The notes under the pieces were generated by a model. That model was not told the DNA's origin and searched no databases. It worked only from the letters and a program-made list of their open reading frames with translations. Below are positions 1 through 64,000 of a DNA stretch of 64,000 nt, piece by piece. Positions within the stretch are counted from its first letter, which is position 1; each line of letters begins with the position of its first letter. Source of the DNA: Candidatus Melainabacteria bacterium 17Bon1m (GTDB lineage: Bacteria > Cyanobacteriota > Vampirovibrionia > Obscuribacterales > Obscuribacteraceae); NCBI GenBank assembly GCA_032128875.1, contig JAVLKG010000002.1, forward strand, positions 640,001 through 704,000, read 5' to 3'. The translations under genes were made by a program, and so were the position numbers.

Positions 1-226
1 AATTGGAATGTGTTTTGTTTTTTCTCGGAGTCGGATCAAACGTGCCGTTTCAAAACCGTCGATATCCGGCATTTGTACATCTAAAAGCACCAGCGCATAG
101 TCGTCGGCAAGCAAGCACTTCAGCGCTTCTGCGCCGGATTTTGCAGCCACTAATTCAAGGCGCGAGTCACCTAGCGCCGCAGTCAATGCGGACAGGTTGA
201 GTTGATTGTCATCGACAAGCAATATT

Positions 227-1933
227 TTAACTTGGTCCGTTTTCGCCATCTTGGCTCCTTCTGGATCGAAAGTCTTTTTCATTTGGGCGGGATCTTGTTT
301 TGATCACCCAACTGTCGACCAGGTTTTTCAGCCGCTCGAGAGTAGCTGGTTTGCTGAGGTAATCGTCCATGCCTGCCTGCAGGCATCGCTCTCTGTCGCC
401 TTCCATCGCTTGCGCGGTAAGACCGATGATGGGGGTATGTCTTCCAATTTCGGACTCCGTGTGTCTGATGATGCCGGTGGCTTCAAAGCCGTCCACGTCA
501 GGCATTTGGCAGTCCATCAATATAAGTGAGTATGGAGTTTTCAATGCGGCATCCACCGCTTCGCGTCCGTTGTTGACCGTGTGGCCGACATAGCCTAATT
601 GTTTGAGTTGAAGAACAGTAACCAACTGACTGGTCTTATTGTCGTCGGCAACAAGGATCAGTTTGACTGTATCCGGAGCTTTCGCGGCATCGTTTGTTGT
701 TAAAGCTGGCGCCGCTTTGAGATTTTGATGGCTTCTAAAAGCTGCGCGCCGCTTGCTTTCGCTCGAATCACTATCCGGTTGACCGCCCGTTGCCAGCGGT
801 GAGCGATCGAGACTCACGATGAAAGTAAACGTCGAGCCTTTGCCCATAGTGCTGTCTACTTCGATGGTTCCGCCCATCATATCGACCAATCTCTTTGATA
901 TGGAAAGACCAAGCCCCGTGCCACCATATCGGCGCGTTGTCGCGCCATCCACTTGCGTAAACGGACGGAACAGCAACTGCTTGTCTCGGTCGGACAAGCC
1001 GATTCCGGTATCGCTAACGGACAAGCTTATCGTGACTGATTGTTGATTTTGCGTGACAAGGGCTACTTTGAGATAAATTCCGCCTTTTGAGGTGAACTTG
1101 ATTGCGTTGGACAGTAAATTGATCAGAACTTGACGTATTCGAATGGAATCGCCGCGCAGAACATTTGGAATTGTTGGATCAATTTCAGTTTTTAGATATA
1201 TTCCTTTTTCCGATGCTGCATTTTGCAGCAACTCAATGGTGCCTTCAACGGTGGCACCAAGCTCGAAATCATGAACATCGAGATTGAGCTTTCCGGCTTC
1301 GATTTTTGAGAAATCGAGAATATCGTTGATGATTGTGAGAAGTGCAAGCCCTGAGTCTCGGATCAATGTGGCGAGGTCTTGTTGCTCGGGATCAAGTTTT
1401 GTTTTGAGCAGCAACTCGGCAAGACCGATGACACCACTCATCGGTGTCCGTATTTCATGACTCATATTGGCTAGAAATTCGCCTTTCAGCTTATTTGCTT
1501 GCATCAATTCCTGGCTTTGTCGCTCGAGAATTCTCGACTTGCGATACAGCTCTACGAAAACGGCAACCTTTGAACGCAGAATCTCCGGGGAAATCGGTTT
1601 CAACATGTAATCGACCGCACCATAGGAATAGCCGATCTGAGCTTGAGTCGGCGCGGATTCGGTACCGGTCAAAAAGATGATCGGTGTGTTGCGAGAGCGT
1701 TCGCGTTGCTGGATCAACTTAGCGGTTTCAAAACCGTCGACATCCGGCATTTGCACATCAAGAAGGATAAGCGAGAACTCCTGCTTGAGCATGCATCGCA
1801 GCGCTTCCCTTCCTGAATGCGCTTTAGTAAAGCGAATGCCTGGACCTTGCAGCATTGCTTCAAGGGCCATCAAGTTTTCTTCTTTGTCATCGACAAGAAG
1901 AATATGAGTTGAGGCATCCGTGATTTCAATCAT
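227..1933 (-). CDS. Hybrid sensor histidine kinase/response regulator (REC-HisKA-HATPase-REC)
   Basis: N-terminal REC (ILLVDD...LLDVQMP), H-box [13 protein letters not shown]-box [11 protein letters not shown]-boxes DTGIG and GGTGLGL, C-terminal REC (LMDCQMP). Start set at ATG 1933; the ORF is open to 1969. Confidence 0.93.
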
Positions 1934-1986
1934 TTTTCTGATTCCATTATCAGGGGTGTGATTCCACACCCCTGATTACCATTTAT

Positions 1987-4900
1987 TTAGCGGTACAACC
2001 ACACTCTCAAGAGTGAGAGCAGTCTGTCCGTATCAACCGGCTTGGCAATGTAGTCAGAAGCTCCGGAGTCCAGGCACTTCTCGCGGTCTCCTTTCATCGC
2101 TTTTGCAGTAAGAGCAATGATTGGCAAGGTCTTGAACTTCGGCATCTCGCGAATTGCCATAGTCGTCTCGTAGCCGTCCATGCCTGGGAGCATGATGTCC
2201 ATCAAAACAACTGATATGTCTGGCGTATTGTCGAGAATTTCCAGTGCTTCTTTGCCGCTTTCAGCATAGAGCACGTTCATCTCTTGCCGTTCGAGAATGC
2301 TGGTCAATGCGAAGATATTGCGTACGTCGTCATCGACGATGAGCACTTTTCTTCCAACAAGAACAGGATCAGTTTGATGCACCTCCTCGAGCATCTTACG
2401 TTTGTACTCAGGCAGATTGGCTTCGACTCTGTGCAAGAAGAGTGAAGTTTCATCGAGCAGTCTTTCAGGCGATTGAACGTCTTTTACGACCACTGTGTTG
2501 GTTAACTTCTTAATTTCCATTTCTTGCTTTGGTGTCAGTTCCTGCCCGGTGTAAATGACGACGGGCATGTCAGGCATTTGAAGTTCTTTCTGCACTTTGC
2601 GGATGAATTCAATACCTGCCATGTCAGCTAGTTCCAATCCGAGAACAACACAATCAAAGGCGCCGTCCTTCAGCTTGTTGACTGCTTCTTCACCAGTATC
2701 TGCCGTTGCAATTTCAACATCATCGCCCTGAATCAATTCGACAAGAGCATCACGGTGTTCGTGATTGTTGTCGACGATAAGCAGAGATTTACGCTCGCGC
2801 TCGATAAATCCTCTTATGTTGCTGAGCGCATCGACGATGCTGTCCTTGCTGACTGGTTTTTCAAGATAGCCTATGGCACCTTGTCTCAAACCACGCCAGC
2901 GTTGCGAATCAACTGAGATAACGTGCACTGGAATGTGTCTGGTGTTGGGATCGTGCTTGATTCTATCCAGCACTGTCCAACCATCCATATCAGGCAAGTT
3001 GAGGTCGAGAGTGATTGCCTCAGGCTTGTATTTCTTGGCTAATGCCAGAGCGGTTTCACCATCCTGAGCAACAATGCCCTTGAACTCTTTCTCGTGAACA
3101 AGATCGACCATCAGGCTGGCGAAATTCGGATCATCTTCAACAATGAGCACGGTGCGATCGCCTGCTTCGATTGCGTCGCGATCGTCATTGACTGTGAGCT
3201 CATGACGCGGCATTGTTTGCGTCATCGCTTCATAGAGAATCTCCGGTTCGCGATCTTTGGTTGCGTTTTGACCTTGAGTCTTTTGCGCATAGACCTTTGC
3301 TGCTTCCGGCAGGTAGGTCTTAGGAATGTACAGAGTGAATACGCTGCCTTCGTCAGGAGTGCTTATGACGCGAATTTCACCTCCGAGCAATGTGGCGATT
3401 TCGCGGCTGATTGCGAGCCCTAAGCCTGTGCCGCCGAACTTACGGCTAGTTGTGCCGTCAGCCTGGTGGAAGGCTTCGAAGATGATACCTTGCTTGTCGA
3501 ATGGGATGCCGATACCTGTGTCTGAAACAGTGAATGCAATCACTGAATCAGCCATATTCAGCACTTCCATGTCAGGCGACCAACCGGATTCGACGGTTTT
3601 GATATTGAGTGCCACGCTTCCCTTTTCCGTGAACTTGATGGCGTTGGAAAGGAGGTTCTTCAATACCTGGTGCAGACGCTTCCAGTCTGTGTAGACAAGT
3701 TTTGGAGCGTTCTCGTCGACGGCGACTGAGAATTCCAATTTCTTGTCTTCGGCAATTTGGCGGAATCCTCTGTCCATGTCGTTGCGAATGTCGGACACAA
3801 AGATGTCGGACAGTTCGACGGTCATGGTTCCAGATTCAATCTTAGACAGATCGAGGATGTCGCTGATCAATCCCAACAAATCTGTTCCGGATGAATAGAT
3901 TGTGTTGGCGAAATCAATTTGTTTCTCCGTCAAGTTGCCTTCTACGTTTTCGGCAAGTAGCTTGGAGAGAATCAAGAGTGAATTGAGCGGTGTGCGCAGT
4001 TCGTGCGACATGTTTGCAAGGAACTCGGACTTGTACTTGGAAGTAAGAGCAAGCTGTTTTGCTTTTTCTTCCAGTGAGAGTCGAGCTTGTTCGATTTCTC
4101 TGTTCTTGCGTTCGACCTCTTTGTTCTGCATTTGCAGCAATCGAGCTTTTTCTTGCAATTCTTCGTTTGTTTGTTGCAGCTCTTCTTGTTGCTCTGTGAG
4201 CAGGTTTTCTGATTCCTTGAGGTTCTTCGCTTGTTGTTCCAATCGTTGGTTGGTTTCTGTAAGCTCTTGTTGCTGTGCTTGCAGTTCTTGCGCCAATGAC
4301 TGGGACTGAGCCAGAAGGTTTTCTGTTCTGGAGTTGGCTTCGATGGTGTTCAGCACGATACCGATTGATTCGGTGAGCTGATCCAAGAACGCCAAGTGGA
4401 TGTCGCTGAATCGTTGGAAAGATGCCAGCTCGATTACCGCTCGTACTTCACCTTCAAACAGTACCGGCAGAACAACGATGTTTAGCGGTGTTCCTTCGCC
4501 CAGTCCGGAGTTGATTCTGACGTAATCATTTGGCGCGTCGTGAACAAGAATTCTTTGTTTTTCGATAGCGCACTGGCCGACCAGTCCTTCACGCATTCGG
4601 AATCGATCAGATAGATTCTTTCTTTCTCTGTACGCGTAACTACCGATCAACTTCAGCACTTGTTCATTTTCTTCTTCGTCATCGACTTCGTTGAGGTAGA
4701 ACACACCGTGTTGCGCGGTTACCAGTGGTGCCAACTCAGACAAGATCAAGTTTGACACTGTGAGCAAGTCTCTTTGACCTTGTAGCATTCGAGTGAATTT
4801 CGCCAAGTTGGTCTTGAGCCAGTCTTGTTCCGTGTTCTTCTGTGTCGTGTCCTTCAGGTTCCAGATCATTTCGTTGATGTTGTCTTTCAACGCCGCAACT

Positions 4901-7290
4901 TCGCCTTGCGCTTCTACGGTAATCGATCGGGTCAAGTCACCCTTCGTCACGGCGGTTGCTACTTCTGCGATAGCCCGTACCTGTCCGGTCAAGTTCGCAG
5001 CGAGCTGGTTGACGTTGTCTGTGAGATCCCTCCACGTACCGGCGGCACCAGGCACCCTTGCCTGACCACCGAGTTTTCCTTCAACACCTACTTCCCGGGC
5101 AACTGTAGTTACCTGGTCTGCGAATGTCGCCAGAGTGTCGATCATCTCGTTGATGGTGTCTGACAGAGCCGCGATTTCGCCTTTGGCTTGCAAGGCTAGT
5201 TTTCGTTTCAAGTTGCCGACGGCTACCGCGGTTACAACGCCCGCAATACCCCGCACCTGCTCTGTGAGGTTACCTGCCATGGAGTTTACGTTATCGGTTA
5301 GATCTTTCCAAATACCGCCCACCCCTTGTACGTCCGCTTGTCCTCCGAGTTTTCCTTCGGTTCCTACTTCCCGGGCTACCCGTGTAACTTCTGCCGCGAA
5401 AGACGAGAGCTGGTCAACCATGGTGTTGATTGTGTTTTTCAGCTCTAAGATTTCGCCCTTAACGTCTACAGTAATCTTCTTGGACAAGTCGCCTCGGGCT
5501 ACAGATGTCGTAACGTCTGCGATGTTACGCACCTGAGATGTGAGGTTCGACGCCATGTAATTTACGTTGTCCGTCAAATCCTTCCAGGTGCCGGACACAC
5601 CTTTTACATCCGCCTGACCACCGAGTTTTCCTTCCGTACCTACTTCTCTTGCAACCCGTGTTACTTCTGATGCGAATGATGAGAGCTGGTCAACCATGGT
5701 GTTGATTGTGTTTTTCAACTCCAAGATTTCGCCTTTAACGTCTACAGTGATCTTCTTCGAAAGGTCACCGTTCGCAACCGCAGTCGTTACGTCCGCGATG
5801 TTACGTACTTGCGACGTGAGGTTGGACGCCATGTAATTTACCGAGTCGGTCAAATCTTTCCAGGTACCGGACACACCTTTAACGTCCGCCTGACCACCGA
5901 GTTTTCCTTCCGTACCTACTTCTCTTGCAACCCGTGTTACTTCTGCCGCGAATGATGAGAGCTGGTCCACCATGGTGTTGATGGTGTCTTTCAGCTCCAA
6001 GATTTCGCCTTTTACGTCTACGGTAATCTTCTTCGAAAGGTCACCGTTCGCAACTGCGGTCGTAACGTTCGCGATGTTCCGCACCTGAGCTGTCAGGTTG
6101 CCTGCCATGTAATTTACTGAGTCAGTCAAATCCTTCCAGGTACCGGCGACCCCTTTTACTTTCGCCTGACCGCCGAGTTTTCCTTCCGTACCTACTTCTC
6201 TTGCAACCCGTGTTACTTCGGATGCGAAGGAGGACAGCTGATCCACCATTGTGTTGATTGTGATCTTCAACTCCAAGATTTCGCCTTTAACGTCTACGGT
6301 GATCTTCTTCGAAAGGTCACCGTTGGCAACTGCGGTCGTAACGTTCGCGATGTTCCGCACCTGAGCTGTCAGGTTGCCTGCCATCGAATTTACGTTATCG
6401 GTCAAATCCTTCCAGGTGCCGCTGACGCCTTTTACAATCGCCTGACCGCCTAGCTTTCCTTCAGTACCTACTTCCCGGGCAACCCGTGTTACTTCGGATG
6501 CGAAAGAGGACAGCTGGTCCACCATGGTGTTGATGGTGTTTTTGAGCTCCAAGATTTCGCCCTTTACGTCTACCGTAATTTTCTTGGAGAGGTCGCCGTT
6601 TGCAACGGCGGTTGTTACTTCTGCGATGTTCCGCACCTGTGCTGTCAGGTTACTTGCCATCGAGTTTACTGAGTCAGTCAAGTCTTTCCACGTTCCGCTT
6701 ACGCCTTTGACCTGAGCCTGACCGCCGAGTTTTCCTTCGGTACCTACTTCTCTTGCAACCCGTGTTACTTCTGATGCGAATGACGAAAGCTGGTCAACCA
6801 TTGTGTTGATCGTTTTCGCTGTTCGGAGGAACTCCCCTTTGAGTGGCGCTCCATCGATTTCGAGTGACATGGTTTGGCTGAGGTCGCCTTTTGCTACCGC
6901 CCCGATAACCCGGGCAACTTCTGTCGTGGGCCGCACCATGTCTGATACCAGAAGGTTGACTGAGTCCATGCAATCAGCCCAGCCCCCGGACACATCACCA
7001 AGTGACGCGCGGTGACCGATCTTACCTTCCTTACCAACAACGGTTGAGACTCGCTGTAGCTCGCGCACCATGCGCTCATTCAGCTCCGCCGCGTCGTTGA
7101 AAGCTACCGCTATTTCCCCGGCAATGCCGGTCTGGTCGAGCGGCAATCTAACTGAAAAGTCACCGCGAGACAGCATTCGCAGTGCCTTTAGTAATTGCTT
7201 CGCATCGATCACTTCTTTCTCAAGTGTCGCCGGCGACAATTTCTTGCTGCCGTTCGTGTCTGTGGAAGCACGAGATTTGGTTGTTGGCAT
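1987..7290 (-). CDS. Soluble poly-HAMP hybrid histidine kinase (OsaA / group III Nik1-like): HAMP array, GAF, HisKA, HATPase, 3 REC
   Basis: About 8 tandem 92-aa units ([25 protein letters not shown]), GAF (GLVGQCA), H-box [12 protein letters not shown], three receiver domains, no TM segment. Confidence 0.95.
4860..7060 (-). repeat. 276-nt tandem coding repeats (HAMP array)
   Basis: Near-identical segments recur at 276-nt spacing (e.g. the ttccagg segments near 5580, 5856, 6132, 6408); boundaries approximate. Confidence 0.85.
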
Positions 7291-7742
7291 GGGCGGTTTT
7301 TCCGTATGTTGTTTTTGAGGGCGAACTATGGGCGTTTTGCGGATTTAACAGTGAAATTAACAAAAATTGCCAAGCGGAAAGAGCGCGGGACGTCTCCCGC
7401 GATATATAAAGGACTTCTTTTTATGTTCCACGATTGCATCGTATCGCGCTCACTCCATGTGGGCATCGCGCAACGTCGGTATGACGCGTCAGGTGAGACT
7501 AGTCACGCGGGATAAAGTTCCCACGTATTTATTGAGTTTCCAGACTTTAATGGTGGGAAGTGTACAGATTCCCGAATATTAAATCTGCCATTTAATCTTA
7601 GGTAAAACGCGGCAGAGCCCAGGCTGGAGCTGCAATTTGGTCTGAGAACGAACAGTATGGAGCATGCACTCGTTCGGGGTCTGACCAAACACCCTCCCTT
7701 GGAATCTGTCTGATTCGGTGGCCTCTCGGGACGAAAGTGACC

Positions 7743-9080
7743 CTAAAAAGTGTGATTTGAACCTGCAGTAGTTTCTGTGCCTGAGTTTCCGTTGATTGCG
7801 AGCGCCTGGCGGACTTTTCGGTTCATGCTCAGAGACTTGGCGACCATGTCCATGAATTTTGCGCCGCCCTGCGCGTTTAGGTGGGCAGTATCTTGGAAGT
7901 CGGAATCATGGAAGATCCAGTGGCTGTTCAGATCGATGAATGAAAACTCGCCACGCTGCGCGCGCGCATTCATTTCCGTCATGTACTTCTCGTACATTCC
8001 TTTCGGCATCAAAGACATGTTTTTCTCAGTGAGAGGCATGTTTGCCACCACTACTTTCACATTGTTGGCTTTTGCGTCTGACAGCAATTTATCGAAAAAT
8101 GCAATTTGATTTTGGAACAATTTTTCGTTCGGTGAAGCGAAGCGTTTTTTATACTCTCGAGTGTTATCTTTCCACGGAATTACCTGATGTGGTGGCAGTA
8201 CGAAATTGCCTTCTGTGACCGTTGCATTACCGAGAATATTGCCATCACCTTTTTCGTCGGTACCTTTCGCATCGAAGTTCGAAATCGGAATTCCTGACAG
8301 CGCACTCTTGCCTGCTTCATTAAGTGGCTTGGAGAAGTAGGTCTGCAATTCCAATCGCTTGTCGGAAAGATAATTGATGTTGTTGTAAAACGCTTCTGCT
8401 GCGGCTTGTGGGGAAACAGTCAGAAGGTGCCGAACATCATTTGTTTTGTCGAAGTGACGAAAAAATTGGTAGGTAGGTGTGGAAGTTGCTGAATCAACAC
8501 CACTGTCGATAAAGTCTCTGAGGGTCAGACCCAGTAGTATCACTTTTGGTGCCCGCTCGCCATTGAAAAGTGAGTGCTCTGTGAAATACTGGTCGGAAAT
8601 CATCGCGCCTGGCAAGGCAAAGTTGAAACACGAAATTCCTTTTGGTGCGCCAACTTCTTGCAGCTTATTTTCCAGGAAAACAGAGTGAGGATGCTTTACT
8701 GCGTCGATATTCTTGTTGAGAAAATCTGCGTCAATTAGTGATGTGGGAATCATCATCAATGACGAACCCATTACCACCACATCTGGTGCCTTAGGTTCTG
8801 CCAAATAGGATTTGGTGCGCCACCATTCCCAGGACAAACGCACGGGCAATTCGGTCGGCTTAACCTGTAGGTTAGGTTTGATGACCGAAAGTGCAATGTT
8901 GATTCCAGCGAAGGCGATCAGGGCGCAAACAATCGGACGTCCGGGGATAACGGACAGCCATGATTTCTTATCCTGCTTTTCTTCTGACATTTTCTCGCTT
9001 TCGCAAAATGGGTGAGGCTTTTCGCCGCCCGGCTCATAATTGTAAAGGTGATTGGGCTCCCCGTAGCCGACATTAACCAT
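7743..9080 (-). CDS. Membrane-anchored SGNH-hydrolase-like (DUF1574/DltD-like) protein
   Basis: N-terminal TM helix, VVMGSS block I, C-terminal D-x-x-H (FQDTAHLN); true start may be the downstream Met (MSEEKQ). Confidence 0.65.
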   Translation of the reverse strand: MVNVGYGEPNHLYNYEPGGEKPHPFCESEKMSEEKQDKKSWLSVIPGRPIVCALIAFAGINIALSVIKPNLQVKPTELPVRLSWEWWRTKSYLAEPKAPDVVVMGSSLMMIPTSLIDADFLNKNIDAVKHPHSVFLENKLQEVGAPKGISCFNFALPGAMISDQYFTEHSLFNGERAPKVILLGLTLRDFIDSGVDSATSTPTYQFFRHFDKTNDVRHLLTVSPQAAAEAFYNNINYLSDKRLELQTYFSKPLNEAGKSALSGIPISNFDAKGTDEKGDGNILGNATVTEGNFVLPPHQVIPWKDNTREYKKRFASPNEKLFQNQIAFFDKLLSDAKANNVKVVVANMPLTEKNMSLMPKGMYEKYMTEMNARAQRGEFSFIDLNSHWIFHDSDFQDTAHLNAQGGAKFMDMVAKSLSMNRKVRQALAINGNSGTETTAGSNHTF

Positions 9081-9331
9081 TAGTTAGGTGCCAAATCTGG
9101 AAAGCCTAGCTATTTGGGGCTCTCGGCTTATACTGTCGGTAATAATGAGCATTTGCTTATGTGTATGCCTCTAGTACTCAAGGGCGAAGCCAGTGATTCG
9201 GATTTGAGTCGCGAAACGCTGCGCCAGTGAGGATTTTCGTGTCCTCCACAATTCCTCCATATTCTCCATCCTCAATACATCCTCTTTAAATAGGATTTCT
9301 ACATGGCGAAGCAGCCCCCGCGTTAAGCGCC

Positions 9332-10126
9332 TTGCGCCTTTTCCGTCCTCTGAGGATTGAGTTGATGCAAATGAAATTTGAGTTCTTTGGCAGCAATGGT
9401 AAAACTCCAGGTTTTGCACGTCGTGTCTCTGCGCTTTTGGCAATTTCCGCACTTATGTTGGGTCAAAAGTGTTTTTCCGCGAACGAATCAGATACCTACC
9501 GCAACTGGCAAGCGACAGCAAAAACTACTCAGTTAGGGCAGCAGCTTCTGAGCATGATGAACGCAGTCTCGCGATCGATAAGCGTCAATCCGGCCGACAA
9601 ATATTCTCTATTTCGCCGAGCATATCTGTATGGAACGATTGGATGCACTGAATCAGCCTTGACTGATTTGACTCGAGTCATTGCAATCGATCCGAGCTTT
9701 GCTGCTGCCTACACCGAGCGAGCAAATTGCTACATGGATTTGAAGAACTACGAGCGCGCATTATTCGATCTAAATCGCGCGATTGTATTGGATCCACGAT
9801 CTGGTGATGCTCTTTATACTCGTGGTCGTTTGATGCTCCTAATGAATAAGCCGAGCCTTGCTCTCAATGATTTACGCCGCAGCCAGAGTAGTGAGTGTAA
9901 GTTTGCGCCTGCCTTACCGGGTGAACTGCCGGCTAATCACTATGACGCAACCGACTATTATCTTGGTGTTGCCTACGAGGCAATGGATAAAAAGGATGAT
10001 GCAATCAGGCATTTTCAAGCATCACTGAAAACTCCGCGACTGGGATCAGTTGGCTTCATCCATCGTTATGCGGATCAACCGCTTGATGCGAAGTACAGAG
10101 TGAGTATGTTGGAAAACGGGTATTGA
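9332..10126 (+). CDS. Tetratricopeptide repeat protein, probably exported
   Basis: TPR-like helices (AAAYTERANCY, ALYTRGRL, YYLGVAY) and a hydrophobic N-terminal segment; start uncertain. Confidence 0.8.
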   Translation: MRLFRPLRIELMQMKFEFFGSNGKTPGFARRVSALLAISALMLGQKCFSANESDTYRNWQATAKTTQLGQQLLSMMNAVSRSISVNPADKYSLFRRAYLYGTIGCTESALTDLTRVIAIDPSFAAAYTERANCYMDLKNYERALFDLNRAIVLDPRSGDALYTRGRLMLLMNKPSLALNDLRRSQSSECKFAPALPGELPANHYDATDYYLGVAYEAMDKKDDAIRHFQASLKTPRLGSVGFIHRYADQPLDAKYRVSMLENGY

Positions 10127-10512
10127 ACTGGAAACTCATAATTCTTGCACTATATATGATGCTCTTTATGAGTGTTCCAGCCGTTGCTTGCAATGAGAAT
10201 ACGAAGTTACAAACAAAATCTGCTTGCCAAAAGCAATCAGTAACCAAAAGACTTTTGGCGAGCAGAATATTTGTACCGACGCAGAAGGGACAGGTAGGAA
10301 CCAACAAAACTAGAAATGCAAAATTGGCTGCAGGCAGAAACAATACTTCGAGTCCATGGAAATTGTTGACGTCCTTGTACTCAGAAGAATCAGCCACCAA
10401 GCCAGCTGTCAGTTTTTGTAGCGCAAAAATCGAAAGAAAGTCCCTTCGATCAAAAGGTTCAAATTGCAGAAAGAATCCATGGCGTAAATTGAGCGAACTC
10501 TTTTCGTACTGA
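10123..10512 (+). CDS. Small basic exported hypothetical protein
   Basis: Signal-peptide-like N-terminus; TTG start overlaps the TPR gene stop; duplicated PW(K/R)xL(T/S)xL(Y/F)S motif. Confidence 0.5.
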   Translation: MNWKLIILALYMMLFMSVPAVACNENTKLQTKSACQKQSVTKRLLASRIFVPTQKGQVGTNKTRNAKLAAGRNNTSSPWKLLTSLYSEESATKPAVSFCSAKIERKSLRSKGSNCRKNPWRKLSELFSY

Positions 10513-10546
10513 AGAATTTTTGTGTTGTTTGAACCTTTTCGACAAT

Positions 10547-11257
10547 TTATTCATTTCCGGCTTTCGCTTCGTAACGGTAGCCGACACCGTATACGGCGTG
10601 AATCAATTCCTGCCCTGGAAGAGCTTTTGCCAACTTCTTTCTGACGTTCTTAACATGGCTGTCGATCACTCTATCGAATACCATTTGTTCTTGCTGATAG
10701 CAAAGTTCCAACAACTGATTTCTCGAAAATACGCGTCCAGGTTTTGACACAAAGAGCTTGAGCAAGCGAAACTCTGTTGGCGTCAAATCGAGGACAATGC
10801 CATTGACTGTGATTCTGCCCTGGTCATCGTCTATCTTGAAGAGTTTGGACTCTGGCTCTGCACCACCAGCCGCACGCGATCTTCTGAAGACTGCTTTCAC
10901 GCGAGCGACTACTTCTCGCGGGCTAAATGGCTTGCAAATGTAATCATCTGCGCCGAGTTCAAGACCTAGTAATCTGTCTAATTCGTCAATTCGCGCGCTG
11001 ACAATTATGATTGGGACAAGTGAAAACTTTCGAATCTCTTTGCAAATTTCCAGACCATCTCCGCCTGGCAGCATCACATCCAGAAGAATAAGTGATGGCG
11101 GATTTTTGCGAACCAATTCGACGATTTTATCACCGCGATCCTGATGCTCGACGTCGAAACCATTTTGGCGAAGGTAGTCGGTGAGGATTTCGGCTATGCG
11201 CCTCTCATCCTCGACGATCAAAATTCTTTCCTTCTTTTCCGGCGCTTCAACCACCAC
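10547..11257 (-). CDS. baeR: OmpR-family response regulator (BaeR-like)
   Basis: REC (IVEDE, LLDVMLP, GADDYICKPFSPREV) plus winged helix (LTPTEFRLL, IDSHVKNVRKK, VYGVGY). Confidence 0.85.
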   Translation of the reverse strand: MVVEAPEKKERILIVEDERRIAEILTDYLRQNGFDVEHQDRGDKIVELVRKNPPSLILLDVMLPGGDGLEICKEIRKFSLVPIIIVSARIDELDRLLGLELGADDYICKPFSPREVVARVKAVFRRSRAAGGAEPESKLFKIDDDQGRITVNGIVLDLTPTEFRLLKLFVSKPGRVFSRNQLLELCYQQEQMVFDRVIDSHVKNVRKKLAKALPGQELIHAVYGVGYRYEAKAGNE

Positions 11258-12356
11258 GAAGCCCTCTTGCAGTCGGCAGAACTACTTCTATTCTTATTCC
11301 ACCAAGGTCGGATTTAGACGCGGTAATGCTGCCTGAGTGTGCTTCAATGATCGTTTTACAAATTGCCAGACCCAATCCTGAGCCACCAAGCTCTCGGCTT
11401 CTTGATGCTTCTACTCTGAAAAAACGATCAAAGATTTTTGGAATAAGTTCTTCTGGAATGCCGGGCGGCGAATCGTCAAATCTCATCACAACCGCACTTG
11501 GTGATTTTTCCATCGATAATTTGAGTTTCCCGCCTTTGTCCGTGTACCTAAGCGAGTTTTCTAGCAGGTTGATAAAGACCTGGCGCATGCGATTGTTATC
11601 TGCATAGACAGTGCATGATTCGTTGAGGATAGCGCTTTTATCAATAGTCAGTCCTTTCTCGGCAAAGCGCTCTTCGAAGATTTCCGCGACATCTTGCAAT
11701 GTCGAGGCGACATCAATCGGAATGAATGAGTGTTTTAGATTGCCAACATCGAATCGTGCCAACCAATGCAAGTCATCGACTAGTTTGCTTAGACCCATAA
11801 TCTCTGCGTGTAACACCTGCAAAGTCTTTGGCGTTACTTCTTGCACGCCGTCTTGAAAGGCTTCCACCTGGGCGCGCAATATTGCAATCGGTGTGCGTAA
11901 TTCATGCGATGTATCTGCCATCCATTGCTTGTGGTTTTGGTCTTGATTGTTGAGAGATGCGGCCAGACTATTGAGTTCGTTTCCCAACTGACCGAATTCG
12001 TCAGAACGCAGATGTTCAATTCTTGTATTCACATCACCATCGACAAGCTTTCTCGTGCCTTCAGATATGGTGCGCACTCCCTCGGTCAAGTCTTTGGTTA
12101 GGAAATAGGTCGCAGCAAAAGTAACTGCAGAAACTCCAATACCAACTAAAAACAATTCGAAAGTTTGCTTATTGTCGAACTCTTGCCGAAGCTGTACGAG
12201 CTTCATTAAGTCATTCACCGAATGGAGCGCCTTTTCGTTGTATGCACTGATGTCCGGCCATAGTCCGAACGAAGCATAGATTACAAGTATTAGAAGAGTC
12301 GACAAAGAAACCGCAATTGCGGCAAACAGAAGTTTTTTTTCTACGTTGAGGTGCAT
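11247..12356 (-). CDS. baeS: Sensor histidine kinase (BaeS-like; 2 TM, HAMP, HisKA, HATPase)
   Basis: SHELRTP, NLLENSLRYT, RFFRVEASRSRELGGSGLGL; probable start ATG 12356, 4 nt after the upstream gene's stop. Confidence 0.85.
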   Translation of the reverse strand: MHLNVEKKLLFAAIAVSLSTLLILVIYASFGLWPDISAYNEKALHSVNDLMKLVQLRQEFDNKQTFELFLVGIGVSAVTFAATYFLTKDLTEGVRTISEGTRKLVDGDVNTRIEHLRSDEFGQLGNELNSLAASLNNQDQNHKQWMADTSHELRTPIAILRAQVEAFQDGVQEVTPKTLQVLHAEIMGLSKLVDDLHWLARFDVGNLKHSFIPIDVASTLQDVAEIFEERFAEKGLTIDKSAILNESCTVYADNNRMRQVFINLLENSLRYTDKGGKLKLSMEKSPSAVVMRFDDSPPGIPEELIPKIFDRFFRVEASRSRELGGSGLGLAICKTIIEAHSGSITASKSDLGGIRIEVVLPTARGLRGG

Positions 12357-12360
12357 GTTG

Positions 12361-14526
12361 TCAAACGTTGGCAGTCCACAGAGCATTCTTCTCTGGTATG
12401 CCATTATCTTCCCGCAAACCATAACCGGCAAGGGCTGCTTTGAGAATAGATTTTCCATTAACCTTCAGCTCCAGACCGACGACTCCCAGCGATTCGCACA
12501 TTCGAGCCTCCGTCTCAATCGTCCAATTGACTAATCCGAAGAGGAGTTTTGTTTTGTTTTCCCCCTTTTGGATCCATGTGTGTGATTCTGGATCCCAGTC
12601 GCGCCGATAACTAAAACGCAAACCTGGCTCAAAAGTTTTCAAAAGAGACCACAAGAATTTTGATGGGCCACTTGCAGGCAAAAGCCTTTTGGGCAGAAGG
12701 TCCTCCCATACGACTACACCCTCAACGAGCGGTGTAAGCCCAAGCGACATGATAAATGCGTCTAAAAGCAAATCTCCGGAACCTTGTCGATTGAAACACG
12801 CAAATAAGTCGTCAGAGCATAAGAAAGAAACGGTGGCATTGTTCTTCCCTTGCAAGTAAAACTGACCGTTCAAATCTAGGTTCACCTCTATTCTGCGCAC
12901 TTCGTCGCCTATTTCAAATTCATGTCGACAACCGACCGATAATCGCAGGGCGCGTTTTAATGCCGCATTGCAAGTAGGTTGACTAACCGATTGCAGCTCG
13001 TCAGGCTGGCAGAATAGCGAGAATGATCTCTTGTCGTTATTTGCATTTGCTGAATGAATCACGCCGGAAAGATGAAACGGAACAGTTCGACTGCCAAGCA
13101 CAAATGTTTCTTGCACGTGCATGTGTAAATGCGGCTGCGGCGAGCGGCCAGAGTTTCCCACCATAGCAAGAACCTGTCCGGGTGCCACCCAAGAGTTGAG
13201 AGCGACCTTTACGCTGTCTTTCTGCAGATGTGCGAGTAAGACATATGCTCCGGTAGTGATCTGAATGAGAATGAAGTTTCCCCAGTTATTAACAGTGTCT
13301 ACCTCACCGACAATGTTATCGGAGAGTGACGAAACGAATGCCACCACTCGCCCAAAACATGGTGACAAAACAGGCTTGCCATAAGCATAATAGTCTTCTA
13401 AATTGCGACCGTTGTCTTTGTAGCTCATCCCGTCCGCGGTTACGAAAAAGTCTAAAGCATGTTTCCACGCGGCCTGATGCGTATAGCTTCCGTCAAAGCC
13501 TTGATAAATACTCCACGAGCCGGAGAATGGAGCTTTTAATGAGATGCTGGTATCACTTAAACCTCTTGCGAGAGCTAAGCTCTTTTCTTCGATCGTCTTT
13601 TCCGGAAGCGCTGGTAAACGCAGCCAGAAATTGGTCCAGGGTCCGCCACGATAAGGCGCTAATGCAATCAGCACACCATATGTGGTGAGGACGAAAGGAG
13701 TTGCAAGAGCAGGTAACGATTCAATTGATAGTAGGCGCTCTACGCTCATTGACAATATTGCGCACAGTCCTGAAGCAACGAGAGCTACTGTTATGCTGCG
13801 TCTGCCGGGTGTTGTGTAGAGTCCGCCAATAACTGCACCAGTGAGCACCGCATTCATCTGTGCAATCAAGAAGGATATGGTGCCGGGGTAAAAACCTAAA
13901 CCAATTAAAACCAGATGTGAAATGGCGCAAGTTGCTGCTGCAATAAATGCAAGACAGGGAGAACCAATAAAAAACGCCAGGAACACAAGCAATCCACCAG
14001 TTGCGGTTCCATGAAAGTAAACGGAACCTAGTGGAGATAAGAATTTCAATGGGGTTTCTGTAAGCGGTAAACAGTCAAATACGATATTTGGCAGCGATGC
14101 TGGAATGCAAACCGTTGCCATCATAGGCAGCAACAAAAATGCGCACACTACATACGGCAGACCCAGCAATGGCAATCTAAAGTAGTGGCAGATTGTATCT
14201 CTCAAAATTGCACTTACGGCTACGATCAGCACGCAACCGACCGCAAGGAATACCATTACTTTTGCATCAACGAAGTATGTCGAACCCAGCAGCATTCCTA
14301 AAAGGATGCCATTTACGATTTCGACAGACTCATCCCATTTAGGAAGCTCGAGCAATTGTCTGATAAGAATTACCGTCGCACCGCCAAGGGCGCCCATCAA
14401 TCCAACCACTGGATTGAGCATAGTCGTTGTGAACAGCAATAAGTTCGTAGCTGGTTCTCTTAGCGCAAAAAAGGCACCATATCCAGACAGCAAACGTTTT
14501 AGAATTTCTACAACAGCTCGTATCAA
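12361..14526 (-). CDS. Urea-transporter-like membrane domain fused to an M23 peptidase domain
   Basis: Multi-TM N-half with UT-like motifs (NGILLG, LPYV, NAVLTG, TPFV); M23 motifs H..(HALDF), GNFILI, AHLQ, GNSGRSPQPHLH. Confidence 0.75.
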   Translation of the reverse strand: MIRAVVEILKRLLSGYGAFFALREPATNLLLFTTTMLNPVVGLMGALGGATVILIRQLLELPKWDESVEIVNGILLGMLLGSTYFVDAKVMVFLAVGCVLIVAVSAILRDTICHYFRLPLLGLPYVVCAFLLLPMMATVCIPASLPNIVFDCLPLTETPLKFLSPLGSVYFHGTATGGLLVFLAFFIGSPCLAFIAAATCAISHLVLIGLGFYPGTISFLIAQMNAVLTGAVIGGLYTTPGRRSITVALVASGLCAILSMSVERLLSIESLPALATPFVLTTYGVLIALAPYRGGPWTNFWLRLPALPEKTIEEKSLALARGLSDTSISLKAPFSGSWSIYQGFDGSYTHQAAWKHALDFFVTADGMSYKDNGRNLEDYYAYGKPVLSPCFGRVVAFVSSLSDNIVGEVDTVNNWGNFILIQITTGAYVLLAHLQKDSVKVALNSWVAPGQVLAMVGNSGRSPQPHLHMHVQETFVLGSRTVPFHLSGVIHSANANNDKRSFSLFCQPDELQSVSQPTCNAALKRALRLSVGCRHEFEIGDEVRRIEVNLDLNGQFYLQGKNNATVSFLCSDDLFACFNRQGSGDLLLDAFIMSLGLTPLVEGVVVWEDLLPKRLLPASGPSKFLWSLLKTFEPGLRFSYRRDWDPESHTWIQKGENKTKLLFGLVNWTIETEARMCESLGVVGLELKVNGKSILKAALAGYGLREDNGIPEKNALWTANV

Positions 14527-14529
14527 TAT

Positions 14530-15969
14530 CTAACTCCTGCGAGCGCTTGTGCCACCGTTAAGCATCCGAGCCATCGCCGATGTGTCGGGAAAAGGCATTG
14601 AAAGATGTTCTGGCAGTCTGTCTTGTTGCATCATGACTGACAAGTCTTCACACATTCTGATGACTGAGCATTCACCGTTTTCGTGAACCAATACAACGTT
14701 TGGGCGATACTCAATAAATTGCATCCATTGAGTATTGTTGTACGCACCTACGGGACTGAAGACTAAGTTGTCTCCTTGTGAAAGTGGTGGCAGCTGAACG
14801 CTGTGTCGCATTACATCGATGTTCATGCAGAGCGGGCCGTAGAGCACCGTGTCCGCCACTGTCCCTTCTGAAGGTTTTGTTGTGTGTACCTGGTGGTTGT
14901 ACCAATAAGCGGTAAACAGCAAGTTTGTTCCGGCATCGAGAATTGCTGCACGTCGCCCGTCTAACAAACGCTTCGTTCCGACGACGCTGCATATCAGCGA
15001 CTGCGCATCATCGATGATGGCGCGACCACTTTCGAATATTAGTCTCGGTAATTCGCGTCCGATTTGACGTCTGTATTGCGTTCCTTCCAGAAGTGCAGTG
15101 CAAATAGCATCGGCGTATTCGTTGATGGATGGGACTACTTGCTCCGGAGGCAGATAAACACTTTGAAGTGCATTTTGAGACGCGAAGCCTCCACCGATGT
15201 CTATGGTATCAATGCAAAAGTCTTCATTACTTTCCAGCTCGCGCATGAATTTGCACATGATACGAACTTGTTCTGCATAAGCGCGAGGTTCTAAAATAAA
15301 GGTTCCGATGTGGCTGTGCAGACCTGTAAGATTTAGGTGGCTGCTGAGCGCAATCATTTTTGCTGCCTGATGAGCTTGCCCACTTTCTATATTGAAGCCA
15401 AACCGGCTCCATGGCTCAGTGTAGCCAGTGTCGAAGTTGAGCCGCAGAACCACAGGCACAACCTTGTCCTGCTCTTTTGCAACGTTCTCGATCAACTGTA
15501 ATTCGTCAAGATGGTCGACGTGGATTTGTGCACCTTCGGCGACCGCGCGTTCGATGATGAATTTGGGCTTGTTTGGACCATTGAAAATGATTTTGTTGGC
15601 TGGAACACCTAGGGCCCGCGCCTTCTCATATTCGAATGCAGAAACAACTTCTGCCCATGACCCTTCTTGGTGCATTATGTTGCAGACGGCGCTGATGTAG
15701 TTGGTTTTGTACGACCACCCGTGGACAACAGATCCATATCGCCTCTCAAATGCTTTTTTTGTATTCCTCAAATTGGTGCGTATCTGTTTTTCTGATGTAA
15801 CAAATAAAGGTGAACCAAATCGTCTCAGTAACTCGACTACGGGAACACCGTATACTGATGATTTGCTGTTGTCGTGCAAGCGAGCCCTGCCAAACTTATT
15901 GATCTCGCCCATTCGGTGCGGCTGAATGAAAGGCGGTTCCCACACAAGTTTTTTTGTGTCGTTGTTCAT
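14530..15969 (-). CDS. PLP-dependent fold-type III decarboxylase (diaminopimelate decarboxylase-like, non-canonical)
   Basis: SYKTN (PLP lysine), IIFNGPNK, HSHIGT, IDIGGGF, ESGR, GPLCMNID, VGAY. Confidence 0.85.
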   Translation of the reverse strand: MNNDTKKLVWEPPFIQPHRMGEINKFGRARLHDNSKSSVYGVPVVELLRRFGSPLFVTSEKQIRTNLRNTKKAFERRYGSVVHGWSYKTNYISAVCNIMHQEGSWAEVVSAFEYEKARALGVPANKIIFNGPNKPKFIIERAVAEGAQIHVDHLDELQLIENVAKEQDKVVPVVLRLNFDTGYTEPWSRFGFNIESGQAHQAAKMIALSSHLNLTGLHSHIGTFILEPRAYAEQVRIMCKFMRELESNEDFCIDTIDIGGGFASQNALQSVYLPPEQVVPSINEYADAICTALLEGTQYRRQIGRELPRLIFESGRAIIDDAQSLICSVVGTKRLLDGRRAAILDAGTNLLFTAYWYNHQVHTTKPSEGTVADTVLYGPLCMNIDVMRHSVQLPPLSQGDNLVFSPVGAYNNTQWMQFIEYRPNVVLVHENGECSVIRMCEDLSVMMQQDRLPEHLSMPFPDTSAMARMLNGGTSARRS

Positions 15970-16004
15970 GTTTGAAAAATTGCTCCAATATTTTTTTTGA
16001 AATT

Positions 16005-17120
16005 TTAGGCAGACCGAATTATTTGGTCTTGCACCATTTGCGGTGCTAGTCTGCCTTCAGTTAATACTGTCTCAAATTCAGGCAGCGTTACAATGAGTTC
16101 TTGTGCGTGCCGGATGAAGAATGTCCCTGAGGTTGGCTCTGACAATTCCAGCTGGGTAGCTCCAGAAAGCAGCTTCAATACTGCAACCGGTAGATTTCTT
16201 CCAACGGCGTGACTTAAATAAATCCAGGAAGGAAATCTTGGGTTTATTTCTATAAGGTAGATTTTGCCGTCATAGCCTTTGATTACTTCGACCTCTAGCG
16301 GCCCTCGCCAACTCAGTGCACCAACAATCTTTTCTGCGACCTTTGTCAGTCCATCGTCAACGATACTTACACCTGCCCAAGCCTTTCCTTTCTCTGTCAA
16401 CGCCTTCTTCCGCATGGTTACAGCGCCAAGCATGTTTCCTTTTCCGTCGCCTACTGCCGCTAAATTGAGTTCATCGCCGATTACAAGTTTTTGCACCAAA
16501 ACCGGATAACCCCAAGTTGATACCAGTTTTGCAAAAATCGTTTTTGCTTCGAATGCTGAATGCACGACATAGGCATCATAGAAAAGCCCTTTCACGATGA
16601 GTGGATATTTCCATCCTTCTTTTTCGCAACTGTCGAAAAATGAAGGATTACTCAAAGCCTTACTTTCTGGGGCGTGTACATCTATTGATTCACAGAAGGT
16701 TCTCAGATGATTCTTCGCACGCAGATTGAATTGATCTCGAGTCGGAATCAACATAGAAATTCCCATCAATTGCAATTCGCTTTTTAGGCGCCCAAAATTC
16801 TGTAGTTCAGAATCCAGGCACGGAATAATTGCATCGAGTCCTTCCGCTCGATGAATTTGCGCGAGGCGATACAGCAGCGCTTCTTCTCCCTCTGACGGGT
16901 ACGGAATCAGGTAACTGTTGTTACATAGATGCCGGGCATAAAGCCCGGCATCCAGTGCGTCGTATCCCAACCCAATAATCGAACCTTTAAATTGAGGGTG
17001 TTCTTGAATGCATCGTGCAACCGCGCAGCCCGGACCCGGGTTTTCCGCCCGAGCATTGATGCCTGTCACTGCCACTTTACAGTTTTGCCAACTCTTGCCC
17101 TTCTGGCGCGTTGCCTTCAT
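16005..17120 (-). CDS. ATP-grasp ligase (CarB/PylC-like)
   Basis: PLIVKG, VLVQK, GPLEVEV, LIEINPRF; ATGA overlap with the upstream PqqD-like gene. Confidence 0.85.
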   Translation of the reverse strand: MKATRQKGKSWQNCKVAVTGINARAENPGPGCAVARCIQEHPQFKGSIIGLGYDALDAGLYARHLCNNSYLIPYPSEGEEALLYRLAQIHRAEGLDAIIPCLDSELQNFGRLKSELQLMGISMLIPTRDQFNLRAKNHLRTFCESIDVHAPESKALSNPSFFDSCEKEGWKYPLIVKGLFYDAYVVHSAFEAKTIFAKLVSTWGYPVLVQKLVIGDELNLAAVGDGKGNMLGAVTMRKKALTEKGKAWAGVSIVDDGLTKVAEKIVGALSWRGPLEVEVIKGYDGKIYLIEINPRFPSWIYLSHAVGRNLPVAVLKLLSGATQLELSEPTSGTFFIRHAQELIVTLPEFETVLTEGRLAPQMVQDQIIRSA

Positions 17121-17389
17121 AGATATCTCCCAAGTTGCAGTATGAATGCTTCAACGCTGCTGGATGCAATTTCTGCAGGAATACCGCAGCGGTCTGCCAG
17201 TGAATTAGAGGCAACGTCCAGCGTACTGCCGCGCTTGAGCAAATCGAGCACTATCAAGCCAGTCGGGTTAACCGAGAAACTTTGTCCTGTCTGCGGGTCA
17301 AAAATAAAACCTGTTTCGCTAACAGCCAGTTGCGAGAGTCGCTCTCTCGACGGCACTTTCCCGCCTGTGCGACTCAGCAGTTCTTCCAT
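17117..17389 (-). CDS. Stand-alone PqqD-family / RRE-like small protein
   Basis: LAVSETGFIFDPQTGQSFSVNPTGLIVLDLL...VEAFILQL fits the PqqD-like three-strand/three-helix pattern; GGAGG upstream of ATG 17389. Confidence 0.8.
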   Translation of the reverse strand: MEELLSRTGGKVPSRERLSQLAVSETGFIFDPQTGQSFSVNPTGLIVLDLLKRGSTLDVASNSLADRCGIPAEIASSSVEAFILQLGRYL

Positions 17390-17513
17390 CACCAGTTTTA
17401 CCTCCAGTGAAAGTGAAGCGCCTTCCACACTCGCATCTTAGTAGGCGAGCATGGAGAGAGGATGGAAAATATGGAGGGATTGTGGAGGCGGTGGTTTGAT
17501 GTCGGAAACTGCG

Positions 17514-18305
17514 TTAACCCGCTGGTACTTCGGCGGTGTTTGCAGGTTTGTCTTTCAGTGCCAGAAACAGTGCGACTAGCCCTGCTCCCGGCACTATGAA
17601 GCCGGCTGCATTAATAACCAGGATTATCCATTTTTTGGAAGTATTTCCCTTAAGAGCCAACAGAGTCGGTAGGAAGAAAGAGCCGATATACATAAGGAAG
17701 TAGAACATTGCGAACGCATAGCCAAGCGGCTCGCTGCCTGTGAGGATGATGATGCCCGGCGCAGCGACTGCAGCTATGCCGCCAATTACTCCGACCGCCA
17801 GCATGAGCTTAACCAGTCCCCACTTCTTGACGCAGGCAGCCAAAATTGCGCCGGTTATAAGCATCAGTGCCGAGCATACGCCTAAAAGCTCGGCTACCCA
17901 GCCAAGAGCTTCTTTCTTTTTGGAAGGGTCACTCAGGTCTTTAATTAGTGATTGAGTGGCTTTGTCAGCCTCTGAGGCATTCTCTGCTTCTGATGAGTCC
18001 TCTGTTCCAGAAGACTTCTCGGTCCCAGAAACTTTTTCTGTTCCAGAAGTCTTTGCTGGTTCAGAAGCGTTCTCCGGTTTTGCCGCATTTTCGGTGGTAG
18101 GGCTGGTAGCTTCTTTTGACTTTTCTGAGGCAGTCGGAGGTTCAGCGCAAACCGGCGACGGCAGAAAAACAAAGCCGGCTAAGCATAAGCAAACAAACAT
18201 CCGTAAAAACAGTGCCATATATTTAGCTCCAAGCTCGCCCACAATCGAGAATATAGCACTGCTGGGCTCTATTTTTTGAACCGGTTTGACGACAATTGTG
18301 TCCAC
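17514..18305 (-). CDS. Membrane protein with acidic repeat linker and C-terminal superinfection-immunity (Imm_superinfect)-like segment
   Basis: Signal peptide, ExxS(G/E)(T/A) repeats, several TMs, C-terminal FFLPTLLAL...KWIILVIN...ALFLAL; likely start is the internal MALFLR. Confidence 0.6.
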   Translation of the reverse strand: MDTIVVKPVQKIEPSSAIFSIVGELGAKYMALFLRMFVCLCLAGFVFLPSPVCAEPPTASEKSKEATSPTTENAAKPENASEPAKTSGTEKVSGTEKSSGTEDSSEAENASEADKATQSLIKDLSDPSKKKEALGWVAELLGVCSALMLITGAILAACVKKWGLVKLMLAVGVIGGIAAVAAPGIIILTGSEPLGYAFAMFYFLMYIGSFFLPTLLALKGNTSKKWIILVINAAGFIVPGAGLVALFLALKDKPANTAEVPAG

Positions 18306-18609
18306 GTGAGACTTTGGAATTTGACTGATTCAATTGAACTTTTTCAGTGGATTCGTCGTCTCTATAAAAGGACAACAAAATAGACGCGTTGGTCTGCTTG
18401 CAGGTCCGTAGTGGGGAGAAACTATCATCCTGCTGGTGGACTAGCGCGTCTAAATTTTAAAGGGTCGTTCGTCAGTTGGAACGTCGCGACAGGGGTTTTC
18501 CCTATGGAATTTAGGAACCTCCGTGGCTACAGTGGACCTGCGCACTTTTGCGTTTTTGTTCAACTTAGTAGTTTTTCAAACTGCTAAAACCCTTACCAGG
18601 AAAAATTAA

Positions 18610-19257
18610 ATGTATTGGAGAATCGGCATTGCCTTGATGCTGAGCGCGCTTGCGTTTGGAATTTGGATTGCCTCACTGCAGCCCGGCACTGGCAGAGATG
18701 AGTTCTTTTGGCAATGTATGGCAAGCAACGACCATATCTTTCGGAGATTTTGGCCGCAATTTCTTTGGCTTACAATCCCGAGCTTGCTGTTGGCGGTGTG
18801 GCCATTTGCTATCTCTGTACCCGGCGTAAAAAGCAGTTTCAATAAAGCGTCTCAACTTAAGGCGTCCTTTTGGTTGTTTCTCGCCTTTGCATCTATTCCC
18901 CGCTTTTTCCCATGGTTAGCAATTGTCTTGCCTCAGCTAATTGCACAAGTATTTGCAGATCACTTCCCTCAGATCTACCACCACGGCACAACGTTTTGCG
19001 CGGTATGTGATCATACTCTCGCCGAGGATTTGAACATGATACTGCTGCCTTGTATGCAGGCAGTTTTGTGGGCTGCAGGTGTTGCGACAGGCGTGCTTCA
19101 ACTTTTGAAATCATCGAAGCCTGTTTCGAGGCTTAATTCAGCGAAAAGCTATTTGCCTGGCCTCAGCTATGCATGCCTTTTGATGGCTGTGGTCGTCGCC
19201 GATATAACCCAACGATATGTATGGGCTGAAGAGTGCATACACCAGGGATTTCACTGA
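18610..19257 (+). CDS. Hypothetical multi-pass membrane protein
   Basis: 215-aa ORF with 4-5 hydrophobic segments; AGGA upstream of the ATG. Confidence 0.65.
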   Translation: MYWRIGIALMLSALAFGIWIASLQPGTGRDEFFWQCMASNDHIFRRFWPQFLWLTIPSLLLAVWPFAISVPGVKSSFNKASQLKASFWLFLAFASIPRFFPWLAIVLPQLIAQVFADHFPQIYHHGTTFCAVCDHTLAEDLNMILLPCMQAVLWAAGVATGVLQLLKSSKPVSRLNSAKSYLPGLSYACLLMAVVVADITQRYVWAEECIHQGFH

Positions 19258-19426
19258 TGGCGGCCGGTGTTACGGCTGGTGGCATATGCAATAGACACCA
19301 AAGTCGAGTAAATCAAACCTGCCGTGACCATTTTGAAGCTGAGTCCAAGAGCTCTGGTGGCTCTTGCGATGATGGTGGCAGATCTTTTCAAACGAATTCT
19401 TTCTAGCTGAGACTACTAGAAGTGTA

Positions 19427-21076
19427 TCAGGTTGTCCGAGTAGTAGGAGTGCAAATCTCTGGCATTGGACCAAAGAATTGAGCCTTTGTTTTCTTGATTT
19501 TTAGTGCGCGCTGCGCTGCAATGCGGCCGCCTCTGATTGCTGACTCGGCTGCAGGTAGTCCGTGATAGCTGGAGTGCGCAAATGAGTAGCTGTTGGTTTG
19601 CGCGGCCAGGATCTTTTTCATTCTTTTGAAATAGTCCGGACCCGTCACGGCCATTGCATGCCCCCAGCGTGTGAGCTGTACTGTTTCAAGAGAGGCATCG
19701 AACTCTTTTCCGAGGATGCCTGCCAACTGTTTTCGCAATTGGAGTGAGAACCTATCGCGGTCTCCTTCGAGCAATAAGCCTCGCCCTTCGGAGCCGGCAA
19801 GATAAGGTTGGTAAACGGTCAATACCTGACCCATCTCTTTTCTGTAGTGACCGTTCAGGTCATATGCAGTGTTGGCGATAGTTATATCTGGGAATGAGTA
19901 TTTAGACGGCAGCCAGTTGTCGAAACTGCTATTGAACACCTTCTTGTTGAGAATGAAATTGCCGACCAGATAACTTCCATATCGGACCGCATACATTTGC
20001 GCTTTTTCTGGAACCTTGAGATTGACCATGCGAGTAGCAATCATTGGGGAAACAGCGATGATCGCGTGTTTGCAATTAACGCGGTGAAGATTTCCTGCCT
20101 TATCTTGGTAAACAACAGAAGCTCCATCATCCTTCAACGTTACATTCCAGACAAATGCATCTGTCACCATTCTTTGAGGCGTTTTTTGTTTAATGCTATT
20201 TGCAATCGCGCGTGTCAAGGCCGGGTTTCCGCCTTCGAGCAAGTAGCTTGGTATTACCAAGTCTTCAAGCACCGACAGACCTGCAAGAGCAGAGAGGTTG
20301 TTTGCGCCTCCGCAGGCCGAGGATTTCATAAATCCCTCGATCAAATCCATGAAAGGGGCACTGTATCCAGTGAGCATTGTTGAGAGCAAAACTTTGTCCA
20401 GTTTTTCTAATTCTGGTGTCAGCTCGGAAACGTACATAGTGGCATTTCCCATTTTTGACCAAACTGATTTCATTTCTGATCTCAGTCTTTTGAAATCTTT
20501 GTAGATTGCGTTGGTTCCACCATCGATGCCCTTGAGGAAACGCGCACCGTCCCACCACGCATTCTTTTCCGTGCCGATCTTAACCGGCTTCAGTTTCATA
20601 TCAGCGATGATTTGACCGACGTCCCCATCGATGTCAGTTAGGTATTGCGAGCCGTATGAATACCAGAGTCCGCGAGAATTAGAGCCGCGCGCGTTGCCAC
20701 CAGTTTCTTGATACTGTTCCAACAATAGATAGTCATGGTCTTTGAGATGATGCGCCGCAGTCAGCGCTGCCATGCCACCACCGATGATGACGAAGTCAAT
20801 GTTTCGCTCGCTTGCTTTAGGAAACCTCGGAATTTCAGAGTTTCTCAAACGATGGCCGAAAGTGAAGTCGTCGCCGGTCCAAGGAAGCAACTTAACGTCT
20901 GACTTTAGTTTGACTTCGCCCGCCAGCGCCTGCGAGCCTTGCAACATCGAAATTCCGCCCGATGCGCCCAGTCCACATAGCAAAACTGCGAGTTGTTGGA
21001 GAAACTCGCGCCTTGTCGTTTGTTCGTCGAAAGTCAAAACCTGCCCCTTGGCTAGCCGTCTGCTCGCGCCGCCCAC
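19427..21076 (-). CDS. Tat-exported FAD-dependent oxidoreductase (amine oxidase-like)
   Basis: TRREFL Tat motif, IIGGGMAA dinucleotide-binding motif, LLEQ..TGGNA, RWGHAM; start uncertain. Confidence 0.8.
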   Translation of the reverse strand: MGGASRRLAKGQVLTFDEQTTRREFLQQLAVLLCGLGASGGISMLQGSQALAGEVKLKSDVKLLPWTGDDFTFGHRLRNSEIPRFPKASERNIDFVIIGGGMAALTAAHHLKDHDYLLLEQYQETGGNARGSNSRGLWYSYGSQYLTDIDGDVGQIIADMKLKPVKIGTEKNAWWDGARFLKGIDGGTNAIYKDFKRLRSEMKSVWSKMGNATMYVSELTPELEKLDKVLLSTMLTGYSAPFMDLIEGFMKSSACGGANNLSALAGLSVLEDLVIPSYLLEGGNPALTRAIANSIKQKTPQRMVTDAFVWNVTLKDDGASVVYQDKAGNLHRVNCKHAIIAVSPMIATRMVNLKVPEKAQMYAVRYGSYLVGNFILNKKVFNSSFDNWLPSKYSFPDITIANTAYDLNGHYRKEMGQVLTVYQPYLAGSEGRGLLLEGDRDRFSLQLRKQLAGILGKEFDASLETVQLTRWGHAMAVTGPDYFKRMKKILAAQTNSYSFAHSSYHGLPAAESAIRGGRIAAQRALKIKKTKAQFFGPMPEICTPTTRTT

Positions 21077-21352
21077 CCGGGCCCGGACGCTTTCTGAAGG
21101 ACATTATATTCATTTTGGAAAAGTGTGCCGTCTCTTTCATGCCCCATTTAGTGGTTATTTCGCCGTTTCAAGGTTTGAAAGGGGGTTCAAATGAGCACGC
21201 CAATCTAAAACAATGTGGACAGTTTATCTATATATACGGCCTCTCGCTTTAGAATTTTCGCTTGCCGTCTTCTGCCGGGAACGCCTGGCTGGACTGAGTC
21301 AAACGGAGACGCGCTTGTGACGGCTATCGTTTCAAAGAAGGACGAACACAGG

Positions 21353-22927
21353 ATGGGTACGGATTTGAAGGAAGCAAAGAGTCAACCAAACCAAGACTCT
21401 ACTAAAAGCGGCGCGCTCGAAGAGCAAATTGCCCGCATCAAGAAAGGTGGAGCTCCCAAATACCACCAGAAGCTGAAGGAAGACAAAAAGCTGTTCGCAC
21501 GCGAGCGCTTGGCACTTCTGCTTGATCCAGGCTTTGAAATTGAAGATGCACGCTTTGCCAATGGACGCGAAGCTGACTTGCCGGCAGACGGCGTTGTGAC
21601 AGGTATTGGACAAATAGAAGGCAAGACTGTTTGCTTCATGGCCAATGACTCGACCGTGAAGGCGGGCTCATGGGGATGGCGCACGGTTGAGAAAATCATC
21701 CGCATTCAAGAGACAGCCGCAAAACTCAGAGTTCCATTGATTTACCTCGTAGACTCAGCTGGTGCACGCATCACCGATCAAATCGAGATGTTCCCGGGAC
21801 GTCGTGGCGCCGGAAAAATCTTCCACAACCAAGTTTCTATGAGCGGAATGATTCCGCAAATCTGCTTGCTATTTGGACCGTCTGCTGCAGGCGGCGCATA
21901 CATCCCAGCATTCTGCGACATTGTCGTCATGGTCGATGGCAACGCTTCGATGTATTTGGGCTCACCCCGAATGGCTGAAATGGTCATCGGAGAGAAGGTG
22001 ACGCTTGAAGAAATGGGTGGCGCGCGCATGCACTGCTCAGTGAGCGGATGCGGAGATGTGCTCGCGAAGACCGAGGAAGAAGCGATTCAGATGTGCAAAG
22101 ACTATTTGCGCTTCATGCCCGCGAACTGCAACGAAAAGGTTGCGCTTCTCCCGTCGCAAGAACCAGTCGCTGGAAAGCGCTCTCTCGAAGAAATCATTCC
22201 CGAGAAAGAAAGCGTTCCTTTCGATGTTTACGAAGCAATCGATACTCTCATCGATGCAGGCACTTTCTTCGAAATCAAGAAATTGTTTGCTGCCGAGCTG
22301 GTCACAGGCTTCGCTAGAATTGGCGGTCGCGCAGTAGGTATTCTCGCCAACCAACCGAAGGTAAAGGGCGGTGTCTTGTTCGTCGATTCATCGGACAAAG
22401 CGGCGCGTTTCATCTGGTTGTGCAACGCATTCAACATTCCTCTGCTATTCCTCGCTGATGTTCCAGGCTTCATGATTGGAACAAAAGTTGAGCGCGCAGG
22501 CATGATTCGCTCAGGCGCAAAGATGATCTCTGCTGTTTCTTCCGCAGACGTTCCGAAGATTTCGGTCATCCTGAGAAAGGCATATGGTGCGGGTCTCTAC
22601 GCAATGTGCGGACCAGCATTCGAACCGGATGCTTGCCTCGCATTACCGACAGCTTGGATTGCGGTAATGGGTCCGGAAGCTGCCGTAAATGCTGTCTACT
22701 TCAACAAGATTCAAGAACTTCCTGAAGCTGAAAGACCTGCGTTCGTCGAGCAAAAGCGCGCCGAGTACAGAGAAGATGTAGACATCTACAAACTTGCTGC
22801 AGAAATGATTGTTGATGACATGGTTACACCGACAAGTCTTCGTGGTGAGCTGATCAATCGTTTCAATGCCTACGCAACGAAAGAATTGAATCTGCCCAAG
22901 AAGAAGCACAGCGTGTTGCCTGTTTAG
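21353..22927 (+). CDS. Acyl-CoA carboxylase carboxyltransferase (beta) subunit
   Basis: VDSAGARI, GPSAAGGAY, MGGARMH, DVPGFMIG, RKAYGAG, VMGPEAA. Confidence 0.93.
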   Translation: MGTDLKEAKSQPNQDSTKSGALEEQIARIKKGGAPKYHQKLKEDKKLFARERLALLLDPGFEIEDARFANGREADLPADGVVTGIGQIEGKTVCFMANDSTVKAGSWGWRTVEKIIRIQETAAKLRVPLIYLVDSAGARITDQIEMFPGRRGAGKIFHNQVSMSGMIPQICLLFGPSAAGGAYIPAFCDIVVMVDGNASMYLGSPRMAEMVIGEKVTLEEMGGARMHCSVSGCGDVLAKTEEEAIQMCKDYLRFMPANCNEKVALLPSQEPVAGKRSLEEIIPEKESVPFDVYEAIDTLIDAGTFFEIKKLFAAELVTGFARIGGRAVGILANQPKVKGGVLFVDSSDKAARFIWLCNAFNIPLLFLADVPGFMIGTKVERAGMIRSGAKMISAVSSADVPKISVILRKAYGAGLYAMCGPAFEPDACLALPTAWIAVMGPEAAVNAVYFNKIQELPEAERPAFVEQKRAEYREDVDIYKLAAEMIVDDMVTPTSLRGELINRFNAYATKELNLPKKKHSVLPV

Positions 22928-22956
22928 TCTGTGGCACTGATCAAATCGCAGAGCTA

Positions 22957-24255
22957 ATGGTTACAGTCAATCCAGGATCTTCATTCCCAGAGCAAGAATA
23001 TGCTCAGCTGGATCGCAATGCGGTCGAGCAGCTTGTTCTGGGAATTGATTCTGAGTCGGTTAGAGAACAACTTGAGAGTGCTGAAGACATCGATGAATTG
23101 GCTTTGCTGCCAATTGCTGAACTTATAATCAAGCTTCTTGTCGAAAAAACAGAGCTTGAAGCAGCACTGGTTACAAATAAGTTTCTAAAGGTAATCATTG
23201 AAAGCCACTCGGTATTTTCCGGAACCATTTGGCAGAATGTGCTCTTTACGGTGATACCATCTGCAGTGGTTCTGGAAAAGTTCGACTATCTCGATGAATT
23301 CATTGATAACGAGCTGGCTGATCCAGTTACACGCAGTGGCATGTTGGCTGTAGCCGCGCATGTATGTTTGTCAAAACATCACTACGATCGCGCAAAAAGT
23401 TATTTGCAGAAAGCGAAACAGGCGGTTGCCGCTGATCCTTTAGTGTCGACCTACTCTATAGACGAACTGATTACCTACGCTGACGCGCAGCAAAGCAGTG
23501 ACAATGCAGACCATTCCTGTGGAGAGCATCATTCTTCAATGCTGCCTGAGACACAGAACGTATTGCGTAAGTGGCAATTAAAACTGGGCGGCAAAGAGCA
23601 GGACGCTCCCTGGTCTAACAAGGACGATCTCGCCTTTCTCTTCCAGCGTTTCCGACCAGACGGCGAAGGAATTGAAGAGTTCTGCGCCGACATGAATTGC
23701 GAAGCAATTGCGCCTCGTCTGCTAGAGATGTTTCGCGCAACTGCAGATAGCTACAAAACCGGAAATTCAGTGGACGCATATTTTGTTGTTCGCGATGTGC
23801 CAAGCTCCTCTGACGAAGAACTTAAGACTCTTGCAATTGCGTACATCGAGAGTTTGAAACAAATAAGTCCAGGTTCTGAGAATGACGAAGCAGATGATGA
23901 TGATGATGAATTTGTTTCGATGGAAACGTATTTTGAATCGACGCCAACTATCGAAATTGCGCGTGGAGAGAAAGCTCCGCTAGAAAGTAGCGACATTGAG
24001 ATTTCCGTCTATCTAGCGCTCAATGATTACTTCGCTTCGTTTGCGCTCAGTAAGGAAGCTTCCTTACTCACTGAAGCTTTGTATACCATGTCGAACAACT
24101 ACAACCTTGCCAATTATGTCTTGTGGCCTATGGTTCAACGAAATCAAGATAAATCGCTGGAAGATCCATACAGCAAATACTTTGAACTATGGCGCCGAGG
24201 TGTGAACCCGTTTTTTGAAGACGATCACAAATGTGTACTCTACACTGTGTCCTGA
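22957..24255 (+). CDS. Acidic hypothetical protein
   Basis: 432-aa ORF directly after the carboxyltransferase; no motif I can name. Confidence 0.7.
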   Translation: MVTVNPGSSFPEQEYAQLDRNAVEQLVLGIDSESVREQLESAEDIDELALLPIAELIIKLLVEKTELEAALVTNKFLKVIIESHSVFSGTIWQNVLFTVIPSAVVLEKFDYLDEFIDNELADPVTRSGMLAVAAHVCLSKHHYDRAKSYLQKAKQAVAADPLVSTYSIDELITYADAQQSSDNADHSCGEHHSSMLPETQNVLRKWQLKLGGKEQDAPWSNKDDLAFLFQRFRPDGEGIEEFCADMNCEAIAPRLLEMFRATADSYKTGNSVDAYFVVRDVPSSSDEELKTLAIAYIESLKQISPGSENDEADDDDDEFVSMETYFESTPTIEIARGEKAPLESSDIEISVYLALNDYFASFALSKEASLLTEALYTMSNNYNLANYVLWPMVQRNQDKSLEDPYSKYFELWRRGVNPFFEDDHKCVLYTVS

Positions 24256-24352
24256 CGCGTAAGCTCTGTGATCATCTACGCGTAATCGTCAGTGCGTAGT
24301 CATGTTATACGCCTAAATTGTTCGCGTGATCTTTTCGCGTGATCTTGTTCTC
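24256..24352. repeat. Degenerate ~13-nt tandem repeat (cgcgtgatc-like) between convergent genes
   Basis: acgcgtaagc / acgcgtaatc / gtgcgtagtc / ttcgcgtgatc / ttcgcgtgatc. Confidence 0.55.
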
Positions 24353-24649
24353 CTAGTCTTCTTTCTCTACTCGTTTTTCAGTCGGGGTCTTCTTTGGACC
24401 CTCTAGAACTTTGCTTTCCTTGACTCGTGCTTTTTCAGCCTTGACTGCAGGTGTTTCTGGCTGCTCTTCCACTTTCTCACCGGCTGGCTTAACCCCGTGG
24501 CATTCTATTTTTGACTGTTCTTGCAGCGCTTTGGCATAGTCTTTCTTTTCTTCTGCATTACCGCATCCGCAAGAGGATTTTGACTCGGTTTCTTTTCCGG
24601 CATCCCCTATTTTCAATTCTTCCATTTCTCGTTCTTCCGTTTTATCCAT
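24353..24649 (-). CDS. Small highly charged hypothetical protein
   Basis: 98-aa E/K-rich ORF with CGCG; GAGG upstream of the ATG. Confidence 0.6.
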   Translation of the reverse strand: MDKTEEREMEELKIGDAGKETESKSSCGCGNAEEKKDYAKALQEQSKIECHGVKPAGEKVEEQPETPAVKAEKARVKESKVLEGPKKTPTEKRVEKED

Positions 24650-25101
24650 GCTTTACTGCCTCATCTATTCACTGCTCTCAATACTGGTTGGAACGACTGA
24701 AATCAAACCCTGGAATTCGCTCCAATCTAGTAGGGCAGCCCGTGCGGCTAAAGGTTCCAGACCATTGCCCTCCAAGCCCTTAAGGATTCCTGAATGCCCC
24801 AACTGGTGGGATTATGAGGAATTGGTGAATTTGTAACAATGTTGTCAAGAAAAGTGGTAACTTGGGCGCATAGAGAACAAATCGGATCGAGACGACGAAA
24901 GTGCAAACCACAATCCGCAGTTACAGCAGACGAATAAGAACAAGAGTGAAAGCTTTGAGCTTGAAGCTGTAATCCAGTCTCAATTCCTTTTGGGTTCTAT
25001 GAACTCATGCCCTAAATACAATTGCTCCGGCGCAACGAATGCGCCGGACGGCGGATGTCATCGAGAGTCGATGGCATCGCGCAAACTTGGAGATTCTAAA
25101 A

Positions 25102-26025
25102 ATGGATAATAGTGCACATAAAGCGATAGGTACGATGGTAGGTGGCTTGGTCGTCACCGGCGTTGTTCTAGCAATTCCATTGTTCACTGGTTTTTGGGTA
25201 TCTGTTGATGCTGGCCACGTAGGCGTTCTGAAAACAATGGGTGCTGTTAACTCGCAAGAGCTACCTCCCGGTTTTCACTTTAAGACGCCCCTGATGGATG
25301 ACGTGGTTCAACTCGATACGAGATTGAAATCGTTTGAAGTAAGAGCAGCAGCAGCATCTAAAGACTTGCAGACTATTGAAACGACAATTTCTGTTCAACA
25401 CAGTATTTCCCCAACAATGGCAGCCGAATGCTATCAAACTGTCGGTGATCTCGACAAGATCGACTTGACGGTAGTAGCGCCGGCGGTGCAAGAAAGTTTA
25501 AAAGCTATTACTGCTAAATACACTGCCGAAGAGCTAGTTACGAAACGCGAACAGGTAAAGCAACTGGTCACAGACGCAATTAGGGCCTACATCGGACATA
25601 CGCTATCTGAAAAGAAATTGGATGGTGCTGTGAGTGTAGCCAACGTTGCGATCACTGATTTTGATTTCTCGAAGGAGTTCAACCTGTCAATCGAAGCCAA
25701 AGTAAAAGCTGAACAACAAGCTTTGCAAGCTAAGAATGAAAAGGAAAGACGAATCACGGAAGCTGAAGCAGCAGCAAGAGAAAAAGAGTTGGCGGCAGAC
25801 GCTGCAGCCTATCAAATTAAGAAGGAAAGTATTGAACGAGCCGCAGCTATCCAACGTGAAGCCAACGCCCTTTCACAAAATCCCAACCTTGTAGGTCTGA
25901 GAGCTGTTGAAAAATGGGACGGCGAATTGCCAACATTCTCTGGTGGTGGACCTATGCCTTTTATCAGCTTGCCGACACCTGAAAGACGACACGTAGCAGA
26001 CAGCAAGACCAAACAAGTCCACTAA
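25102..26025 (+). CDS. SPFH/prohibitin family protein
   Basis: TM anchor, GHVGV, PGFHFKTP, ASKDLQ, YTAEELVTKR, IEAKVKAEQ, EKWDGELP; GGAG upstream of ATG 25102. Confidence 0.93.
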   Translation: MDNSAHKAIGTMVGGLVVTGVVLAIPLFTGFWVSVDAGHVGVLKTMGAVNSQELPPGFHFKTPLMDDVVQLDTRLKSFEVRAAAASKDLQTIETTISVQHSISPTMAAECYQTVGDLDKIDLTVVAPAVQESLKAITAKYTAEELVTKREQVKQLVTDAIRAYIGHTLSEKKLDGAVSVANVAITDFDFSKEFNLSIEAKVKAEQQALQAKNEKERRITEAEAAAREKELAADAAAYQIKKESIERAAAIQREANALSQNPNLVGLRAVEKWDGELPTFSGGGPMPFISLPTPERRHVADSKTKQVH

Positions 26026-26071
26026 TAGTTTCAACGAAACGCAAACCCAAAGACATACCTGAGAGGGCAAA

Positions 26072-26095
26072 CGGAGCAGTCGAAAGGCTGCTCTG
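26072..26095. terminator. GAAA-loop hairpin between convergent genes (likely terminator)
   Basis: cggagcagtc-gaaa-ggctgctctg; no clear U-tract. Confidence 0.5.
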
Positions 26096-26120
26096 TAATA
26101 TGAGCGCCTTCTTTTGCAAT

Positions 26121-26525
26121 TTAATTTAGTTTGCCTTCTCGGCCTTTGACTGTTCGATTGCGCATTACGCGTTCGTTAATTACGTTCATTCGAGCTTTAT
26201 TTCCAAAATAGAAGTCGAGAATGTCGTCGATGGCCTCTTGCGCGCTTTGCCAAACGTTTTTAAAATCTCCTTCCCCCATAACTGGAACATGTTCTTGATT
26301 CAGTACGACCCATCCTTCCTTTGTGTGTCGCAGCAAGACCTCTGGTGCGTCAATTTGCATATCACCAATGGCACCGTTGTAACCTTCCACGCTGTTTCCA
26401 TGTACCGCTGAAGGCTTGGCGATCCACACGCCCTCAGCTAGAACATGACCAGACGGAAATGGGTCAGACACATATAAATCCTGAGCACGCAGTTGTTGTA
26501 AGTATTTTTCGTCTATCTTGGACAT
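26121..26525 (-). CDS. Small hypothetical protein, candidate immunity partner
   Basis: 134 aa, 33 nt downstream of the protease-tipped gene on the same strand. Confidence 0.6.
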   Translation of the reverse strand: MSKIDEKYLQQLRAQDLYVSDPFPSGHVLAEGVWIAKPSAVHGNSVEGYNGAIGDMQIDAPEVLLRHTKEGWVVLNQEHVPVMGEGDFKNVWQSAQEAIDDILDFYFGNKARMNVINERVMRNRTVKGREGKLN

Positions 26526-26558
26526 GTTTTTCTCTCACTACCAAATGATTATATTGAA

Positions 26559-28877
26559 CTACCTCTGCATGTATTGGGTAGTCCAAACTCGGTTAAACTC
26601 GTCGATATCCATTTCGTATTTCGTACCTTCGTAAGTATCATGAATTCGCAGTCTACCAGTTGATTCGTTCTTGAGCTGGACCATCAGCAAATGCCAATCC
26701 TCTCCATCGTATAACTTAGCAGCCCAAGGACCTCTTTTGCACTCACCTTCAATTGCTGCTTTCATTTGGTCTAGAGGGACGCTAAGTGCCTTGCCATTAA
26801 TATGCTCAGCTAAATCACGCATCGCTGCCCTTGGAGGAAATAGTTTGATCAATGTTTCTTCATCGATGTTTCTATCTGATAGAAGTGCTGCTACCGCATT
26901 GCCGCACGACTCGTTTGTGATTTGGCGCGGTAAATTTTTGGAAAAGACTTCTCCCACTGCTTTCCATAAAAAAGGTCGACGTGGGGTTTCGCCTTTGAGT
27001 CTTAGTCGGCGACAGTCCTCCGGACCCGCCCATTCAGCTTTGTCGTTTTTAAGTAACTCCTCAGTATACGCAATGTCTTCCTCAGGAATATCCCAGGGCG
27101 GAGGACCATCTCCAAACAATGGTTGATCGCGTTCGTTACCTAGATTGTCACTTCCTGTTTTTGACTTTTCATTTTCGGTCTTTTTTCCACCAGCTCTTTC
27201 CCCTGCAGATTCGTTGTGATATTCACTCCTTGCATACTGAAGTTTGCCTCTTTCATCTCTGCTGATTTGATTTGTGATGGCAGTGACTGATTTCTGAGTT
27301 CGATCAGTTGAGGTTTCTAATTCCTTGCTTGTATTTTGCACAACTTCCAAAGCGTCATTATTTTTGATCGTTCCTTTACGCGTGATCGCATAATCAGCTT
27401 TATTTGCATCGTTGAAATTAGTCAGGCACTCGGTGAATTTCTGAGCTAAAGTCCGTAAAGATTGTTGGTTTTCGGCTAAGCCCCTGAATAACTCTGCATG
27501 ATGTTCCAAGTTTTTTGCAACTGTGTTTGCGACTGCGGTTGCAGGGGTTAAATTTTCTCCGACCCTAGTGACGTTCACTCCCTGCACAAGCTCGCGCAAT
27601 GCTGAAGTTTCTTCGACTGCTTTGGTCAATGAGCCAACAAGCTCATTTTCCCCAATCTTTGCGGCACTTCCTAGTCCGGCACTATCTATAAGAATTACGA
27701 TGTTTAAAACCGCTTCCGTAGCAATCGCACTCTGTGTTTCAGGATCGGCAGTAGCAAATTTTTCAATCTCGTGACTGATCTTTTCCGGTAACGCCTTTGC
27801 TAACGCGCGTGTCATTGCCGCACCATTGGGATCGTATTCAATACCAAAAAGTGGTGAGGTTGGATTGAATGTAGTACTAAGTTGATTAATCACACGTGCT
27901 GTTGTCAGCGTTCCTTCTACTGTCTTGTGAAGCATCTCGGTTGCTTCTTTATCAGGATAAAGATCGGGACAAAGTCTTGCCAATGGCGTGGATTCATAAT
28001 TCGCCGCTCCAGCCATTCGTACTGCATTGCCAACGCCGGCCATTGTATTAACAACGAAGTTTAGCGTGCCGTGGACTATCCCAACCCCGCGCTTTAATTC
28101 GTTAATTTCTGCACGAACGAGTGCTCTGAGAATCTCTTGTTTCAGATCTCCGGTGGGACTCTCGTGTTTTTTGCTAGTTCTTTCGTTTATTTCCTGTTGA
28201 AACTCGAGTTGTGCAAAGGAGTCAATTGGTTCCGTGCTCTCTCCGAGTTCTTTGCTGGCAGCCCTCATTTCTTGGAGATACGAGGCTAGTTGTCTTTTCT
28301 CGATAGGTAAGTCAGGATCCGATTTTATTGATTCAAGGATCTTCGTATCAACTCCATGTTTCCCCGGCTCCCGTGACAACTCGTTTGGTCCCACAGTGTC
28401 ATCGTTCTGCCGTTGCTGACCGAACTCACCTCGACTGAACCATTTGTCTACTTCTTTTTGAATGCTTCTTTTCTCTTCTTCAGTTTTTGCGCTGTTGAGT
28501 CTCTCCAAGAATCTTGAGGCGCTGAGTTCTCCCCTTTGAGCTAATGCTTGCAGCTCTTCGTTACTAATGGATTTTTTGTTTGCCTCGTATCTTTCAATGT
28601 CCTTTTCTGTCCCACCTTTCTGTCGTGATACAGACATCTTTTCATGTCCGTGTTCATCCCGAATTACGACCTCAATACTCTCACCGTGGCCGCCCGCTGA
28701 TCCGTCGTGCCGGTTCTTGTTTGAATCAAGAGCTTTATTCCGTTCTTCTTTTGAACTCTCCCTTGCTTGTATTGCATCCTCTGAATGCTCAAGATGATCT
28801 TTCGGCTTTTCGTTGAATTCAACTTTGCCTTTGAGCAGCAATTTCTCTTGGTCGTGATTGCCTTTGTTTTGTGACAT
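26559..28877 (-). CDS. Large signal-less protein with C-terminal C39/papain-like peptidase domain (polymorphic-toxin-like)
   Basis: RQITNESCG (Q..C), WHLLMV (H), RIHDTYEG (D) at the C-terminus; central hydrophobic/helical region. Confidence 0.65.
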   Translation of the reverse strand: MSQNKGNHDQEKLLLKGKVEFNEKPKDHLEHSEDAIQARESSKEERNKALDSNKNRHDGSAGGHGESIEVVIRDEHGHEKMSVSRQKGGTEKDIERYEANKKSISNEELQALAQRGELSASRFLERLNSAKTEEEKRSIQKEVDKWFSRGEFGQQRQNDDTVGPNELSREPGKHGVDTKILESIKSDPDLPIEKRQLASYLQEMRAASKELGESTEPIDSFAQLEFQQEINERTSKKHESPTGDLKQEILRALVRAEINELKRGVGIVHGTLNFVVNTMAGVGNAVRMAGAANYESTPLARLCPDLYPDKEATEMLHKTVEGTLTTARVINQLSTTFNPTSPLFGIEYDPNGAAMTRALAKALPEKISHEIEKFATADPETQSAIATEAVLNIVILIDSAGLGSAAKIGENELVGSLTKAVEETSALRELVQGVNVTRVGENLTPATAVANTVAKNLEHHAELFRGLAENQQSLRTLAQKFTECLTNFNDANKADYAITRKGTIKNNDALEVVQNTSKELETSTDRTQKSVTAITNQISRDERGKLQYARSEYHNESAGERAGGKKTENEKSKTGSDNLGNERDQPLFGDGPPPWDIPEEDIAYTEELLKNDKAEWAGPEDCRRLRLKGETPRRPFLWKAVGEVFSKNLPRQITNESCGNAVAALLSDRNIDEETLIKLFPPRAAMRDLAEHINGKALSVPLDQMKAAIEGECKRGPWAAKLYDGEDWHLLMVQLKNESTGRLRIHDTYEGTKYEMDIDEFNRVWTTQYMQR

Positions 28878-28965
28878 AAAGATGACCTGAAACTACTACA
28901 TTATTCCCAAAACTCGTCCTTCTGATTAGATTACTTAAGCGCGCTGGCAAAAGATCCGGTTCTTA

Positions 28966-29814
28966 TCATTTATAATCCCCCATCAGGTCGTCATCCAGAG
29001 ACTTGATGGCTTTTGATTGCTCTTCCGCGCCCTTCTTATTTCCGACAATTTTGTAAACCTTTAGCAAACCTACATGAGCTTGTCTCATATCAGGAGAATG
29101 CTTCAGAATCTCATTGAAGTCTGCAATTGCTTTTTCATATTGTTTGGTTTCCACATAGGCTTGTGCTCTGTGTTCTAAGAGAGTCCAGTTGGAAAAGTTT
29201 CCTTTTTTGAGGGCGATTATGCGCGAGCTATCTTCAATGACTTTTGGCCAATGCTTCAGCTTGCGTGCTATCTCCAAACGCCGTGATCGCACAATGTCAT
29301 CGTTGGGACGCTTAATTACAAGCAGGTCCAATTCCTTCTCTGCTTGGTCCGCCTTTCCAACCAATCTAAGTATCTTTGCTCTGGACAAACGACAATCAGA
29401 TTCTTGATCTCCTTTTGCAAGTTTGACACCTTGATTTGCACACTCAAGTGCTTCATCATTGCGTTGCAAATCTGCCAAAATTTCCGCTTTCGTCTTCCAG
29501 CTATAAGGATTTTTTGGATTGAGTTTGAGTGCCTTTTCTACGCATGGGAGAGCTTCCTCGACTTCATCCATTCGCTCTAAAATCAGGGCTTTGCATTCCC
29601 AAAAGTATGCTCGTTTTGGGTCAAGCCTGATTGCCTGGTTGATGTGCTGGAGAGATGCTTCACGCGTTGATAGGTTTTCAAACTCAATCATTGCTCTCTG
29701 TCGTAGTTGCTCTGCTTTATCATCAGCGGCATACGTTAGAGGTGTTTGCAACAACAAAGTTGCAGCGATTGCTAATGCCAGTTTTGTCTTCAAGTAAATG
29801 TCGTGGCAACGCAT
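28966..29814 (-). CDS. Exported TPR protein
   Basis: Signal peptide; TPR helices (AIRLDPK, ALKLNPK, RAQAYVETKQYEKAIADF). Confidence 0.85.
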   Translation of the reverse strand: MRCHDIYLKTKLALAIAATLLLQTPLTYAADDKAEQLRQRAMIEFENLSTREASLQHINQAIRLDPKRAYFWECKALILERMDEVEEALPCVEKALKLNPKNPYSWKTKAEILADLQRNDEALECANQGVKLAKGDQESDCRLSRAKILRLVGKADQAEKELDLLVIKRPNDDIVRSRRLEIARKLKHWPKVIEDSSRIIALKKGNFSNWTLLEHRAQAYVETKQYEKAIADFNEILKHSPDMRQAHVGLLKVYKIVGNKKGAEEQSKAIKSLDDDLMGDYK

Positions 29815-29908
29815 AATGGCACTTATAGGCGCTAAGTCCTATATTTTAACTGTAATTCTGTTATCTGTGAAACAATATTCGGGCGTATTTCAAGCTGGAT
29901 GCATACCA

Positions 29909-31267
29909 ATGTCTGAGTTTTTCTTTCGGAATCTCAAAAAGACTTATCCCACCGTTGCTTCTGCAAAGGGAGTGCGAATTACCGACGCCGACGGCCGCAC
30001 ATATCTTGATGCTTGCAGCGGAGCTGTTGTGTCAAACATTGGGCACGGCGTTGCTGAAATAAATGAAGCGATCAATACTCAGCTCAAAAAAGTCGCTTTT
30101 GCGCACACGACGCAGTTTGTATCGGAAGCTGGACTGGAACTAGCGAAGAGGGTGGTGGACTTAACATCGCCAGAATTCAGAAGTGGTGCGCGTACGTATT
30201 TTATGTCCGGCGGTTCAGAGGCTGTGGAAACCGCCATCAAAATGGCGCGTAGTTATTTCGTGCATAGAGGGGAGAATAAGAGAACCATTTGTTTTTCACG
30301 TTGGCAGAGTTATCACGGAAGTACATTTGGTGCGCTTTCTGCGACGGGACATCCAGCTCGTCGTAAGCCCTATATTCCTTTGCTTCGTGAGCCTTCGCAC
30401 GTTGGTGCGGATTATCGTTATAGATGCAAGTGCGGGTTTGGACCTAGTCCTTGTTCAAGTGATGAATGTTCTATCGCTGCGGCAAATGAGTTAGAAGCTG
30501 CGATTATTAGCGCTGGTCCAGAAACTGTAATGGCATTTCTAGCAGAACCAATCGTTGGGGCGACATTGGGAGCTGCCGTTCCTGGTCTTGCTTATTTCCC
30601 TCGAATTCGGGAGATTTGCAATAAATATGGTGTTCTTCTCATCGCAGATGAAGTGATGACTGGTCTCGGCAGAACAGGCACCACATTTGGTATGAATCAC
30701 TTTAATGTGGTACCGGACATGATTGTATTAGGAAAGGGAATGGCTGCTGGATACCAGCCACTAGCAGCGGTGCTTGCTTCCGGCAAAGTTGTTAAAGCTT
30801 TTGAAGATAGCAACGGTATTTTTGAACACGGTTTTACGTACAGTGCTCATCCTGTTTCATGCGCGGCAGGTCTAGCGGCAATTGAATATGTTCTAAAGCA
30901 CAACTTGATTGAAAGAGTTGCGGAAAAGGAATCTGAGTTTTTCAAGCGCGCAGAGAAACTTCTCGAAACCGGAATAATTGGCGACATTAGGGGAAAGGGC
31001 TTCATGATGGGTATCGAGTTCGTGAAAAACCTAGAAACGAAACAACCCTTTCCGGCCAACATTCGAATCTCTCAGTTTGTCGCGCAAGAGGCTATGAAAA
31101 ATGGACTGCTTGTTTATCCAGGTTCTGGCTTCCTAGATGGAGAGCTTGGTGACCATATTATGGTGGCACCACCTTTCACAACAACAGATGAAGAACTCGA
31201 CGAGATGTTTGAACTTCTAGGAGAAACACTGAATAAAGTTGCGCAACACATAGGCGGTGTTACGTAA
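29909..31267 (+). CDS. Class III PLP aminotransferase
   Basis: YLDACSG, SGGSEAVE, SYHG, LIADEVMTGLGRTG, LGKG, HGFTYSAHP. Confidence 0.93.
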   Translation: MSEFFFRNLKKTYPTVASAKGVRITDADGRTYLDACSGAVVSNIGHGVAEINEAINTQLKKVAFAHTTQFVSEAGLELAKRVVDLTSPEFRSGARTYFMSGGSEAVETAIKMARSYFVHRGENKRTICFSRWQSYHGSTFGALSATGHPARRKPYIPLLREPSHVGADYRYRCKCGFGPSPCSSDECSIAAANELEAAIISAGPETVMAFLAEPIVGATLGAAVPGLAYFPRIREICNKYGVLLIADEVMTGLGRTGTTFGMNHFNVVPDMIVLGKGMAAGYQPLAAVLASGKVVKAFEDSNGIFEHGFTYSAHPVSCAAGLAAIEYVLKHNLIERVAEKESEFFKRAEKLLETGIIGDIRGKGFMMGIEFVKNLETKQPFPANIRISQFVAQEAMKNGLLVYPGSGFLDGELGDHIMVAPPFTTTDEELDEMFELLGETLNKVAQHIGGVT

Positions 31268-31297
31268 CGCTAGTGCCTTCAGTTTAGGTTTGAGAGA

Positions 31298-31353
31298 GAA
31301 CCGGGCGATGCATGGCATCGCCCCATGCGTTTGCATATGGCATCGCCCGGTTC
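31298..31353. repeat. REP-like palindromic element between convergent genes
   Basis: 14-bp outer inverted repeat gaaccgggcgatgc...gcatcgcccggttc with inner hairpin gggcgatgc-atg-gcatcgccc. Confidence 0.7.
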
Positions 31354-31363
31354 CATTCGCGTT

Positions 31364-33277
31364 TTACCCGCGCTTATTCTTCGTCTCTTTCTCTGCAAGT
31401 TTTGCAGCTTTGTCGCGAAGCTTGGCAATATTTTGGCGCATCTTCTCTGCTTCCTTAATCGGCTGATTAGGATTGAGAGACATGTAGTTGTGATATTGCT
31501 CAGCGGACTCCATCAACATCGTTGAATTAGCCTTCTGCATTTTCTCCAGCGATCTCGCCAAACCGAGTCGAGCATCTGCAAGCGTCGGATTTGTGCTGAC
31601 TGCATGGCGGTATCTGTCGATTGCACCGTCAAGTTGATTTTTCTTGAAAAGTTCGTCGGCAACTATGACGTCGTCTTTCGATACTTTTCTCAAACGAGCG
31701 ACTTCGTCCAATCCGCGCTGTGCGCGTTCTGGCGCCCCAGATAAAGTGATGGCTTTCTTGTAGGCCGCCTCCGCATTATCGAGGTCTTTATTCAACATCG
31801 CAACGTCGGCTACTGCGAATGCTTGCTTCGGATCGTTTACGCTGTTTACCACCGTCTTCATCATATCGGTTGCTTTTTGAAACTCACCTTGCGCCATTAG
31901 CGCTTCAGCATAGGCAAGCTTCTCGCCATTGTTTTGCGGGTCTCCCATTTTACTGAGGTCAGGTTTTGCACCAGCCAGCGACATCAATTTTGCCTGAGCG
32001 AGGCGCAGCTCGAAATCATCTGGGCTGAGTTTGATAGCTTCATCAAGACTCTTCAATGCAGCCTCATAGTCGTTGGAGGCAAGAAGTGCTCCAACTGCCG
32101 CTTTCTGTGCCTTGATGTAGAGACCCTGGCTTAAACCTTTTACAGCTTGTGGATTATTTGGGCTCATCTGGAGAATGGTTCTAAAACCCTTGATTGCATC
32201 ATCTGCCTTCTCGAGTTTCAAACAAATTTCTGCAATGCGTTGGCGCAAATCGATATCGTAGGGAATCTGCGACAAACCCGAACGCAGGTCGGCGAGCGCC
32301 AATTCGAGATCGCTTCTGCTTTCGCGAATGTCTGCGATTTTGAGGTAAGGCTGTGCATTTTCCGGCTTGATCAAAATTGAGAGTTGATATTCCTTTATTG
32401 CTGCAACCTGATTTCCTTGTTGTGCATAGGCATCACCAAGAGCCATGCGAACCGGCCAACTGTTGGGGAACTGGTAGAGAGAAGTATTCAGTTCTTTAAT
32501 GGCATCGTCGACTTGCCCTTGTTTCAAATAAACAGAACCAAGACCGAAGTGGGCGGTTGAATTGCTTGAGCTAATATTGATAGCGCGTTTGAAGTTTTCT
32601 GCAGCTTCCGCGAGGCTGCCTTGATCGAGTTTAATTGTTCCGAGCGTCGACAAAGCTTGCGAATGTTGTGGGTCAAGACTTACTGCCGTGCGCAATTCTT
32701 GTGCGGCGTCTTCAATGCGCCCTTGTTCTTTATATACTTGCCCGAGCGTGAAGTGTGCTTCTCCGGATGCGGGTGCCAAAGCGGTTGCCCGTCTTGCGTA
32801 GTCTTCAGCCTGACGCAAATAAGAATCGCGGTTGTCTCTGATAGTGCCCGATGAAGATTGCAGGCGGTTCAAAATGACGTTGGCTTTTCCCGCGAACGCC
32901 AATGCATTATTAGGATCCGACTTCAAAACACGGTCGAGCATGTCGTCCGCGCCGTCCAATTTGAATTGTTTTGCAAGCGCTGTGCCCAAACCAACTGTTG
33001 CCGCAAGATCAGCAGGATTGTTGACGAGCAGTTCTCGGAACATTTCCTCCGCCTCTGCATAACGTCCTTGGGACATTAGTTGTTCGGCGGGAATGATGTC
33101 AGACTTGATCTTGCCGGTGAGGATTTGGTTTTGGTTGGGAGGTGGAGTGGTTGATGTGGCAGGCTGGGTTATCCCAGGCAATTGAGCGCCAGCGGTATGA
33201 GGGTAGAAAACGATCAGCCCGGATACTGCTAGAAGTCCGAAAAGGCTCAAACTTCCTGCTTTTCTGATGGCGGTCAT
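31364..33277 (-). CDS. Exported multi-TPR protein
   Basis: Signal peptide followed by many TPR repeats (AHFTLGQVY, AHFGLGSVY, ALGDAY). Confidence 0.9.
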   Translation of the reverse strand: MTAIRKAGSLSLFGLLAVSGLIVFYPHTAGAQLPGITQPATSTTPPPNQNQILTGKIKSDIIPAEQLMSQGRYAEAEEMFRELLVNNPADLAATVGLGTALAKQFKLDGADDMLDRVLKSDPNNALAFAGKANVILNRLQSSSGTIRDNRDSYLRQAEDYARRATALAPASGEAHFTLGQVYKEQGRIEDAAQELRTAVSLDPQHSQALSTLGTIKLDQGSLAEAAENFKRAINISSSNSTAHFGLGSVYLKQGQVDDAIKELNTSLYQFPNSWPVRMALGDAYAQQGNQVAAIKEYQLSILIKPENAQPYLKIADIRESRSDLELALADLRSGLSQIPYDIDLRQRIAEICLKLEKADDAIKGFRTILQMSPNNPQAVKGLSQGLYIKAQKAAVGALLASNDYEAALKSLDEAIKLSPDDFELRLAQAKLMSLAGAKPDLSKMGDPQNNGEKLAYAEALMAQGEFQKATDMMKTVVNSVNDPKQAFAVADVAMLNKDLDNAEAAYKKAITLSGAPERAQRGLDEVARLRKVSKDDVIVADELFKKNQLDGAIDRYRHAVSTNPTLADARLGLARSLEKMQKANSTMLMESAEQYHNYMSLNPNQPIKEAEKMRQNIAKLRDKAAKLAEKETKNKRG

Positions 33278-33467
33278 GCAATTCCTCCTTGCAAAGTCAC
33301 CAAATTCCTTATTTCAGAACGCTTCTTCAAGCGACAGGCTCGGCGTTTGCACGCAGAGCACAAGGCGAAGGTAACAGACCTTCGGTCCTGAAGTATTAGA
33401 AGGAGGGGTTTTACTTCGGATTTGAGGATAAGTCGATACAAGATTCTTAATGAAACCTTGCGACCTA

Positions 33468-33497
33468 TTGACAAATCCCGAAATCTTGCCGCACACT
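33468..33497 (+). promoter_or_regulatory. Candidate sigma70 promoter of the argC leader
   Basis: Perfect TTGACA (33468-73), 18-nt spacer, weak -10 CACACT. Confidence 0.45.
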
Positions 33498-33531
33498 ACA
33501 TAGGTTGATTCATCAGGTGCTCAAGAGACAG

Positions 33532-33588
33532 ATGCAGCTTATGCAAGCCCAACAAGTTATATCCCGACGCCGCCCAGGTCTCTTTTAA
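33532..33588 (+). CDS. Putative arginine leader peptide MQLMQAQQVISRRRPGLF
   Basis: Hand-translated uORF with CGA-CGC-CGC at 33565-73, upstream of a terminator and argC; alternative start ATG 33541. Confidence 0.7.
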   Translation: MQLMQAQQVISRRRPGLF

Positions 33589-33636
33589 GGCCCGGCGCAG
33601 ATATGGCTTAGCTGATTTAGCACCATTTTCGAGTTT

Positions 33637-33666
33637 AGCCCCGGGTCCAAGGACCAGGGGTTTTTT
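33637..33666 (+). terminator. Attenuator terminator upstream of argC
   Basis: agcccc-g-ggtc-caag-gacc-a-gggg followed by T6, about 20 nt before the argC start. Confidence 0.8.
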
Positions 33667-33685
33667 GTTTTAGGGCTTGTTCAAG

Positions 33686-34753
33686 ATGGATACACAGATG
33701 AAGAAGATTGCGGTTGTCGGAGCTACAGGTTACACAGGTCAGGAGTTGATCAGAATTCTGGTTCAGCATCCCAATGTGAAAGTGCACACTGCAGTTTCTT
33801 CCACCAACAGCGGCAAGTCGTATGCGTCGGTTTATCCAGGGCTGTCAAAATTGGCCGATTTCACTTGCAGTGCTGATGACATTGATACGTTGTCTTCGCA
33901 AGTCGATCTGATTTTCCTTGCATTGCCTCATGGACTTGCGGCCAAAATGGTCAGCAAGGATGTGTTAGAGAAATGCGCGATTGTTGATCTCGGAGCTGAT
34001 TTCCGGTTGAAGAATGCCGGAGATTATGATGAATGGTACGAGTTCACTCACCCAAATCCTCAATTGCTCGATTGTTCTGCTTATGGACTGCCAGAGTTGA
34101 ACAGAGAAAAAATCAAATCTGCAAAGTTGATTGCTAATCCTGGTTGCTATGCAACCTGTTCAATTCTCTCATTGGCACCACTACTTAACGCTGGGCTGAT
34201 TGATGAGTCCACAGTCATAGTTGATGCAAAGTCTGGAGTCTCTGGTGCGGGAAGAAGTCTTTCGCTGGGAGTCCACTTCGACGAGTGTAATGAGTCCATC
34301 AAGGCTTACAAACTCGGTAGCCATCGGCACACTCCCGAGATCGAGCAAGCTCTGAATCCTTACGCGAAGAGTTCGCTGGCCATCTCGTTTACGCCACATT
34401 TGGTTCCTATGAACAGAGGAATTCTATGTACTACATATGGATCTTTAAAGAAAAAGATGTCAGATAAAGATCTCTTTGATCTCTATAGTGAATTCTATGA
34501 AGATGAGCAATTCATCAGGATCTTCGATCCGCAATCAGGCGAGTATAAATATCCAGAGACGCGTTGGGTTAAAGGATCTAACTATTGTGATATCGGACTC
34601 AGCGTCGATAAGAGAACCAGCAGAGCGATAGTCGTCGGGGCCCTAGATAATCTCGTGAAAGGCGCAGCAGGACAGGCAGTTCAAAACATGAACATCCACT
34701 TTGGCTGGCAAGAATCTACAGGTTTAACTCACGCTCCAATTTTTCCGGCGTAA
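33686..34753 (+). CDS. argC: N-acetyl-gamma-glutamyl-phosphate reductase
   Basis: VVGATGYTG, ALPHG, DLGADFR, ANPGCY, SGVSGAGR, HRHTPEI, DNLVKGAAGQA. Confidence 0.97.
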   Translation: MDTQMKKIAVVGATGYTGQELIRILVQHPNVKVHTAVSSTNSGKSYASVYPGLSKLADFTCSADDIDTLSSQVDLIFLALPHGLAAKMVSKDVLEKCAIVDLGADFRLKNAGDYDEWYEFTHPNPQLLDCSAYGLPELNREKIKSAKLIANPGCYATCSILSLAPLLNAGLIDESTVIVDAKSGVSGAGRSLSLGVHFDECNESIKAYKLGSHRHTPEIEQALNPYAKSSLAISFTPHLVPMNRGILCTTYGSLKKKMSDKDLFDLYSEFYEDEQFIRIFDPQSGEYKYPETRWVKGSNYCDIGLSVDKRTSRAIVVGALDNLVKGAAGQAVQNMNIHFGWQESTGLTHAPIFPA

Positions 34754-34779
34754 CAAATTTTGCAGATATCCCAGAATTA

Positions 34780-34809
34780 TTGACAGAAAAAATCCACAGC
34801 GTGTATATT
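34780..34809 (+). promoter_or_regulatory. Internal sigma70 promoter for argJ-argB
   Basis: TTGACA (34780-85) - 18 nt - TATATT (34804-09). Confidence 0.65.
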
Positions 34810-34832
34810 TGAATCTCAAGGAAATTTTTGAC

Positions 34833-34922
34833 ATGCAATTCAGCAAATCTCTCAGACACAACCGACGATTCCCCCGACGCCGCGCCAACGCGCTTGGGGA
34901 TTGCTCGCATACGTTGATTTAA
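34833..34922 (+). CDS. Putative arginine leader peptide MQFSKSLRHNRRFPRRRANALGDCSHTLI
   Basis: Hand-translated uORF with 6 Arg codons (AGA, CGA CGA, CGA CGC CGC); AAGGA upstream; followed by a terminator and argJ. Confidence 0.78.
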   Translation: MQFSKSLRHNRRFPRRRANALGDCSHTLI

Positions 34923-34946
34923 TACAACACTGCAAGAGATCTATAT

Positions 34947-34982
34947 TCCCCGAGTGCCCCCATCAAGGACTCGGGGATTTTT
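34947..34982 (+). terminator. Attenuator terminator upstream of argJ
   Basis: 9-bp stem tccccgagt/actcgggga followed by ttttt. Confidence 0.8.
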
Positions 34983-35016
34983 CTATGCATCTGTTTTTTG
35001 TTTGAGGAGATCCGAA

Positions 35017-36297
35017 ATGAATTCATTCACCACCATCATCGATGCGCATGCCTTGGCTGTTCAGGGCAAGGTGGTAGAAGCCCCTTTCAGCGGAAGCGTC
35101 ACCAGCGCAAAAGGCTTTAAGGCAGCCGGTGCTCACATCGGTGTAAAACGCAAAAGAAAAGATCTTGCTTTGATCTATAGCGAAGTTCCAGCAACTGTCG
35201 CCTGCATGTTCACTACCAACGTGATGAAAGCTGCGCCGATTCTGTGGAACCAGAGTGTTGTAGCTAAATCTCAAACAGTTCGTGGCATCGTCATCAACAG
35301 CGGCAACGCCAACTCTTGCACTGGCAAAGAAGGCCTGGAAAACGCAGAGATTATGGCTGCCACTTACGCTGATTGCATTGGTGTGAAGCCTGAGGAAATT
35401 CTTGTTTGCTCCACAGGTGTCATCGGCGTTCAACTTCCCATGGAAATCATCACGAAGGGCATCATCAACACGGCGACGTCCCTAGAGCACTCCAAGCTGG
35501 CTGGACAATTAGCAGCCGAAGCGATTATGACCACAGACACTTATACGAAACAGATCTCCGTAGAGTTCGAAGTCGGCGGGAAGAAGGTAGTACTTGGCGC
35601 GATGGCAAAAGGCAGCGGCATGATTCACCCGAACATGGCGACGATGCTTAGCTTTATCACGACCGACCTGGATATTGCCCCGCACATGCTGGAGAAAGCA
35701 CTGAAAGACAGTGGTGCCGATACCTATAACATGATTTCGGTTGACGGTGATACCAGCACGAATGACATGGTGGCAATCATGGCGAACGGACTGGCCGGCA
35801 ATGAAACTATCGTCAGCGAGGATGCCGGCTACTTCACCTTTTGCGAAGTGTTGAAGCAGGTAAACACACATCTGGCGAAAATCATTGTTCAAGACGGCGA
35901 GGGTGCAACCAAATTCTTGGAAGCCCAAGTGACATCTGTCGGATTGAAAGAAGATGCCAGACTGCTTGCACGTTCCATCGTTTCTTCCAGTCTGGTAAAA
36001 ACAGCGTTCTTCGGAGAGGACGCGAATTGGGGCAGAATCATCTGCGCAATGGGATACAGCGGCGCGAAATTTGATCCGGCTCACGTTTCAATTTCTCTGG
36101 AAAGCGCAGGCGGGATATTAGAACTCTTGAAACATGGCGAGCCGGTCTGCGTCAATGAAATTCTTGCGAAGCAAATTCTTGCCGAGAAGAACATCATCAT
36201 TCATGTGAACATGAATACCGGAATCGAGGAAGCTACCGCGTGGGGTTGCGATCTCAGTTATGACTACGTGCGGATTAATGGCTCTTACAGAACTTAG
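35017..36297 (+). CDS. argJ: Bifunctional-type ornithine acetyltransferase/N-acetylglutamate synthase
   Basis: INSGNANSCTG, STGVIG, IMTTDT, KGSGMIHPNMATML, DGDTSTND, DGEGATK, DANWGR, GCDLSYDYV; AGGAGA RBS. Confidence 0.97.
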   Translation: MNSFTTIIDAHALAVQGKVVEAPFSGSVTSAKGFKAAGAHIGVKRKRKDLALIYSEVPATVACMFTTNVMKAAPILWNQSVVAKSQTVRGIVINSGNANSCTGKEGLENAEIMAATYADCIGVKPEEILVCSTGVIGVQLPMEIITKGIINTATSLEHSKLAGQLAAEAIMTTDTYTKQISVEFEVGGKKVVLGAMAKGSGMIHPNMATMLSFITTDLDIAPHMLEKALKDSGADTYNMISVDGDTSTNDMVAIMANGLAGNETIVSEDAGYFTFCEVLKQVNTHLAKIIVQDGEGATKFLEAQVTSVGLKEDARLLARSIVSSSLVKTAFFGEDANWGRIICAMGYSGAKFDPAHVSISLESAGGILELLKHGEPVCVNEILAKQILAEKNIIIHVNMNTGIEEATAWGCDLSYDYVRINGSYRT

Positions 36298-37206
36298 GTG
36301 ACCGAAATGACACTGGCAACTTTTAAAGGCACGATATTACAGGAAAACTTTGATGCCCTCCCGAATTCTACTTTCGGGTTGAGTACAGATGGTGATCCGA
36401 TTGTTGTCGTAAAATTTGGCGGCAACGCCATTATGAATCCCAAAGTCCTCGATCAGCTGATTGAGGATACTTGCTCGCTCATCAGCAAAGGTGTACGTGT
36501 TGTTCTCGTACATGGTGGTGGCACCGCTGTCAATGATGCTCTTAAATCCGTTGGGAAGGAAACGCAGAAGATTGGCGGTTTGCGAGTCACAGACGATCAG
36601 ACATTGGAAATCGCTGTTGATGTTTTCACAGGCATCAATGAAAAGCTGACCGATAAGTTTTTGGCAAAAGGAGCGCAAGCACTCAGCTTTTGCTCCAAAA
36701 CTATCAATCCTTTTCTCAGCAAGAAAATGGAATTTCAAGATCCCCAAGGCAATGATGTCGACCTCGGCTGGGTCGGTGAAATTGTCGATGTCGATGCCAC
36801 CAAGCTTGATCGGTGGTTGTGGGCAGGCTGGATGCCTGTGATTTCGCCTTTCGGCAAAGATAAGAATGGGCAGCTCTACAACCTCAACGCAGATCACGCT
36901 GCGTTGGCTGTAGCGACATATCTGAATGCCGACGCCCTGATTTTCCTTACGGACGTTCCGGGAGTTTTGCGCGACGTGCAAGACCCTACTACCAGAATCA
37001 GCCACCTCACCCCAGCGCAGGCGCAAGTCTGTCTGGAAGAAGGGACGATTTCCGGAGGGATGCTTCCAAAAATCAAAAGCTGCTTGAAATGCCTAGACAA
37101 TGGCGTTGAGAAAATCGCCATTTTGAACAGCTTTGCGCCTCACGCATTGCTCAAAGGGTTTTCCGCACCTGAGAAATATGGAACAGTCCTGACACGAGCG
37201 AGTTAA
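36298..37206 (+). CDS. argB: Acetylglutamate kinase
   Basis: VVKFGGNA, VHGGG, GLRVTD, NLNADHAA, LTDVPGV, GGMLPK. Confidence 0.95.
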   Translation: MTEMTLATFKGTILQENFDALPNSTFGLSTDGDPIVVVKFGGNAIMNPKVLDQLIEDTCSLISKGVRVVLVHGGGTAVNDALKSVGKETQKIGGLRVTDDQTLEIAVDVFTGINEKLTDKFLAKGAQALSFCSKTINPFLSKKMEFQDPQGNDVDLGWVGEIVDVDATKLDRWLWAGWMPVISPFGKDKNGQLYNLNADHAALAVATYLNADALIFLTDVPGVLRDVQDPTTRISHLTPAQAQVCLEEGTISGGMLPKIKSCLKCLDNGVEKIAILNSFAPHALLKGFSAPEKYGTVLTRAS

Positions 37207-37306
37207 ACCTCGTAGCTTAAAATCGAGCAAATAGGGCAACACTGCACAATTCAACAGTGCTTTCAAACGCGCCTAGCCATACCATGACGGCATTGAAGCC
37301 GGGAGT

Positions 37307-39691
37307 ATGGCGATGCCACGATTTGAAAAATCTGAGAACAAAACTGATGGTGCCCTAGGAGCATTTGACAGAGCTTCGGATAAATCTTCAGGCGATGAGA
37401 ATTCGGGCGATAAAACAGCGCGCGGTTTTGATTGGTTCGGCGCGAATTTTGTTAACCCGCTGGTCAACACACTTTGTGTGGAACCTGCCAATGCGATCAC
37501 TCAGACGGTAGAGAGAGCGGCCGGACAGTCGCCTTTTCATCGTGTAGAGCCTCTGCCTGTCCCTGACACTTCTAAACGACCGATCTCAACCGAATTGGTT
37601 AGTCAGAGTGTAGCGTGTGCGATTGGATCTGTCGGACCTTATGCTCTAGCAGGAATGCTTGCCGGCAATGCCATGCGGTGTGCTGGTGCTGCTCTGAAAA
37701 CTGAAGGAGCGATTGCAACCTTTGCGCAAAATGACAAGGTTGCTCAGATCGTAGGAGCTGGCGTTTACGATGGAATGAAGGAAACTCGTCAGGGCGAGAC
37801 TCACTTGCGTAATGGAATAGCTGGCGCTGCCAGCTTTGCGGTATTGGAATACTCGCGTGTAGATCCTCGTGCTAGCTTGATTGGCCGCTCCCTTGATCGA
37901 TTCAGTTCGGGTTTTGTAGGCTCGCTTACTCATGTAGCTATTTCGCGCCCCGATGCTTTTTCCCTGAAGGCTCCTTCTGATATCAATATTTCGTCGAGCC
38001 TTTTGACGGGCGCTTTTATAAATGTTTTGCTCCCTGGCACTCAGCAGGGCTTACGGATGTTGCAAGAGAAAGCATCTTTGAGAATGGGTCGCGGCATTCC
38101 GATCGACAGATATCTGGTGTCGAACAGTTCTCATGTCAATGCAGAAACAATAAACGCTCGCGCCGAATTTACTTCTGCCACCACGAAAGAATTGTTTGAG
38201 CAAAACCGCTGGGCAAGAATTGAACCTGATTCAAAATTTGATTGTTACTTGCCAAAGCGAGATATGGTTTCACTAACGAGTGGTAGCTCTCGTGAAACGC
38301 TTTTGCATGAGCTTCACCACCGCAAAGAAGCTTTGGCTGGAATTGCAGAACCAGGATTTGTTCAAGCTGCCGCCTACTTAAATAAAGACGTGAATCGAGC
38401 CTGGCAAATCTTTGCTCGGGTACGTCGCGCTCAAGAAATTCGAGCTGAAATCGCAGGCCGCCAAGAAGTCAACGCTTCGGGGCTAACGAGTAAGGCAGAA
38501 TTCGTCAATGAACTTAAGAGAACGCTTCCTTCGGCCCGCTTTGCCGGCGGTGACTCATACATACAGCTTTGGCGTCGAGAGTTCCAGGCGTTTTTGCGCT
38601 CTGGCGGAAAGTTTCGACCTGAAGCCGATTACTCAAAGTGTCGTTTTAACAAGGAAATCAGAGATGAGGCCAACAGGCTTTATGTGCGTTTAGCGGGTCG
38701 AGAACCGAATGCCGGCAATGCCATCGATGGTGTGATTGAAAGGCATTCTCTAAATGACGAGCAAGTTCTAAGCGTTTTTAAACACGTAAATGAATTTCTC
38801 AAGCCTAAGTACAGCACTGCCGTTCAGCTTCCGTTGCCCTTTCTTGCGATGCAAACTTTGCGTTTGGTTGCCCGACCGGAAAAGGTCAAGCAGGGATTTC
38901 ATCCGACTTGCGGACCCGCAGCTCTTGAGTATGCAACTTATGTGAAACATCCTGAGAATGCTGCGAGTTTGATTTCGCAAGTAGCGCTAACCGGTAAATA
39001 CAAGTGTGCGGATGGTACTTCAATAACGCTTGACCTATTGAATGTAATACCTGAGAGGACAAAGACTAGAAGTTTTGCGAATCAATTGTTTCAGACTACC
39101 TCTGTGAACGTGCACTGGCAGAGAAAAACTAGTCTCGAACCATGGCTGTACTCAGGTGATGGAATTGACAATAGTATTACGGCTGGTGCCATTCGATATG
39201 AAAGGCAGCCGCACAACTCATCTAGTCCAGACTTGTATCGGCTCATGGACTATAGCAAAAAGCCGGTACGGCCACTTCAGGACAGATTGGCACCGGAGTT
39301 GCGCAATGATATGGCTGATCCTTTGATGGACTGCAACAGTCTGAATGATATCAATGGGCAGATAAATGGTGGCACGCATGGTGACATCGCCTTGCCTTGG
39401 GACCTGCACTCTCAGCAAGTTTTGGAAAGAACACTGAGAGAAAGACACCTGACAGGTCGGCTGCCTGTCTTGACCGTCATAGACTGCAGGCATCCACTTT
39501 TTCGTCATGGAATGGAGGATCCGCTTCCTGATGTTGGTTGGCACATTGTGGCGGTTCGAGGATATGACCCTGCCACAAAAACGGCGTCAATATTCAATCC
39601 GTGGGGGCACATTCTCAATGGTATAAGCACACGCGATTTGTACAAGGCAAACAAAGAATTTAAAATCTCAACTGAGAACAAGAGCCTGTAA
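37307..39691 (+). CDS. Large signal-less protein with HExxH motif and C-terminal papain/calpain-like cysteine protease domain
   Basis: LLHELHH..E; KQGFHPTCG, WHIVAVRGYD, IFNPWG (Cys/His/Asn). Confidence 0.65.
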   Translation: MAMPRFEKSENKTDGALGAFDRASDKSSGDENSGDKTARGFDWFGANFVNPLVNTLCVEPANAITQTVERAAGQSPFHRVEPLPVPDTSKRPISTELVSQSVACAIGSVGPYALAGMLAGNAMRCAGAALKTEGAIATFAQNDKVAQIVGAGVYDGMKETRQGETHLRNGIAGAASFAVLEYSRVDPRASLIGRSLDRFSSGFVGSLTHVAISRPDAFSLKAPSDINISSSLLTGAFINVLLPGTQQGLRMLQEKASLRMGRGIPIDRYLVSNSSHVNAETINARAEFTSATTKELFEQNRWARIEPDSKFDCYLPKRDMVSLTSGSSRETLLHELHHRKEALAGIAEPGFVQAAAYLNKDVNRAWQIFARVRRAQEIRAEIAGRQEVNASGLTSKAEFVNELKRTLPSARFAGGDSYIQLWRREFQAFLRSGGKFRPEADYSKCRFNKEIRDEANRLYVRLAGREPNAGNAIDGVIERHSLNDEQVLSVFKHVNEFLKPKYSTAVQLPLPFLAMQTLRLVARPEKVKQGFHPTCGPAALEYATYVKHPENAASLISQVALTGKYKCADGTSITLDLLNVIPERTKTRSFANQLFQTTSVNVHWQRKTSLEPWLYSGDGIDNSITAGAIRYERQPHNSSSPDLYRLMDYSKKPVRPLQDRLAPELRNDMADPLMDCNSLNDINGQINGGTHGDIALPWDLHSQQVLERTLRERHLTGRLPVLTVIDCRHPLFRHGMEDPLPDVGWHIVAVRGYDPATKTASIFNPWGHILNGISTRDLYKANKEFKISTENKSL

Positions 39692-39759
39692 TATAAATGA
39701 ATCGAGAGAGTCGTCTGCACGTGATTTGACGAACCCACGGATTCTTCAGGAACTTCCCT

Positions 39760-40266
39760 TTGGCTGACATCGAAAATATTGGACGAATAAAGCGTATGAC
39801 GTTGCCCAACGGGTGGACTCCTACGCGGCAGGTGCTAGGACAGTTCGGCAATAGCTATCTGTATCATTATGGACGTTCTGACACGCCGGAGCTTCAACTT
39901 TCGATCTTTTACCGCGGGATGAATGTTTCGTCTCTCTCGGGAAAAACATTCGAGCGGATTTTGAAGAAGGAACCTCATGAACTGAGCTCAGAAGCTATAT
40001 TGAGCATTACTGAGGTTTTGGGAAGCTGCGCGCAGCCGGATCTCTATGATCTAGAACGCGCCAGCAGCAAATCACTTTCTGATTCAAATGTAATTGATGT
40101 AGAAGGACGCTTTCCCGAGGTCGGCCTTGAGAATCGCACCATTTTTATCAATGGTGGCAATGATGGTTGCGTGGTGCTGGAAATTATTTTCTCTGCGCCA
40201 AAGAAGGTTTTTCTCAAACACGCGCCTGAAATTGAGCGCTGCTTGCAGTCTATCGAATGGAAATAG
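39760..40266 (+). CDS. Hypothetical protein, possibly PsbP/Mog1-like fold
   Basis: MTLPNGW near the N-terminus and 'F...IE..LQSIEW' C-terminus; directly downstream of the protease gene. Confidence 0.55.
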   Translation: MADIENIGRIKRMTLPNGWTPTRQVLGQFGNSYLYHYGRSDTPELQLSIFYRGMNVSSLSGKTFERILKKEPHELSSEAILSITEVLGSCAQPDLYDLERASSKSLSDSNVIDVEGRFPEVGLENRTIFINGGNDGCVVLEIIFSAPKKVFLKHAPEIERCLQSIEWK

Positions 40267-40273
40267 CTACGTC

Positions 40274-40555
40274 CTAAAACTGTCTTGGATGACCGAAGCG
40301 GCTGGTGACGGATTCTGCGGTGCTGTACAAATAGCCGCTAGAATTGGTATCGCTGAGAATAGCAGGAGCCATGTGTGTCGGCTGGGCCGCCTGGTAATGC
40401 TGAACCATTTTCGGTGGCTGCGTATTTTGTTGCGCTTTCACTGCGGACATTGCATTGCCGACGTGTCCGAAGATAAACATAATAGTCATCAAGCCCAAGC
40501 CGCCAGCGGCGACTAGTCCTCCGCAGATGAGCTCTTCGTATTCTTCGAGATTCAC
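40274..40555 (-). CDS. Small single-TM hypothetical protein
   Basis: 93-aa ORF with one hydrophobic helix. Confidence 0.45.
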   Translation of the reverse strand: MNLEEYEELICGGLVAAGGLGLMTIMFIFGHVGNAMSAVKAQQNTQPPKMVQHYQAAQPTHMAPAILSDTNSSGYLYSTAESVTSRFGHPRQF

Positions 40556-40833
40556 TTACGCTGTCCCTTCTGTTAGCGAAATAGTGATCGAGATTTCCGG
40601 GTTGCCGACGAGACTCTTGTCTCTGGGCAGGTTGCCTAAACTGCATTGCCTGCCGAATTCACCAATGCCCAACGCGAGCCAGTGACGAAGACCATGATAA
40701 AGCCGATGCCTGCTGGCGTATAGCCTTTGCAACGTTACCTAACTGAAAATTATCATAATGTTGAAGAATGGCTTGGGTTGCGGGAGAAAACCAGATTGAG
40801 CCAAGTGCGGTATGAGGAGCTAAAATAGACTCT

Positions 40834-41667
40834 ATGATTAAACTTCCTGCACGCATTTTAGTTGTTGTTGCCCTTGCTGGGCTGGTCTACGGCGTTTTTA
40901 GTGTGTCTAGAATGAACTCTTCGCCTGCTCAAGATGTGGCTCCGCCGGGATGCAGCGAGGGGGGCGAACCTGGGTCGTCAGAACCAGGAGCGGCCGGTGG
41001 AAGTCCAGGATCGGTGGGCGGCAACCCCGGATCGTCGGGCGGAAGTACTGGTGCGGGCGCAAACTCCGGAGCGATGCCCGGAAACTCTGGCTCGGCGGGT
41101 GCCGGTTCTTCAGACTCAGGTGGTTCGGGAGATCCGGATGGAACTGTTAGCAGTGTGGTAAACCCCAATGAGGGCGCCTTCGAATGGACGCTCGAGCGCA
41201 TGCTTTTAGCGACGCCGATGCCCATGACTGGCGAAGAACGCTCGTTTCTTTTCAAACATCCGCCACTCGAGCAGCTCCTAAGCTGGAAGCAAGCGGATTT
41301 TGACCAATATATTGCTGATCCTCTAGGGCTCAAACACGCAGCCGAAGAGGGGGTGCGCTGGCGCGGACTATCCGCAATGCTGAAGAGACAAGCCACTGCC
41401 GGTGCCAGGTTTTTCGGTGACAAAGACGAAGCACCAATTTTTCATAGCTCGTCAGATTTTCGCGGTGCAGAATTCGAGAATTTCGATTTTGACCAATTTT
41501 CTCTTGGTTTGAAGAAAGACCCGATTGGCGCATTTATCAAAATGCGACAATGGCGTCAGGAAATAAAGATCCGTGCCGCTCTTGTCGAATCCATGCGCAA
41601 GAAAGCCGCCCAACAAGGGAAGACAGAAGAGTTCGAAAAGGCGATCGATGATAGTGGTTCGAACTAG
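40834..41667 (+). CDS. Membrane-anchored hypothetical protein with Gly/Ser-rich linker
   Basis: N-terminal TM, GSPGS-type low-complexity stretch, globular C-half. Confidence 0.7.
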   Translation: MIKLPARILVVVALAGLVYGVFSVSRMNSSPAQDVAPPGCSEGGEPGSSEPGAAGGSPGSVGGNPGSSGGSTGAGANSGAMPGNSGSAGAGSSDSGGSGDPDGTVSSVVNPNEGAFEWTLERMLLATPMPMTGEERSFLFKHPPLEQLLSWKQADFDQYIADPLGLKHAAEEGVRWRGLSAMLKRQATAGARFFGDKDEAPIFHSSSDFRGAEFENFDFDQFSLGLKKDPIGAFIKMRQWRQEIKIRAALVESMRKKAAQQGKTEEFEKAIDDSGSN

Positions 41668-42077
41668 CTAACCAGCATGGTCCATTCCATGATGACGATA
41701 ATGGTTACTGCAATTGCGGTAAAAGCAATCCAGCCTGCCATGCGCCCCGGTGATGTTCTCAAAGCGAGGAAAGCCAGACCGGCAATTGCCATGTTGGCGA
41801 GCGCGATTAGTTTGCTCTCTGTTGGATAAAGCGTCATAGCCTGGAACACTTTGTGCATCACATCTGGTGCCAGCTCATATATAGCTGCGACACCAAGCAT
41901 CATGCCTCCGACGATAGTGGCTGGGTTTTGAAAAACGCGACCAAGTTCTTGCATCTCTTCTTCTACAGACATCGCCTGCAGAACTACTTTGTCTTCCTGC
42001 GCCGAAGCAACCGCACTGGTATCACCTTCGAGGTTCCAGTTGATTGTTTGTATATCGCGTTCTTTGATTGCCACCAT
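41664..42077 (-). CDS. Hypothetical membrane protein (3 TM)
   Basis: 137-aa ORF with three hydrophobic segments. Confidence 0.6.
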   Translation of the reverse strand: MVAIKERDIQTINWNLEGDTSAVASAQEDKVVLQAMSVEEEMQELGRVFQNPATIVGGMMLGVAAIYELAPDVMHKVFQAMTLYPTESKLIALANMAIAGLAFLALRTSPGRMAGWIAFTAIAVTIIVIMEWTMLVS

Positions 42078-42350
42078 TTGCCATGCCCTTCAAGAGAAAG
42101 CTGCCAAACAAATTCACATGCTAAGTGCGAACTCTGTCTGGTTTATAGCTAACTATCGCCGCCAAATCTATGCCTGGCAACACCATACTATGAAGTCAAG
42201 AGGAAGCAAAGGGGTTGAGAGCCTATCTGAAAGGAGATTAATCGCTGAGACCCGGATATACAGCTGTTTTTGATTAGAGAAGTGTCATGTTCGCCGAAGC
42301 CTACCCCTGTCTGTACACGCGTTGTTCACTCGCCGCGAGCAAAATACCAT

Positions 42351-42407
42351 TGGCAGAATCTGCGAGGGTAGCGTGAGCCCAATTGCTAAACCCTCGCAGT
42401 GATGCCA
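42351..42407. other. Extended intergenic stem-loop
   Basis: tggca/tgcca + ctgcgagggt/accctcgcag (10 bp perfect) + agc/gct. Confidence 0.55.
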
Positions 42408-42477
42408 CTTATCCCTGTATCATGATTGCCTGAAAGCGAGCAGTCCCGCACGCATTGGGACACAGGAGTCAGTCGAA

Positions 42478-43434
42478 GTGGCTTACTATTTGGCACCGAT
42501 ATCTTTGGGTTTGGGCGACCTGATGGTCTCGCTTCCGGCTCTCCAGGCGTTGATCGCCACTGGTGAACCTACTTACCTGGTCAGTCGCTCACCTATGCAA
42601 GAAGGTCTGGAAGGGCGCATCTGCGGTTTGGCCGGCATGATACGCGAGATCGAATTTGATCCATCGGCGCTCTCGCCAGAAGACATTTTCTACAACCTGC
42701 GCGATCATCCACTCCAAACTGACTATATCTGGGGTGCAGGCGAGTTTGAACTGCGTTATCCGGGCTATAAAATCACCGAAGTTTTGAAAGGCATCTGCGC
42801 CGACTTCGGTATTGAGGCAGACTACTCAAAGCTCTTGCAATTACCTTTCAAAAAGCGTGAGGAGGTCGATAACGCCGTTGTTTTCGTGCCTGGTTCTGCA
42901 GGCATCGTGAAGTGCTGGCCTGCTTTTCATTGGTTGGAGTTAGCTGATCGGCTGAAGAAGCGTGGTATCAAATGTGCAGTTGTCGGCGAGCCTGAGCATT
43001 CTCCTGTCGTGCATGAATGTGTGGAGGGTGGACTAGCTCATATTCCAACACCGACTCTTGCCGAGGCTCTCGATGTTCTAAGCTCTGCTCGTTGTGTTGT
43101 TGCCGTTGATACTGGTTTGATGCACTTGGCGTTGCAACAAGGAGTGCCGACAGTTTCTCTCTTCAGATACAACGTTATGTTCCAGCGCGACTACCCTCAT
43201 GTTCGCAGTTTGAGCGCACCTCGCTGTCCGCAAGAATGCACAGATGTTGAGTACAGCGGAACACCGCATAAAATCGTCAGTTACGAGTCATTTGAGCCAG
43301 ACGAAAAGCGCCTTTACTGGGAAACTTGGCAATGTTCAAAGCAAAATTGGAAGGAGAGATGCATGGCATCGATTTTGCCAGAACACGTCCAAGCGGCAAT
43401 TGAGGATGTCGCTTCGCTGGTTCAAGTTAGTTAG
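42478..43434 (+). CDS. Glycosyltransferase family 9 (heptosyltransferase-like)
   Basis: GLGDL, PGSA..KCWP..HW, VAVDTGLMHLA..GVPTVSLF; AGGAG RBS before GTG. Confidence 0.88.
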   Translation: MAYYLAPISLGLGDLMVSLPALQALIATGEPTYLVSRSPMQEGLEGRICGLAGMIREIEFDPSALSPEDIFYNLRDHPLQTDYIWGAGEFELRYPGYKITEVLKGICADFGIEADYSKLLQLPFKKREEVDNAVVFVPGSAGIVKCWPAFHWLELADRLKKRGIKCAVVGEPEHSPVVHECVEGGLAHIPTPTLAEALDVLSSARCVVAVDTGLMHLALQQGVPTVSLFRYNVMFQRDYPHVRSLSAPRCPQECTDVEYSGTPHKIVSYESFEPDEKRLYWETWQCSKQNWKERCMASILPEHVQAAIEDVASLVQVS

Positions 43435-43451
43435 AGGACAGGGGGAGTACT

Positions 43452-44375
43452 TTGTCTGACAGCAGTTCTATTCATGACTTAGTAGTTGTTGGAGGCGGGC
43501 CCGCCGGTATCAGTTGTGCGCTGGAGTGTCACGAAAATGCACTTGATGTTGTTGTGCTGGAACGTGAAAAACGTGTCGGCGGGCAGCTTCCTCAAATACC
43601 TAGTCCTGTTTATAACTATGCTGCCGGTTTTTTTGAAAACGGCGAACAAATGCGCGACCAGATGGAAAAGGTTGCACAAATGTTTCTCACTGACCGCGTG
43701 AAGACTGGATGCGATGTCTTGAGTGTAAATCTGGCCAAAAAGGAAGTTACAACCAGCCAAGGAACTTACAAGGGAAAGACTATCCTTCTTTCCACCGGAT
43801 ATCGTGTAAGACGCCTTGAGATGCCTATTTCCGATGAGTATGCAGGTGATGTTCTCTACCGAAGTGGTATTCATCGCGAAGAGCTAAAAGGCAAAGAGGT
43901 CGTGATAATTGGCAGTGGAGATAGCGCCGTCTTCACCGCTCTAGATTTGACTGAATACTGCTCTCACATCACAGTGTTGGCTCGCAGCAACATGTTTAAG
44001 GCGCGACCGGATATAGTGGCACGAATGCGCGACAGCAAAATAATTGAAGTGCATACTAATTCGGTTGTTACTTCACTGCGTGGTAATGGAAAACTTGAAT
44101 CGATTATTGTGTCGAGTAAATCGGCTGAAATTGAGGTCAAATGCTCTAAGCTCATTGCGAAACTAGGTTACTTGCCTAATACCGAGCTGTTCAGCGATCA
44201 ATTAGAAAGTTCTCGTGGACACATAATTGTTAACTCGCAATTTGCCACTTCAATTGATGGCGTTTTTGCCGCAGGTGATATTGCCCAGCCCGGCTATGAT
44301 CGTGTTGCTTTTGCCGTAGGAAGCGGTGTTATGGCAGCCCGTTCAATCAGAGCCTTTCTTGGACAGACACCATAG
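43452..44375 (+). CDS. Thioredoxin-reductase-like FAD/NAD(P) oxidoreductase lacking CxxC
   Basis: VGGGPAG, IIGSGDSA, TSIDGVFAAGD; no CxxC before the NADPH-binding motif. Confidence 0.85.
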   Translation: MSDSSSIHDLVVVGGGPAGISCALECHENALDVVVLEREKRVGGQLPQIPSPVYNYAAGFFENGEQMRDQMEKVAQMFLTDRVKTGCDVLSVNLAKKEVTTSQGTYKGKTILLSTGYRVRRLEMPISDEYAGDVLYRSGIHREELKGKEVVIIGSGDSAVFTALDLTEYCSHITVLARSNMFKARPDIVARMRDSKIIEVHTNSVVTSLRGNGKLESIIVSSKSAEIEVKCSKLIAKLGYLPNTELFSDQLESSRGHIIVNSQFATSIDGVFAAGDIAQPGYDRVAFAVGSGVMAARSIRAFLGQTP

Positions 44376-44463
44376 ATTGCCTCAAGAATTAGATGCTGTT
44401 CACAGATTGGTCACTCGTGACGTTGTATTGTAAAAGAGCAATATCTGCATAACGAGTACGAAC

Positions 44464-45126
44464 ATGGAAGCTACAGTAACAGTTTTGCCTTGCACATTGA
44501 GAAGAAAGCCTGAGGATTCGCCGGCGACAAAATTCGCATCGGCGGTCCCGGAAGACAGTCTTGCGCGCGAAGTTGATCTGGCGAAGATCGAAACAGCTGT
44601 TGAAATGATTCTCGAAGCGATCGGTGAGAATCCAAAACGCGCTGGTCTGATCGACACGCCTCAGCGTGTAGCACGCCTGTATCAAGAGCTGTGCTACTCG
44701 ACTGGTATCGATGCCTCGTCAGAGATTAGCTGCAAATTTCAGGAAGAAACCGAAGGTCTGGTTCTCGTAAAAGACATCGAATTCACAAGCCTGTGTGAAC
44801 ATCATCTGGTTCCATTTACGGGCCGAGCACATGTTGCTTACCTGCCTACAAATGGTGTCATAACGGGTCTGTCCAAACTCGCAAGAGTAGTTGAATTGAC
44901 CGCTCGTCGTCTGCAAGTTCAAGAACGGATGACCGAGGAGATAGCTGACGCCGTCGCTAAAGGGATTGATGCGCAAGCCGTGTGTGTTTGCGTTGAAGCT
45001 GAACACATGTGTATGTCGATTCGCGGTATCAAAAAGCCTGGTGCCAAAACAGTCACTACTGCCTTCCGCGGTCTATTCAAAGAAGACCAGGCAATGCGCA
45101 GCGAAGTGCTTTCCTACTTGAAATAA
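44464..45126 (+). CDS. folE: GTP cyclohydrolase I
   Basis: GLIDTPQRVA, SLCEHHLVPF, GLSKLAR, RLQVQERMT, HMCMSIRG. Confidence 0.97.
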   Translation: MEATVTVLPCTLRRKPEDSPATKFASAVPEDSLAREVDLAKIETAVEMILEAIGENPKRAGLIDTPQRVARLYQELCYSTGIDASSEISCKFQEETEGLVLVKDIEFTSLCEHHLVPFTGRAHVAYLPTNGVITGLSKLARVVELTARRLQVQERMTEEIADAVAKGIDAQAVCVCVEAEHMCMSIRGIKKPGAKTVTTAFRGLFKEDQAMRSEVLSYLK

Positions 45127-45160
45127 CAGACTTCAATCCGTAACTGGAAATTGTTTTTGT

Positions 45161-46411
45161 TTATGCTTCCACTCCCCATTGAAGCAGGTGTTTTACGCTG
45201 CCGACATCTTGCACGAAGTCAACATAATGAGTAGAGCCGTTTTCAGTAATTTGAATCTTTTCGTTGTCGACTGCAAGCAGCTTGACTCCATGCATGCGTA
45301 GCACGTCACCTTGCGTTCTTGCAAAGTTGAATGCGAATTCTACTTGCTGATCCGGTGGAAGCTTGTCGAAGTATTCAGATAACTGCGCAAAATTGCGTTG
45401 GAAATCTAGCGCTGGATCATGATGGTCGGCGTTGTTCCAGCGAAGATCGTCACCGTCGCGTCCTCCCAGACCGGCAGCTACTTTCGAATTCCAGAAGTTT
45501 GGAACCTGCCCGTCATTCGCTTTTGTACGCATAAATTTGGTAAGGTCGATTTCTTTTGGAATTCCGTAGTGAGCTTTGAACTCTTCTTGGCTTAGCGCAA
45601 CATCAGCGCCTTCAACTCGGAAGTGATCTGCAGGAGCGTTGGGACTAGTGACTACGCGTGATGGTTGCCGAACTTCCTGACGCTGATTTTGAACCTCAGT
45701 TGGTTTTGTCCAACCCATATCATTATTGTTGCTTGCATAATCACTGTTTTGCTGCTGGCGGTCGGCGCGAATCATGCGATCGTTGTCTTTGTTAGCCATG
45801 ACAAAATAGGCCATGTCACTGTAAGAAATCTCTTTGTGGCCATCCATGCGCGAGATTTGCTTGAAGTTGTTCTTGATCAGCATAAGGTCTGCCAACTCTT
45901 GCTGCGGAATAAGATGGCCAACGCGCTCAATATAGTTTTTCAGTTCTTTTTCGCTGATGCGGTCGTTGTGCTTGCCACTATTGATGAAAGGACCATGTTT
46001 ATCGAGAGTCGACATCAACTCTCTCGACGTGCGGAACAAGTCGACATTTTCTTGTTGTCCATATTCCCTGTCTGCGCGATAACCTCGGTCCCGAAAGTTT
46101 TCTCTGCCGCCAAAGTTTTCTCTGCCGCCAAAGTGTCCTCTGCCTCCACGGTCGAAGCGATCGTTTGCAGAGTCGATAGAAAAATCGATAGAGAAATCAT
46201 CCCTTATTTCGGGTTGTCTTCTCCAAAAGTTGCGGTCAACGCCACCGCGTCCAAACGTTTGTTGTATAACATCAGCAAAAACGTTTTCGACAGCCTCGTG
46301 AGGAGCGAATCCCCTGTTCAGTTCCTGAATAGGATCATGTTCGCGTAATGTCGAGTGAATCTCTTCGACGGCGCGTATAGGGTCTGGCCTGAAGTTTGGC
46401 GAAGAAACCAT
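45161..46411 (-). CDS. Signal-less hypothetical protein with GGRENF repeats and EF-hand-like segments
   Basis: 18-nt tandem repeats near 46093-46147; DRISEKEL and DGHKEISYSD segments; AGGAG RBS. Confidence 0.65.
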   Translation of the reverse strand: MVSSPNFRPDPIRAVEEIHSTLREHDPIQELNRGFAPHEAVENVFADVIQQTFGRGGVDRNFWRRQPEIRDDFSIDFSIDSANDRFDRGGRGHFGGRENFGGRENFRDRGYRADREYGQQENVDLFRTSRELMSTLDKHGPFINSGKHNDRISEKELKNYIERVGHLIPQQELADLMLIKNNFKQISRMDGHKEISYSDMAYFVMANKDNDRMIRADRQQQNSDYASNNNDMGWTKPTEVQNQRQEVRQPSRVVTSPNAPADHFRVEGADVALSQEEFKAHYGIPKEIDLTKFMRTKANDGQVPNFWNSKVAAGLGGRDGDDLRWNNADHHDPALDFQRNFAQLSEYFDKLPPDQQVEFAFNFARTQGDVLRMHGVKLLAVDNEKIQITENGSTHYVDFVQDVGSVKHLLQWGVEA

Positions 46412-46666
46412 GAGGTGGGCTCCTTGTATCTAGGGTGTTAGTAAATGTTCGCCTGGGAGGAACTTTTTAGAGCTGCGAAGCTCAATAACCAGCAAACGAG
46501 GAAATTGGTTTGCACACCACAGTTATAAAGGGGGCGAGGCGGCAAGATGTTACCGACTTGTGAACATCCTCGATATGGTAAATTTCTACAGCGAAAGGTT
46601 CGCCTGACGAGGTTTTGCGCTCTTTGAGTCCAAAACCATACTTAGTTCTTTCTGGAGGGACTTGAG

Positions 46667-47248
46667 ATGGTACTTGTGAATTCAACAATGAGAGAACTTG
46701 GGTCTTCTGCTCCGGACTTTTCCCTTCCCAGCGTGACTGACGGTAAAAGCTATAGCTTGAGCTCTTTTGCGGATAAGAAGGCACTCCTTATCATTTTTGC
46801 TTGCCGTCATTGCCCATATGTCGTTCACATTAAGGACGAGCTGGCTAAGTTGGGCAATGATTATGCCAATGAAGATATTGCAATCGTCGCCATCTCATCA
46901 AATGATGCTGAGAATCACAAGGATGACGCGCCGGACAAACTGAAAGAGTTCGCGCAGGAATTAAAACTGACCTATCCTTTCCTGTATGACGAATCTCAGG
47001 CAGTTGCAAAAGACTACACTGCTGCTTGCACGCCTGATTTCTTTCTCTACGATGAAAAGCGCAAACTTGCTTACAGAGGGCAACTAGATGGTTCTCGTCC
47101 AGGCAATAGCATCCCCGTGACTGGTGAAGATTTGCGCGCCGCTATAGATTGCGTATTGAAGGGCAATCCTGTTTCGGCTGACCAGAAGCCGAGTGCCGGT
47201 TGCAATATTAAGTGGAAAGCCGGAAACGCGCCTGCTTACTTCGGTTAG
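46667..47248 (+). CDS. AhpC/TSA-type thioredoxin family protein
   Basis: APDFSLP, CRHCPYV, YPFLYDESQ, CTPDFF, YRGQLD, GCNIKWK. Confidence 0.93.
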   Translation: MVLVNSTMRELGSSAPDFSLPSVTDGKSYSLSSFADKKALLIIFACRHCPYVVHIKDELAKLGNDYANEDIAIVAISSNDAENHKDDAPDKLKEFAQELKLTYPFLYDESQAVAKDYTAACTPDFFLYDEKRKLAYRGQLDGSRPGNSIPVTGEDLRAAIDCVLKGNPVSADQKPSAGCNIKWKAGNAPAYFG

Positions 47249-47490
47249 AGACAATTGGCAGCAAATATTCTTTGGCGCCTCTCCTCAAACAAAATAAAAA
47301 TCTTGACATGCGGAAACTATTAGGTCTGTGACACAGTCACCGACTCGTGCGACTATTACCTATGACCGAAGAATGAGTTTTATGGCTCTCGCATCTGGAG
47401 GTGCGGAAAGCTGCCTTAATGAATTTCGCCCGGATTCCCCAAAAAAATGCGTTGAGCAACTGCACAAAGCCGAAACATTCTTTTGTTTTC

Positions 47491-49701
47491 ATGGCGGCAA
47501 GTGTTCAGACAATGTTGGCGATTCTTCTGACTTACACGATACTTTCAAGTTGTGGATTTCTGCAACACAGAGAAGCCATTAAGGTCGACTACGAAGTCCA
47601 AGTCACTGATCCCAGCGTCAAGCGACTGACCGAGGTAACTTCAAGCATCAGGCTTGTAGCTAGCGGTGAGTTTACTCCTGGCACTTATACGATCGGGAAA
47701 ACTCCCGTTTCTATTCCGCCGAACACAAGCTTTGAATTGAAGTTGGCAATGCCTGTCACCGATCCAAAGGTTATTTCGGCTCACGACGCTACAGGGACAT
47801 TTACTGTCAGCCGCCCCATCAGTGTTATGGCTGTGCCTGTACCGCTGACAATTTCCCTCTACAAAGGCACCGTCAGTGGTGAAGTCGATCTCGTTCGCGG
47901 TCTGGCTGCCTTCTTTATCAACTTACTCCAAGTTGGTGTTATTAGTGGTGATACGCACCAGATGATACACAGCATGAAGATTCATAAGGCTGAAATGGAT
48001 CTTCGTCCTGGAGCCGTTTTGCGCTTTGGTCCGAAGGCGGTAATTGTTGGTCCTGATTCATTTGTCTCGTTGACTGATGTATCTGTGGATCGACTTCTAA
48101 ACTATCAAGCGAAGTGCAAAATCAACGTCAACTTTGCCAAAAATTGTAAATGGATGGGTAAACGAGTTGATACCGAATTTGATGGCGGTAAGGCTTATGT
48201 TGAGGGACGAGCGATAAGACGTGGTAACCAGCTTACTCTGTCAATTGTGCCAGAATCTGAGAAACCGTCTGAGATTGTGATGAGGACTTGCAAGTTTAGC
48301 TTTGGCAAATTCAAGCGATGCCACGCTATCAGTGATGAATGCGTGCTGCACTTGAAAGAATATTCTTTGCGGCACACAACCGGTAGTGAAGAAGACAGCA
48401 TGCACCTTCTTTCCGCTATGGATTTGAAAGGCACGAATCTCAGACTGAAAACCGACATTCATCAAACGGATGCATACTTTCCGGACACAGTTCCTGCCAT
48501 GTTGCAGGTTGATTTGACGCCTGGCAGCGATGCTTCCACCCACTTCTCGACAGAGGGCGATGCCATTGCAGAGTCCGGAACAATTACAATCTCCAAAAAA
48601 TCGACTCACTTAACTCTGTATTTGGGTAATACCAAAATCGGGAAGGTTTCTTACGATAAATTTGGTTCTCTTGCATTCGTTCTCGAAAAGGGAACCTCAA
48701 AGCTGAAGCAGTTGGATTGGCAGGGTAATAAGAGCAAGTTCACACTCACAACCGCTAGCGATTCGACGCTCACTTTGCCGAGCAGCATGCTTTTGGAAAA
48801 AACCGAAAGCACAGAGCCGACAAAATTGAAGTTGCCTCTTGTTGTCGAGTTCGGCGAAGGAGAGTTGCGCACGCCCAAGAGTGTTATTCAACTTGCCGAC
48901 TTGAACGGAAAACTCTTTCTCAATGTCGACAAAGAAGTACAGCTCAATAGCTCCGTAGACTTCACGATTCAGCACTCTAAACTTCTTGGTGCAGAGGAAG
49001 TTGACGTAAAAGTTAGAGGCATTGACCTTTCAATGGTTCAAAACCGCGCTAACTTGCACCTGAATTCTTGCAATTTAGTACTGCCGGAGAAGGCGCTTGC
49101 AGAAGCAATTTCAAAACGAATTCCCGATCACCTCAACTTGGATTTGGATAAAACTATTTCAGAAGATAAGCGTTGGCGTTATCGAAACGCGAAGGCTAAG
49201 GCGGTGAGGATTGACGATCTTGTTATATCTGATATGAAGGCAAAAGGCTCTGGTTCTCTCTCTTTCACCGCCACTGGTAATGCTGTAATAGAAGGCACCG
49301 TTGAAAAAGGAAACATCATTCTCAAAACGGATAATTGGAAAGAATGTCCCTGGACCTTGGAAGCTGAATTGACTGGAGAAGGTTCTGTCAAATATGCGAT
49401 TGTTGGTGACACAGATTCTTCAAGAAGCCGGGTCAAATATGATTTGACCATGGATTTACCTTTGCCGGCGAACATGCGCTTGGACTGGAGCAAAGTTACG
49501 AGCGGTTTGCTTAGAATCGCTGAGCGAAAAATCATCGTTAAGCGGCTGCGAAAAGTCACAGTCCCGGTTTCCCACAAGGGAGAGATTGACTTGTTCGAGG
49601 CAGGCGACTCGCGCTGGAAGAATTTCAAGCTGACGAAAGTGGCGATCAAAACCAAAGGCGACGATATTAACATCGATTTCACTGCGGACGCGGTGTTCTA
49701 G
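47491..49701 (+). CDS. Large beta-rich probable lipoprotein, function unknown
   Basis: Hydrophobic leader ending in LSSC (lipobox-like); long alternating beta-strand pattern; start uncertain. Confidence 0.65.
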   Translation: MAASVQTMLAILLTYTILSSCGFLQHREAIKVDYEVQVTDPSVKRLTEVTSSIRLVASGEFTPGTYTIGKTPVSIPPNTSFELKLAMPVTDPKVISAHDATGTFTVSRPISVMAVPVPLTISLYKGTVSGEVDLVRGLAAFFINLLQVGVISGDTHQMIHSMKIHKAEMDLRPGAVLRFGPKAVIVGPDSFVSLTDVSVDRLLNYQAKCKINVNFAKNCKWMGKRVDTEFDGGKAYVEGRAIRRGNQLTLSIVPESEKPSEIVMRTCKFSFGKFKRCHAISDECVLHLKEYSLRHTTGSEEDSMHLLSAMDLKGTNLRLKTDIHQTDAYFPDTVPAMLQVDLTPGSDASTHFSTEGDAIAESGTITISKKSTHLTLYLGNTKIGKVSYDKFGSLAFVLEKGTSKLKQLDWQGNKSKFTLTTASDSTLTLPSSMLLEKTESTEPTKLKLPLVVEFGEGELRTPKSVIQLADLNGKLFLNVDKEVQLNSSVDFTIQHSKLLGAEEVDVKVRGIDLSMVQNRANLHLNSCNLVLPEKALAEAISKRIPDHLNLDLDKTISEDKRWRYRNAKAKAVRIDDLVISDMKAKGSGSLSFTATGNAVIEGTVEKGNIILKTDNWKECPWTLEAELTGEGSVKYAIVGDTDSSRSRVKYDLTMDLPLPANMRLDWSKVTSGLLRIAERKIIVKRLRKVTVPVSHKGEIDLFEAGDSRWKNFKLTKVAIKTKGDDINIDFTADAVF

Positions 49702-49754
49702 AGTCAATATTAGACCTGCCGATTAAAGGGCATAAGAGTTAGCATCCTGACTCT

Positions 49755-51281
49755 ATGGACTTAGATATGTACTGGCGCTTCTTTTTTTCCTTGTTTTTCT
49801 GCACATTCTGCGTCTTCGATGTGTTGTCGCCCGCAGTGTGTCCTTCTGTAGCGGCTGCAGATATCAAAGAATCGTCGGATGGTATTGACTCCTCTGTGAC
49901 TAAGCCACTTTTTGACGAAGTGTCAAAGCTTGTCAAAATGTTTTATCCCAATGCAAAAGTTAGTCAGGTCGGAACGAAAATCCATTTCGAGTTTAAGGCG
50001 GCGCCACAGATTTCGACCAGAACTCATCTAACCGTAATTGGTCCCAAGCAAGGCGGTATTCTCGGAGATGTCGAGGTCAAGAAAGGTTCTTCGACCATTC
50101 ATGAACAGATCCAAAACGAGTATTACTATCAGACGATTTTGCTTGCTCCATATTCCGCTCATCACGATTGCCATCTTCAAGTAAAACTCTCTTACCCTCC
50201 TGAGACCAGCCCAGATTTCGTAGATAGGTTTAAGGGGGTGATAAAGGACTTTGACGACTCTTTGCCTGCAGCACCAAAAGTTGCAGGGCAGAAGGAAAAT
50301 AGTTCTACTGATGTTGATGTCTCTGCAAGTAGTGCGATTTCAACAACTGTTTCTGCCAGTGCTGCTCCAATAATTCCGGTTTTACCGCAGGCTTCCCAAG
50401 TTTTTCAAAAACCGAAAGATACGCAACGCAAGTTGTTTTTTTGGAAAGCAAAACGTGGCTCTGATGTTGTCTATCTTCTGGGTACTATTCATGCGGCTCC
50501 CTCTACTTTGTATCCGCTTCCTCGCGAAATCGAATCAGCGTTTGATTCGAGTCGTTGTCTGCTTGTAGAAGTGAATATCGAGAAAGCAAAAATCGATCCG
50601 GAAAAGATTCAACAACTAGTAAATACTTCTGGTAAATACACAGCTCCAGATAAGTTGAGCAAACATCTATCGCCAGGCACCAAGCGTGTCTTCGAAGCCT
50701 ATCTCAGTTGGGCCGGTGAGTCATGGGCTATGTACGAACAGTATAAGCCATGGTACACGCGAGAATTGATTTCTGTTCCGCGGCGTGGCGAGTTGTCTAA
50801 GATGAAGAAAGCTTATGGCATTGACTTGCATTTTCTTCAGAAAGCGGCCGCACAGAAAAAGCCTGTTGAGGATTTTGAAACCGTTGAATTTCAGCTAGCG
50901 CTCGACTCCAAACTCTCAGAGGATGTCCAAGACAAGCTTTTGCAAGTTACACTTCTCGAATTGAAAGACACCGAAAGGACTATGGCCTCAATCTTTGACG
51001 CGTGGAAATCCGGCGATATGGAGAAGATGGAAAAGGTAGCAGTACATGAATCCGTCGACAATCCCGACCTCATACCTTTCACCATGGCACTTCTAAATAA
51101 CCGAAATGTCGCTATGGCGGCAAAAATCGACCCTTTCCTTAAAACCAAGGGCAGCCCGCTCTTTGTGGCAGTAGGATCTGCGCACATGGTCGGAGAATCA
51201 GGGCTGGTTAACCTTCTGAAGAAAAAGGGATTCGAGGTTGAACAAGTCACGGTAGTTCCGGTGGAGCAGAAGGCTCGCTAG
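49755..51281 (+). CDS. TraB/GumN family protein with extra N-terminal domain
   Basis: YLLGTIH, GIDLHF, ETVEFQL, NNRNVAM, FVAVGSAHM. Confidence 0.88.
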   Translation: MDLDMYWRFFFSLFFCTFCVFDVLSPAVCPSVAAADIKESSDGIDSSVTKPLFDEVSKLVKMFYPNAKVSQVGTKIHFEFKAAPQISTRTHLTVIGPKQGGILGDVEVKKGSSTIHEQIQNEYYYQTILLAPYSAHHDCHLQVKLSYPPETSPDFVDRFKGVIKDFDDSLPAAPKVAGQKENSSTDVDVSASSAISTTVSASAAPIIPVLPQASQVFQKPKDTQRKLFFWKAKRGSDVVYLLGTIHAAPSTLYPLPREIESAFDSSRCLLVEVNIEKAKIDPEKIQQLVNTSGKYTAPDKLSKHLSPGTKRVFEAYLSWAGESWAMYEQYKPWYTRELISVPRRGELSKMKKAYGIDLHFLQKAAAQKKPVEDFETVEFQLALDSKLSEDVQDKLLQVTLLELKDTERTMASIFDAWKSGDMEKMEKVAVHESVDNPDLIPFTMALLNNRNVAMAAKIDPFLKTKGSPLFVAVGSAHMVGESGLVNLLKKKGFEVEQVTVVPVEQKAR

Positions 51282-51296
51282 CGGAAGATTCGGTAG

Positions 51297-51325
51297 CGCA
51301 AGCCCTTGAGGCACAAGGGTTTGCG
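51297..51325. other. Intergenic hairpin
   Basis: cgcaagcccttg-aggca-caagggtttgcg. Confidence 0.5.
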
Positions 51326-51379
51326 GCTCCTGTTTATAAATAATGGGGCAGTGGCACCTTACATATAAGTGCCCTAGTT

Positions 51380-52699
51380 ATGAGTGCAAAAATGCCTAGT
51401 CCCAAACCGACTGGTCGGGTGTTTAGCCTGCGCGAGCAAATCATTGCAGTAATCACGTCGCTTTTGGTTTCGTCACTTGCACCTGCTGCGCTGGCTGAAG
51501 AGAATACTTCTACCAGCGAGCCAGCGAACAAGTCAGCCCCATCGGCTGCTTCTACGAGTGATAGTGATGTTTCTAAAACATTCAATGAAGTCGAAACCCT
51601 GGTCAAAGAGTTTTATCCGAAAGCAAAAATTGTTCGCACTGAAAATAACCTGCATTTTGAATATAAAGCACGTGGGCTGACCGGAACTCAGTCTGGGTTA
51701 AAAGAGTTGTCTCCCGACTCAGGTGGCATTGCTGGCGATGTTGTGGTTAAGCCAGGTAGGTACGCCGGCCACGAACGCAACCCCAGTGAAACCAATCTGA
51801 TACTCCATATGGTTTACTTCACGGCACCATATTCGGAACCAGCCGATCGCCATTTTTTTACTCGATTAAGTTACCCACCAGATGCATCGATTGAATTTCT
51901 AAGCCGCTTCAAAACGATGATTGATGAGCAGAAAAAGGGAGCACAGGAGATTGCGGTTAAGGTTGCACCACCTGCCCCAGCGGTTTCCGAATCAAAAACC
52001 AGTAGCACCTCAGGAGATCTTGCGAGCACGCCACAGGCAAAACCTTCAACAGAGCCAAAAGTGAGTTTTGGTTCGCGCAAACTTTCCAAATACTCATATC
52101 CCGAAGGACGCTTTAAGATCCTGTTGCCGGGAAATCCCAATTGCAGATACGGCAATGTCTTGGGAATGCGTTCCGTCGATTACAACTACCCGGAGAGCCA
52201 AGGTGCATATTTGGTTTCTTACTTAATCGCCCCAGGGGTAATCGACGAGTCCAAAGTAAGCGTTTTGCTTGATGCTGTGTGTACCAGTTTGACGAAGAGC
52301 ACGAGGAGCGCAGAGCTGAGAAGGAATGCCATCACACTTCAAGGCTTTCAAGGCAGGCAGCTAGAGCTTGTTCCAAAAGAAGGGAAAGAGATACTGCAGC
52401 GATTTCGTTTGTATGTCGTTCGCAGGTTTGTCTATATCATTGGTGTCGCCGGTAACAAGCCCTGGGTCGACTCACCTGCTGCTGCGGAATACTTGAATTC
52501 GCTCGAAGTGGTGCCGGAGTTGACAGCCGCTGAGCAGCACGCGGCAAGTGTACGAGCGTTCGAGAGAAAGCAGGAAGATAGCAGAAAGACTTTTGATGAG
52601 CGTTTTGCGAAATCCCGATTGGATTCTCAAGAAGCTGCTTCGCGCGCGCGAAAAGACTTTGAGCGCTCACAGGCTGATTTCAAATATCGTCGGTACTAG
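51380..52699 (+). CDS. Exported hypothetical protein sharing an N-terminal domain with the upstream TraB/GumN protein
   Basis: Signal peptide; EVETLVKEFYPKAK...LSYPPD paralogous segment; C-terminal domain starting YPEGRFKILLPG. Confidence 0.75.
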   Translation: MSAKMPSPKPTGRVFSLREQIIAVITSLLVSSLAPAALAEENTSTSEPANKSAPSAASTSDSDVSKTFNEVETLVKEFYPKAKIVRTENNLHFEYKARGLTGTQSGLKELSPDSGGIAGDVVVKPGRYAGHERNPSETNLILHMVYFTAPYSEPADRHFFTRLSYPPDASIEFLSRFKTMIDEQKKGAQEIAVKVAPPAPAVSESKTSSTSGDLASTPQAKPSTEPKVSFGSRKLSKYSYPEGRFKILLPGNPNCRYGNVLGMRSVDYNYPESQGAYLVSYLIAPGVIDESKVSVLLDAVCTSLTKSTRSAELRRNAITLQGFQGRQLELVPKEGKEILQRFRLYVVRRFVYIIGVAGNKPWVDSPAAAEYLNSLEVVPELTAAEQHAASVRAFERKQEDSRKTFDERFAKSRLDSQEAASRARKDFERSQADFKYRRY

Positions 52700-52700
52700 T

Positions 52701-53858
52701 TTAAGCGCGCTTTTGAATTGATTCTGCTGCTTCGATAAGAGGCTCAAGTTTTTCATGCCTGAGCATGTATCCGTAATTGCCTATTGCTGGCGCAAAAATG
52801 GAATCAATACGTTCGTGATGCACTATCAAGTCTTTGTGTTTTTCAACAGCTTCATCGTGATTAAGTGCGTATGGAATGTGATCCTTGCGACCCACATAAA
52901 TCACAAAGTACTTGCGCTCGCCCAACGGTTTTGAAATACCGTGAACCTGCATTTGAGCCCAGGCATCATAGCAATCGAAATCGAAAATGAAATTGAACAT
53001 GTCCAGTGTCAATCCGCCTGGCGGGCGCATGTTCACTTCAAGTGGAACGACTGCATTGTCTTTGAGGAAAAATTCGAAGTGGAAGAATCTTCCCCTCACA
53101 TCGAATGCTTTGAGAATAGCCTTGCCTGCGTTCTCGAGAAACGGTTCTATTTCGCGCACGCAGTAATAGTAGATGTCGGAATTTTCGTTGACTGCATCCA
53201 TGACGCCTTTGTTGTAGCGCAATGAGGACGAGAAAATCAGTTCGCCGTTTTGGTCGACCAACCCGTCATAGCTGACAATTTGACCAGTGACGAATTCTTC
53301 CAGGATGTAGTCTGTATTTGGCTTTCCGCGCAAGAAAACATTAATGCAATCTTCGCCTTCCAGCTTGAATGTTGCCGCCGCACCTACACCGTTGTCTGGT
53401 TTTGCGATGACCGGAAATCCAACTTCTTTGATGAAGTCACGCACTTCCTGCTCTGTCTTGCATACTCTGCCGCGTGCAGGATTGAGATTTGCTTGTTTGA
53501 AAATCCGCTTCATCTCGGACTTCTTTTTGACGTTGTAGATCTGGTCCATATTGATGCCGGGAATGTTGAAGTCGGTGCGTAAGCGCGCTTCTGTTTCCAG
53601 CCAATATTCATTGTGCGAATCAAGATGATGCAATTTGCCGTAGCGATGAGTGAAGTAGCCCATCGCACGTGTCAGCTGATCTTGGTCGTGCATGTCGTCG
53701 ACTTTGTAGTATTCAGTCAGGTTGCATTTCAGATCATGGCTGAGCGACTCGAATGGCACGTCTGAAAGTCCCAATACCGTTGCTCCGGCATTCTTAAGTC
53801 TGGAGGCAAAGTTTTGAAAGTTGGGTGGAAAATGCGGGCTGAGAAATACTGAGTTCAT
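52701..53858 (-). CDS. ATP-grasp carboxylate-amine ligase
   Basis: PVIAKPDNGVGA, ILEEFV, FFHFEFF, LEVNMRPPG; start among nearby Met codons is uncertain. Confidence 0.88.
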   Translation of the reverse strand: MNSVFLSPHFPPNFQNFASRLKNAGATVLGLSDVPFESLSHDLKCNLTEYYKVDDMHDQDQLTRAMGYFTHRYGKLHHLDSHNEYWLETEARLRTDFNIPGINMDQIYNVKKKSEMKRIFKQANLNPARGRVCKTEQEVRDFIKEVGFPVIAKPDNGVGAAATFKLEGEDCINVFLRGKPNTDYILEEFVTGQIVSYDGLVDQNGELIFSSSLRYNKGVMDAVNENSDIYYYCVREIEPFLENAGKAILKAFDVRGRFFHFEFFLKDNAVVPLEVNMRPPGGLTLDMFNFIFDFDCYDAWAQMQVHGISKPLGERKYFVIYVGRKDHIPYALNHDEAVEKHKDLIVHHERIDSIFAPAIGNYGYMLRHEKLEPLIEAAESIQKRA

Positions 53859-54107
53859 AAGTTCCAAATTGACCTATTTGTTTCTTCTGTCGCTTAATTG
53901 CATTCGCGTTTTGCGGCACGCAGGTTGTTATGTTGGCCTGTTGGCCGACACGTCGCCCTTTAATCTCAGCCGATTTTATCGCAATGAGACGTCCCAGTAA
54001 GCCCTCTGGGTACACAAATCGCATAGAATAACTGCACTTGGAATCTGCATCGCCCGTGGCCATGCTACAATCCGCCGACGGAAACCTCAAAAAAGGCGAG
54101 GACACAG

Positions 54108-54836
54108 GTGTTGCGAGAATATCACAAATGGCATAGTCCCACGTTGAATCGGGACATGGAACTCCTCCAGTTCGGCCATGCCGGCGCTCGAGTAATTGTA
54201 TTTCCGACATCCTGCGGCAGATTTTTCGACTGGGAAAATCGTGGCATGCTCAATGCAATTTCCCGCCATATTGATGAAGGTTGGGTTCAAGTTTTTTGCG
54301 TTGACGGAGTTGACACTGAAAGTTGGTTCAACACATGGGTCAATCCTACTGACAGAGCCCGACGTCACCTCCAGTATCAAGAGTATGTGATCAACGAAGT
54401 TCTTCCATTTACTAAATCGAAAAACGACAACGATTTCGTCATTGCAATGGGAGCTAGTTTTGGTGCCTATCATTCCTACAGTATTGCTATGAGATATCCG
54501 TGGAGTTTCAATCGCGTTCTTGGAATGAGTGGTGTGTATGACGTACGAGAATGGACCAACAATGAGATGAATGATGTCATCGCCCAAGGCAGTCCTTGTG
54601 AGTATATGCTCCAGTTGCACGATGGCCATCACATAGACCAAATCAGAAAGCTCGATTTGATAATTCCTGTTGGAAGGCAAGATCCGCTATTTGGAAACAA
54701 CAGGTGGTTCTCGCAGATTCTTTGGGATAAAGGAATTTGGCATGCCTTCAGAGAATGGGATGGTTTTGGTCACGACTGGCCATATTGGTACGACATGATC
54801 CAGCACTATATAGGCGGAGCTGAATCGAGAGGCTAG
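54108..54836 (+). CDS. Alpha/beta-hydrolase esterase family protein
   Basis: FGHAG..FPTS, nucleophile GASFG, GHDWPYW; GAGG before GTG. Confidence 0.9.
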   Translation: MLREYHKWHSPTLNRDMELLQFGHAGARVIVFPTSCGRFFDWENRGMLNAISRHIDEGWVQVFCVDGVDTESWFNTWVNPTDRARRHLQYQEYVINEVLPFTKSKNDNDFVIAMGASFGAYHSYSIAMRYPWSFNRVLGMSGVYDVREWTNNEMNDVIAQGSPCEYMLQLHDGHHIDQIRKLDLIIPVGRQDPLFGNNRWFSQILWDKGIWHAFREWDGFGHDWPYWYDMIQHYIGGAESRG

Positions 54837-54880
54837 GTCGCCCAAAACCTAGACGGTGAGCTAATTTCAAAATTGAAAAG

Positions 54881-54912
54881 AGCAGCAAGGTTTGTGAAAG
54901 CTTGCTGCTTTT
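54881..54912 (+). terminator. Rho-independent terminator after the esterase
   Basis: agcagcaag...cttgctgct followed by ttt. Confidence 0.7.
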
Positions 54913-55090
54913 CGCATCTGGGGTGATACCACTTTTGCATTAATTACTAAAGAAAAATGGTAAGCTGTGCAACTTATACAGGTGTCCGTCGTCTCACTCA
55001 CAAATTCAAATTCGAAAACGAAGCTTTCAAAGTATGTGCCGCGTTTTCGGTCTGAGTTCGCTCGATCAAAATATATCTGGAGGATTCACT

Positions 55091-56302
55091 ATGTTCGCCC
55101 TTCCTCTAAAACTGCTTTCGACGGCACTCTCGCTTCTACTTATATGCAGCTCCGTAGCGGTTCCGGCATTCGCTCAAGATGGAAGCAATGTGCCCACCCT
55201 GGAAACAGCTTCCCCCTCTTCTCAAGAAACCACAGCATCCGTCGACTCCAATTTCATAGTCATTCCGGTAAACACAGACTCTGATGCTGCGCCGGAAAAA
55301 GTAATTGTTCTGCCCCGTGATTCGGAATTTCTCACTGGTGAAGTTCAACAATCGCGTATGCTCGCTGTCAAGGAAGTCATTGTTCCTGACAGCGTCCAGA
55401 CGGCTGCTATCACTCTTGTTGAGGATGCTCCGACTGGCATCATGGTTGTCGACAATGACGAAGAAAAGCTCACCGCAGAGGAAAAGCTCGAGTTCAAAGA
55501 AATTGCGGATTCTCCGGACAAGACCTTTATCGATGCCGGTGCTCGCTTCCCCGTATACATGTCGAGCACGCTGACAAGCAAAACCGCAAAAGTCGGTGAT
55601 CCTGTTGAGGGTCGTCTGAAAATCGATCTCAAGATTGGCGGTAAATTGGTGGCGCCGAAAGGGTCACTCGTGATCGGTCACATCACGCGTGTCTTTCCTG
55701 CTCGAAAAATGATCGCTGCGGAGCTCGTTCCAAACAAGCGTTGGATGCGCATGGCGGGCTCTCTTTCGTTTGACTTCGATGAAATTGTCACACCTGCCGG
55801 CGAGCATTTGCCGCTGGTGGCAGCACCGGCAAGACAAGCCCGCATTATCAAGAATATGAATGAAGGAAGAGTGCTTGGCGTCAATCACAACAACGAGATC
55901 GCTTCGCCGCTTTCCACCCAGGTAAAACACCAGGCGCTTCACCTGGCAATTCGTGCTGGTGCAGCGGCTGGCGGTGTTTTCAGTTTTGGTATTGTACCTG
56001 CGGCCTACGGCATCATGGGTGCGATCAATCCGTCGTTTGCTTTCATGCAACCGGTTGGAAAGAATATGCGCCATCGTCGTCTCAAGGGATTTGCACTTGG
56101 AGTCGTCACCGGATTGCCTGGTGGTTTCTTGATTGCAGACAGCATCATTCGTGGTCCTGAGGCAATCGTCAAACCAGGCGATATGTTCTACGCTGAGTTC
56201 CAGCAAAAGTTCACCGGCGAAGCTGCTACATCTGCAGAGCTGCTGCCAGGTGTGAAGACAAAAGTCCACGGCGAACAGATCAAGACTGACAAGAAGAAGT
56301 AG
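55091..56302 (+). CDS. Exported protein with TrbI/VirB10-like beta domain
   Basis: Signal peptide; STLTSKTAKVGDPV...PKGSLVIGHI...GSLSFDFD pattern and Gly-rich hydrophobic hairpin; GGAGG RBS. Confidence 0.6.
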   Translation: MFALPLKLLSTALSLLLICSSVAVPAFAQDGSNVPTLETASPSSQETTASVDSNFIVIPVNTDSDAAPEKVIVLPRDSEFLTGEVQQSRMLAVKEVIVPDSVQTAAITLVEDAPTGIMVVDNDEEKLTAEEKLEFKEIADSPDKTFIDAGARFPVYMSSTLTSKTAKVGDPVEGRLKIDLKIGGKLVAPKGSLVIGHITRVFPARKMIAAELVPNKRWMRMAGSLSFDFDEIVTPAGEHLPLVAAPARQARIIKNMNEGRVLGVNHNNEIASPLSTQVKHQALHLAIRAGAAAGGVFSFGIVPAAYGIMGAINPSFAFMQPVGKNMRHRRLKGFALGVVTGLPGGFLIADSIIRGPEAIVKPGDMFYAEFQQKFTGEAATSAELLPGVKTKVHGEQIKTDKKK

Positions 56303-56310
56303 CGATCACC

Positions 56311-56363
56311 GTACGGGAGCCGCATGCGGCTCCCTGTCAGGGCTGCGCATGCGCAGCCCGTAC
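56311..56363. repeat. Inverted REP-like doublet
   Basis: gtac-gggagccgcatgcggctccc-tgtca-gggctgcgcatgcgcagccc-gtac: two perfect 20-nt palindromes, each with an outer GTAC. Confidence 0.8.
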
Positions 56364-56387
56364 TCTGGTAGAAGAGTCACTTCGCGC

Positions 56388-58154
56388 TTAATAACCGCGG
56401 TAAGCCTGACCTCTGGCAACTGCTTTGACACCAGGAACATTGTCTAGTGAACCATATCTCTTCACGGCATATCTAACGCCGGCGATAACGTTGTCCACCG
56501 GATTCAAGATGTTGTCGTGACCGGCCAACTTGTGCGAATTGAATGTTGGTCCGATGGTTTGCATCAAGCCCTTGGACGGAGTGCCCTTGCGAGCATTCGA
56601 ATCCCAGTTGTTGACGACATCGGCTCTCCAATTCGATTCACGTTGGATGATCAAGTTGATCGCAGCCAAGTTTGCCGGAGTTGGTTCAACACGTTTGCCG
56701 TTGCCTTGTGCGGCGGCTTTGTTGATTTCTTCCAGAGCTTGATTGATGATCTGGGCTCGCTCGCCTGTCGGTACTGTTCCAACCACACGCTCGCCATTCG
56801 AAGACGATGTTTGTTGACGCATAGTCGACACATCGTAGAGTTTTTGACCGGCATCCATGAGTTGTCTGGCTTCCGGTGTCGAAAGATCAGCTTGTGTGAT
56901 CTCGCCAGGAGATTTACCTGACATGAAGGCAGCGGTGATGGCGCCCGGGTTTTCGCCCAGTTGTTGTTTGAAGCCATCCGTTATGGAGGTCGCCATGTGC
57001 TCTTGCAGATCCTTAGGCAAGAGCGACTTCATTTCGTCTTTGCCTGGTGCTTCGCCTTTGTCCATCTTGTCGGCCATGCCTTTCAGCTTGGCTACGGATG
57101 CGGCATTGAAGCCCTTAGGCAATTTTCCTTGCTTGATCAATTCTGCAATTTTCTCGGGATCCGGCGGATCGCCAAGATCGAGTCCAGCCAGCCAATTGTT
57201 GATTTGCCTGCCGGAGAAACCATAGCGGCCTACTCTTGGATTACCATCAGGGTGGCGACGCACGGTTTCGTAAGGTGCCTTTTCATCCGGCTTGAACAAA
57301 CCAGCGATTGCATCCTTGGTTGCCATTGTCTTTTCTGATTCATTCAATTGGCGTGGAACATCACGAGAATTGAATGAGCCGATGCGATCGGTCGACTCGC
57401 GCGGCATGTTTACGCCGTCCGAACCGCCCATGCGGTTGGCCTGTCCAACGGCAGCTCGCGTTTCCGGAGTCATATTTTGCTCGGCCGCAGGCGGTTTGAG
57501 CTTGTTAGCTCGCTCCGTCGATGAGGAAACTGCATCGTCTTTGTCGTTGAGTTCAACGCCATTTTGAGCGGCATCTGGATATTTGTTTCTGATGCGGTCG
57601 GACAAGTAGCGGACCAACTCATCGGCAGCTCTCTTCTGTTGAGCAGTCGGGTTAAGGTCGCCGGGTTCACGCTCAAGGACAACTTGAATTTCTTTGGAGT
57701 TGAACTTTTCCGGGTCGCCGCGCATCTCTACTTCGCCGTTCTTCTTCACTACGAAGTGCGGCTTTTGGCTTTCCGGATTCTGCAAGTCTTGCATGGCCAC
57801 CGAAATCTTCGGCGTTGCCTTGTCAGTTTCCGGACGCGTTTCAAATTGTCTATCACCATCGGGGCTGGTTCTATCCGAAAAACCAACACCCGGTACCTTC
57901 GCCAGTTCCTTCGGAGCTCTCTTTTGGTCAAAACGACGCATGTTCGTTTCGCCGGGCAACGGCGCTATCGCGTCCGGTGCTCCAGTTCCGTCCCATACCT
58001 TTGCCGTTCCACCTGAGAATTGAAAATTATCACCACTACTCAAACCGTGGCGGGTCGCTAGATGGTGGTGCGCAAAATCGCGCAGGGGTGACGAGCCGCC
58101 GTCGTTGCCGGGGCTGGCGTCAAATCGTTCTTGTCTTTCTGGGCGTGGTGCCAT
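56388..58154 (-). CDS. Signal-less protein with C-terminal lytic transglycosylase (SLT) domain
   Basis: IQRES, NNWDSNA, SKGLMQ, NPVDNVIAGVRYAVKRYG. Confidence 0.85.
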   Translation of the reverse strand: MAPRPERQERFDASPGNDGGSSPLRDFAHHHLATRHGLSSGDNFQFSGGTAKVWDGTGAPDAIAPLPGETNMRRFDQKRAPKELAKVPGVGFSDRTSPDGDRQFETRPETDKATPKISVAMQDLQNPESQKPHFVVKKNGEVEMRGDPEKFNSKEIQVVLEREPGDLNPTAQQKRAADELVRYLSDRIRNKYPDAAQNGVELNDKDDAVSSSTERANKLKPPAAEQNMTPETRAAVGQANRMGGSDGVNMPRESTDRIGSFNSRDVPRQLNESEKTMATKDAIAGLFKPDEKAPYETVRRHPDGNPRVGRYGFSGRQINNWLAGLDLGDPPDPEKIAELIKQGKLPKGFNAASVAKLKGMADKMDKGEAPGKDEMKSLLPKDLQEHMATSITDGFKQQLGENPGAITAAFMSGKSPGEITQADLSTPEARQLMDAGQKLYDVSTMRQQTSSSNGERVVGTVPTGERAQIINQALEEINKAAAQGNGKRVEPTPANLAAINLIIQRESNWRADVVNNWDSNARKGTPSKGLMQTIGPTFNSHKLAGHDNILNPVDNVIAGVRYAVKRYGSLDNVPGVKAVARGQAYRGY

Positions 58155-58584
58155 ATGTATGACTCGTTTTCAGAAGAGCTGAAATCCTGCCTCTCCTGGT
58201 TCTATGGTAAACAGACCCTGTTTCCATTATGCCAGAGGGCTTGCCCCAGCGGGGCATCTAGGTTTTTCGAAGGCTATCAGCTAAGTGGATACACTGATGA
58301 GGAAGGTAGGTTTATGTTACGGATACTGCCTTTCCAGACAAATGGGGGAATTACGAAGCGGACATTAAATCTAAGTACCTCTCCTCACCCTTAATCCTTA
58401 CCAGTGAAAGGTTTCGGGGTTATTAAATGGGCGAGGATGAAAGGTTTACCCGGCAGACCGCTGGGCTATCCGGAAATTGACCTATATATAGGTAGGCGCT
58501 GAAGCTGCTAAAACCAGAACTGGCTACTGTTTGATTACCTTTGCGTCCTTCATGACGAACTGGACTCTTTCCAGCACTGACACG

Positions 58585-61074
58585 TCAGCTTCCTTTGCCA
58601 TCCGCTCCGGGAGCTTCAGCTGTTTCAGTTTCGGCTAGATTGGCGATGACTTTCAAGGGGTCAAGCGAACCGTCGTCAGGTTTTTTGAAATCAATCTTCG
58701 CCGGTGGCTCGGATTTTTGGTGGCTTGCATTCTCTTCGTTCTTGCTCTTATCCGAAGGCACGCACGTAACCTTGATTTCGTCACCTTCCGCAGTGACTTT
58801 AGCTATGCCGCCATGTTCCAACTTACCGAAGAGAATTTCTTCAGCCAGCGGCTCACGAATTTGTTGTTGAATCAATCTGTTCATCGGGCGAGCGCCAAAC
58901 AGTTTGTCAAAGCCGTGATCGGCGAACCACTTACGAGCAGGCTCATCGAGCTCTATCTCAACATTTTTCTCATACAGTTGAGCACGCACTTCGTTGACGA
59001 ATTTATCGACAACACGCGAAATGTCTGAATAGGTCAACTGATTGAATACAATCCACGCATCCAGTCTGTTTCTAAATTCAGGGCTGAATGTTCTTTCGAC
59101 TGCACTCTTGCCTTTGCCGTGTGAGATAGAGATTTTAGATTGAGAGAACGTCGCTTGCTTCTCTTGCTCGTCGCTGATTTTGCCTTTGAATCCTATGTCT
59201 TCTGCGGTCATCTCACGAGCACCAGCATTTGTGGTCATGATCAAAATCACATTTCGGAAATCTGCTTTCTTACCATTGTTGTCGGTAAGTGAAGCATGAT
59301 CCATCACTTGCAAAAGAATGTTGTAAATATCAGGATGCGCTTTCTCAATCTCATCCAAAACAAGCACTGTATGTGGTGTCTTGTTGATGGCATCGGTGAG
59401 AAGTCCGCCTTGATCAAAACCTACATAGCCGGGAGGTGCGCCAATCAAACGGGAAACGGTGTGTTTTTCCATGTACTCGCTCATATCGAATCGGAGGAAA
59501 TTAACACCCATAACTTTGGCAAGCTGTTTTGCCAGTTCTGTCTTACCAACCCCAGTGGGACCGGAGAATAAGAAAGAACCGATGGGCTTTGTCGGATGAC
59601 TCAACCCTGCGCGTGAAAGCTTAATGGCTTTGACGACTTGTTTTACAGCATGGTCCTGACCGAAAAGGACGCTCTTCAATTCCTTTTCCAAGACTTGAAG
59701 TTTTTCCTTGTCAGAGCCGGAAACCGACTTCGGAGGAATCTTCGCCATCGAAGCTATGACGAGTTCAACATCATGCACGGTAATTACTTTCGATGGTCGT
59801 TCTTTCTCATCCATCAATTTCACTGCAGCGCCGACTTCATCCATAACGTCGATAGCCTTATCCGGCATGAAGCTGTCGTTGACGTGCTTGCCGGCCAGTT
59901 CTGCCGCTTGCTGAATGGCTTCGTCTGTATATGTGACGCCATGATGCTCTTCGTAATATGACTTCAGTCCGGTCAGAATCTTAATTGTGTCCTCGACCGA
60001 AGGTTCTGAGATATCTACTTTCTGGAATCGTCTTGCCAGAGCTTTATCTTTATCGAACGCTTGCTTGAATTCTGGATAAGTGGTGGCACCGATACAGCGA
60101 AGTTCGCCGGATGCTAACGCGGGTTTCAAAATATTGGAAGCATCCATGCTTCCGCCGCTGACAGCGCCAGCACCAACGATGGTGTGAATTTCGTCGATGA
60201 ATAGAATCACGCCAGGAATGTCTTGCAACGCCTTAATAACTGATTTTAGGCGCTGTTCGAATTGCCCACGAAAACGTGTGCCGGCCAAAAGTGCTCCCAT
60301 GTCCAGCGAATAAACCTGGCAATCTTTGAGGGCGTTTGGCACTTCGCCTCTCTGAATCTTGAGCGCGAGACCTTCGGCTATTGCTGTTTTTCCAACACCA
60401 GGATCTCCGACATACACAGGATTGTTTTTACGGCGTCTGCACAAAATTTGGATGGTGCGTTTGACTTCGTTTTCTCTTCCAATTAAAGGGTCGATTTTTG
60501 CCTTAGCTGCCCGCTCGATAAGATTGGTCGTATAGGCTTCCAGTGGATCGCTCACGGCTCTTCCAGAGTCGTCATCATCACCCCCTCAAGTGAAGCCCTC
60601 ACCTTCGGTGGCAGGATCTTTTTCAATTCTTTTGCCGTCCTCTACTTTTGAGATACCGTGCGAAATATAGGAAAGAACATCAAGACGAGTAATTCCTTCC
60701 TTCTCCAGCAAGAAAACTGCATGCGAGCGCTTTTCCTGGAACATTGCAGCCAGTACATTGCCGCTATCGATGGTTGTCTGAGCAGAAGATTCAGCCTGCA
60801 TATAGGCGCGAGTCAGAACACGTTCGAGGGCTGCAGTGTAAGAGGGCATAGCGTCGATGCCGTTGGGAAGCTGTTCCATATTCTCATTGAGAAATTCTTC
60901 CAACTCTTTGCGAATTTCCTTTACGCTGCCACCACAGGCGCGGATGATGTCGCACGCTCCTTTATCCTCCAAAAGAGCAAGGAGCAAATGCTCCAAAGTT
61001 AGATACTCATGCCTCCGCTTCGCTGCTTCCGAGAGCGCTAGGTTGAGAGTGTCTTGTAATTCCTTGGAGATCAT
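58585..61074 (-). pseudogene. clpA: ATP-dependent Clp protease ATPase subunit ClpA, split by one in-frame TGA (60586-60588)
   Basis: N-domain (HEYLTLEHLLLAL) and AAA1/AAA2 (GDPGVGKT, GPTGVGKT, SRLIGAPPGYVG, IGF loop) are in the same frame (offset 561 nt); directly downstream of clpS. Pseudogene status is uncertain. Confidence 0.8.
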
Positions 61075-61078
61075 TTGA

Positions 61079-61405
61079 TTACTCTTCTTCTGTTGTGCAT
61101 AGAAGCGGAAACTCATTTAGTTGGGCTAGTTCAGCAACTTTGCTGCATTTTGCTTCCGCTATTTCAAACGGGTAAACGCCCGCAACTCCGAGACCCTGCT
61201 GGTGTACCGCTAACATTATCTTAACCGCGTCATTTTCATTTTTGTGGAAAACGTCCTTGAGAATAAAAACGACAAATTCCATTGTGGTGAAGTCGTCGTT
61301 ATGTAGCAATACCTTATATAGCTTGGGGCGTTTTGGTTTTGTCTTTTGGTCCTTCTGAACATCAAGATCGTCGTCTAGGTCCTGACCCGGCAACCCCTTT
61401 GCCAT
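61079..61405 (-). CDS. clpS: Clp protease adaptor ClpS
   Basis: YKVLLHNDDFTTMEFVV...MLAVHQQG...FPLLCT. Confidence 0.97.
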   Translation of the reverse strand: MAKGLPGQDLDDDLDVQKDQKTKPKRPKLYKVLLHNDDFTTMEFVVFILKDVFHKNENDAVKIMLAVHQQGLGVAGVYPFEIAEAKCSKVAELAQLNEFPLLCTTEEE

Positions 61406-61565
61406 TGCTGTATTCCTGCTCCAAAGATTAAACGCGGCTGTCCACTACATACCCATGATAAACCGCATGAGAACCGTTGGCGCAACCGGCGCCTGTAGGG
61501 TTTTTCGGGGTTTCCTTCACGGCACAGTAACCTTGAAGTGCCTTATGAGCCTGCAGAATACGGCG

Positions 61566-61620
61566 TTGACGCTCCTCTCGATTTGAGGTATCTTGAAATC
61601 AAGATACTTGAAATCAAGGA
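61566..61620 (+). promoter_or_regulatory. Sigma70 promoter overlapped by tandem palindromic MarR operators
   Basis: TTGACG-17 nt-TATCTT; palindromes gtatcttga-aa-tcaagatac and cttga-aa-tcaag. Confidence 0.75.
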
Positions 61621-61633
61621 ATTTAGAATTGCC

Positions 61634-62107
61634 ATGTCCGAGTTTGAAACAGACGGAAAGGGCTCAGAGCCAGATGGAACCAAGGTTTGGATTTCTCTCT
61701 GGAAATCGGGGCGTTCTATCGAATCTTATGCTTTGGCAAGCATCGCCAGTCTGGGCATGAGTCTTACGGATTTTGCCGTACTGGAAGTGCTCCTTCATAA
61801 AGGTCCATTGCCGGTCAACACAATCGGAAAGAAGGTTCTGCTCACAAGCGGATCAATCACTACAGCCGTTGATCGCTTGGAAGAAAAGGGATTAGTCGAA
61901 AGGCTCGATTCACCGTCGGACAGACGGGTACGAATTGTCAGTCTTACAAAAGAAGGAACGCGGCAAATAAAGGTAGCTTTTGCAGAACATCAAAAGCACC
62001 TTGACCTGGCGGTGTCTCCGCTCACAAAAGACGAGCAGCGCCAGCTTGTAGAACTATTGAAAAAACTGGGACAGGGTGCCGATTCTTTGAATATTTCGAA
62101 AGTCTAA
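61634..62107 (+). CDS. MarR family regulator (MhqR-like)
   Basis: DFAVLEVLLHKGP, LLTSGSITTAVDRLE, DRR, LTKEG; start ATG 61634. Confidence 0.92.
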   Translation: MSEFETDGKGSEPDGTKVWISLWKSGRSIESYALASIASLGMSLTDFAVLEVLLHKGPLPVNTIGKKVLLTSGSITTAVDRLEEKGLVERLDSPSDRRVRIVSLTKEGTRQIKVAFAEHQKHLDLAVSPLTKDEQRQLVELLKKLGQGADSLNISKV

Positions 62108-62199
62108 AAATCAGCGAAGGATTTGAAGATGGGGCCATCAACGCCTCGAACAGCTTAGTAGCAGAGCACTTGTTTGCTACAAGAAACATAGGTGGAATC

Positions 62200-63111
62200 A
62201 TGAAAAGTACAAATAATGTCAAATTGGAAAAAGCACAATCTACTCAATCGCGATCGGTAAAAGGCATCATAACCTCGATTGCAACAAGGGAAGGAGCGGG
62301 CTTTGCCGTTCGAAGGCCTTTTCCCACTCAATCACTCAGCCTTGTTGATCCGTTCCTCCTGCTCGATCATATGGAGCCCGTTACGCTTGCTCCAGGTGCT
62401 GCAAAAGGAGCACCTGATCACCCTCACCGAGGGTTTGAAACGGTAACCTACATGCTTGAAGGTCACTTCGTGCATCGTGACTCAGCCGGTAATTCCGGCG
62501 TGATCGGACCAGGCGACGTCCAGTGGATGACCGCTGGACAGGGCGTCGTGCACTCAGAGATGCCTGACGATGAGTTAGTTGAAAATGGTGGCAGGCTGCA
62601 TGGTTTTCAAATCTGGGTCAACTTGCCTGCAAAGGAGAAGCTTCTTGCTCCTCGCTATCAGGACATTCCATCTGCGCGCATTCCGATTGCGGAAAGCGAA
62701 GACGGAAAGATCTGGGTGAAAGTAATTGCTGGTCAATCGATGGGAAAAGAAGCCGTTATTGACACGCGGACACCTATTACTTTCTTGCATGCAAAGCTGA
62801 AGCCTGGTGCAAAGTTGGTGCAGCCGATTTCGACTCAATACAACACCTTTGCTTATGTCATCGAAGGTAAGGGATTCTTTGGCAACGAACAACTTCCAGC
62901 AGAGGCAGATCAACTAGTATTATTCGCCAATGATGGTGAAACTGTTTCAATCGAAACTGGTGTGCATCAAGAATTGAGCGTTTTGATACTGGGCGGCTTA
63001 CCTTTGAATGAGCCTATCGCAAGATACGGACCGTTTGTGATGAACACTCAATCAGAGATTGTGCAAGCGCTGAAGGACTATCAAGCAGGACGCATGGGTG
63101 TGATCAACTAG
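62200..63111 (+). CDS. Pirin family protein
   Basis: DPFLLLDH, HPHRGFETVTY, QWMTAGQGVVHSE, FQIWVNLP, YGPFVMN. Confidence 0.96.
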   Translation: MKSTNNVKLEKAQSTQSRSVKGIITSIATREGAGFAVRRPFPTQSLSLVDPFLLLDHMEPVTLAPGAAKGAPDHPHRGFETVTYMLEGHFVHRDSAGNSGVIGPGDVQWMTAGQGVVHSEMPDDELVENGGRLHGFQIWVNLPAKEKLLAPRYQDIPSARIPIAESEDGKIWVKVIAGQSMGKEAVIDTRTPITFLHAKLKPGAKLVQPISTQYNTFAYVIEGKGFFGNEQLPAEADQLVLFANDGETVSIETGVHQELSVLILGGLPLNEPIARYGPFVMNTQSEIVQALKDYQAGRMGVIN

Positions 63112-63182
63112 GTAACGAGGAACTAGGAACTAGGAACTAGGAACCAGGTAACTAGTAACTATTAACAACTAGAGAACTAGAG
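63106..63182. repeat. Heptameric short tandem repeat (AACTAGG)n between convergent genes
   Basis: About 10 exact or degenerate copies: aactagg, aacgagg, aactagg x3, aaccagg, aactagt, aactatt, aactagag x2. Confidence 0.85.
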
Positions 63183-63190
63183 ATTCGAAT

Positions 63191-63874
63191 CTAGAAAAGC
63201 CCCGGTACCCAGCGCGATTTGACGCGCGCCATGTAGGCTTTATATCCGGGCAATCCATCAACAAGAATCTTTTCCTCAAGAAAAGATCGATAGGCAAAAT
63301 CGATCATCATCACAACAGTCGGAATAAATCCTAGCCATGATCCAAGCATCAAAGATTGCCCAATAAAGCCGAGGCTAGCGAACGAATATCCGGGGTGCCG
63401 GATCACACGATATGGCCCGGTCGTAATTACTTGTTGATTGCGATCGGGCTGTAATCGAATTGCCGACGAAAAGTAAACGTTGGTTTTCATCGTCCAAAAT
63501 ACACCGGCCCAACCAGCGGCGTTCATCAATGTTCCGACTATTTGAGCCACGAGTGGAACACTATTTGCGCAGTGCCACCGACCTACATCGAGCGCAGGAA
63601 GCACAAGTGAACAAACATAGAGCAGCGTAACGATTAGGCGGCCAAATCGATCTTCATCTTTCCCCTGTGGTTTCATACGTTCATTCAAAAGTGCAGGGTC
63701 CAACGCGTAAATGCTGAACACTGCCACAACAAATTGCGCAGCAAAGGCGATCCAATAAAAGGGAAGCGCGGCTGTTCCTGCAATGGCAAAGGTCCCGGCT
63801 GCCGTTAGCGCGACCATCAGTGCGGATAGTATGACCGCTTTGGGACGATTGAATTTCGAAGAATTGGCTTTCAA
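63191..63874 (-). CDS. Isoprenylcysteine carboxylmethyltransferase (PEMT/ICMT) family membrane protein
   Basis: Multi-TM; VITTGPYRVIRHPGY, EEKIL..LPGY..Y; start uncertain. Confidence 0.9.
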   Translation of the reverse strand: MKANSSKFNRPKAVILSALMVALTAAGTFAIAGTAALPFYWIAFAAQFVVAVFSIYALDPALLNERMKPQGKDEDRFGRLIVTLLYVCSLVLPALDVGRWHCANSVPLVAQIVGTLMNAAGWAGVFWTMKTNVYFSSAIRLQPDRNQQVITTGPYRVIRHPGYSFASLGFIGQSLMLGSWLGFIPTVVMMIDFAYRSFLEEKILVDGLPGYKAYMARVKSRWVPGLF

Positions 63875-64000
63875 TGTTTGTCGCTCTACGTGATTGTATG
63901 TAGTTCGACGGCTTGTGCCGCGAGGCGTTCCTGGTTTTGCGCCCTAGTAAATGTTTCTTAGTGTACGAAGTCCGTGCAGGCTTCACCGGCTAAACAAGGA

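Follow-up and report, generated by a model that had tools for sequence, protein, structure and literature searches.

The window (the whole stretch of DNA analysed, 64,000 nt) contains, according to its ORF list, a run of six genes at positions 10547-17428, all on the minus strand (Table 1). The Pfam matches of all six proteins exceed the family cut-offs, and the domain identities proposed in the first-pass annotation hold for each of them. The stop codon of the PqqD-like gene overlaps the start of the ATP-grasp gene by 4 nt, gaps of 35 nt and 3 nt separate the decarboxylase gene from the ATP-grasp gene before it and the UT/M23 fusion gene after it, and the kinase and regulator genes overlap by 11 nt. 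In its longest form, the kinase ORF extends 98 nt into the fusion gene; if its start is moved to Met35 (position 12356), which is likely the start used, the kinase gene follows the fusion gene after a gap of 4 nt. With this start, the six co-directional genes agree with the earlier claim of overlaps or gaps of no more than 35 nt throughout. Met14 (position 17389), where the first-pass annotation began the gene, is the likely start of the PqqD-like protein.

Table 1. Genes of the six-gene run and the neighbouring convergent gene (positions in the window).
Feature	Position	Strand	Details
Secreted TPR protein, convergent with the regulator gene	9332-10126	+	Pfam TPR_1, TPR_2
OmpR/PhoB-class response regulator	10547-11257	-	Pfam Response_reg, Trans_reg_C
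Sensor histidine kinase, HAMP-HisKA-HATPase	11247-12458	-	Pfam HAMP/HisKA/HATPase_c
UT+M23 fusion, three-part membrane protein	12361-14526	-	721 aa; Pfam UT, Peptidase_M23
Alanine-racemase-fold (fold III) PLP decarboxylase	14530-15969	-	479 aa; Orn_Arg_deC_N
ATP-grasp ligase	16005-17120	-	371 aa; Pfam PF15632
PqqD-like small protein	17117-17428	-	103 aa from GTG start; Pfam PF05402

Related loci (n = 92) were fetched via the ATP-grasp protein alone. In this set, an HMM built from alignment A3 detected a PqqD-family ORF in all 84 loci with upstream DNA (84/92 overall; the remaining eight have less than 160 nt upstream of the ATP-grasp gene), the decarboxylase gene comes next in 65/66 loci, and the UT/M23 fusion gene follows in 51/51. 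This recurrence of gene order is far beyond chance, and the four-gene core is a real cassette with a fixed order in many unrelated bacteria. As anticipated, the four genes are kept together in Obscuribacterales, Gammaproteobacteria and Desulfobacteraceae; judged by source names, the carriers also include Magnetococcales, Magnetospirillum and Zetaproteobacteria (among them the cultured Ghiorsea bivora), and the atlas clusters are most frequent in Pseudomonadota, Myxococcota and Campylobacterota. Homologues number 2218 for the ATP-grasp protein (E<=1e-10) and 453 for the fusion protein (E<=1e-5). The cassette is present in 19/47 genomes of the family and in 0/153 genomes of other families of the class, a patchy occurrence as expected of an accessory trait. 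In line with the first-pass annotation, no functional description of the cassette was found in the literature; PMC12998343 lists the UT+M23 architecture without a function.

The ligase matches ATPgrasp_Ter (PF15632) with 32.3 bits (cut-off 29.1), and its top NCBIfam match, of the PRK12767 type, scores 80 bits versus a cut-off of 316. Its homologues are labelled only as "ATP-grasp domain-containing protein" or "carbamoyl-phosphate synthase large subunit", and its closest solved relative (2pn1, 57.5 bits) is a protein of unknown function. In alignment A1, residues E291, N293 and R295 (E-x-N motif) are invariant.

The decarboxylase (Orn_Arg_deC_N, 114.9 bits) has as its top PDB match the N-citrylornithine decarboxylase FslC/FigC (7kh2, 174.2 bits), with DAPDC (1twi, 144.5 bits) as the second-best relative. 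It retains the PLP lysine (K88), the GGG loop and the catalytic Cys; in the alignment it has GP.CM and WSRFGF in common with FslC, where 1twi reads CES and NKFG. The Arg in the "RPamY" stretch of 1twi has no counterpart in the cassette enzyme. The enzyme is a member of the clade of decarboxylases acting on conjugates, a biosynthetic clade in which PMC7857480 groups FigC with SbnH, AcsE, MccE and BtrK. The general logic put forward earlier, i.e., ligation followed by decarboxylation of a conjugated amino acid, fits these nearest relatives. The more specific analogy with butirosin BtrJ/BtrK holds for the general scheme and is weakened in detail: BtrK (2j66, 7ru7) is distant (~64 bits, versus 174 for FslC/FigC), and Pfam reveals no acyl or peptidyl carrier-protein domain with a phosphopantetheine site in the six proteins, as a BtrI/J/K-type pathway would require. 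The lysA model TIGR01048 gives 219 bits, below its equivalog cut-off of 297.9, and because a true LysA (429.8 bits) is encoded on another contig (G000:C10:1188-2447), the cassette enzyme is not the LysA of this genome, in agreement with the first-pass reading. The FslC equivalog NF041039 likewise scores under its cut-off (205.8 bits versus 500), and a scan of 18 proteins (227-28877) revealed no IucA/IucC NIS synthetase domain, both of which speak against an NIS siderophore pathway of the FslA/FslC type; no sign of an iron link was seen in the cassette. Furthermore, the enzyme carries an N-terminal tail of ~35 residues with the motif kk.W.kP.i.Ph..G..NKFG, which is kept across 64 distinct N-termini.

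The PqqD-like protein, encoded by a single-copy gene, matches PF05402 with 34.0 bits (cut-off 23.4) and the lasso PqqD model NF033530 with 34.3 bits (cut-off 70). Its invariant residues (G40, F43, D44, G48, N54, F95) lie in the conserved PqqD core (approximately residues 29-103), and both ends vary among homologues (e.g., the C-termini read GRYL, LGIP, GQLK, AFHG, among others). Some cassettes encode the domain as a fusion with a TetR regulator. The idea that this small protein might itself be the scaffold finds no support in its variable ends, its invariant residues confined to the core and the TetR fusions, and there is no carrier-like conserved terminus. A LysW-type amino-group carrier was rejected as well, since the differing C-termini include no invariant acidic residue for attachment.

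The fusion protein consists of a UT-like 10-helix domain (~1-290), an M23 domain (~330-485) and a family-specific beta-barrel (~500-715), with Pfam scores of 87.4 bits for UT and 44.4 bits for Peptidase_M23. At the level of an AlphaFold model (pLDDT 88.6), the UT fold is confirmed: Foldseek matches this domain to 8xdg, 8xd9, 3k3f, 4ezc and others (E 3e-13 to 1e-10; TMt 0.72-0.82), and the fusion protein to LytM/M23 domains as well. In urea transporters, a conserved threonine in both LPxxTxPF pore motifs has a functional role. Here, this threonine is absent in 30/30 sequences, being replaced at position 122 by Gly (16), Ser (13) or Asn (1) and at position 275 by Ala (26) or Ser (4); the family motifs are LPxLG/SLP(F/Y) and LPxLA/SxPF, versus LPxxTxPF in UT-A and dvUT. 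The urea-transporter yut model TIGR03441 scores 54.8 bits versus a cut-off of 274.6. On the strength of the replaced threonines and this low equivalog score, a genuine urea transporter (UT/Yut) was rejected, and the UT-like domain might even conduct nothing.

The canonical M23 spacing is HxxxD. In the fusion family, the first motif is spaced Hx8D, and H350, D359, H433, H466 and H468 are present in 30/30 sequences, so that by alignment the catalytic His/Asp set is intact. No further TM helix is found between the UT and M23 domains, and PMC12998343 describes the termini of UT-B as intracellular. From UT homology, charge and the lack of an added TM helix, the M23 domain is predicted to be cytoplasmic, which would be unusual. 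As the M23 domain follows a 10-helix UT fold, and known UTs have their C-terminus inside the cell, mature peptidoglycan is an unlikely target, contrary to the earlier suggestion.

The kinase, whose two TM helices are joined by a short loop, resembles BaeS and WalK. Its BaeS_SmeS score (330.5 bits versus 500) and the BaeR score of the regulator (291.2 versus 380) remain under the equivalog cut-offs; the resemblance to BaeSR noted earlier is no more than a likeness, BaeSR proper was rejected and the proteins form a separate OmpR/PhoB-class pair. In Obscuribacterales-type loci, the gene after the fusion gene encodes a kinase homologue. A homologous regulator gene is the immediate downstream neighbour of the fusion gene in 13/43 loci with at least 2.2 kb of downstream DNA and upstream of the PqqD-like gene in 6/38 loci with at least 2.5 kb upstream, so the proposed coupling to a two-component system is genuine but not universal. 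Homologues of the TPR protein (49-98% identity) adjoin the cassette in nine loci, either convergent downstream (L001, L003, L004, L006, L018) or directly upstream of the PqqD-like gene on the same strand (L007, L014, L015, L016); this protein is probably an accessory envelope component. A barrel-like and/or TPR protein is encoded after the fusion gene in 25/43 loci, and most proteobacterial cassettes possess an outer-membrane barrel-like protein alongside the TPR protein. A search with a single query found no homologue of this barrel in the present genome.

The first-pass interpretation thus survives in its conservation, non-LysA and ligate-and-decarboxylate parts, whereas the likeness to BtrK is weakened, the scaffold finds no support and the peptidoglycan target is unlikely. 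As a tentative main reading (probability roughly 0.4), we propose that the cassette serves the cytoplasmic synthesis of an amide-linked decarboxylated amine and its M23-mediated release at the altered channel. As for substrates and order of steps, we infer that the ATP-grasp enzyme would couple a diamino acid (of the Orn, Lys or DAP type) through its side-chain amine to a carboxylate, or link a similar pair, in the cytoplasm, and that the FslC-like decarboxylase would then strip the alpha-carboxylate of the conjugate to yield an N-acyl diamine. The PqqD-like adaptor may hold the enzymes together or grip a peptide-like segment, for which the N-terminal tail of the decarboxylase is the best candidate. 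The M23 domain, on the cytoplasmic side, would cleave the intermediate at an amide bond next to the inner opening of the UT-like pore; as both threonines are gone from its central constriction, this pore may pass a solute other than urea, with release as the presumed direction. Outside the inner membrane, the secreted TPR protein would act, together with an outer-membrane barrel-like partner in most proteobacterial versions, and at the window locus the OmpR-class pair would regulate or sense the module. Ligation followed by re-cleavage is a point against this amine model, as the rationale is missing; protecting-group or prodrug pathways provide a parallel for a ligate-then-cut scheme. The TetR-PqqD fusions point to regulation or sensing as a possible function, one that is superfluous to a small-amine model.

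These fusions have a place in a further reading, which we consider unlikely: PqqD would be, instead of a chaperone for leader peptides, a protein-protein adaptor clamping the decarboxylase tail, thereby assembling a ligase-decarboxylase complex at the M23-bearing channel, with a TetR-fused sensor in some lineages. If true, the cassette would represent a new kind of machine spanning the envelope, which produces, unmasks and exports an amine or amide, and the first urea-transporter fold recruited to export either a secondary metabolite or a compound of the envelope.

PqqD domains are known to bind leader peptides, and by analogy a peptide would suit the cassette better as its substrate than the small molecule of the amine model. 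In a scaffold or RiPP-like pathway, the RRE would present a peptide, encoded elsewhere or being the tail of a cassette protein, to which the ATP-grasp enzyme adds an amino acid; the decarboxylase would trim the added residue and the M23 domain would cut the product off for export, resembling PEARL-type products, which derive from amino acids on a scaffold peptide. The universal PqqD/RRE fold in the cassette, the peptidase fused to an exporter-like protein and the conserved leader-like tail of the decarboxylase are consistent with this, as are the small-molecule scaffold-peptide pathways reusing RiPP parts that are described in PMC13622209, with PMC12424672 and PMC11962472 as apparent further examples. 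However, the cassette loci contain no extra conserved ORF of at least 70 aa, and a same-strand screen of small ORFs (12-75 aa, up to 600 nt upstream of the PqqD-like gene) revealed none common to more than four close loci; those common to up to four close loci overlap regulator genes out of frame. No gap between the genes of the run exceeds 35 nt, and the earlier remark that no precursor peptide is evident is borne out. Nor was a radical SAM, YcaO or lasso cyclase-type partner found, the partners being the ATP-grasp enzyme and the PLP decarboxylase. A conventional RRE-dependent RiPP pathway was rejected, as the cluster has an RRE but neither a precursor gene in the DNA screened nor a known RRE-using enzyme class, and we regard the scaffold variant as rather doubtful.

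Editing of cell-wall precursors appears improbable. Here, the ATP-grasp enzyme, in the manner of D-Asp or D-Ala ligases, and the LysA-like decarboxylase would act on the free D-centre of meso-DAP within a lipid-linked precursor or a UDP-MurNAc peptide, and M23 would trim stem peptides under the control of an envelope-stress-type two-component pair. All catalytic families present do have cell-wall relatives: Ddl and VanA match the ATP-grasp profile weakly (E 1.8e-4 to 7e-3), DAPDC stands close to the decarboxylase and the relatives of M23 are peptidoglycan peptidases. In addition, the kinase is BaeS/WalK-like, and the C-terminal barrel is weakly LolA-like (lipid-binding folds; Z 7.5-9.7). Yet the likeness to Ddl and VanA is marginal, the Z range of the barrel is one that the tool deems common, and bound DAP as the substrate is purely conjectural. 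Moreover, the UT-like channel and the PqqD domain would be left without a role, and the patchy distribution, though it does not contradict this reading, lends it no support.

Known UTs conduct in both directions, and the peptidase would lie on the cytoplasmic side, the exit point of an imported substrate. Uptake or salvage, in which the UT-like pore imports a small amide- or peptide-like compound and M23 cleaves it into fragments for conversion by the ligase and decarboxylase, is nevertheless very improbable, even though the outer-membrane barrel and TPR pair of other lineages could equally serve uptake: catabolic routes do not typically involve an ATP-consuming ligase, the clade of conjugate-type decarboxylases is biosynthetic (PMC7857480), and both a binding protein and an energy-coupled transporter are absent.

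The function, once known, would define a product class missed by genome-mining tools, an RRE fold employed outside RiPPs, an M23 peptidase working in the cytoplasm and a UT fold with a task unrelated to urea. Annotation pipelines label the UT fold simply "urea transporter", which probably misleads inferences on nitrogen metabolism in genomes carrying the cassette.

Several known systems share parts of this arrangement. dvUT, UT-A and UT-B have the 10-helix fold and paired LPxx.xPF motifs of the UT domain, but in the fusion family this domain is joined to M23 and a beta-barrel and both pore threonines are replaced. In PCAT ABC transporters and ClbP, a peptidase is physically joined to a membrane step, as in the fusion protein, where cleavage and passage could likewise be coupled; however, PCATs carry a C39 peptidase on an ABC pump and ClbP is a periplasmic S12 enzyme, whereas the cassette has M23 on a channel without an ATPase. 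Discrete RREs (PqqD, lasso-peptide B1) and scaffold-peptide pathways (PEARLs, fosfazinomycin) share with it a stand-alone PqqD fold, here translationally coupled to a modifying enzyme, and a peptidase in the cluster; unlike them, the cassette has no precursor found, partner enzymes outside the known RRE-dependent classes and an occasional TetR-fused RRE. In butirosin biosynthesis, an ATP-grasp enzyme and a fold-III decarboxylase act on a tethered amino acid, and the amide-bonded group is removed later. A comparable enzyme pair occurs in BtrI/BtrJ/BtrK (with BtrG/BtrH), BtrK belonging to the same broad clade (PMC7857480), but the cassette has, instead of an acyl carrier protein, a PqqD-fold small protein without a conserved attachment site. 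Finally, rhizoferrin FslA/FigA and FslC/FigC of Francisella, with the related conjugate decarboxylases SbnH and AcsE, represent the same succession of an amide-forming ligase and a fold-III decarboxylase acting on the conjugate instead of the free amino acid; the rhizoferrin ligase is an NIS (IucA/IucC) synthetase rather than an ATP-grasp enzyme, and that pathway does without the PqqD protein and the channel-peptidase fusion, both of which the cassette possesses.

The six genes described in the first-pass annotation as a closely spaced same-strand run are indeed six consecutive ORFs on the minus strand, with every domain above its Pfam cut-off. From the PqqD-like gene onwards they are joined by a 4-nt overlap, a 35-nt gap and a 3-nt gap, and the two regulator genes overlap by 11 nt; the most likely start of the kinase is Met35 (position 12356), 4 nt past the stop of the gene for the fusion of urea transporter (UT) and M23 peptidase domains. 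None of the six proteins reaches an NCBIfam equivalog cut-off, so that no named enzyme has an orthologue among them. Searching species-representative genomes with the ATP-grasp enzyme gave 12 loci, and searching metagenomes with 25 of its homologues in alignment (A1) matched at least 599 stretches, at least 567 of them encoding a relative; these 12 and the best 80 of the metagenome relatives make up a set of 92 loci. As the loci were fetched through the ATP-grasp enzyme, all conservation counts presuppose an ATP-grasp enzyme of the same subfamily (44-96% identity), and flank counts are restricted to loci with enough flanking DNA. Across the set the proposed four-gene grouping is kept together in the invariable order PqqD, ATP-grasp, decarboxylase, UT/M23. 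The PqqD-like gene was detected by tblastn in 73 of 79 loci and as a PqqD-family ORF by the profile of its own alignment (A3) in 84 of 92; in the remaining eight, less than 160 nt of sequence precedes the ATP-grasp gene. The decarboxylase is present in 65 of 66 loci (in the exception, L052, the ligase is followed by a glyS-like ORF) and the fusion protein in all 51.

Features of the cassette and its surroundings (positions in the window unless a locus from another genome or metagenome is named)
Feature	Position	Strand	Remark
PqqD-like protein	17117-17428	-	ORF; Pfam above cut-off
ATP-grasp enzyme	16005-17120	-	ORF; Pfam above cut-off
Fold-III PLP decarboxylase	14530-15969	-	ORF; Pfam above cut-off
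UT-domain and M23 peptidase-domain protein, 721 aa	12361-14526	-	ORF; Pfam above cut-off
Histidine kinase	11247-12458	-	ORF; Pfam above cut-off
Response regulator	10547-11257	-	ORF; Pfam above cut-off
Secreted TPR protein	9332-10126	+	homologues adjoin cassette in 9 loci
Signal-peptide protein, 129 aa, no family	10123-10512	+	flanks TPR gene; 41-66% identity in L001, L006
DUF1574 protein	7743-9080	-	flanks TPR gene
Hybrid histidine kinase, 1767 aa	1987-7290	-	eight HAMP repeats, GAF domain, three receiver domains
Second hybrid kinase/receiver protein	227-1969	-	comes after 1767-aa kinase
263-aa protein	17514-18305	-	directly upstream of PqqD; kept only in close relatives (39-84% identity)
Flavin-containing amine oxidoreductase	19427-21076	-	two genes upstream; syntenic in L001-L003, L005, L006
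TetR-PqqD fusion	L049:1497-2297		canonical position just upstream of ATP-grasp
TetR-PqqD fusion	L056:8156-8974		canonical position just upstream of ATP-grasp
TetR-PqqD fusion	L053:3958-4755		extra copy

Of 201 genomes sampled in the host's class, 20 encode the fusion protein, all of them in the host's own family. Besides the window's genome, 19 of 47 genomes of that family carry it and none of 153 in ten other families; the cassette is therefore a patchy, accessory trait. In the window's assembly (7.55 Mb, 35 contigs) the PqqD-like gene is single-copy, and the cassette decarboxylase is not the genome's only LysA, an outcome named in the first-pass annotation as one that would refute its proposal: a genuine lysA lies on another contig (429.8 bits, cut-off 297.9; the cassette enzyme scores 219).

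The reading that we favour, at a probability of about 0.4, is that ligase and conjugate decarboxylase would act as a pair in the cytoplasm to make an amide-linked amine, with the RRE-fold (RiPP recognition element) protein as an adaptor organising the pair, the M23 amidase cleaving their intermediate at the entrance of an altered UT-type pore, and accessory proteins of the envelope and a two-component pair of its own completing the module. The best solved relative of the decarboxylase is the N-citrylornithine decarboxylase FslC/FigC (7kh2; 174.2 bits), against 144.5 bits for the diaminopimelate (DAP) decarboxylase 1twi and ~64 for BtrK. The PLP lysine (K88), the GGG loop, the stacking His and the catalytic Cys are all present in the alignments. 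The cassette enzyme and FslC have 'GP.CM' and 'WSRFGF' in common where 1twi reads 'CES' and 'NKFG', and the Arg of the 'RPamY' stretch of 1twi is absent from the cassette enzyme; in DAP decarboxylase the residues at these three places bind free DAP at its distal end. According to the part of PMC7857480 available, FigC forms a clade with SbnH, AcsE, MccE and BtrK outside polyamine synthesis, acting on larger conjugated substrates. The LysA-like core is preceded by an N-terminal tail of ~35 residues, the motif of which (kk.W.kP.i.Ph..G..NKFG) is kept in 64 distinct N-termini, those of the most distant loci included.

The ligase family (A1) retains the E-x-N metal site, along with many positions that never vary. 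Among solved structures the profile matched best 2pn1 (57.5 bits), a structural-genomics entry of unknown function, followed by the ATP-grasp module of carbamoyl-phosphate synthetase, with VanA, Ddl and PylC marginal; the substrates of the ligase cannot be read from these matches. Complex prediction for the ATP-grasp enzyme (A1) and the PqqD-like protein (A3) scored 0.00 in both runs and weighs neither way. The database protein P0245 (454 aa) was not counted as a PqqD-ATP-grasp Rosetta-stone fusion; its middle part looks as if translated out of frame, and the protein resembles locus L047, where the two genes stand separate.

The conserved part of the small protein is the PqqD core (LA.SE.GF.FDP..G.SF..N.TG), while the N-terminal ~25 residues and the C-terminus are variable, which speaks against its acting as a carrier or in the manner of LysW. 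Some gammaproteobacterial-type cassettes have the PqqD-like domain fused behind a full TetR-type regulator (four database proteins, P0241-P0244, and three loci). It had been remarked at the outset that no precursor peptide was evident, and this holds: no conserved candidate precursor turned up among ORFs of at least 70 aa or among small ORFs within 600 nt upstream. With an RRE and no precursor, the cassette is not a demonstrable RiPP cluster. A scaffold-peptide pathway with a precursor that escaped these searches is an unlikely second choice.

As to the membrane step of the favoured ligase-decarboxylase module, the full-length model of the fusion protein has a pLDDT of 88.6. In Foldseek, urea transporters of bacteria and animals match residues 1 to ~320 (TMt 0.72-0.82), and LytM/M23 domains match the middle part. 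Both pore motifs of UT-A and dvUT read LPxxTxPF; among 30 family members the Thr position is G (16), S (13) or N (1) in the first motif and A (26) or S (4) in the second. These threonines line the central urea site, and their loss suggests that urea is not conducted or that something else permeates. H350, D359, H433, H466 and H468 of the M23 domain occur in 30 of 30 sequences, and the peptidase is therefore probably active. The UT fold and M23 are not separated by a further TM helix. Hydrophobicity and the positive-inside count did not settle the topology; as the termini of UT-B are intracellular in the available text of PMC12998343, a cytoplasmic position is predicted for the M23 and C-terminal domains, in the compartment of the three soluble proteins. 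As readings of the whole cassette, editing of a cell-wall precursor is improbable and uptake or salvage less probable still, and what probability remains goes to something else.

The C-terminal domain (model pLDDT 86.6) matched LolA best by Foldseek (E 4e-3), and VIA-align gave its best scores, Z 9.7 and 9.4, for the vitellogenin and lipovitellin sheets and 7.5 for LolA, a range that according to the tool can reflect a common arrangement; we therefore call it only an open beta-barrel, apparently of the lipid-binder type, on borderline matches. A profile search of 1.84 billion representatives returned 271 proteins at E<=0.001. Among the 150 listed, 74 have at least 640 aa, 14 have 350-639 aa and 62 are shorter; the domain lies at ~470-770 in every long protein read, and many short ones begin inside it, as expected of putative gene fragments. 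The domain is thus essentially private to the UT/M23 family. A search of the ESM Atlas with a cassette protein returned its own family only. One member, P0262 (1112 aa), continues for ~400 residues beyond this domain, which may be a fusion with a downstream envelope gene. At four loci of a distant low-GC lineage (L075, L077, L081, L083) the match to the fusion protein stops at about residue 500, and a secreted protein of 537-620 aa with DxDxDGxxE-like repeats lies between the PqqD and ATP-grasp genes.

In 43 loci at least 2.2 kb of sequence follows the fusion gene. Of these, 13 are of the window's type, having a homologous response regulator directly downstream without barrel or TPR gene, and 25 have instead a signal-peptide protein of ~300 aa (aromatic C-terminus, no Pfam hit, barrel-like only as judged by eye), a secreted TPR protein of ~206 aa, or both; five have neither arrangement by the queries used. 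A regulator lies upstream in 6 of 38 loci with at least 2.5 kb there. The window's own secreted TPR protein is counted as part of the system because of its homologues beside other cassettes, which in four of the nine loci immediately precede PqqD and share its strand. Its likeness to the proteobacterial 206-aa protein is an analogy only, with no similarity by BLASTP. A single query from locus L056 found no outer-membrane barrel in the window's genome, which is 93% complete. Specific to the window is the Obscuribacteraceae form, in which the two-component pair comes directly downstream and a convergent TPR gene replaces the barrel-TPR pair. Without a Pfam hit, the 263-aa protein combines a signal peptide and four C-terminal TM helices with a low-complexity stretch rich in Ser, Thr and Glu. 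As an amine oxidase so near a putative amine pathway, the oxidoreductase, syntenic in close relatives, is a noteworthy neighbour; it was not seen beside more distant cassettes and is therefore probably outside the core.

A promoter and terminator scan was uninformative, with 10 and 9 sites where shuffled sequence leads one to expect 10.2 and 9.5. Three sequencing runs labelled RNA-Seq (X2-X4), from the same sample as a probable source DNA run, contain the whole stretch (positions 9000-19000 of the window were examined); they were rejected as evidence of transcription, having contigs of 18-49 kb with even depth over both coding directions, and behave like DNA libraries or DNA-rich RNA libraries.

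Apart from the UT and M23 architecture, which the available part of PMC12998343 records without giving a function, no description of this gene combination was found in the literature. In comparison with known systems, the module has neither the NIS synthetase of FslA/FslC nor the ACP of BtrJ/BtrK, and its scores are below the cut-offs; it thus fails the defining features of each. The BtrJ/BtrK logic invoked in the first-pass annotation survives as a working likeness: it is FslA/FslC and BtrJ/BtrK that the module most resembles in the way it would work.

What the first reader, a model, noticed from the sequence alone, without database searches (positions are those of the whole stretch)
33468..33685. 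Second, independent Arg leader/attenuator in front of argC
Seen: TTGACA at 33468 and uORF 33532-33588 (MQLMQAQQVISRRRPGLF) with CGA-CGC-CGC at 33565-73. CGCCG (33568-72) pairs with CGGCG (33593-97). GGCCCGG (33589-95) can instead pair with CCGGGTC (33641-47), the 5' arm of a GC-rich terminator with T6 (33637-66) lying about 20 nt before argC. A same-strand terminator in a 5' leader is best explained by conditional termination, since the neighbouring TPR gene is divergent.
Basis: partly seen in the sequence, partly recalled or inferred. Interest (0 to 1): 0.82.

Follow-up and report, generated by a model that had tools for sequence, protein, structure and literature searches.

The report
Arginine leader-peptide attenuator before argC
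A tiny reading frame with three arginine codons, followed by a stop signal for transcription, sits in front of the arginine-synthesis gene argC of an uncultured Melainabacteria-type bacterium and most likely switches the gene on when charged arginine tRNA runs short, a classic control mode not yet described for arginine.

Summary

It is more than chance.
- **Conservation:** the leader is near-identical in 11 of 11 same-genus loci, with the frame kept by 3- and 9-nt indels.
- **Spread:** the same design (Arg run, anti-strand, terminator) precedes argC in 28 of 58 loci of the family. It was found in 0 of 9 loci from other families of the class.
- **Same genome:** two more Arg leaders exist, one before argJ-argB (window 34780-34982) and one before argF-argG-argH. 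No ArgR was found.
- **Structure:** terminator and antiterminator both hold across genera (about 90% of cells paired). One pair switches G-C to A-U.

Best reading (about 0.8) is a classical ribosome-mediated attenuator sensing Arg-tRNA.

Weak points: no canonical -10, a weak Shine-Dalgarno, no transcript data, and the switch must be kinetic.

No Rfam family matched, and seven paper searches found no arginine-biosynthesis case. Earlier notes of this scan report the same design in other phyla. I class it as a new member of a known kind.

The parts
33468..33473 (+). -35 hexamer TTGACA of the leader promoter
   Evidence: Invariant in 11 of 11 same-genus loci. Also present before the diverged leaders of other genera and before the argJ and argF leaders.
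33492..33497 (+). Candidate -10 (CACACT, 18-nt spacer). Weak and inferred.
   Evidence: Columns C53 A54 A56 C57 T58 are invariant, so the A at position 2 and T at position 6 are kept. The consensus scan did not call it.
33515..33520 (+). Conserved AGGTGC, a possible weak Shine-Dalgarno for the uORF, 11 nt before the ATG
   Evidence: AGGT is invariant and GC nearly so. The same motif stands before the uORF in the diverged genus. Spacing to the start varies from 7 to 22 nt within the genus, so its role is uncertain.
33532..33588 (+). Leader peptide uORF, 18 codons (MQLMQAQQVISRRRPGLF), stop TAA
   Evidence: The start is ATG in 7 and GTG in 4 of 11 loci, in the same alignment column. Indels inside the frame are +3, +3 and +9 nt.
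33565..33573 (+). Regulatory Arg codons CGA CGC CGC
   Evidence: Invariant except one CGC to CGA in L030. Runs of 2-4 Arg codons occur in all 28 argC leaders found.
33554..33573 (+). Region 1: 5' arm of the protector hairpin, covered by a ribosome stalled on the Arg codons
   Evidence: Single-sequence fold and consensus fold of 11 loci.
33588..33609 (+). Region 2: 3' arm of the protector hairpin. It holds the anti-strand GGCCCGG (33589-95), which can pair with the terminator's 5' arm.
33609..33633 (+). Conserved module: TAG (the uORF stop in 9 of 11 genus members), a 4-bp hairpin GCTG-loop-TAGC (33611-21), then ACCATTTTCGAG
   Evidence: Invariant in the genus apart from the loop. Recognisably kept in genera with only 61-65% ArgC identity. 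The hairpin is paired in 98.8% of cells.
33639..33666 (+). Intrinsic terminator: 5' arm 33639-47, loop, 3' arm 33652-60, T6 33661-66
   Evidence: 91.9% of cells are paired across 21 leaders, with 2 pairs changed on both sides.
33686..34753 (+). argC, the regulated gene
   Evidence: TIGR01850, 455.5 bits against a cut-off of 233.6. Pfam semialdehyde dehydrogenase domains.

Best explanation
This is a ribosome-mediated (leader-peptide) transcription attenuator specific for arginine. Transcription starts at a promoter with a perfect -35 (33468-73) and runs into a leader of about 160 nt. A ribosome translates the 18-codon uORF. When Arg-tRNA is plentiful, the ribosome passes CGA-CGC-CGC and reaches the stop at 33586-88. 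There its footprint covers the anti-strand GGCCCGG (33589-95). After release, the protector hairpin (33554-73 with 33588-609) re-forms. Either way the terminator (33639-66) folds and RNA polymerase stops 19 nt before argC. When charged Arg-tRNA is scarce, the ribosome stalls on the Arg codons. That masks region 1 and leaves the anti-strand free, about 15 nt downstream. The anti-strand pairs with CCGGGTC (33641-47) as soon as that arm is made, the terminator cannot form, and argC is transcribed. Shown here: the anatomy, its conservation, both alternative pairings, and recurrence at three arg operons. Inferred: the transcription start, translation of the uORF, stalling, and the response to arginine.
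For: The anatomy is at the stated coordinates. Conservation: the leader is kept in 11 of 11 same-genus loci, with TTGACA, the start column, the Arg run, the anti-strand and the terminator conserved, and uORF indels of +3, +3 and +9 nt. The same design precedes argC in 28 of 58 loci of the family (six genera) despite diverged sequence, and in 0 of 9 loci from other families of the class. Geometry is regular: the anti-strand starts 5-16 nt after the Arg run, and the distance from Arg run to terminator arm is 58-62 nt in 11 of 12 representative leaders. The anti-strand:terminator-arm duplex is -11 to -21.5 kcal/mol and is matched by at most 10 of 200 shuffles in 11 of 12 leaders; for the window it is -13.1 and 10 of 200. 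Across 21 leaders the antiterminator helix is paired in 89.5% of cells, against 34-50% when slid, and pair 35-106 switches G-C (11) to A-U (9). The terminator is paired in 91.9%. Folding the nascent RNA with a ribosome mask, the probability that the terminator's 5' arm is captured is 0.40 with no ribosome, 0.91 stalled on Arg and 0.40 at the stop in the window. The stalled value is at least 0.84 in 11 of 11 genus leaders. Regulon logic: further Arg leaders precede argJ-argB (25 of 36 family loci) and argF-argG-argH (16 of 30 loci). No ArgR was found (TIGR01529 and PF02863; genome 93% complete). The same genome also has His-codon and Trp-codon leaders before hisG and trpE. No promoter can fit in the 19 nt between terminator and argC, so argC expression needs read-through.
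Against: No canonical -10 is present, and the consensus scan finds no promoter. No good Shine-Dalgarno stands at a usual distance from the uORF start. Within the genus the leader is almost invariant, so there is no synonymous-change signal for translation and 0 compensatory pairs. The between-genus covariation is essentially one evolutionary event. At equilibrium the full-length leader keeps the terminator in every masked state (25 of 26 leaders modelled), so the switch has to be kinetic. The window's own anti-strand duplex is only borderline against shuffles (10 of 200). In the window and its closest relative a 1-nt deletion ends the uORF before the anti-strand, unlike the other 9 genus members. 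The crude ribosome-mask model does not behave as expected for the argJ leader (0.43, 0.55, 0.66) or for the diverged genus without a ribosome (0.90). No transcript evidence was obtained. The leader is missing before argC in 30 of 58 family loci.
Confidence: 0.8

Rival explanations
1. A factor-dependent attenuator. A protein or other trans-acting factor binds the conserved module 33609-33633 (hairpin plus ACCATTTTCGAG) and decides between terminator and antiterminator. The Arg-codon uORF would be secondary or incidental.
For: The module is the best-conserved stretch between genera whose ArgC is only 61-65% identical. It has no obvious role in the minimal attenuation model. No ArgR was found, so some other arginine sensor must exist if the uORF is not it.
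Against: The module is not recognisable in the argJ and argF leaders of the same genome, which still carry an Arg run, anti-strand and terminator. The one feature common to all leader types is the Arg-codon run at a fixed distance from the terminator. The module can be explained as the nested hairpin that brings the anti-strand and the terminator arm together and that holds the ancestral stop codon.
Confidence: 0.08
2. A stand-alone small RNA gene (promoter, about 160 nt, terminator) that happens to lie before argC. Alternatively, a constitutive leaky terminator that only sets the level of argC.
For: Promoter-to-terminator length and a strong fold (z = -2.93) would fit a small RNA. Attenuator RNAs are known to act in trans, as for rnTrpL (abstracts of PMC7968998 and 10.1101/606483 seen in the listings).
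Against: It does not explain why Arg-codon uORFs at a fixed spacing recur before three arg operons and across genera. It also does not explain the conserved alternative pairing with the terminator arm. argC has no room for a promoter of its own.
Confidence: 0.05
3. The Arg run acts through the nascent peptide or through general translation speed (poly-basic stalling, or a remnant of a twin-arginine-like SRRxFL motif), not through Arg-tRNA supply.
For: The peptides read ...SRRRPGLF and ...SRRRRDFLE..., which resemble the twin-arginine motif named in the abstract of PMC3712460 (listing).
Against: The peptides end after 18-29 residues without a hydrophobic stretch. Residues flanking the Arg run are encoded by the structural strands, for example NSG from AAC-TCG-GGG. 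The elements sit only before arg genes among the downstream genes checked.
Confidence: 0.04
4. A chance co-occurrence of a short ORF, a GC-rich hairpin and a T run.
For: Short RRR-containing frames followed by hairpins are common in this genome (115 naive hits). The window's anti-strand duplex alone is only borderline.
Against: Conservation in 28 loci of six genera, two sibling leaders in the same genome, and only 5 genome-wide hits with the full architecture, 2 of them at arg genes.
Confidence: 0.02

Closest known systems
Classical leader-peptide attenuators of enterobacterial amino-acid operons (trpL, hisL, leuL, thrL, pheL, ilvL); recalled textbook knowledge. Rfam families Trp_leader, His_leader, Leu_leader, Thr_leader.
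   Same: A promoter-proximal uORF with tandem codons for the pathway's own amino acid. A protector (1:2) hairpin, an antiterminator (2:3) that shares a strand with an intrinsic terminator (3:4), and a stop codon placed so that a non-stalled ribosome masks region 2.
   Different: The regulatory codons are arginine. The host is a non-photosynthetic Cyanobacteriota (Melainabacteria-type) lineage. There is no sequence or structure match to any Rfam family. The regulon is split over three separately attenuated units, one of them inside the argC-argJ-argB cluster.
Salmonella speF leader orf34 (PMC6386406; abstract read)
   Same: Consecutive arginine codons in a short upstream ORF make ribosome progress depend on arginine, and this selects between alternative mRNA structures.
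   Different: According to that abstract, orf34 acts through Rho-dependent termination, ribosome-binding-site unmasking and RNase G decay, and it controls a polyamine gene. Here an intrinsic terminator precedes arginine-biosynthesis genes.
T-box leaders for arginine genes in Firmicutes (mentioned in PMC1262725, Conclusion passage)
   Same: A terminator/antiterminator choice that reports the charging of tRNA-Arg in front of arginine genes.
   Different: T-boxes bind uncharged tRNA directly and need no uORF. No T-box match appears here even at E up to 10.
ArgR/AhrC repressor control of arg regulons (recalled)
   Same: It serves the same physiological purpose, shutting off arg genes when arginine is plentiful.
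   Different: It is a DNA-binding protein acting at operators. No ArgR domain was found in this genome.
Arg-codon leader attenuators noted earlier by this scan in other genomes (Chloroflexota, Rhodothermales/Balneolales, one Melainabacteria-type)
   Same: The same design is reported: an Arg-rich mini-ORF plus a terminator before arg operons.
   Different: They are on other DNA. No look-alike of this leader's sequence is in the index. I did not test those notes, so they are leads and not support.

Membership tests
Classical leader-peptide (ribosome-mediated) transcription attenuator | A short ORF in the 5' leader, upstream of the terminator, with a usable start codon | tested here: met
   uORF 33532-88. 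ATG (7) or GTG (4) in one alignment column in 11 of 11 loci. In-frame indels of +3, +3 and +9 nt.
Classical leader-peptide (ribosome-mediated) transcription attenuator | Tandem codons for the amino acid made by the regulated operon | tested here: met
   CGA CGC CGC at 33565-73 before argC. 2-4 consecutive Arg codons in all 28 argC leaders found.
Classical leader-peptide (ribosome-mediated) transcription attenuator | An intrinsic terminator between the uORF and the structural gene | tested here: met
   Hairpin 33639-60 plus T6, -14.2 kcal/mol, 19 nt before argC. 91.9% of cells paired across 21 leaders.
Classical leader-peptide (ribosome-mediated) transcription attenuator | An antiterminator pairing that excludes the terminator and is freed by a ribosome stalled on the regulatory codons | tested here: met
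   GGCCCGG 33589-95 with CCGGGTC 33641-47. 89.5% of cells paired across genera, with a G-C to A-U switch at one pair. Capture probability 0.40, 0.91 and 0.40 with no ribosome, stalled and at the stop.
Classical leader-peptide (ribosome-mediated) transcription attenuator | A protector (1:2) hairpin that sequesters the anti-strand when the leader is not being translated | tested here: met
   33554-73 with 33588-609. It is not predicted in the diverged genus, where the antiterminator forms by default.
Classical leader-peptide (ribosome-mediated) transcription attenuator | A promoter and transcription start upstream of the uORF | tested here: inconclusive
   A perfect, invariant -35 but only a weak candidate -10. 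The consensus scan finds none. No transcript ends could be read.
Classical leader-peptide (ribosome-mediated) transcription attenuator | Read-through rises when the cognate charged tRNA is limiting | not testable with these tools
   Needs Term-seq, a reporter assay or in-vitro coupled assays.
Rfam leader families (Trp_leader, His_leader, Leu_leader, Thr_leader and others) | A match to the family covariance model at its gathering score | tested here: not met
   0 matches at gathering score in the 64-kb window. Only four chance-level hits at E up to 10 in 33200-33800, none of them a leader family.
T-box riboswitch | Specifier loop and conserved T-box sequence (Rfam T-box model) | tested here: not met
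   No T-box hit even at E up to 10.
speF orf34-type arginine-sensing uORF | Rho-dependent termination and RNase G-sensitive alternative structure upstream of an ornithine decarboxylase gene | tested here: not met
   The downstream gene is argC and the stop signal is an intrinsic terminator. Rho or RNase involvement is not testable here.

The most novel reading that the evidence does not exclude
The 25-nt module between anti-strand and terminator may be more than a spacer. It consists of a stop codon TAG inside a 4-bp hairpin, followed by ACCAT(T/A)TCG, and it is kept across genera in which the rest of the leader has diverged. It may be a second input, for example a site where the terminating ribosome, a release factor or a trans-acting factor decides how long the anti-strand stays masked. 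That would make this a dual-input attenuator. Together with the sibling leaders, it would take the place of the ArgR repressor, which was not found, for a whole arginine regulon.
Probability: 0.15. Interest if true: 0.75.

Novelty: new member of a known kind. Interest (0 to 1): 0.6.

Why it matters
Leader-peptide attenuation is the textbook case of transcription coupled to translation. It is known for His, Trp, Leu, Thr, Phe and Ile/Val, whereas arginine regulons are taught as ArgR-controlled. This genome has three arginine operons each carrying an Arg-codon leader, no ArgR was detected in it, and the same design occurs in many genera of the family.

That would add arginine to the list of attenuated pathways. 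It would also extend classical attenuation to the non-photosynthetic sister lineage of Cyanobacteria. It gives simple, testable switches of about 160 nt.

The spread also offers a natural series for asking how attenuators arise and move:
- leaders before argC, before argJ and before argF;
- leaders with and without a protector hairpin;
- leaders with the stop codon before or after the anti-strand.

Tried and rejected
**Rfam.** Nothing at gathering score in the window. Only chance-level hits at E up to 10 around the leader.

**Consensus promoter/terminator scan.** It found neither the promoter nor the terminator, so it is of no use for this element.

**Within-genus consensus folding.** 34 pairs and 0 compensatory changes. 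The sequences are too alike.

**Equilibrium folding of the full leader with ribosome masks.** The terminator wins in every state. I replaced this with folding of the nascent RNA cut before the 3' arm. In those scripts the terminator of locus L067 was mis-assigned, so its values are void.

**Transcript evidence.**
- Three runs labelled RNA from one sample hold the stretch only as contigs of 21-38 kb. They behave like DNA and show no starts or ends.
- One lake metatranscriptome gave two 151-nt contigs inside argC only (33932-34238).
- Nothing can be said from this about the leader.

**Homology between the three leaders of this genome.** A profile of the argC leader finds only itself at E up to 10.

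**Leaders before the three best argD-like genes.** None found.

**Naive RRR-uORF scan.** 115 hits. All 13 downstream ORFs that I checked were unrelated to arginine. It became useful only after adding the architecture filter.

**Twin-arginine signal peptide idea.** Rejected, because the peptides have no hydrophobic region and end after 18-29 residues.

**Arg-codon tally.** It covers 26 leaders (25 argC leaders and the window's argJ leader). The argF-type leader and the other leaders downstream of argC were not tallied.

**Literature.** Seven full-text searches found no leader-peptide attenuator of arginine biosynthesis. The library misses most subscription journals, so this is not proof of absence.

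Full report
**The observation**

- TTGACA lies at 33468-73.
- An 18-codon frame runs from ATG 33532 to TAA 33586-88 (MQLMQAQQVISRRRPGLF), with CGA CGC CGC at 33565-73.
- CGCCG 33568-72 faces CGGCG 33593-97.
- GGCCCGG 33589-95 is complementary to CCGGGTC 33641-47.
- A GC-rich hairpin (5' arm 33639-47, 3' arm 33652-60, one G.A mismatch, -14.2 kcal/mol) is followed by T6 at 33661-66.
- The argC ATG is at 33686, 19 nt after the T run.

The downstream genes are argC (TIGR01850, 455.5 bits), argJ and argB. The upstream TPR gene is on the other strand, so the terminator cannot belong to it.

The fold of 33500-33690 is more stable than all 200 shuffles (z = -2.93). It shows a long protector hairpin: AAGTTATATC 33554-63 pairs with GATATGGCTT 33600-09, joined by the CGCCG/CGGCG pairs, and the terminator follows.

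The simple consensus scan saw no promoter and missed the terminator because of its mismatch. Rfam has no match.

**Origin of the DNA**

Close relatives of ArgC lie on metagenome-assembled genomes titled Candidatus Melainabacteria or Candidatus Obscuribacterales. The organism is therefore a non-photosynthetic relative of Cyanobacteria. Its genome is 7.55 Mb and 93% complete.

**Conservation within the genus**

All 11 same-genus loci that include sequence upstream of argC carry the leader. One further locus (L016) ends inside argC and was left out.

The following are invariant or nearly so:
- TTGACA;
- a CA.ACT box 18 nt further on;
- an AGGTGC box;
- the Arg run;
- the anti-strand;
- a hairpin-plus-ACCATTTTCGAG module;
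- the terminator arms.

The terminator loop and the loop of the protector hairpin vary.

The start is ATG in 7 loci and GTG in 4, always in the same column. Indels inside the frame are +3, +3 and +9 nt, which is what a translated frame predicts.

In 9 of 11 loci the frame runs on to a TAG at the position of window 33609-11. The window and its nearest relative share a 1-nt deletion that ends the frame earlier, at TAA 33586-88, directly before the anti-strand.

Because the sequences are so alike, within-genus folding gives 34 pairs but no compensatory change.

**Conservation beyond the genus**

I searched 104 genomes of the family with ArgC and read the flanks of all 58 loci that have upstream sequence.
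- An Arg-run uORF followed by a terminator precedes argC in 28 of the 58 loci. By genus handle: g1 11, g32 11, g11 2, g10 1, g35 2, g45 1.
- It is missing in the other 30.
- It was found in 0 of 9 loci from other families of the class.

The peptides differ, for example ...TSRRRRDFLENSGPIT and ...TRRRRSNYRSGPGWVLP, but the design is constant. In 12 representative leaders the anti-strand begins 5-16 nt after the Arg run. The distance from the Arg run to the terminator arm is 58-62 nt in 11 of the 12. The duplex between anti-strand and terminator arm is -11 to -21.5 kcal/mol. At most 10 of 200 dinucleotide shuffles match it in 11 of the 12; for the window it is -13.1 and 10 of 200, which alone is borderline.

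**Both structures hold across genera**

On an alignment of 21 leaders from four genera I counted pairs for each structure.
- **Antiterminator helix:** paired in 89.5% of cells, against 34-50% when the partner is slid. Pair 35-106 switches G-C (11 sequences) to A-U (9).
- **Terminator:** paired in 91.9% of cells, with two pairs changed on both sides.

Column 106 belongs to both helices and changes in step with its partner in each. These changes amount to roughly one event between two clades, so they are consistent with the model rather than statistical proof.

**A model of the switch**

At equilibrium the full leader keeps its terminator whatever I mask (25 of 26 leaders). As in the classical cases, the choice must therefore be made while the RNA is being synthesised.

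I folded the nascent RNA cut before the terminator's 3' arm and asked how often the 5' arm is captured by upstream RNA.

| Leader | No ribosome | Stalled on Arg codons | At the stop |
|---|---|---|---|
| Window argC | 0.40 | 0.91 | 0.40 |
| Other g1 (10) | 0.07-0.85 | 0.84-0.93 | 0.24-0.79 |
| g32 (10; L067 void) | 0.90 | 0.90 | 0.42-0.66 |
| Window argJ | 0.43 | 0.55 | 0.66 |

- The stalled value is at least 0.84 in 11 of 11 genus leaders.
- The no-ribosome value is clearly lower than the stalled value in 9 of 11, and the at-stop value is lower in 11 of 11.
- In the diverged genus there is no protector hairpin, so the antiterminator forms by default and only a ribosome that reaches the stop lowers it.
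- The argJ leader does not follow the expectation in this crude model.

**The regulon**

The same genome has two more Arg leaders.
- **Before argJ-argB.** It fills the 260-nt gap between argC and argJ, whose likely start is ATG 35017. It has TTGACA 34780-85, TG-TATATT 34802-09, the uORF 34833-34922 (MQFSKSLRHNRRFPRRRANALGDCSHTLI), the anti-strand CTTGGGGA 34893-900, and a terminator at 34947-82.
- **Before argF-argG-argH, on another contig.** Its uORF is MTFANYTSNNRRTRRVLLNSGPAGLR.

By my scripts' criteria, leaders of the argJ position occur in 25 of 36 family loci. Leaders before argF occur in 16 of 30, two of which I regard as doubtful.

A profile of the argC leader finds only itself in the genome, so the three are not recent copies of one another. 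Neither ArgR model hits the genome. No leader precedes the three best argD-like genes.

With the full architecture required, the whole genome has 5 Arg hits, and 2 of them are the window's leaders. The argF leader was missed because its T run is interrupted.

All 89 codons in the Arg runs of 26 leaders are CGA, CGC or CGT. These make up 67% of Arg codons in long frames. The genome has two tRNA-Arg(ACG) genes. The 26 leaders are kin, so this is only a hint.

**What it most likely is**

It is a classical ribosome-mediated attenuator for arginine. The ribosome translating the uORF reads the supply of Arg-tRNA.
- **Arginine scarce:** stalling at 33565-73 masks region 1 and frees GGCCCGG, which captures the terminator's 5' arm, so transcription reads through into argC.
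- **Arginine plentiful:** unhindered translation to the stop masks the anti-strand, the terminator forms, and transcription stops.
- **No translation:** the protector hairpin has the same effect as unhindered translation.

I put this at about 0.8.

The main gaps are the weak -10 and Shine-Dalgarno signals and the complete lack of transcript or functional data. The runs labelled RNA that hold this DNA gave only genome-length contigs.

**Comparison with what is known**

It works like trpL, hisL and the other classical leaders (recalled). It meets every sequence-level defining feature that I could test. It is not a member of any Rfam leader family or of the T-box family.
- **Closest arginine-sensing uORF found in print:** Salmonella speF orf34. 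By its abstract it uses two Arg codons but acts through Rho and RNase G on a polyamine gene (PMC6386406).
- **A 2005 comparative paper:** it lists arginine genes as T-box-regulated and attenuators only for other amino acids (PMC1262725, Conclusion passage).
- **A 2010 survey of premature terminators:** it does not mention arginine (PMC2965389, term search).

Seven full-text searches gave no leader-peptide attenuator of arginine biosynthesis. The library lacks most subscription journals. Supplements were not consulted.

Earlier notes of this scan report the same design before arg operons in Chloroflexota, in Rhodothermales/Balneolales, and in one Melainabacteria-type genome. None shares this sequence, and I did not test them.

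**Verdict**

It is a new member of a known kind. Interest is moderate to high for RNA-regulation specialists, because it adds arginine and a new lineage to a textbook mechanism and comes as a three-leader regulon.

Noticed in passing
window 34780-34982: A separate Arg leader fills the argC-argJ gap. It has TTGACA 34780-85, TG-TATATT 34802-09, a 29-codon uORF 34833-34922 with five Arg codons (RR..RRR), the anti-strand CTTGGGGA 34893-900, and a terminator at 34947-82. The likely argJ start is ATG 35017. It was found in 25 of 36 family loci. Its terminator would also end the argC transcript.
   Followed up: partly
L047:1059-1268 (G000 contig C1 491686-491895): A third Arg leader precedes argF-argG-argH: TTGACA, the uORF MTFANYTSNNRRTRRVLLNSGPAGLR, the anti-strand AACTCGGGG and a terminator. 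Similar leaders precede argF in 16 of 30 family loci.
   Followed up: partly
window 33580-33611: The window and its closest relative share a 1-nt deletion that ends the uORF at TAA 33586-88. The other 9 genus members read on to a TAG at the position of 33609-11 inside a small hairpin. So the stop lies before the anti-strand here and after it elsewhere.
   Followed up: partly
window 33515-33520 and 33620-33624: The conserved AGGTGC upstream of the uORF is complementary to the conserved GCACC after the small hairpin, and the two pair in one predicted fold. Two genus members break the pairing without compensation, so its meaning is open.
   Followed up: no
L131:188-265 (G000 contig C12): A uORF with seven consecutive His codons plus a terminator lies upstream of hisG (TIGR00070, 150.6 bits). 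It is a likely His leader attenuator.
   Followed up: partly
L133:105-221 (G000 contig C14): A uORF reading ...SGWWRW... plus a terminator lies upstream of a trpE-like gene (TIGR00564, 482 bits, just under its cut-off). It is a likely Trp leader.
   Followed up: partly
L132:1503-1598, minus strand (G000 contig C3): A uORF reading ...DNNNNNDNDNN... plus a terminator lies upstream of aspartate--tRNA(Asn) ligase (NF003483, 552.8 bits). It is a possible Asn/Asp-codon leader of a tRNA synthetase gene.
   Followed up: no
L134:1377-1463, minus strand (G000 contig C12): A uORF MFNRSTTTMVMPMP... (three Met codons within five) with a strong terminator and anti-strand lies upstream of a cystathionine gamma-synthase-like gene (NF005871, 506.5 bits, under its cut-off 513). 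It is a possible Met leader.
   Followed up: no
window 5742-6329, minus strand: Three near-identical 11-codon frames (L.TVTFRRR..) lie 276 nt apart inside the 1767-aa ORF 1987-7290. They point to internal repeats in that large protein.
   Followed up: no
window 32900-35400: Three public runs labelled as RNA-Seq from one sample carry this region only as contigs of 21-38 kb, identical to the window. They behave like genomic DNA.
   Followed up: no

Follow-up and report, generated by a model that had tools for sequence, protein, structure and literature searches.

Homologous arginine-codon leaders before argC, argJ-argB and argF-argG-argH in an Obscuribacteraceae genome point to a ribosome-mediated attenuation regulon

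Leader-peptide attenuation is classically represented by the trpL, hisL, leuL, thrL, pheL and ilvL leaders of enterobacterial operons, with Trp_leader and His_leader as the corresponding Rfam families. Arginine biosynthesis is the textbook repressor-controlled pathway, bacterial arg genes being usually repressed by ArgR/AhrC or, in some Firmicutes, placed behind Arg-specific T-box leaders, and to our knowledge arginine is absent from the textbook attenuator pathways (trp, his, leu, thr, phe, ilv). A reference for the mechanism of classical leader-peptide attenuation is cited in the part of PMC8632094 used here, and T-box regulation of arginine genes in other species is mentioned in an excerpt of PMC1262725. 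The closest case found is orf34 of Salmonella speF, for which the portion of PMC6386406 drawn upon describes ribosome pausing at consecutive Arg codons at low arginine, followed by refolding of the downstream mRNA. A sequence-only reading of the locus described below had been aware of no well-described classical attenuator for arginine biosynthesis genes, and likewise no bacterial precedent was found in the open-access literature.

This locus lies in a window of 64,000 nt (the whole stretch of DNA that was analysed) from a non-photosynthetic cyanobacterium of the family Obscuribacteraceae. On the evidence of sequence and predicted folding, the leader in front of argJ-argB is very probably a transcription attenuator of the ribosome-mediated leader-peptide kind, sensing charged tRNA-Arg, and one of three homologous leaders controlling argC, argJ-argB and argF-argG-argH. 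What is directly observed is the anatomy of the leader, its conservation, its recurrence before arg genes, its mutually exclusive pairings and the negative outcome of a search for ArgR. The sequence-only reading had recognised an attenuator layout before argJ-argB, and the computationally testable predictions that follow from a leader-peptide attenuator were borne out. Its interpretation of this leader is supported, but it understated the scope in treating it as a single site: two more homologous leaders are present, and the three paralogues therefore appear to form a regulon. The features of the argC-argJ-argB region are as follows.

33677..34753, forward strand: argC (N-acetyl-gamma-glutamyl-phosphate reductase), TIGR01850, 455 bits against a cut-off of 233.6
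34780..34809, forward strand: promoter-like TTGACA-N18-TATATT of the argJ leader, matching the consensus at 11 of 12 positions
34819..34822, forward strand: AGGA, likely Shine-Dalgarno sequence of the argJ uORF, 10 nt upstream of the ATG
34833..34922, forward strand: uORF of the argJ leader, 29 codons plus TAA, six Arg codons
34872..34884, forward strand: segment 1, 5' arm of the 1:2 hairpin, overlapping the CGA-CGC-CGC codons
34889..34900, forward strand: segment 2, pairing with segment 1 or, as antiterminator, with 34947-34957
34914..34922, forward strand: stop cluster TGATTTAA, its TGA invariant in alignments
34947..34982, forward strand: intrinsic terminator, with segment 3 at 34947-34955, a 13-nt loop, segment 4 at 34969-34977 and TTTTT at 34978-34982
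35017..36297, forward strand: argJ (bifunctional ornithine acetyltransferase/N-acetylglutamate synthase), TIGR00120, 490.9 bits
36298..37206, forward strand: argB (acetylglutamate kinase), TIGR00761, 200.9 bits

The three gene assignments all score above their NCBIfam cut-offs. A GTG at 34954 was rejected as the start of argJ in favour of the ATG at 35017, which is preceded by a ribosome-binding site, GAGGAG, at 35005-35010; argB begins immediately after the argJ stop. The promoter proposed in the argC-argJ spacer was recovered exactly where it had been placed (TTGACA 34780-34785, an 18-nt spacer, TATATT 34804-34809), ranks as the top promoter-like site of a pattern scan within 33200-37400, and has its TTGACA kept in all congeners. 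The uORF, likewise exact in its coordinates and number of Arg codons, runs from the ATG at 34833 to the TAA at 34920-34922 and encodes MQFSKSLRHNRRFPRRRANALGDCSHTLI, with arginines arranged as RR and RRR among the codons AGA 34854, CGA 34863, CGA 34866, CGA 34875, CGC 34878 and CGC 34881; in congeners, AGGA(A) stands 8-12 nt 5' of the start codon. The frame is closed by TAA 34920 in the source genome and by the TGA of the cluster in other genera. In the source genome the cluster lies 21 nt behind segment 2, while the stop codon is usually found 16 nt behind it. A candidate small hairpin, GUUG...CAAC, lies over the stop codon.

The minimum free energy (MFE) fold of the leader (-60.7 kcal/mol, z = -3.46, with none of 200 shuffles equally stable) contains the expected pairing between the Arg-codon region and segment 2 (34872-34884 with 34889-34899). 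The alternative pairing of segment 2 with the 5' arm of the terminator, also proposed earlier, exists and is more extensive than had been stated, covering 11 bp (34890-34900 with 34947-34957), two of them G-U. The terminator itself is as described, with a GC-rich 9-bp stem (34947-34955 with 34969-34977) followed by its T-tract; it was missed by the pattern scan because its loop of 13 nt exceeds the scan maximum of 8.

A search of the 7.55-Mb genome with an nhmmer profile built from argJ leaders only returned exactly two further sites at E <= 0.001, one before argF-argG-argH (E = 2.9e-15; on a different contig from the window) and one before argC (E = 0.001); no other match was better than E = 2.7. 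The argC leader lies in the same window (33532-33666), is matched by CM R1 at 33559-33666 with E = 2.6e-13, and comprises the following elements.

33468..33473, forward strand: TTGACA, -35-like and conserved
33532..33588, forward strand: uORF MQLMQAQQVISRRRPGLF with its stop, three consecutive Arg codons
33589..33595, forward strand: segment 2, GGCCCGG
33639..33666, forward strand: terminator, stem 33639-33660 of 9 bp including one mismatch, then six T

Its Arg codons are CGA 33565, CGC 33568 and CGC 33571, and its segment 2 may fold back onto the Arg-codon region or forward onto 33641-33647. The argC uORFs of congeners retain ...VISRRRPGL... and mostly extend to a TAG within the conserved stop cluster; TTGACA...GCCGCACACTACAT is also common to their argC leaders. 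No promoter was called here by the pattern scan and no convincing -10 box was found, the candidate CACACT (33492-33497, 18-nt spacer) being weak.

Conservation carries much of the argument. A leader is present at 18 of 19 argJ loci of the family, and in the alignment of these upstream regions the uORF, the Arg run, the antiterminator strand and the terminator are found together in those 18; what is kept is the Arg run, segments 2-4 and the position of the stop. When stem covariation was checked across genera, 95.9% of cells were paired for the 1:2 hairpin and terminator together, against 18.7-53.2% in slid controls, and 6 pairs showed double-sided changes, a number reached by none of 500 shuffles. 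The terminator alone is paired in 98.1% of cells across 18 sequences, with 3 covarying pairs, and is recovered unaided by RNAalifold. For the antiterminator, 93.9% of cells are paired (30.9-57.1% when slid), with a single pair showing double-sided changes, which 203 of 500 shuffles equal or exceed, so that this helix is backed mainly by conservation.

The peptides tell a complementary story. All 44 profile matches at E < 1e-5 (fetched loci) hold an in-frame uORF with adjacent Arg codons, starting with ATG in 37 cases and with GTG or TTG in 7, and arginine makes up 17.7% of the 37 distinct leader peptides compared with 5.3% in the long ORFs of the genome. The Arg codons vary synonymously, with CGA, CGC, CGT, AGA, AGG and CGG all in use, and between genera the peptides differ beyond the Arg run, up to the 10 Arg of L012. 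The reading frame over segment 2 is shifted by one base between the genus-g1 leaders and those of L011 and other genera; despite this shift, the RNA elements stay in register and the Arg codons in frame. The argJ leader thus exceeds chance in its Arg content and, above all, in its conservation and recurrence.

Could these patterns reflect an RNA switch governed by a trans-acting factor, such as an attenuation protein of the TRAP or PyrR type or a small ligand, with the uORF merely incidental to CG-rich pairing strands? Much of the conservation does indeed concern the nucleotides as such (CCGACG, GCTCGGGG and, following segment 2, GGCTnnGyTGATTTAG), this last motif can be given only a putative role, and the frame over segment 2 varies between lineages as just described. 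However, an open frame with its own start codon spans the Arg run in 44 of 44 matches and in 14 of 14 further ones from other genera, leaders have between 3 and 10 Arg codons that are in frame throughout, and the synonymous changes, including those from CGN to AGA/AGG, alter the very letters that pair. The conserved motif is also well accounted for by stop codons in two frames, and the only Rfam matches in 33000-37000 at E <= 10 are three to unrelated families, at chance level and none of them over the leader, with no leader family and no T-box among them. Such a switch is considered very improbable.

The attenuator reading was explored by folding transcripts that end short of segment 4 with a ribosome footprint masked. 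With no ribosome, all three leaders of the source genome fold into the 1:2 hairpin and leave segment 3 free, and a footprint placed over any Arg codon of the run turns all three to the 2:3 antiterminator, in line with the earlier proposal that a stall at the Arg codons frees 2:3. Equilibrium folding of the full argJ leader with a masked footprint was dropped as a model of the switch: the terminator remains the MFE structure at 5 of 6 simulated stall positions, and the switch must therefore be kinetic. Among 11 representative leaders, the 1:2 hairpin is clear in five (the three of the source genome, L017 and L018), and on cut transcripts the antiterminator forms without a ribosome in six (L011, L012, L013, L014, L015 and L062). 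A strong 1:2 hairpin is therefore not universal, and termination in those six leaders would rest wholly on occlusion by a ribosome near the stop.

In the mechanism proposed, for which we infer uORF translation, ribosome stalling, termination efficiency and the arginine response, the TTGACA/TATATT promoter would initiate transcription at about 34816, and ribosomes would translate the 29-codon uORF while it is being transcribed. When Arg-tRNA is ample, the ribosome would pass the Arg codons and reach the stop cluster, blocking 2:3 either by sitting on segment 2 or by resting between it and segment 3; behind the advanced ribosome, segment 2 would pair again with segment 1, and the free segment 3 would join segment 4 in the terminator, so that RNA polymerase would halt at the T-tract 5' of argJ. 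When Arg-tRNA is scarce, the ribosome would stall on CGA-CGA or on CGA-CGC-CGC with segment 1 covered, the 11-bp 2:3 helix would form ahead of the synthesis of segment 4, no terminator would arise, and argJ-argB would be transcribed. Most likely, then, the ribosome itself would switch the arg genes on under arginine shortage.

The direction of this response also bears on another reading, in which the nascent peptide arrests the ribosome by sensing free arginine or ornithine in the tunnel, as do SpeFL, TnaC and the fungal arginine attenuator peptide, rather than the ribosome reporting tRNA charging. In its favour, a core N-(N)-R-R-x-(P)-R-R is partly conserved in many leaders, often with Asn ahead. 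Arrest peptides nevertheless need a specific sequence, whereas the residues shared between genera are only the Arg run and the preceding Asn, and a stall at the Arg run brought about by the ligand would allow read-through when arginine is high, the opposite of what biosynthetic genes need. This reading is very improbable.

The motif occurs in 12 genera of the family, in records titled Melainabacteria or Obscuribacteraceae, and every copy has an in-frame Arg run with an arg gene next (argJ, argC, argF, argG or argB). CM R1 matches 18 of 24 genomes of the family and none of 16 from other families of the class; in a wider sample, 11 of 30 match within the family and none of 120 across 10 other families. 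The 14 lower-scoring family matches that were checked all carry an Arg-run uORF and a terminator, followed by argF (6), argJ (4), argG (2) or argB (2). Family, class and phylum-wide CM searches found no genuine copy outside Obscuribacteraceae. Nine weak phylum-wide matches (27-38 bits) in photosynthetic cyanobacterial families were rejected as false positives: none has an Arg uORF, and all nine are ordinary stop clusters with CCCCGA-type terminators at gene 3' ends. Similarly, among 80 ArgJ loci of public genomes, mostly from Clostridia, Gastranaerophilales and Bacillota, the CM gave E < 0.2 only for L060, a MAG of the same genus, and L062, an Obscuribacteraceae MAG. That the hairpin does no more than terminate argC, with a promoter-like site that is constitutive for argJ or unused and a uORF that is an untranslated product of chance, is hardly credible, since, although the pattern scan found no other terminator for argC, the promoter lies 5' of the hairpin and its transcripts must cross it, a like architecture stands 5' of argC, argF-argG-argH and, in other genera, argB or argG where no arg gene lies upstream, and L014 has the leader with no argC upstream.

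If leaders control these genes, what has become of the usual repressor? As the search proposed in the sequence-only reading has now established, ArgR was not found in the source genome (93% complete) with the profiles TIGR01529 and PF02863, which matched 9 and 8 of 14 control genomes, respectively, nor was it found in any of the 13 genomes of the genus (the source and 12 congeners). Every genome with at least two leaders is without ArgR, and the ArgR-bearing relatives have one leader or none, a pattern that suggests the replacement of one regulator by another. Control of the arginine pathway by the leaders is partial, because no Arg-run leader was found upstream of argD, carA or argS of the source genome. 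Available transcript data consist of three RNA libraries from one sample, possibly the one from which the genome came, in which the stretch is present as contigs of 21-38 kb that cannot show 3' ends and are probably DNA carry-over, and of one lake metatranscriptome with four short contigs within argC, argJ and argB, which leave the leaders uncovered and are uninformative on transcript ends.

A broader proposal can be put forward tentatively, at a little under an even chance: in Obscuribacteraceae lacking ArgR, arginine biosynthesis may be governed by a regulon that arose within the group and comprises up to three paralogous attenuators that sense Arg-tRNA. They would be the first attenuator class described for arginine biosynthesis, in which a conserved two-frame stop cluster fixed 16 nt behind the antiterminator strand would park every ribosome, including those frame-shifted at hungry Arg codons, and would thereby block antitermination while leaving the terminator untouched. 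A conserved Arg leader regulon would mean that arginine, too, has come under ribosome-mediated attenuation. It would give the study of gene regulation in Melainabacteria/Obscuribacteraceae, a group without genetics, a first concrete point of entry and would offer a compact and portable Arg-tRNA sensor testable in E. coli, and the idea of regulator replacement is open to phylogenetic testing.

Compared with known systems, the arg leaders share their target genes with ArgR and T-box control, and the T-box also reads tRNA-Arg charging through a terminator and an antiterminator; the T-box, however, binds the tRNA directly, whereas the sensor proposed here is a translating ribosome. According to the same portion of PMC6386406, speF orf34 resembles them as a bacterial leader ORF in which pausing at Arg codons redirects mRNA folding, but its target is ornithine decarboxylase, it has two Arg codons only, and it acts by Rho-dependent termination, unmasking of the RBS and RNase G sensitivity instead of an intrinsic terminator and antiterminator. 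With the classical attenuators, the arg leaders have in common a short leader ORF carrying a run of the codons that specify the amino acid made by the pathway, four segments capable of 1:2, 2:3 and 3:4 pairing, of which 3:4 is an intrinsic terminator preceding the first structural gene, and a peptide free to vary beyond its regulatory codons. They differ from them in that the stop usually comes 16 nt after segment 2 instead of within it and 6 of 11 representative leaders have a weak 1:2 hairpin, as well as in the amino acid, which is arginine, in the three paralogous copies that would make up a regulon, and in their non-photosynthetic cyanobacterial host.

The leader before argJ carries, exactly where a sequence-only reading had placed them, a promoter-like site (the best sigma-70-like site in a pattern scan of 33200-37400), an upstream open reading frame (uORF), six Arg codons within it (AGA 34854, CGA 34863, CGA 34866, CGA 34875, CGC 34878 and CGC 34881) and a terminator, which is absent from the pattern scan only because the loop limit of that scan is 8.

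33677-34753, + strand: argC, above NCBIfam cut-off
34780-34809, + strand: promoter-like site, TTGACA 34780-34785, 18-nt spacer, TATATT 34804-34809, 11/12 consensus positions
34819-34822, + strand: AGGA, 5' of ATG 34833
34833-34922, + strand: argJ leader uORF, ATG 34833 to TAA 34920-34922, product MQFSKSLRHNRRFPRRRANALGDCSHTLI
34947-34955 with 34969-34977, + strand: argJ leader terminator, 9 bp, 13-nt loop, then TTTTT
35017-36297, + strand: argJ, true start ATG 35017 after GAGGAG, above NCBIfam cut-off
36298-37206, + strand: argB, above NCBIfam cut-off

The fold of the whole argJ leader is better than those of its shuffles by 3.5 standard deviations, and the leader's minimum free energy (MFE) structure combines a hairpin over the Arg codons (segments 1:2, 34872-34884 with 34889-34899) with the terminator (segments 3:4). 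The alternative 2:3 antiterminator pairing, previously proposed at too short a length, is present and extends over 11 bp (34890-34900 with 34947-34957), two G-U pairs among them.

The source genome (7.55 Mb in 35 contigs, 93% complete) belongs to Obscuribacteraceae, a family of a non-photosynthetic cyanobacterial class that also includes 2-Mb gut lineages among the relatives searched. Of 41 relatives, 25 have ArgJ; among public ArgJ loci the closest, at 93% identity, comes from a Candidatus Melainabacteria bacterium MAG, and a relative at 57% is Candidatus Obscuribacteraceae. The argJ leader occurs in 18 of the 19 argJ loci of the family (L001-L018 and L026), including L014, where the upstream neighbour is not argC, the exception being L016 (from genome G015), in which the argJ spacer is short, unstructured and leaderless; it was not found at seven argJ loci from the class's other families (L019-L025). 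Within the genus, the leader peptide follows the pattern MQFSKSL.HNRRFPRR(R)A.ALGD..., with 4-6 Arg, and the peptides of other genera are quite unlike it, with an Arg run in every one (MNASASALSLRPSRRPLRRSSRRRLRRSGPVWLC, with 10 Arg; MQPLYTNAANNRRPRRAPKHSGLV; MLNQATATREQARRRSVRLFTNSVPRRLS; MNSISTSASNNYAVSPRLRRPRFSASSGKSRHS). In an 18-sequence alignment, the columns that never vary are CG in the Arg run, GG in segment 2, TGA behind segment 2, and CCCC/GGG in the terminator arms.

A nhmmer profile made from argJ leaders alone and searched against the source genome returned two further sites at E <= 0.001, the next match having E = 2.7. One precedes argC; the other precedes genes for ornithine carbamoyltransferase, argininosuccinate synthase and argininosuccinate lyase (argF-argG-argH), on a contig other than the window's.

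33468, + strand: TTGACA of the argC leader, conserved
33532-33588, + strand: argC leader uORF, ATG 33532 to TAA 33586-33588, product MQLMQAQQVISRRRPGLF
33589-33595, + strand: argC leader segment 2, GGCCCGG
33639-33660, + strand: argC leader terminator, then six T
G000:C1:491751-491890 (source genome): third leader, homologous to the argJ leader, uORF product MTFANYTSNNRRTRRVLLNSGPAGLR, then terminator
G000:C1:491751-495498 (L029:1251-4998): third leader with the argF-argG-argH operon

No such leader was seen in the regions upstream of argD, carA and argS of the same genome. The uORF of the argC leader has its early TAA stop in the source genome and in one congener (G011), other congeners reading on to a TAG within the stop cluster described below. 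The single site first noticed is thereby enlarged, and a three-operon, family-wide regulon is supported. The argC leader (33468-33666) was absent from the list of the sequence-only reading.

Is it the peptide or the RNA that is constrained in these leaders? Arg codons, 3 to 10 per leader, change synonymously among them (over 37 distinct peptides, CGC 68, CGA 66, CGT 20, AGG 15, AGA 15 and CGG 2). Arg makes up 17.7% of leader residues (186/1048, a share that takes in a few peptides extended to upstream GTGs by start-codon choice) versus 5.3% across 1326 long source-genome ORFs, and CGA makes up 35% of leader Arg codons versus 12.5% genome-wide; the tRNA-Arg anticodons of this genome are ACG (two copies), TCG, CCG, TCT and CCT. 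Between the main clade of the genus and L011 or the other genera, segment 2 is read in frames one base apart (CTT GGG G versus C TCG GGG); the register of the RNA elements is kept, as is the frame of the Arg codons with the start codon, and this combination is the signature of a putative leader peptide in which only the regulatory residues would be important.

Regarding the RNA, the 1:2 hairpin and the terminator are paired in 95.9% of cells of the 18-sequence alignment, with six pairs changed on both sides; none of 500 shuffles matches any of five measures, and sliding the partners by 1-3 columns lowers pairing to 18.7-53.2%. Support for the predicted antiterminator is conservation, not covariation: it is paired in 93.9% of cells of this alignment versus 30.9-57.1% when slid, and its one pair changed on both sides is equalled in 203 of 500 shuffles. 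In L007 and L026, A-U replaces a G-C pair of the terminator, and that base change at the same time makes U-A out of a U-G pair in the antiterminator. RNAalifold, run on a 20-sequence alignment, independently finds the terminator, with 7 of 14 predicted pairs covarying; it did not recover the 1:2 hairpin in that alignment, and the MAFFT alignment of 1:2 is poor in distant genera.

When the full-length argJ leader is folded at equilibrium with a masked ribosome footprint, the local terminator usually wins even then, and CGA 34875 is the one Arg codon whose placement in the A site lets the antiterminator win; it follows that the decision has to be kinetic, a feature in common with classical attenuator systems. 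In a truncated-transcript model, in which segment 3 is already made and segment 4 not yet (footprint P-12 to P+15), the three leaders of the source genome all adopt 1:2 and leave segment 3 unpaired in the absence of a ribosome, and the 2:3 antiterminator when the footprint lies on any Arg codon of the run. The 2:3 pairing forms under at least one stalled position in all 11 representative leaders (at 6/6, 3/3, 5/5, 4/5, 8/10, 3/3, 4/4, 2/5, 3/5, 5/7 and 5/5 Arg positions, leader by leader). Ribosome-free, segment 2 is sequestered in only five of the 11, the antiterminator being the MFE structure in the other six, and in those lineages termination would have to depend on the occlusion of segment 2 by a ribosome, either translating or terminating.

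The stop codon's placement fits such an occlusion. The codon lies 16 nt behind the core of segment 2 in 6/11 leaders and 17 nt in one, distances that would place segment 2 at the ribosome's trailing edge when the stop is in the A site; it stands 21 nt behind segment 2 in the argJ leader of the source genome, and 7 and 4 nt behind it in two others. In the argC leader of the source genome, the stop precedes segment 2, so that a terminating ribosome would cover this segment. Behind segment 2, a near-invariant GyTGAT(T)TAG/TAA (34914-34922 in the window, with its counterpart column in every leader) supplies stops in two frames, the one used differing by lineage (TGA in most genera, TAA in the source genome, TAG in the argC leaders of congeners). 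We read this motif as a stop cluster that would halt ribosomes short of the terminator whatever their frame, and one may speculate that it serves for ribosomes frameshifted at hungry Arg codons.

A covariance model of the leaders (R1, from 18 argJ leaders and two paralogues) has matches in 19 of the 41 relatives, with 18/24 within the family and 0/16 across seven other families, and usually three copies per genome within the genus. It also matches 11 of 30 family genomes versus none of 120 genomes in ten other families in a class-wide sample, and 16 of 41 genomes of a family sample at E <= 1e-6, although searches over more than 40 genomes ran under stricter filters and their counts are thus lower bounds. 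Matches in the 41 relatives and the class-wide sample span 12 genera. All 44 profile matches at E < 1e-5 in loci from the 41 relatives come with an in-frame uORF that has Arg codons side by side (start codon ATG in 37, GTG or TTG in 7), some loci overlapping, so that these are not 44 independent sites. Since weak matches may be false, 14 lower-scoring family matches (27.8-64.9 bits) were examined: each combines a promoter-like TTGACA box with a terminator and a uORF whose Arg run ranges from RRR to RRRRR, and the genes that follow are, by NCBIfam, argF (6), argJ (4), argG (2) and argB (2).

Nine weak matches (27-38 bits) from other cyanobacterial families in a phylum-wide sample were all inspected and rejected as false positives, none having an Arg uORF and all being gene 3'-end terminators. 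In photosynthetic cyanobacteria (L140-L148), a similar stop cluster and a CCCCGA-type terminator stand at ordinary gene 3' ends, which gives rise to such false matches. The 80 public ArgJ loci searched came mostly from Firmicutes and gut Melainabacteria, and just two of them match below E = 0.2, from a same-genus MAG and an Obscuribacteraceae MAG (leader peptide MKSVSYIANTNRRSRRVRMKDSGQ). As no genuine R1 copy was found outside Obscuribacteraceae in these searches, an Arg leader of its own seems to have arisen in this family.

The repressor ArgR was not found in the source genome (93% complete) by TIGR01529 or PF02863, the controls having matched, and it occurs in 0/13 genomes of the genus and 3/41 relatives. 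Both queries were also run on the family sample of 41 genomes: nine have ArgR (five leaderless, four with one leader), all six genomes with two or three leaders are without it, and among the remaining ArgR-less genomes six have one leader and 20 none at E <= 1e-6; beside these 20, several family genomes in a separate sample of relatives are without ArgJ. In G015, whose argJ has no leader, one contig carries both argJ and, 5 kb away, ArgR. Across these genomes, ArgR and the number of leaders seem to complement each other, which we take as a lead, the genomes being related and few.

Directly downstream of argB, a 794-aa ORF (37307-39691, +) has no NCBIfam match at E <= 0.001, nor has a 168-aa ORF at 39760-40266. 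Divergent from the argC leader is a 637-aa TPR-repeat protein (31364-33277, -), whose best partial match, below cut-off, is the PEP-CTERM system TPR protein PrsT. A nearby class-III aminotransferase (29798-31267, +) matches PRK07483 above cut-off, the best argD match of the genome being on contig C3 and not this gene. RNA-Seq-labelled libraries X2-X4 (one plankton sample) hold 33300-37300 of the window in 21-38 kb contigs, unfit for transcript mapping, which suggests DNA carry-over or assembly from the same sample.

Conservation, pairings, the fold switch and the search that found no ArgR uphold the attenuator interpretation of the argJ leader, and the Arg leaders very probably work by ribosome-mediated attenuation. 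A Rfam scan around the locus placed the leader outside every family, with a T-box match likewise absent, and ArgR would have no part in the control. No bacterial leader-peptide attenuator for arginine biosynthesis genes was found in open-access full text, where the 'arginine attenuator' matches, as listed, all concern a fungal uORF peptide. A survey of Actinobacteria describes no RNA element before arginine operons and T-boxes that regulate arginine elsewhere (PMC1262725), the word arginine is absent from a broad attenuator survey (PMC2965389), and a 26-genome ncRNA survey has Cys and Phe uORF motifs and no Arg one (PMC8632094). The nearest experimental precedent, in the literature searched, is Salmonella speF orf34, in which low arginine causes pausing at two consecutive Arg codons and mRNA refolding (PMC6386406). 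The mechanistic design of the Arg leader is the same as that of the trp, his, leu, thr and phe attenuators, and it would represent a classical attenuation mechanism put to use for a new amino acid, arginine, in a new lineage.
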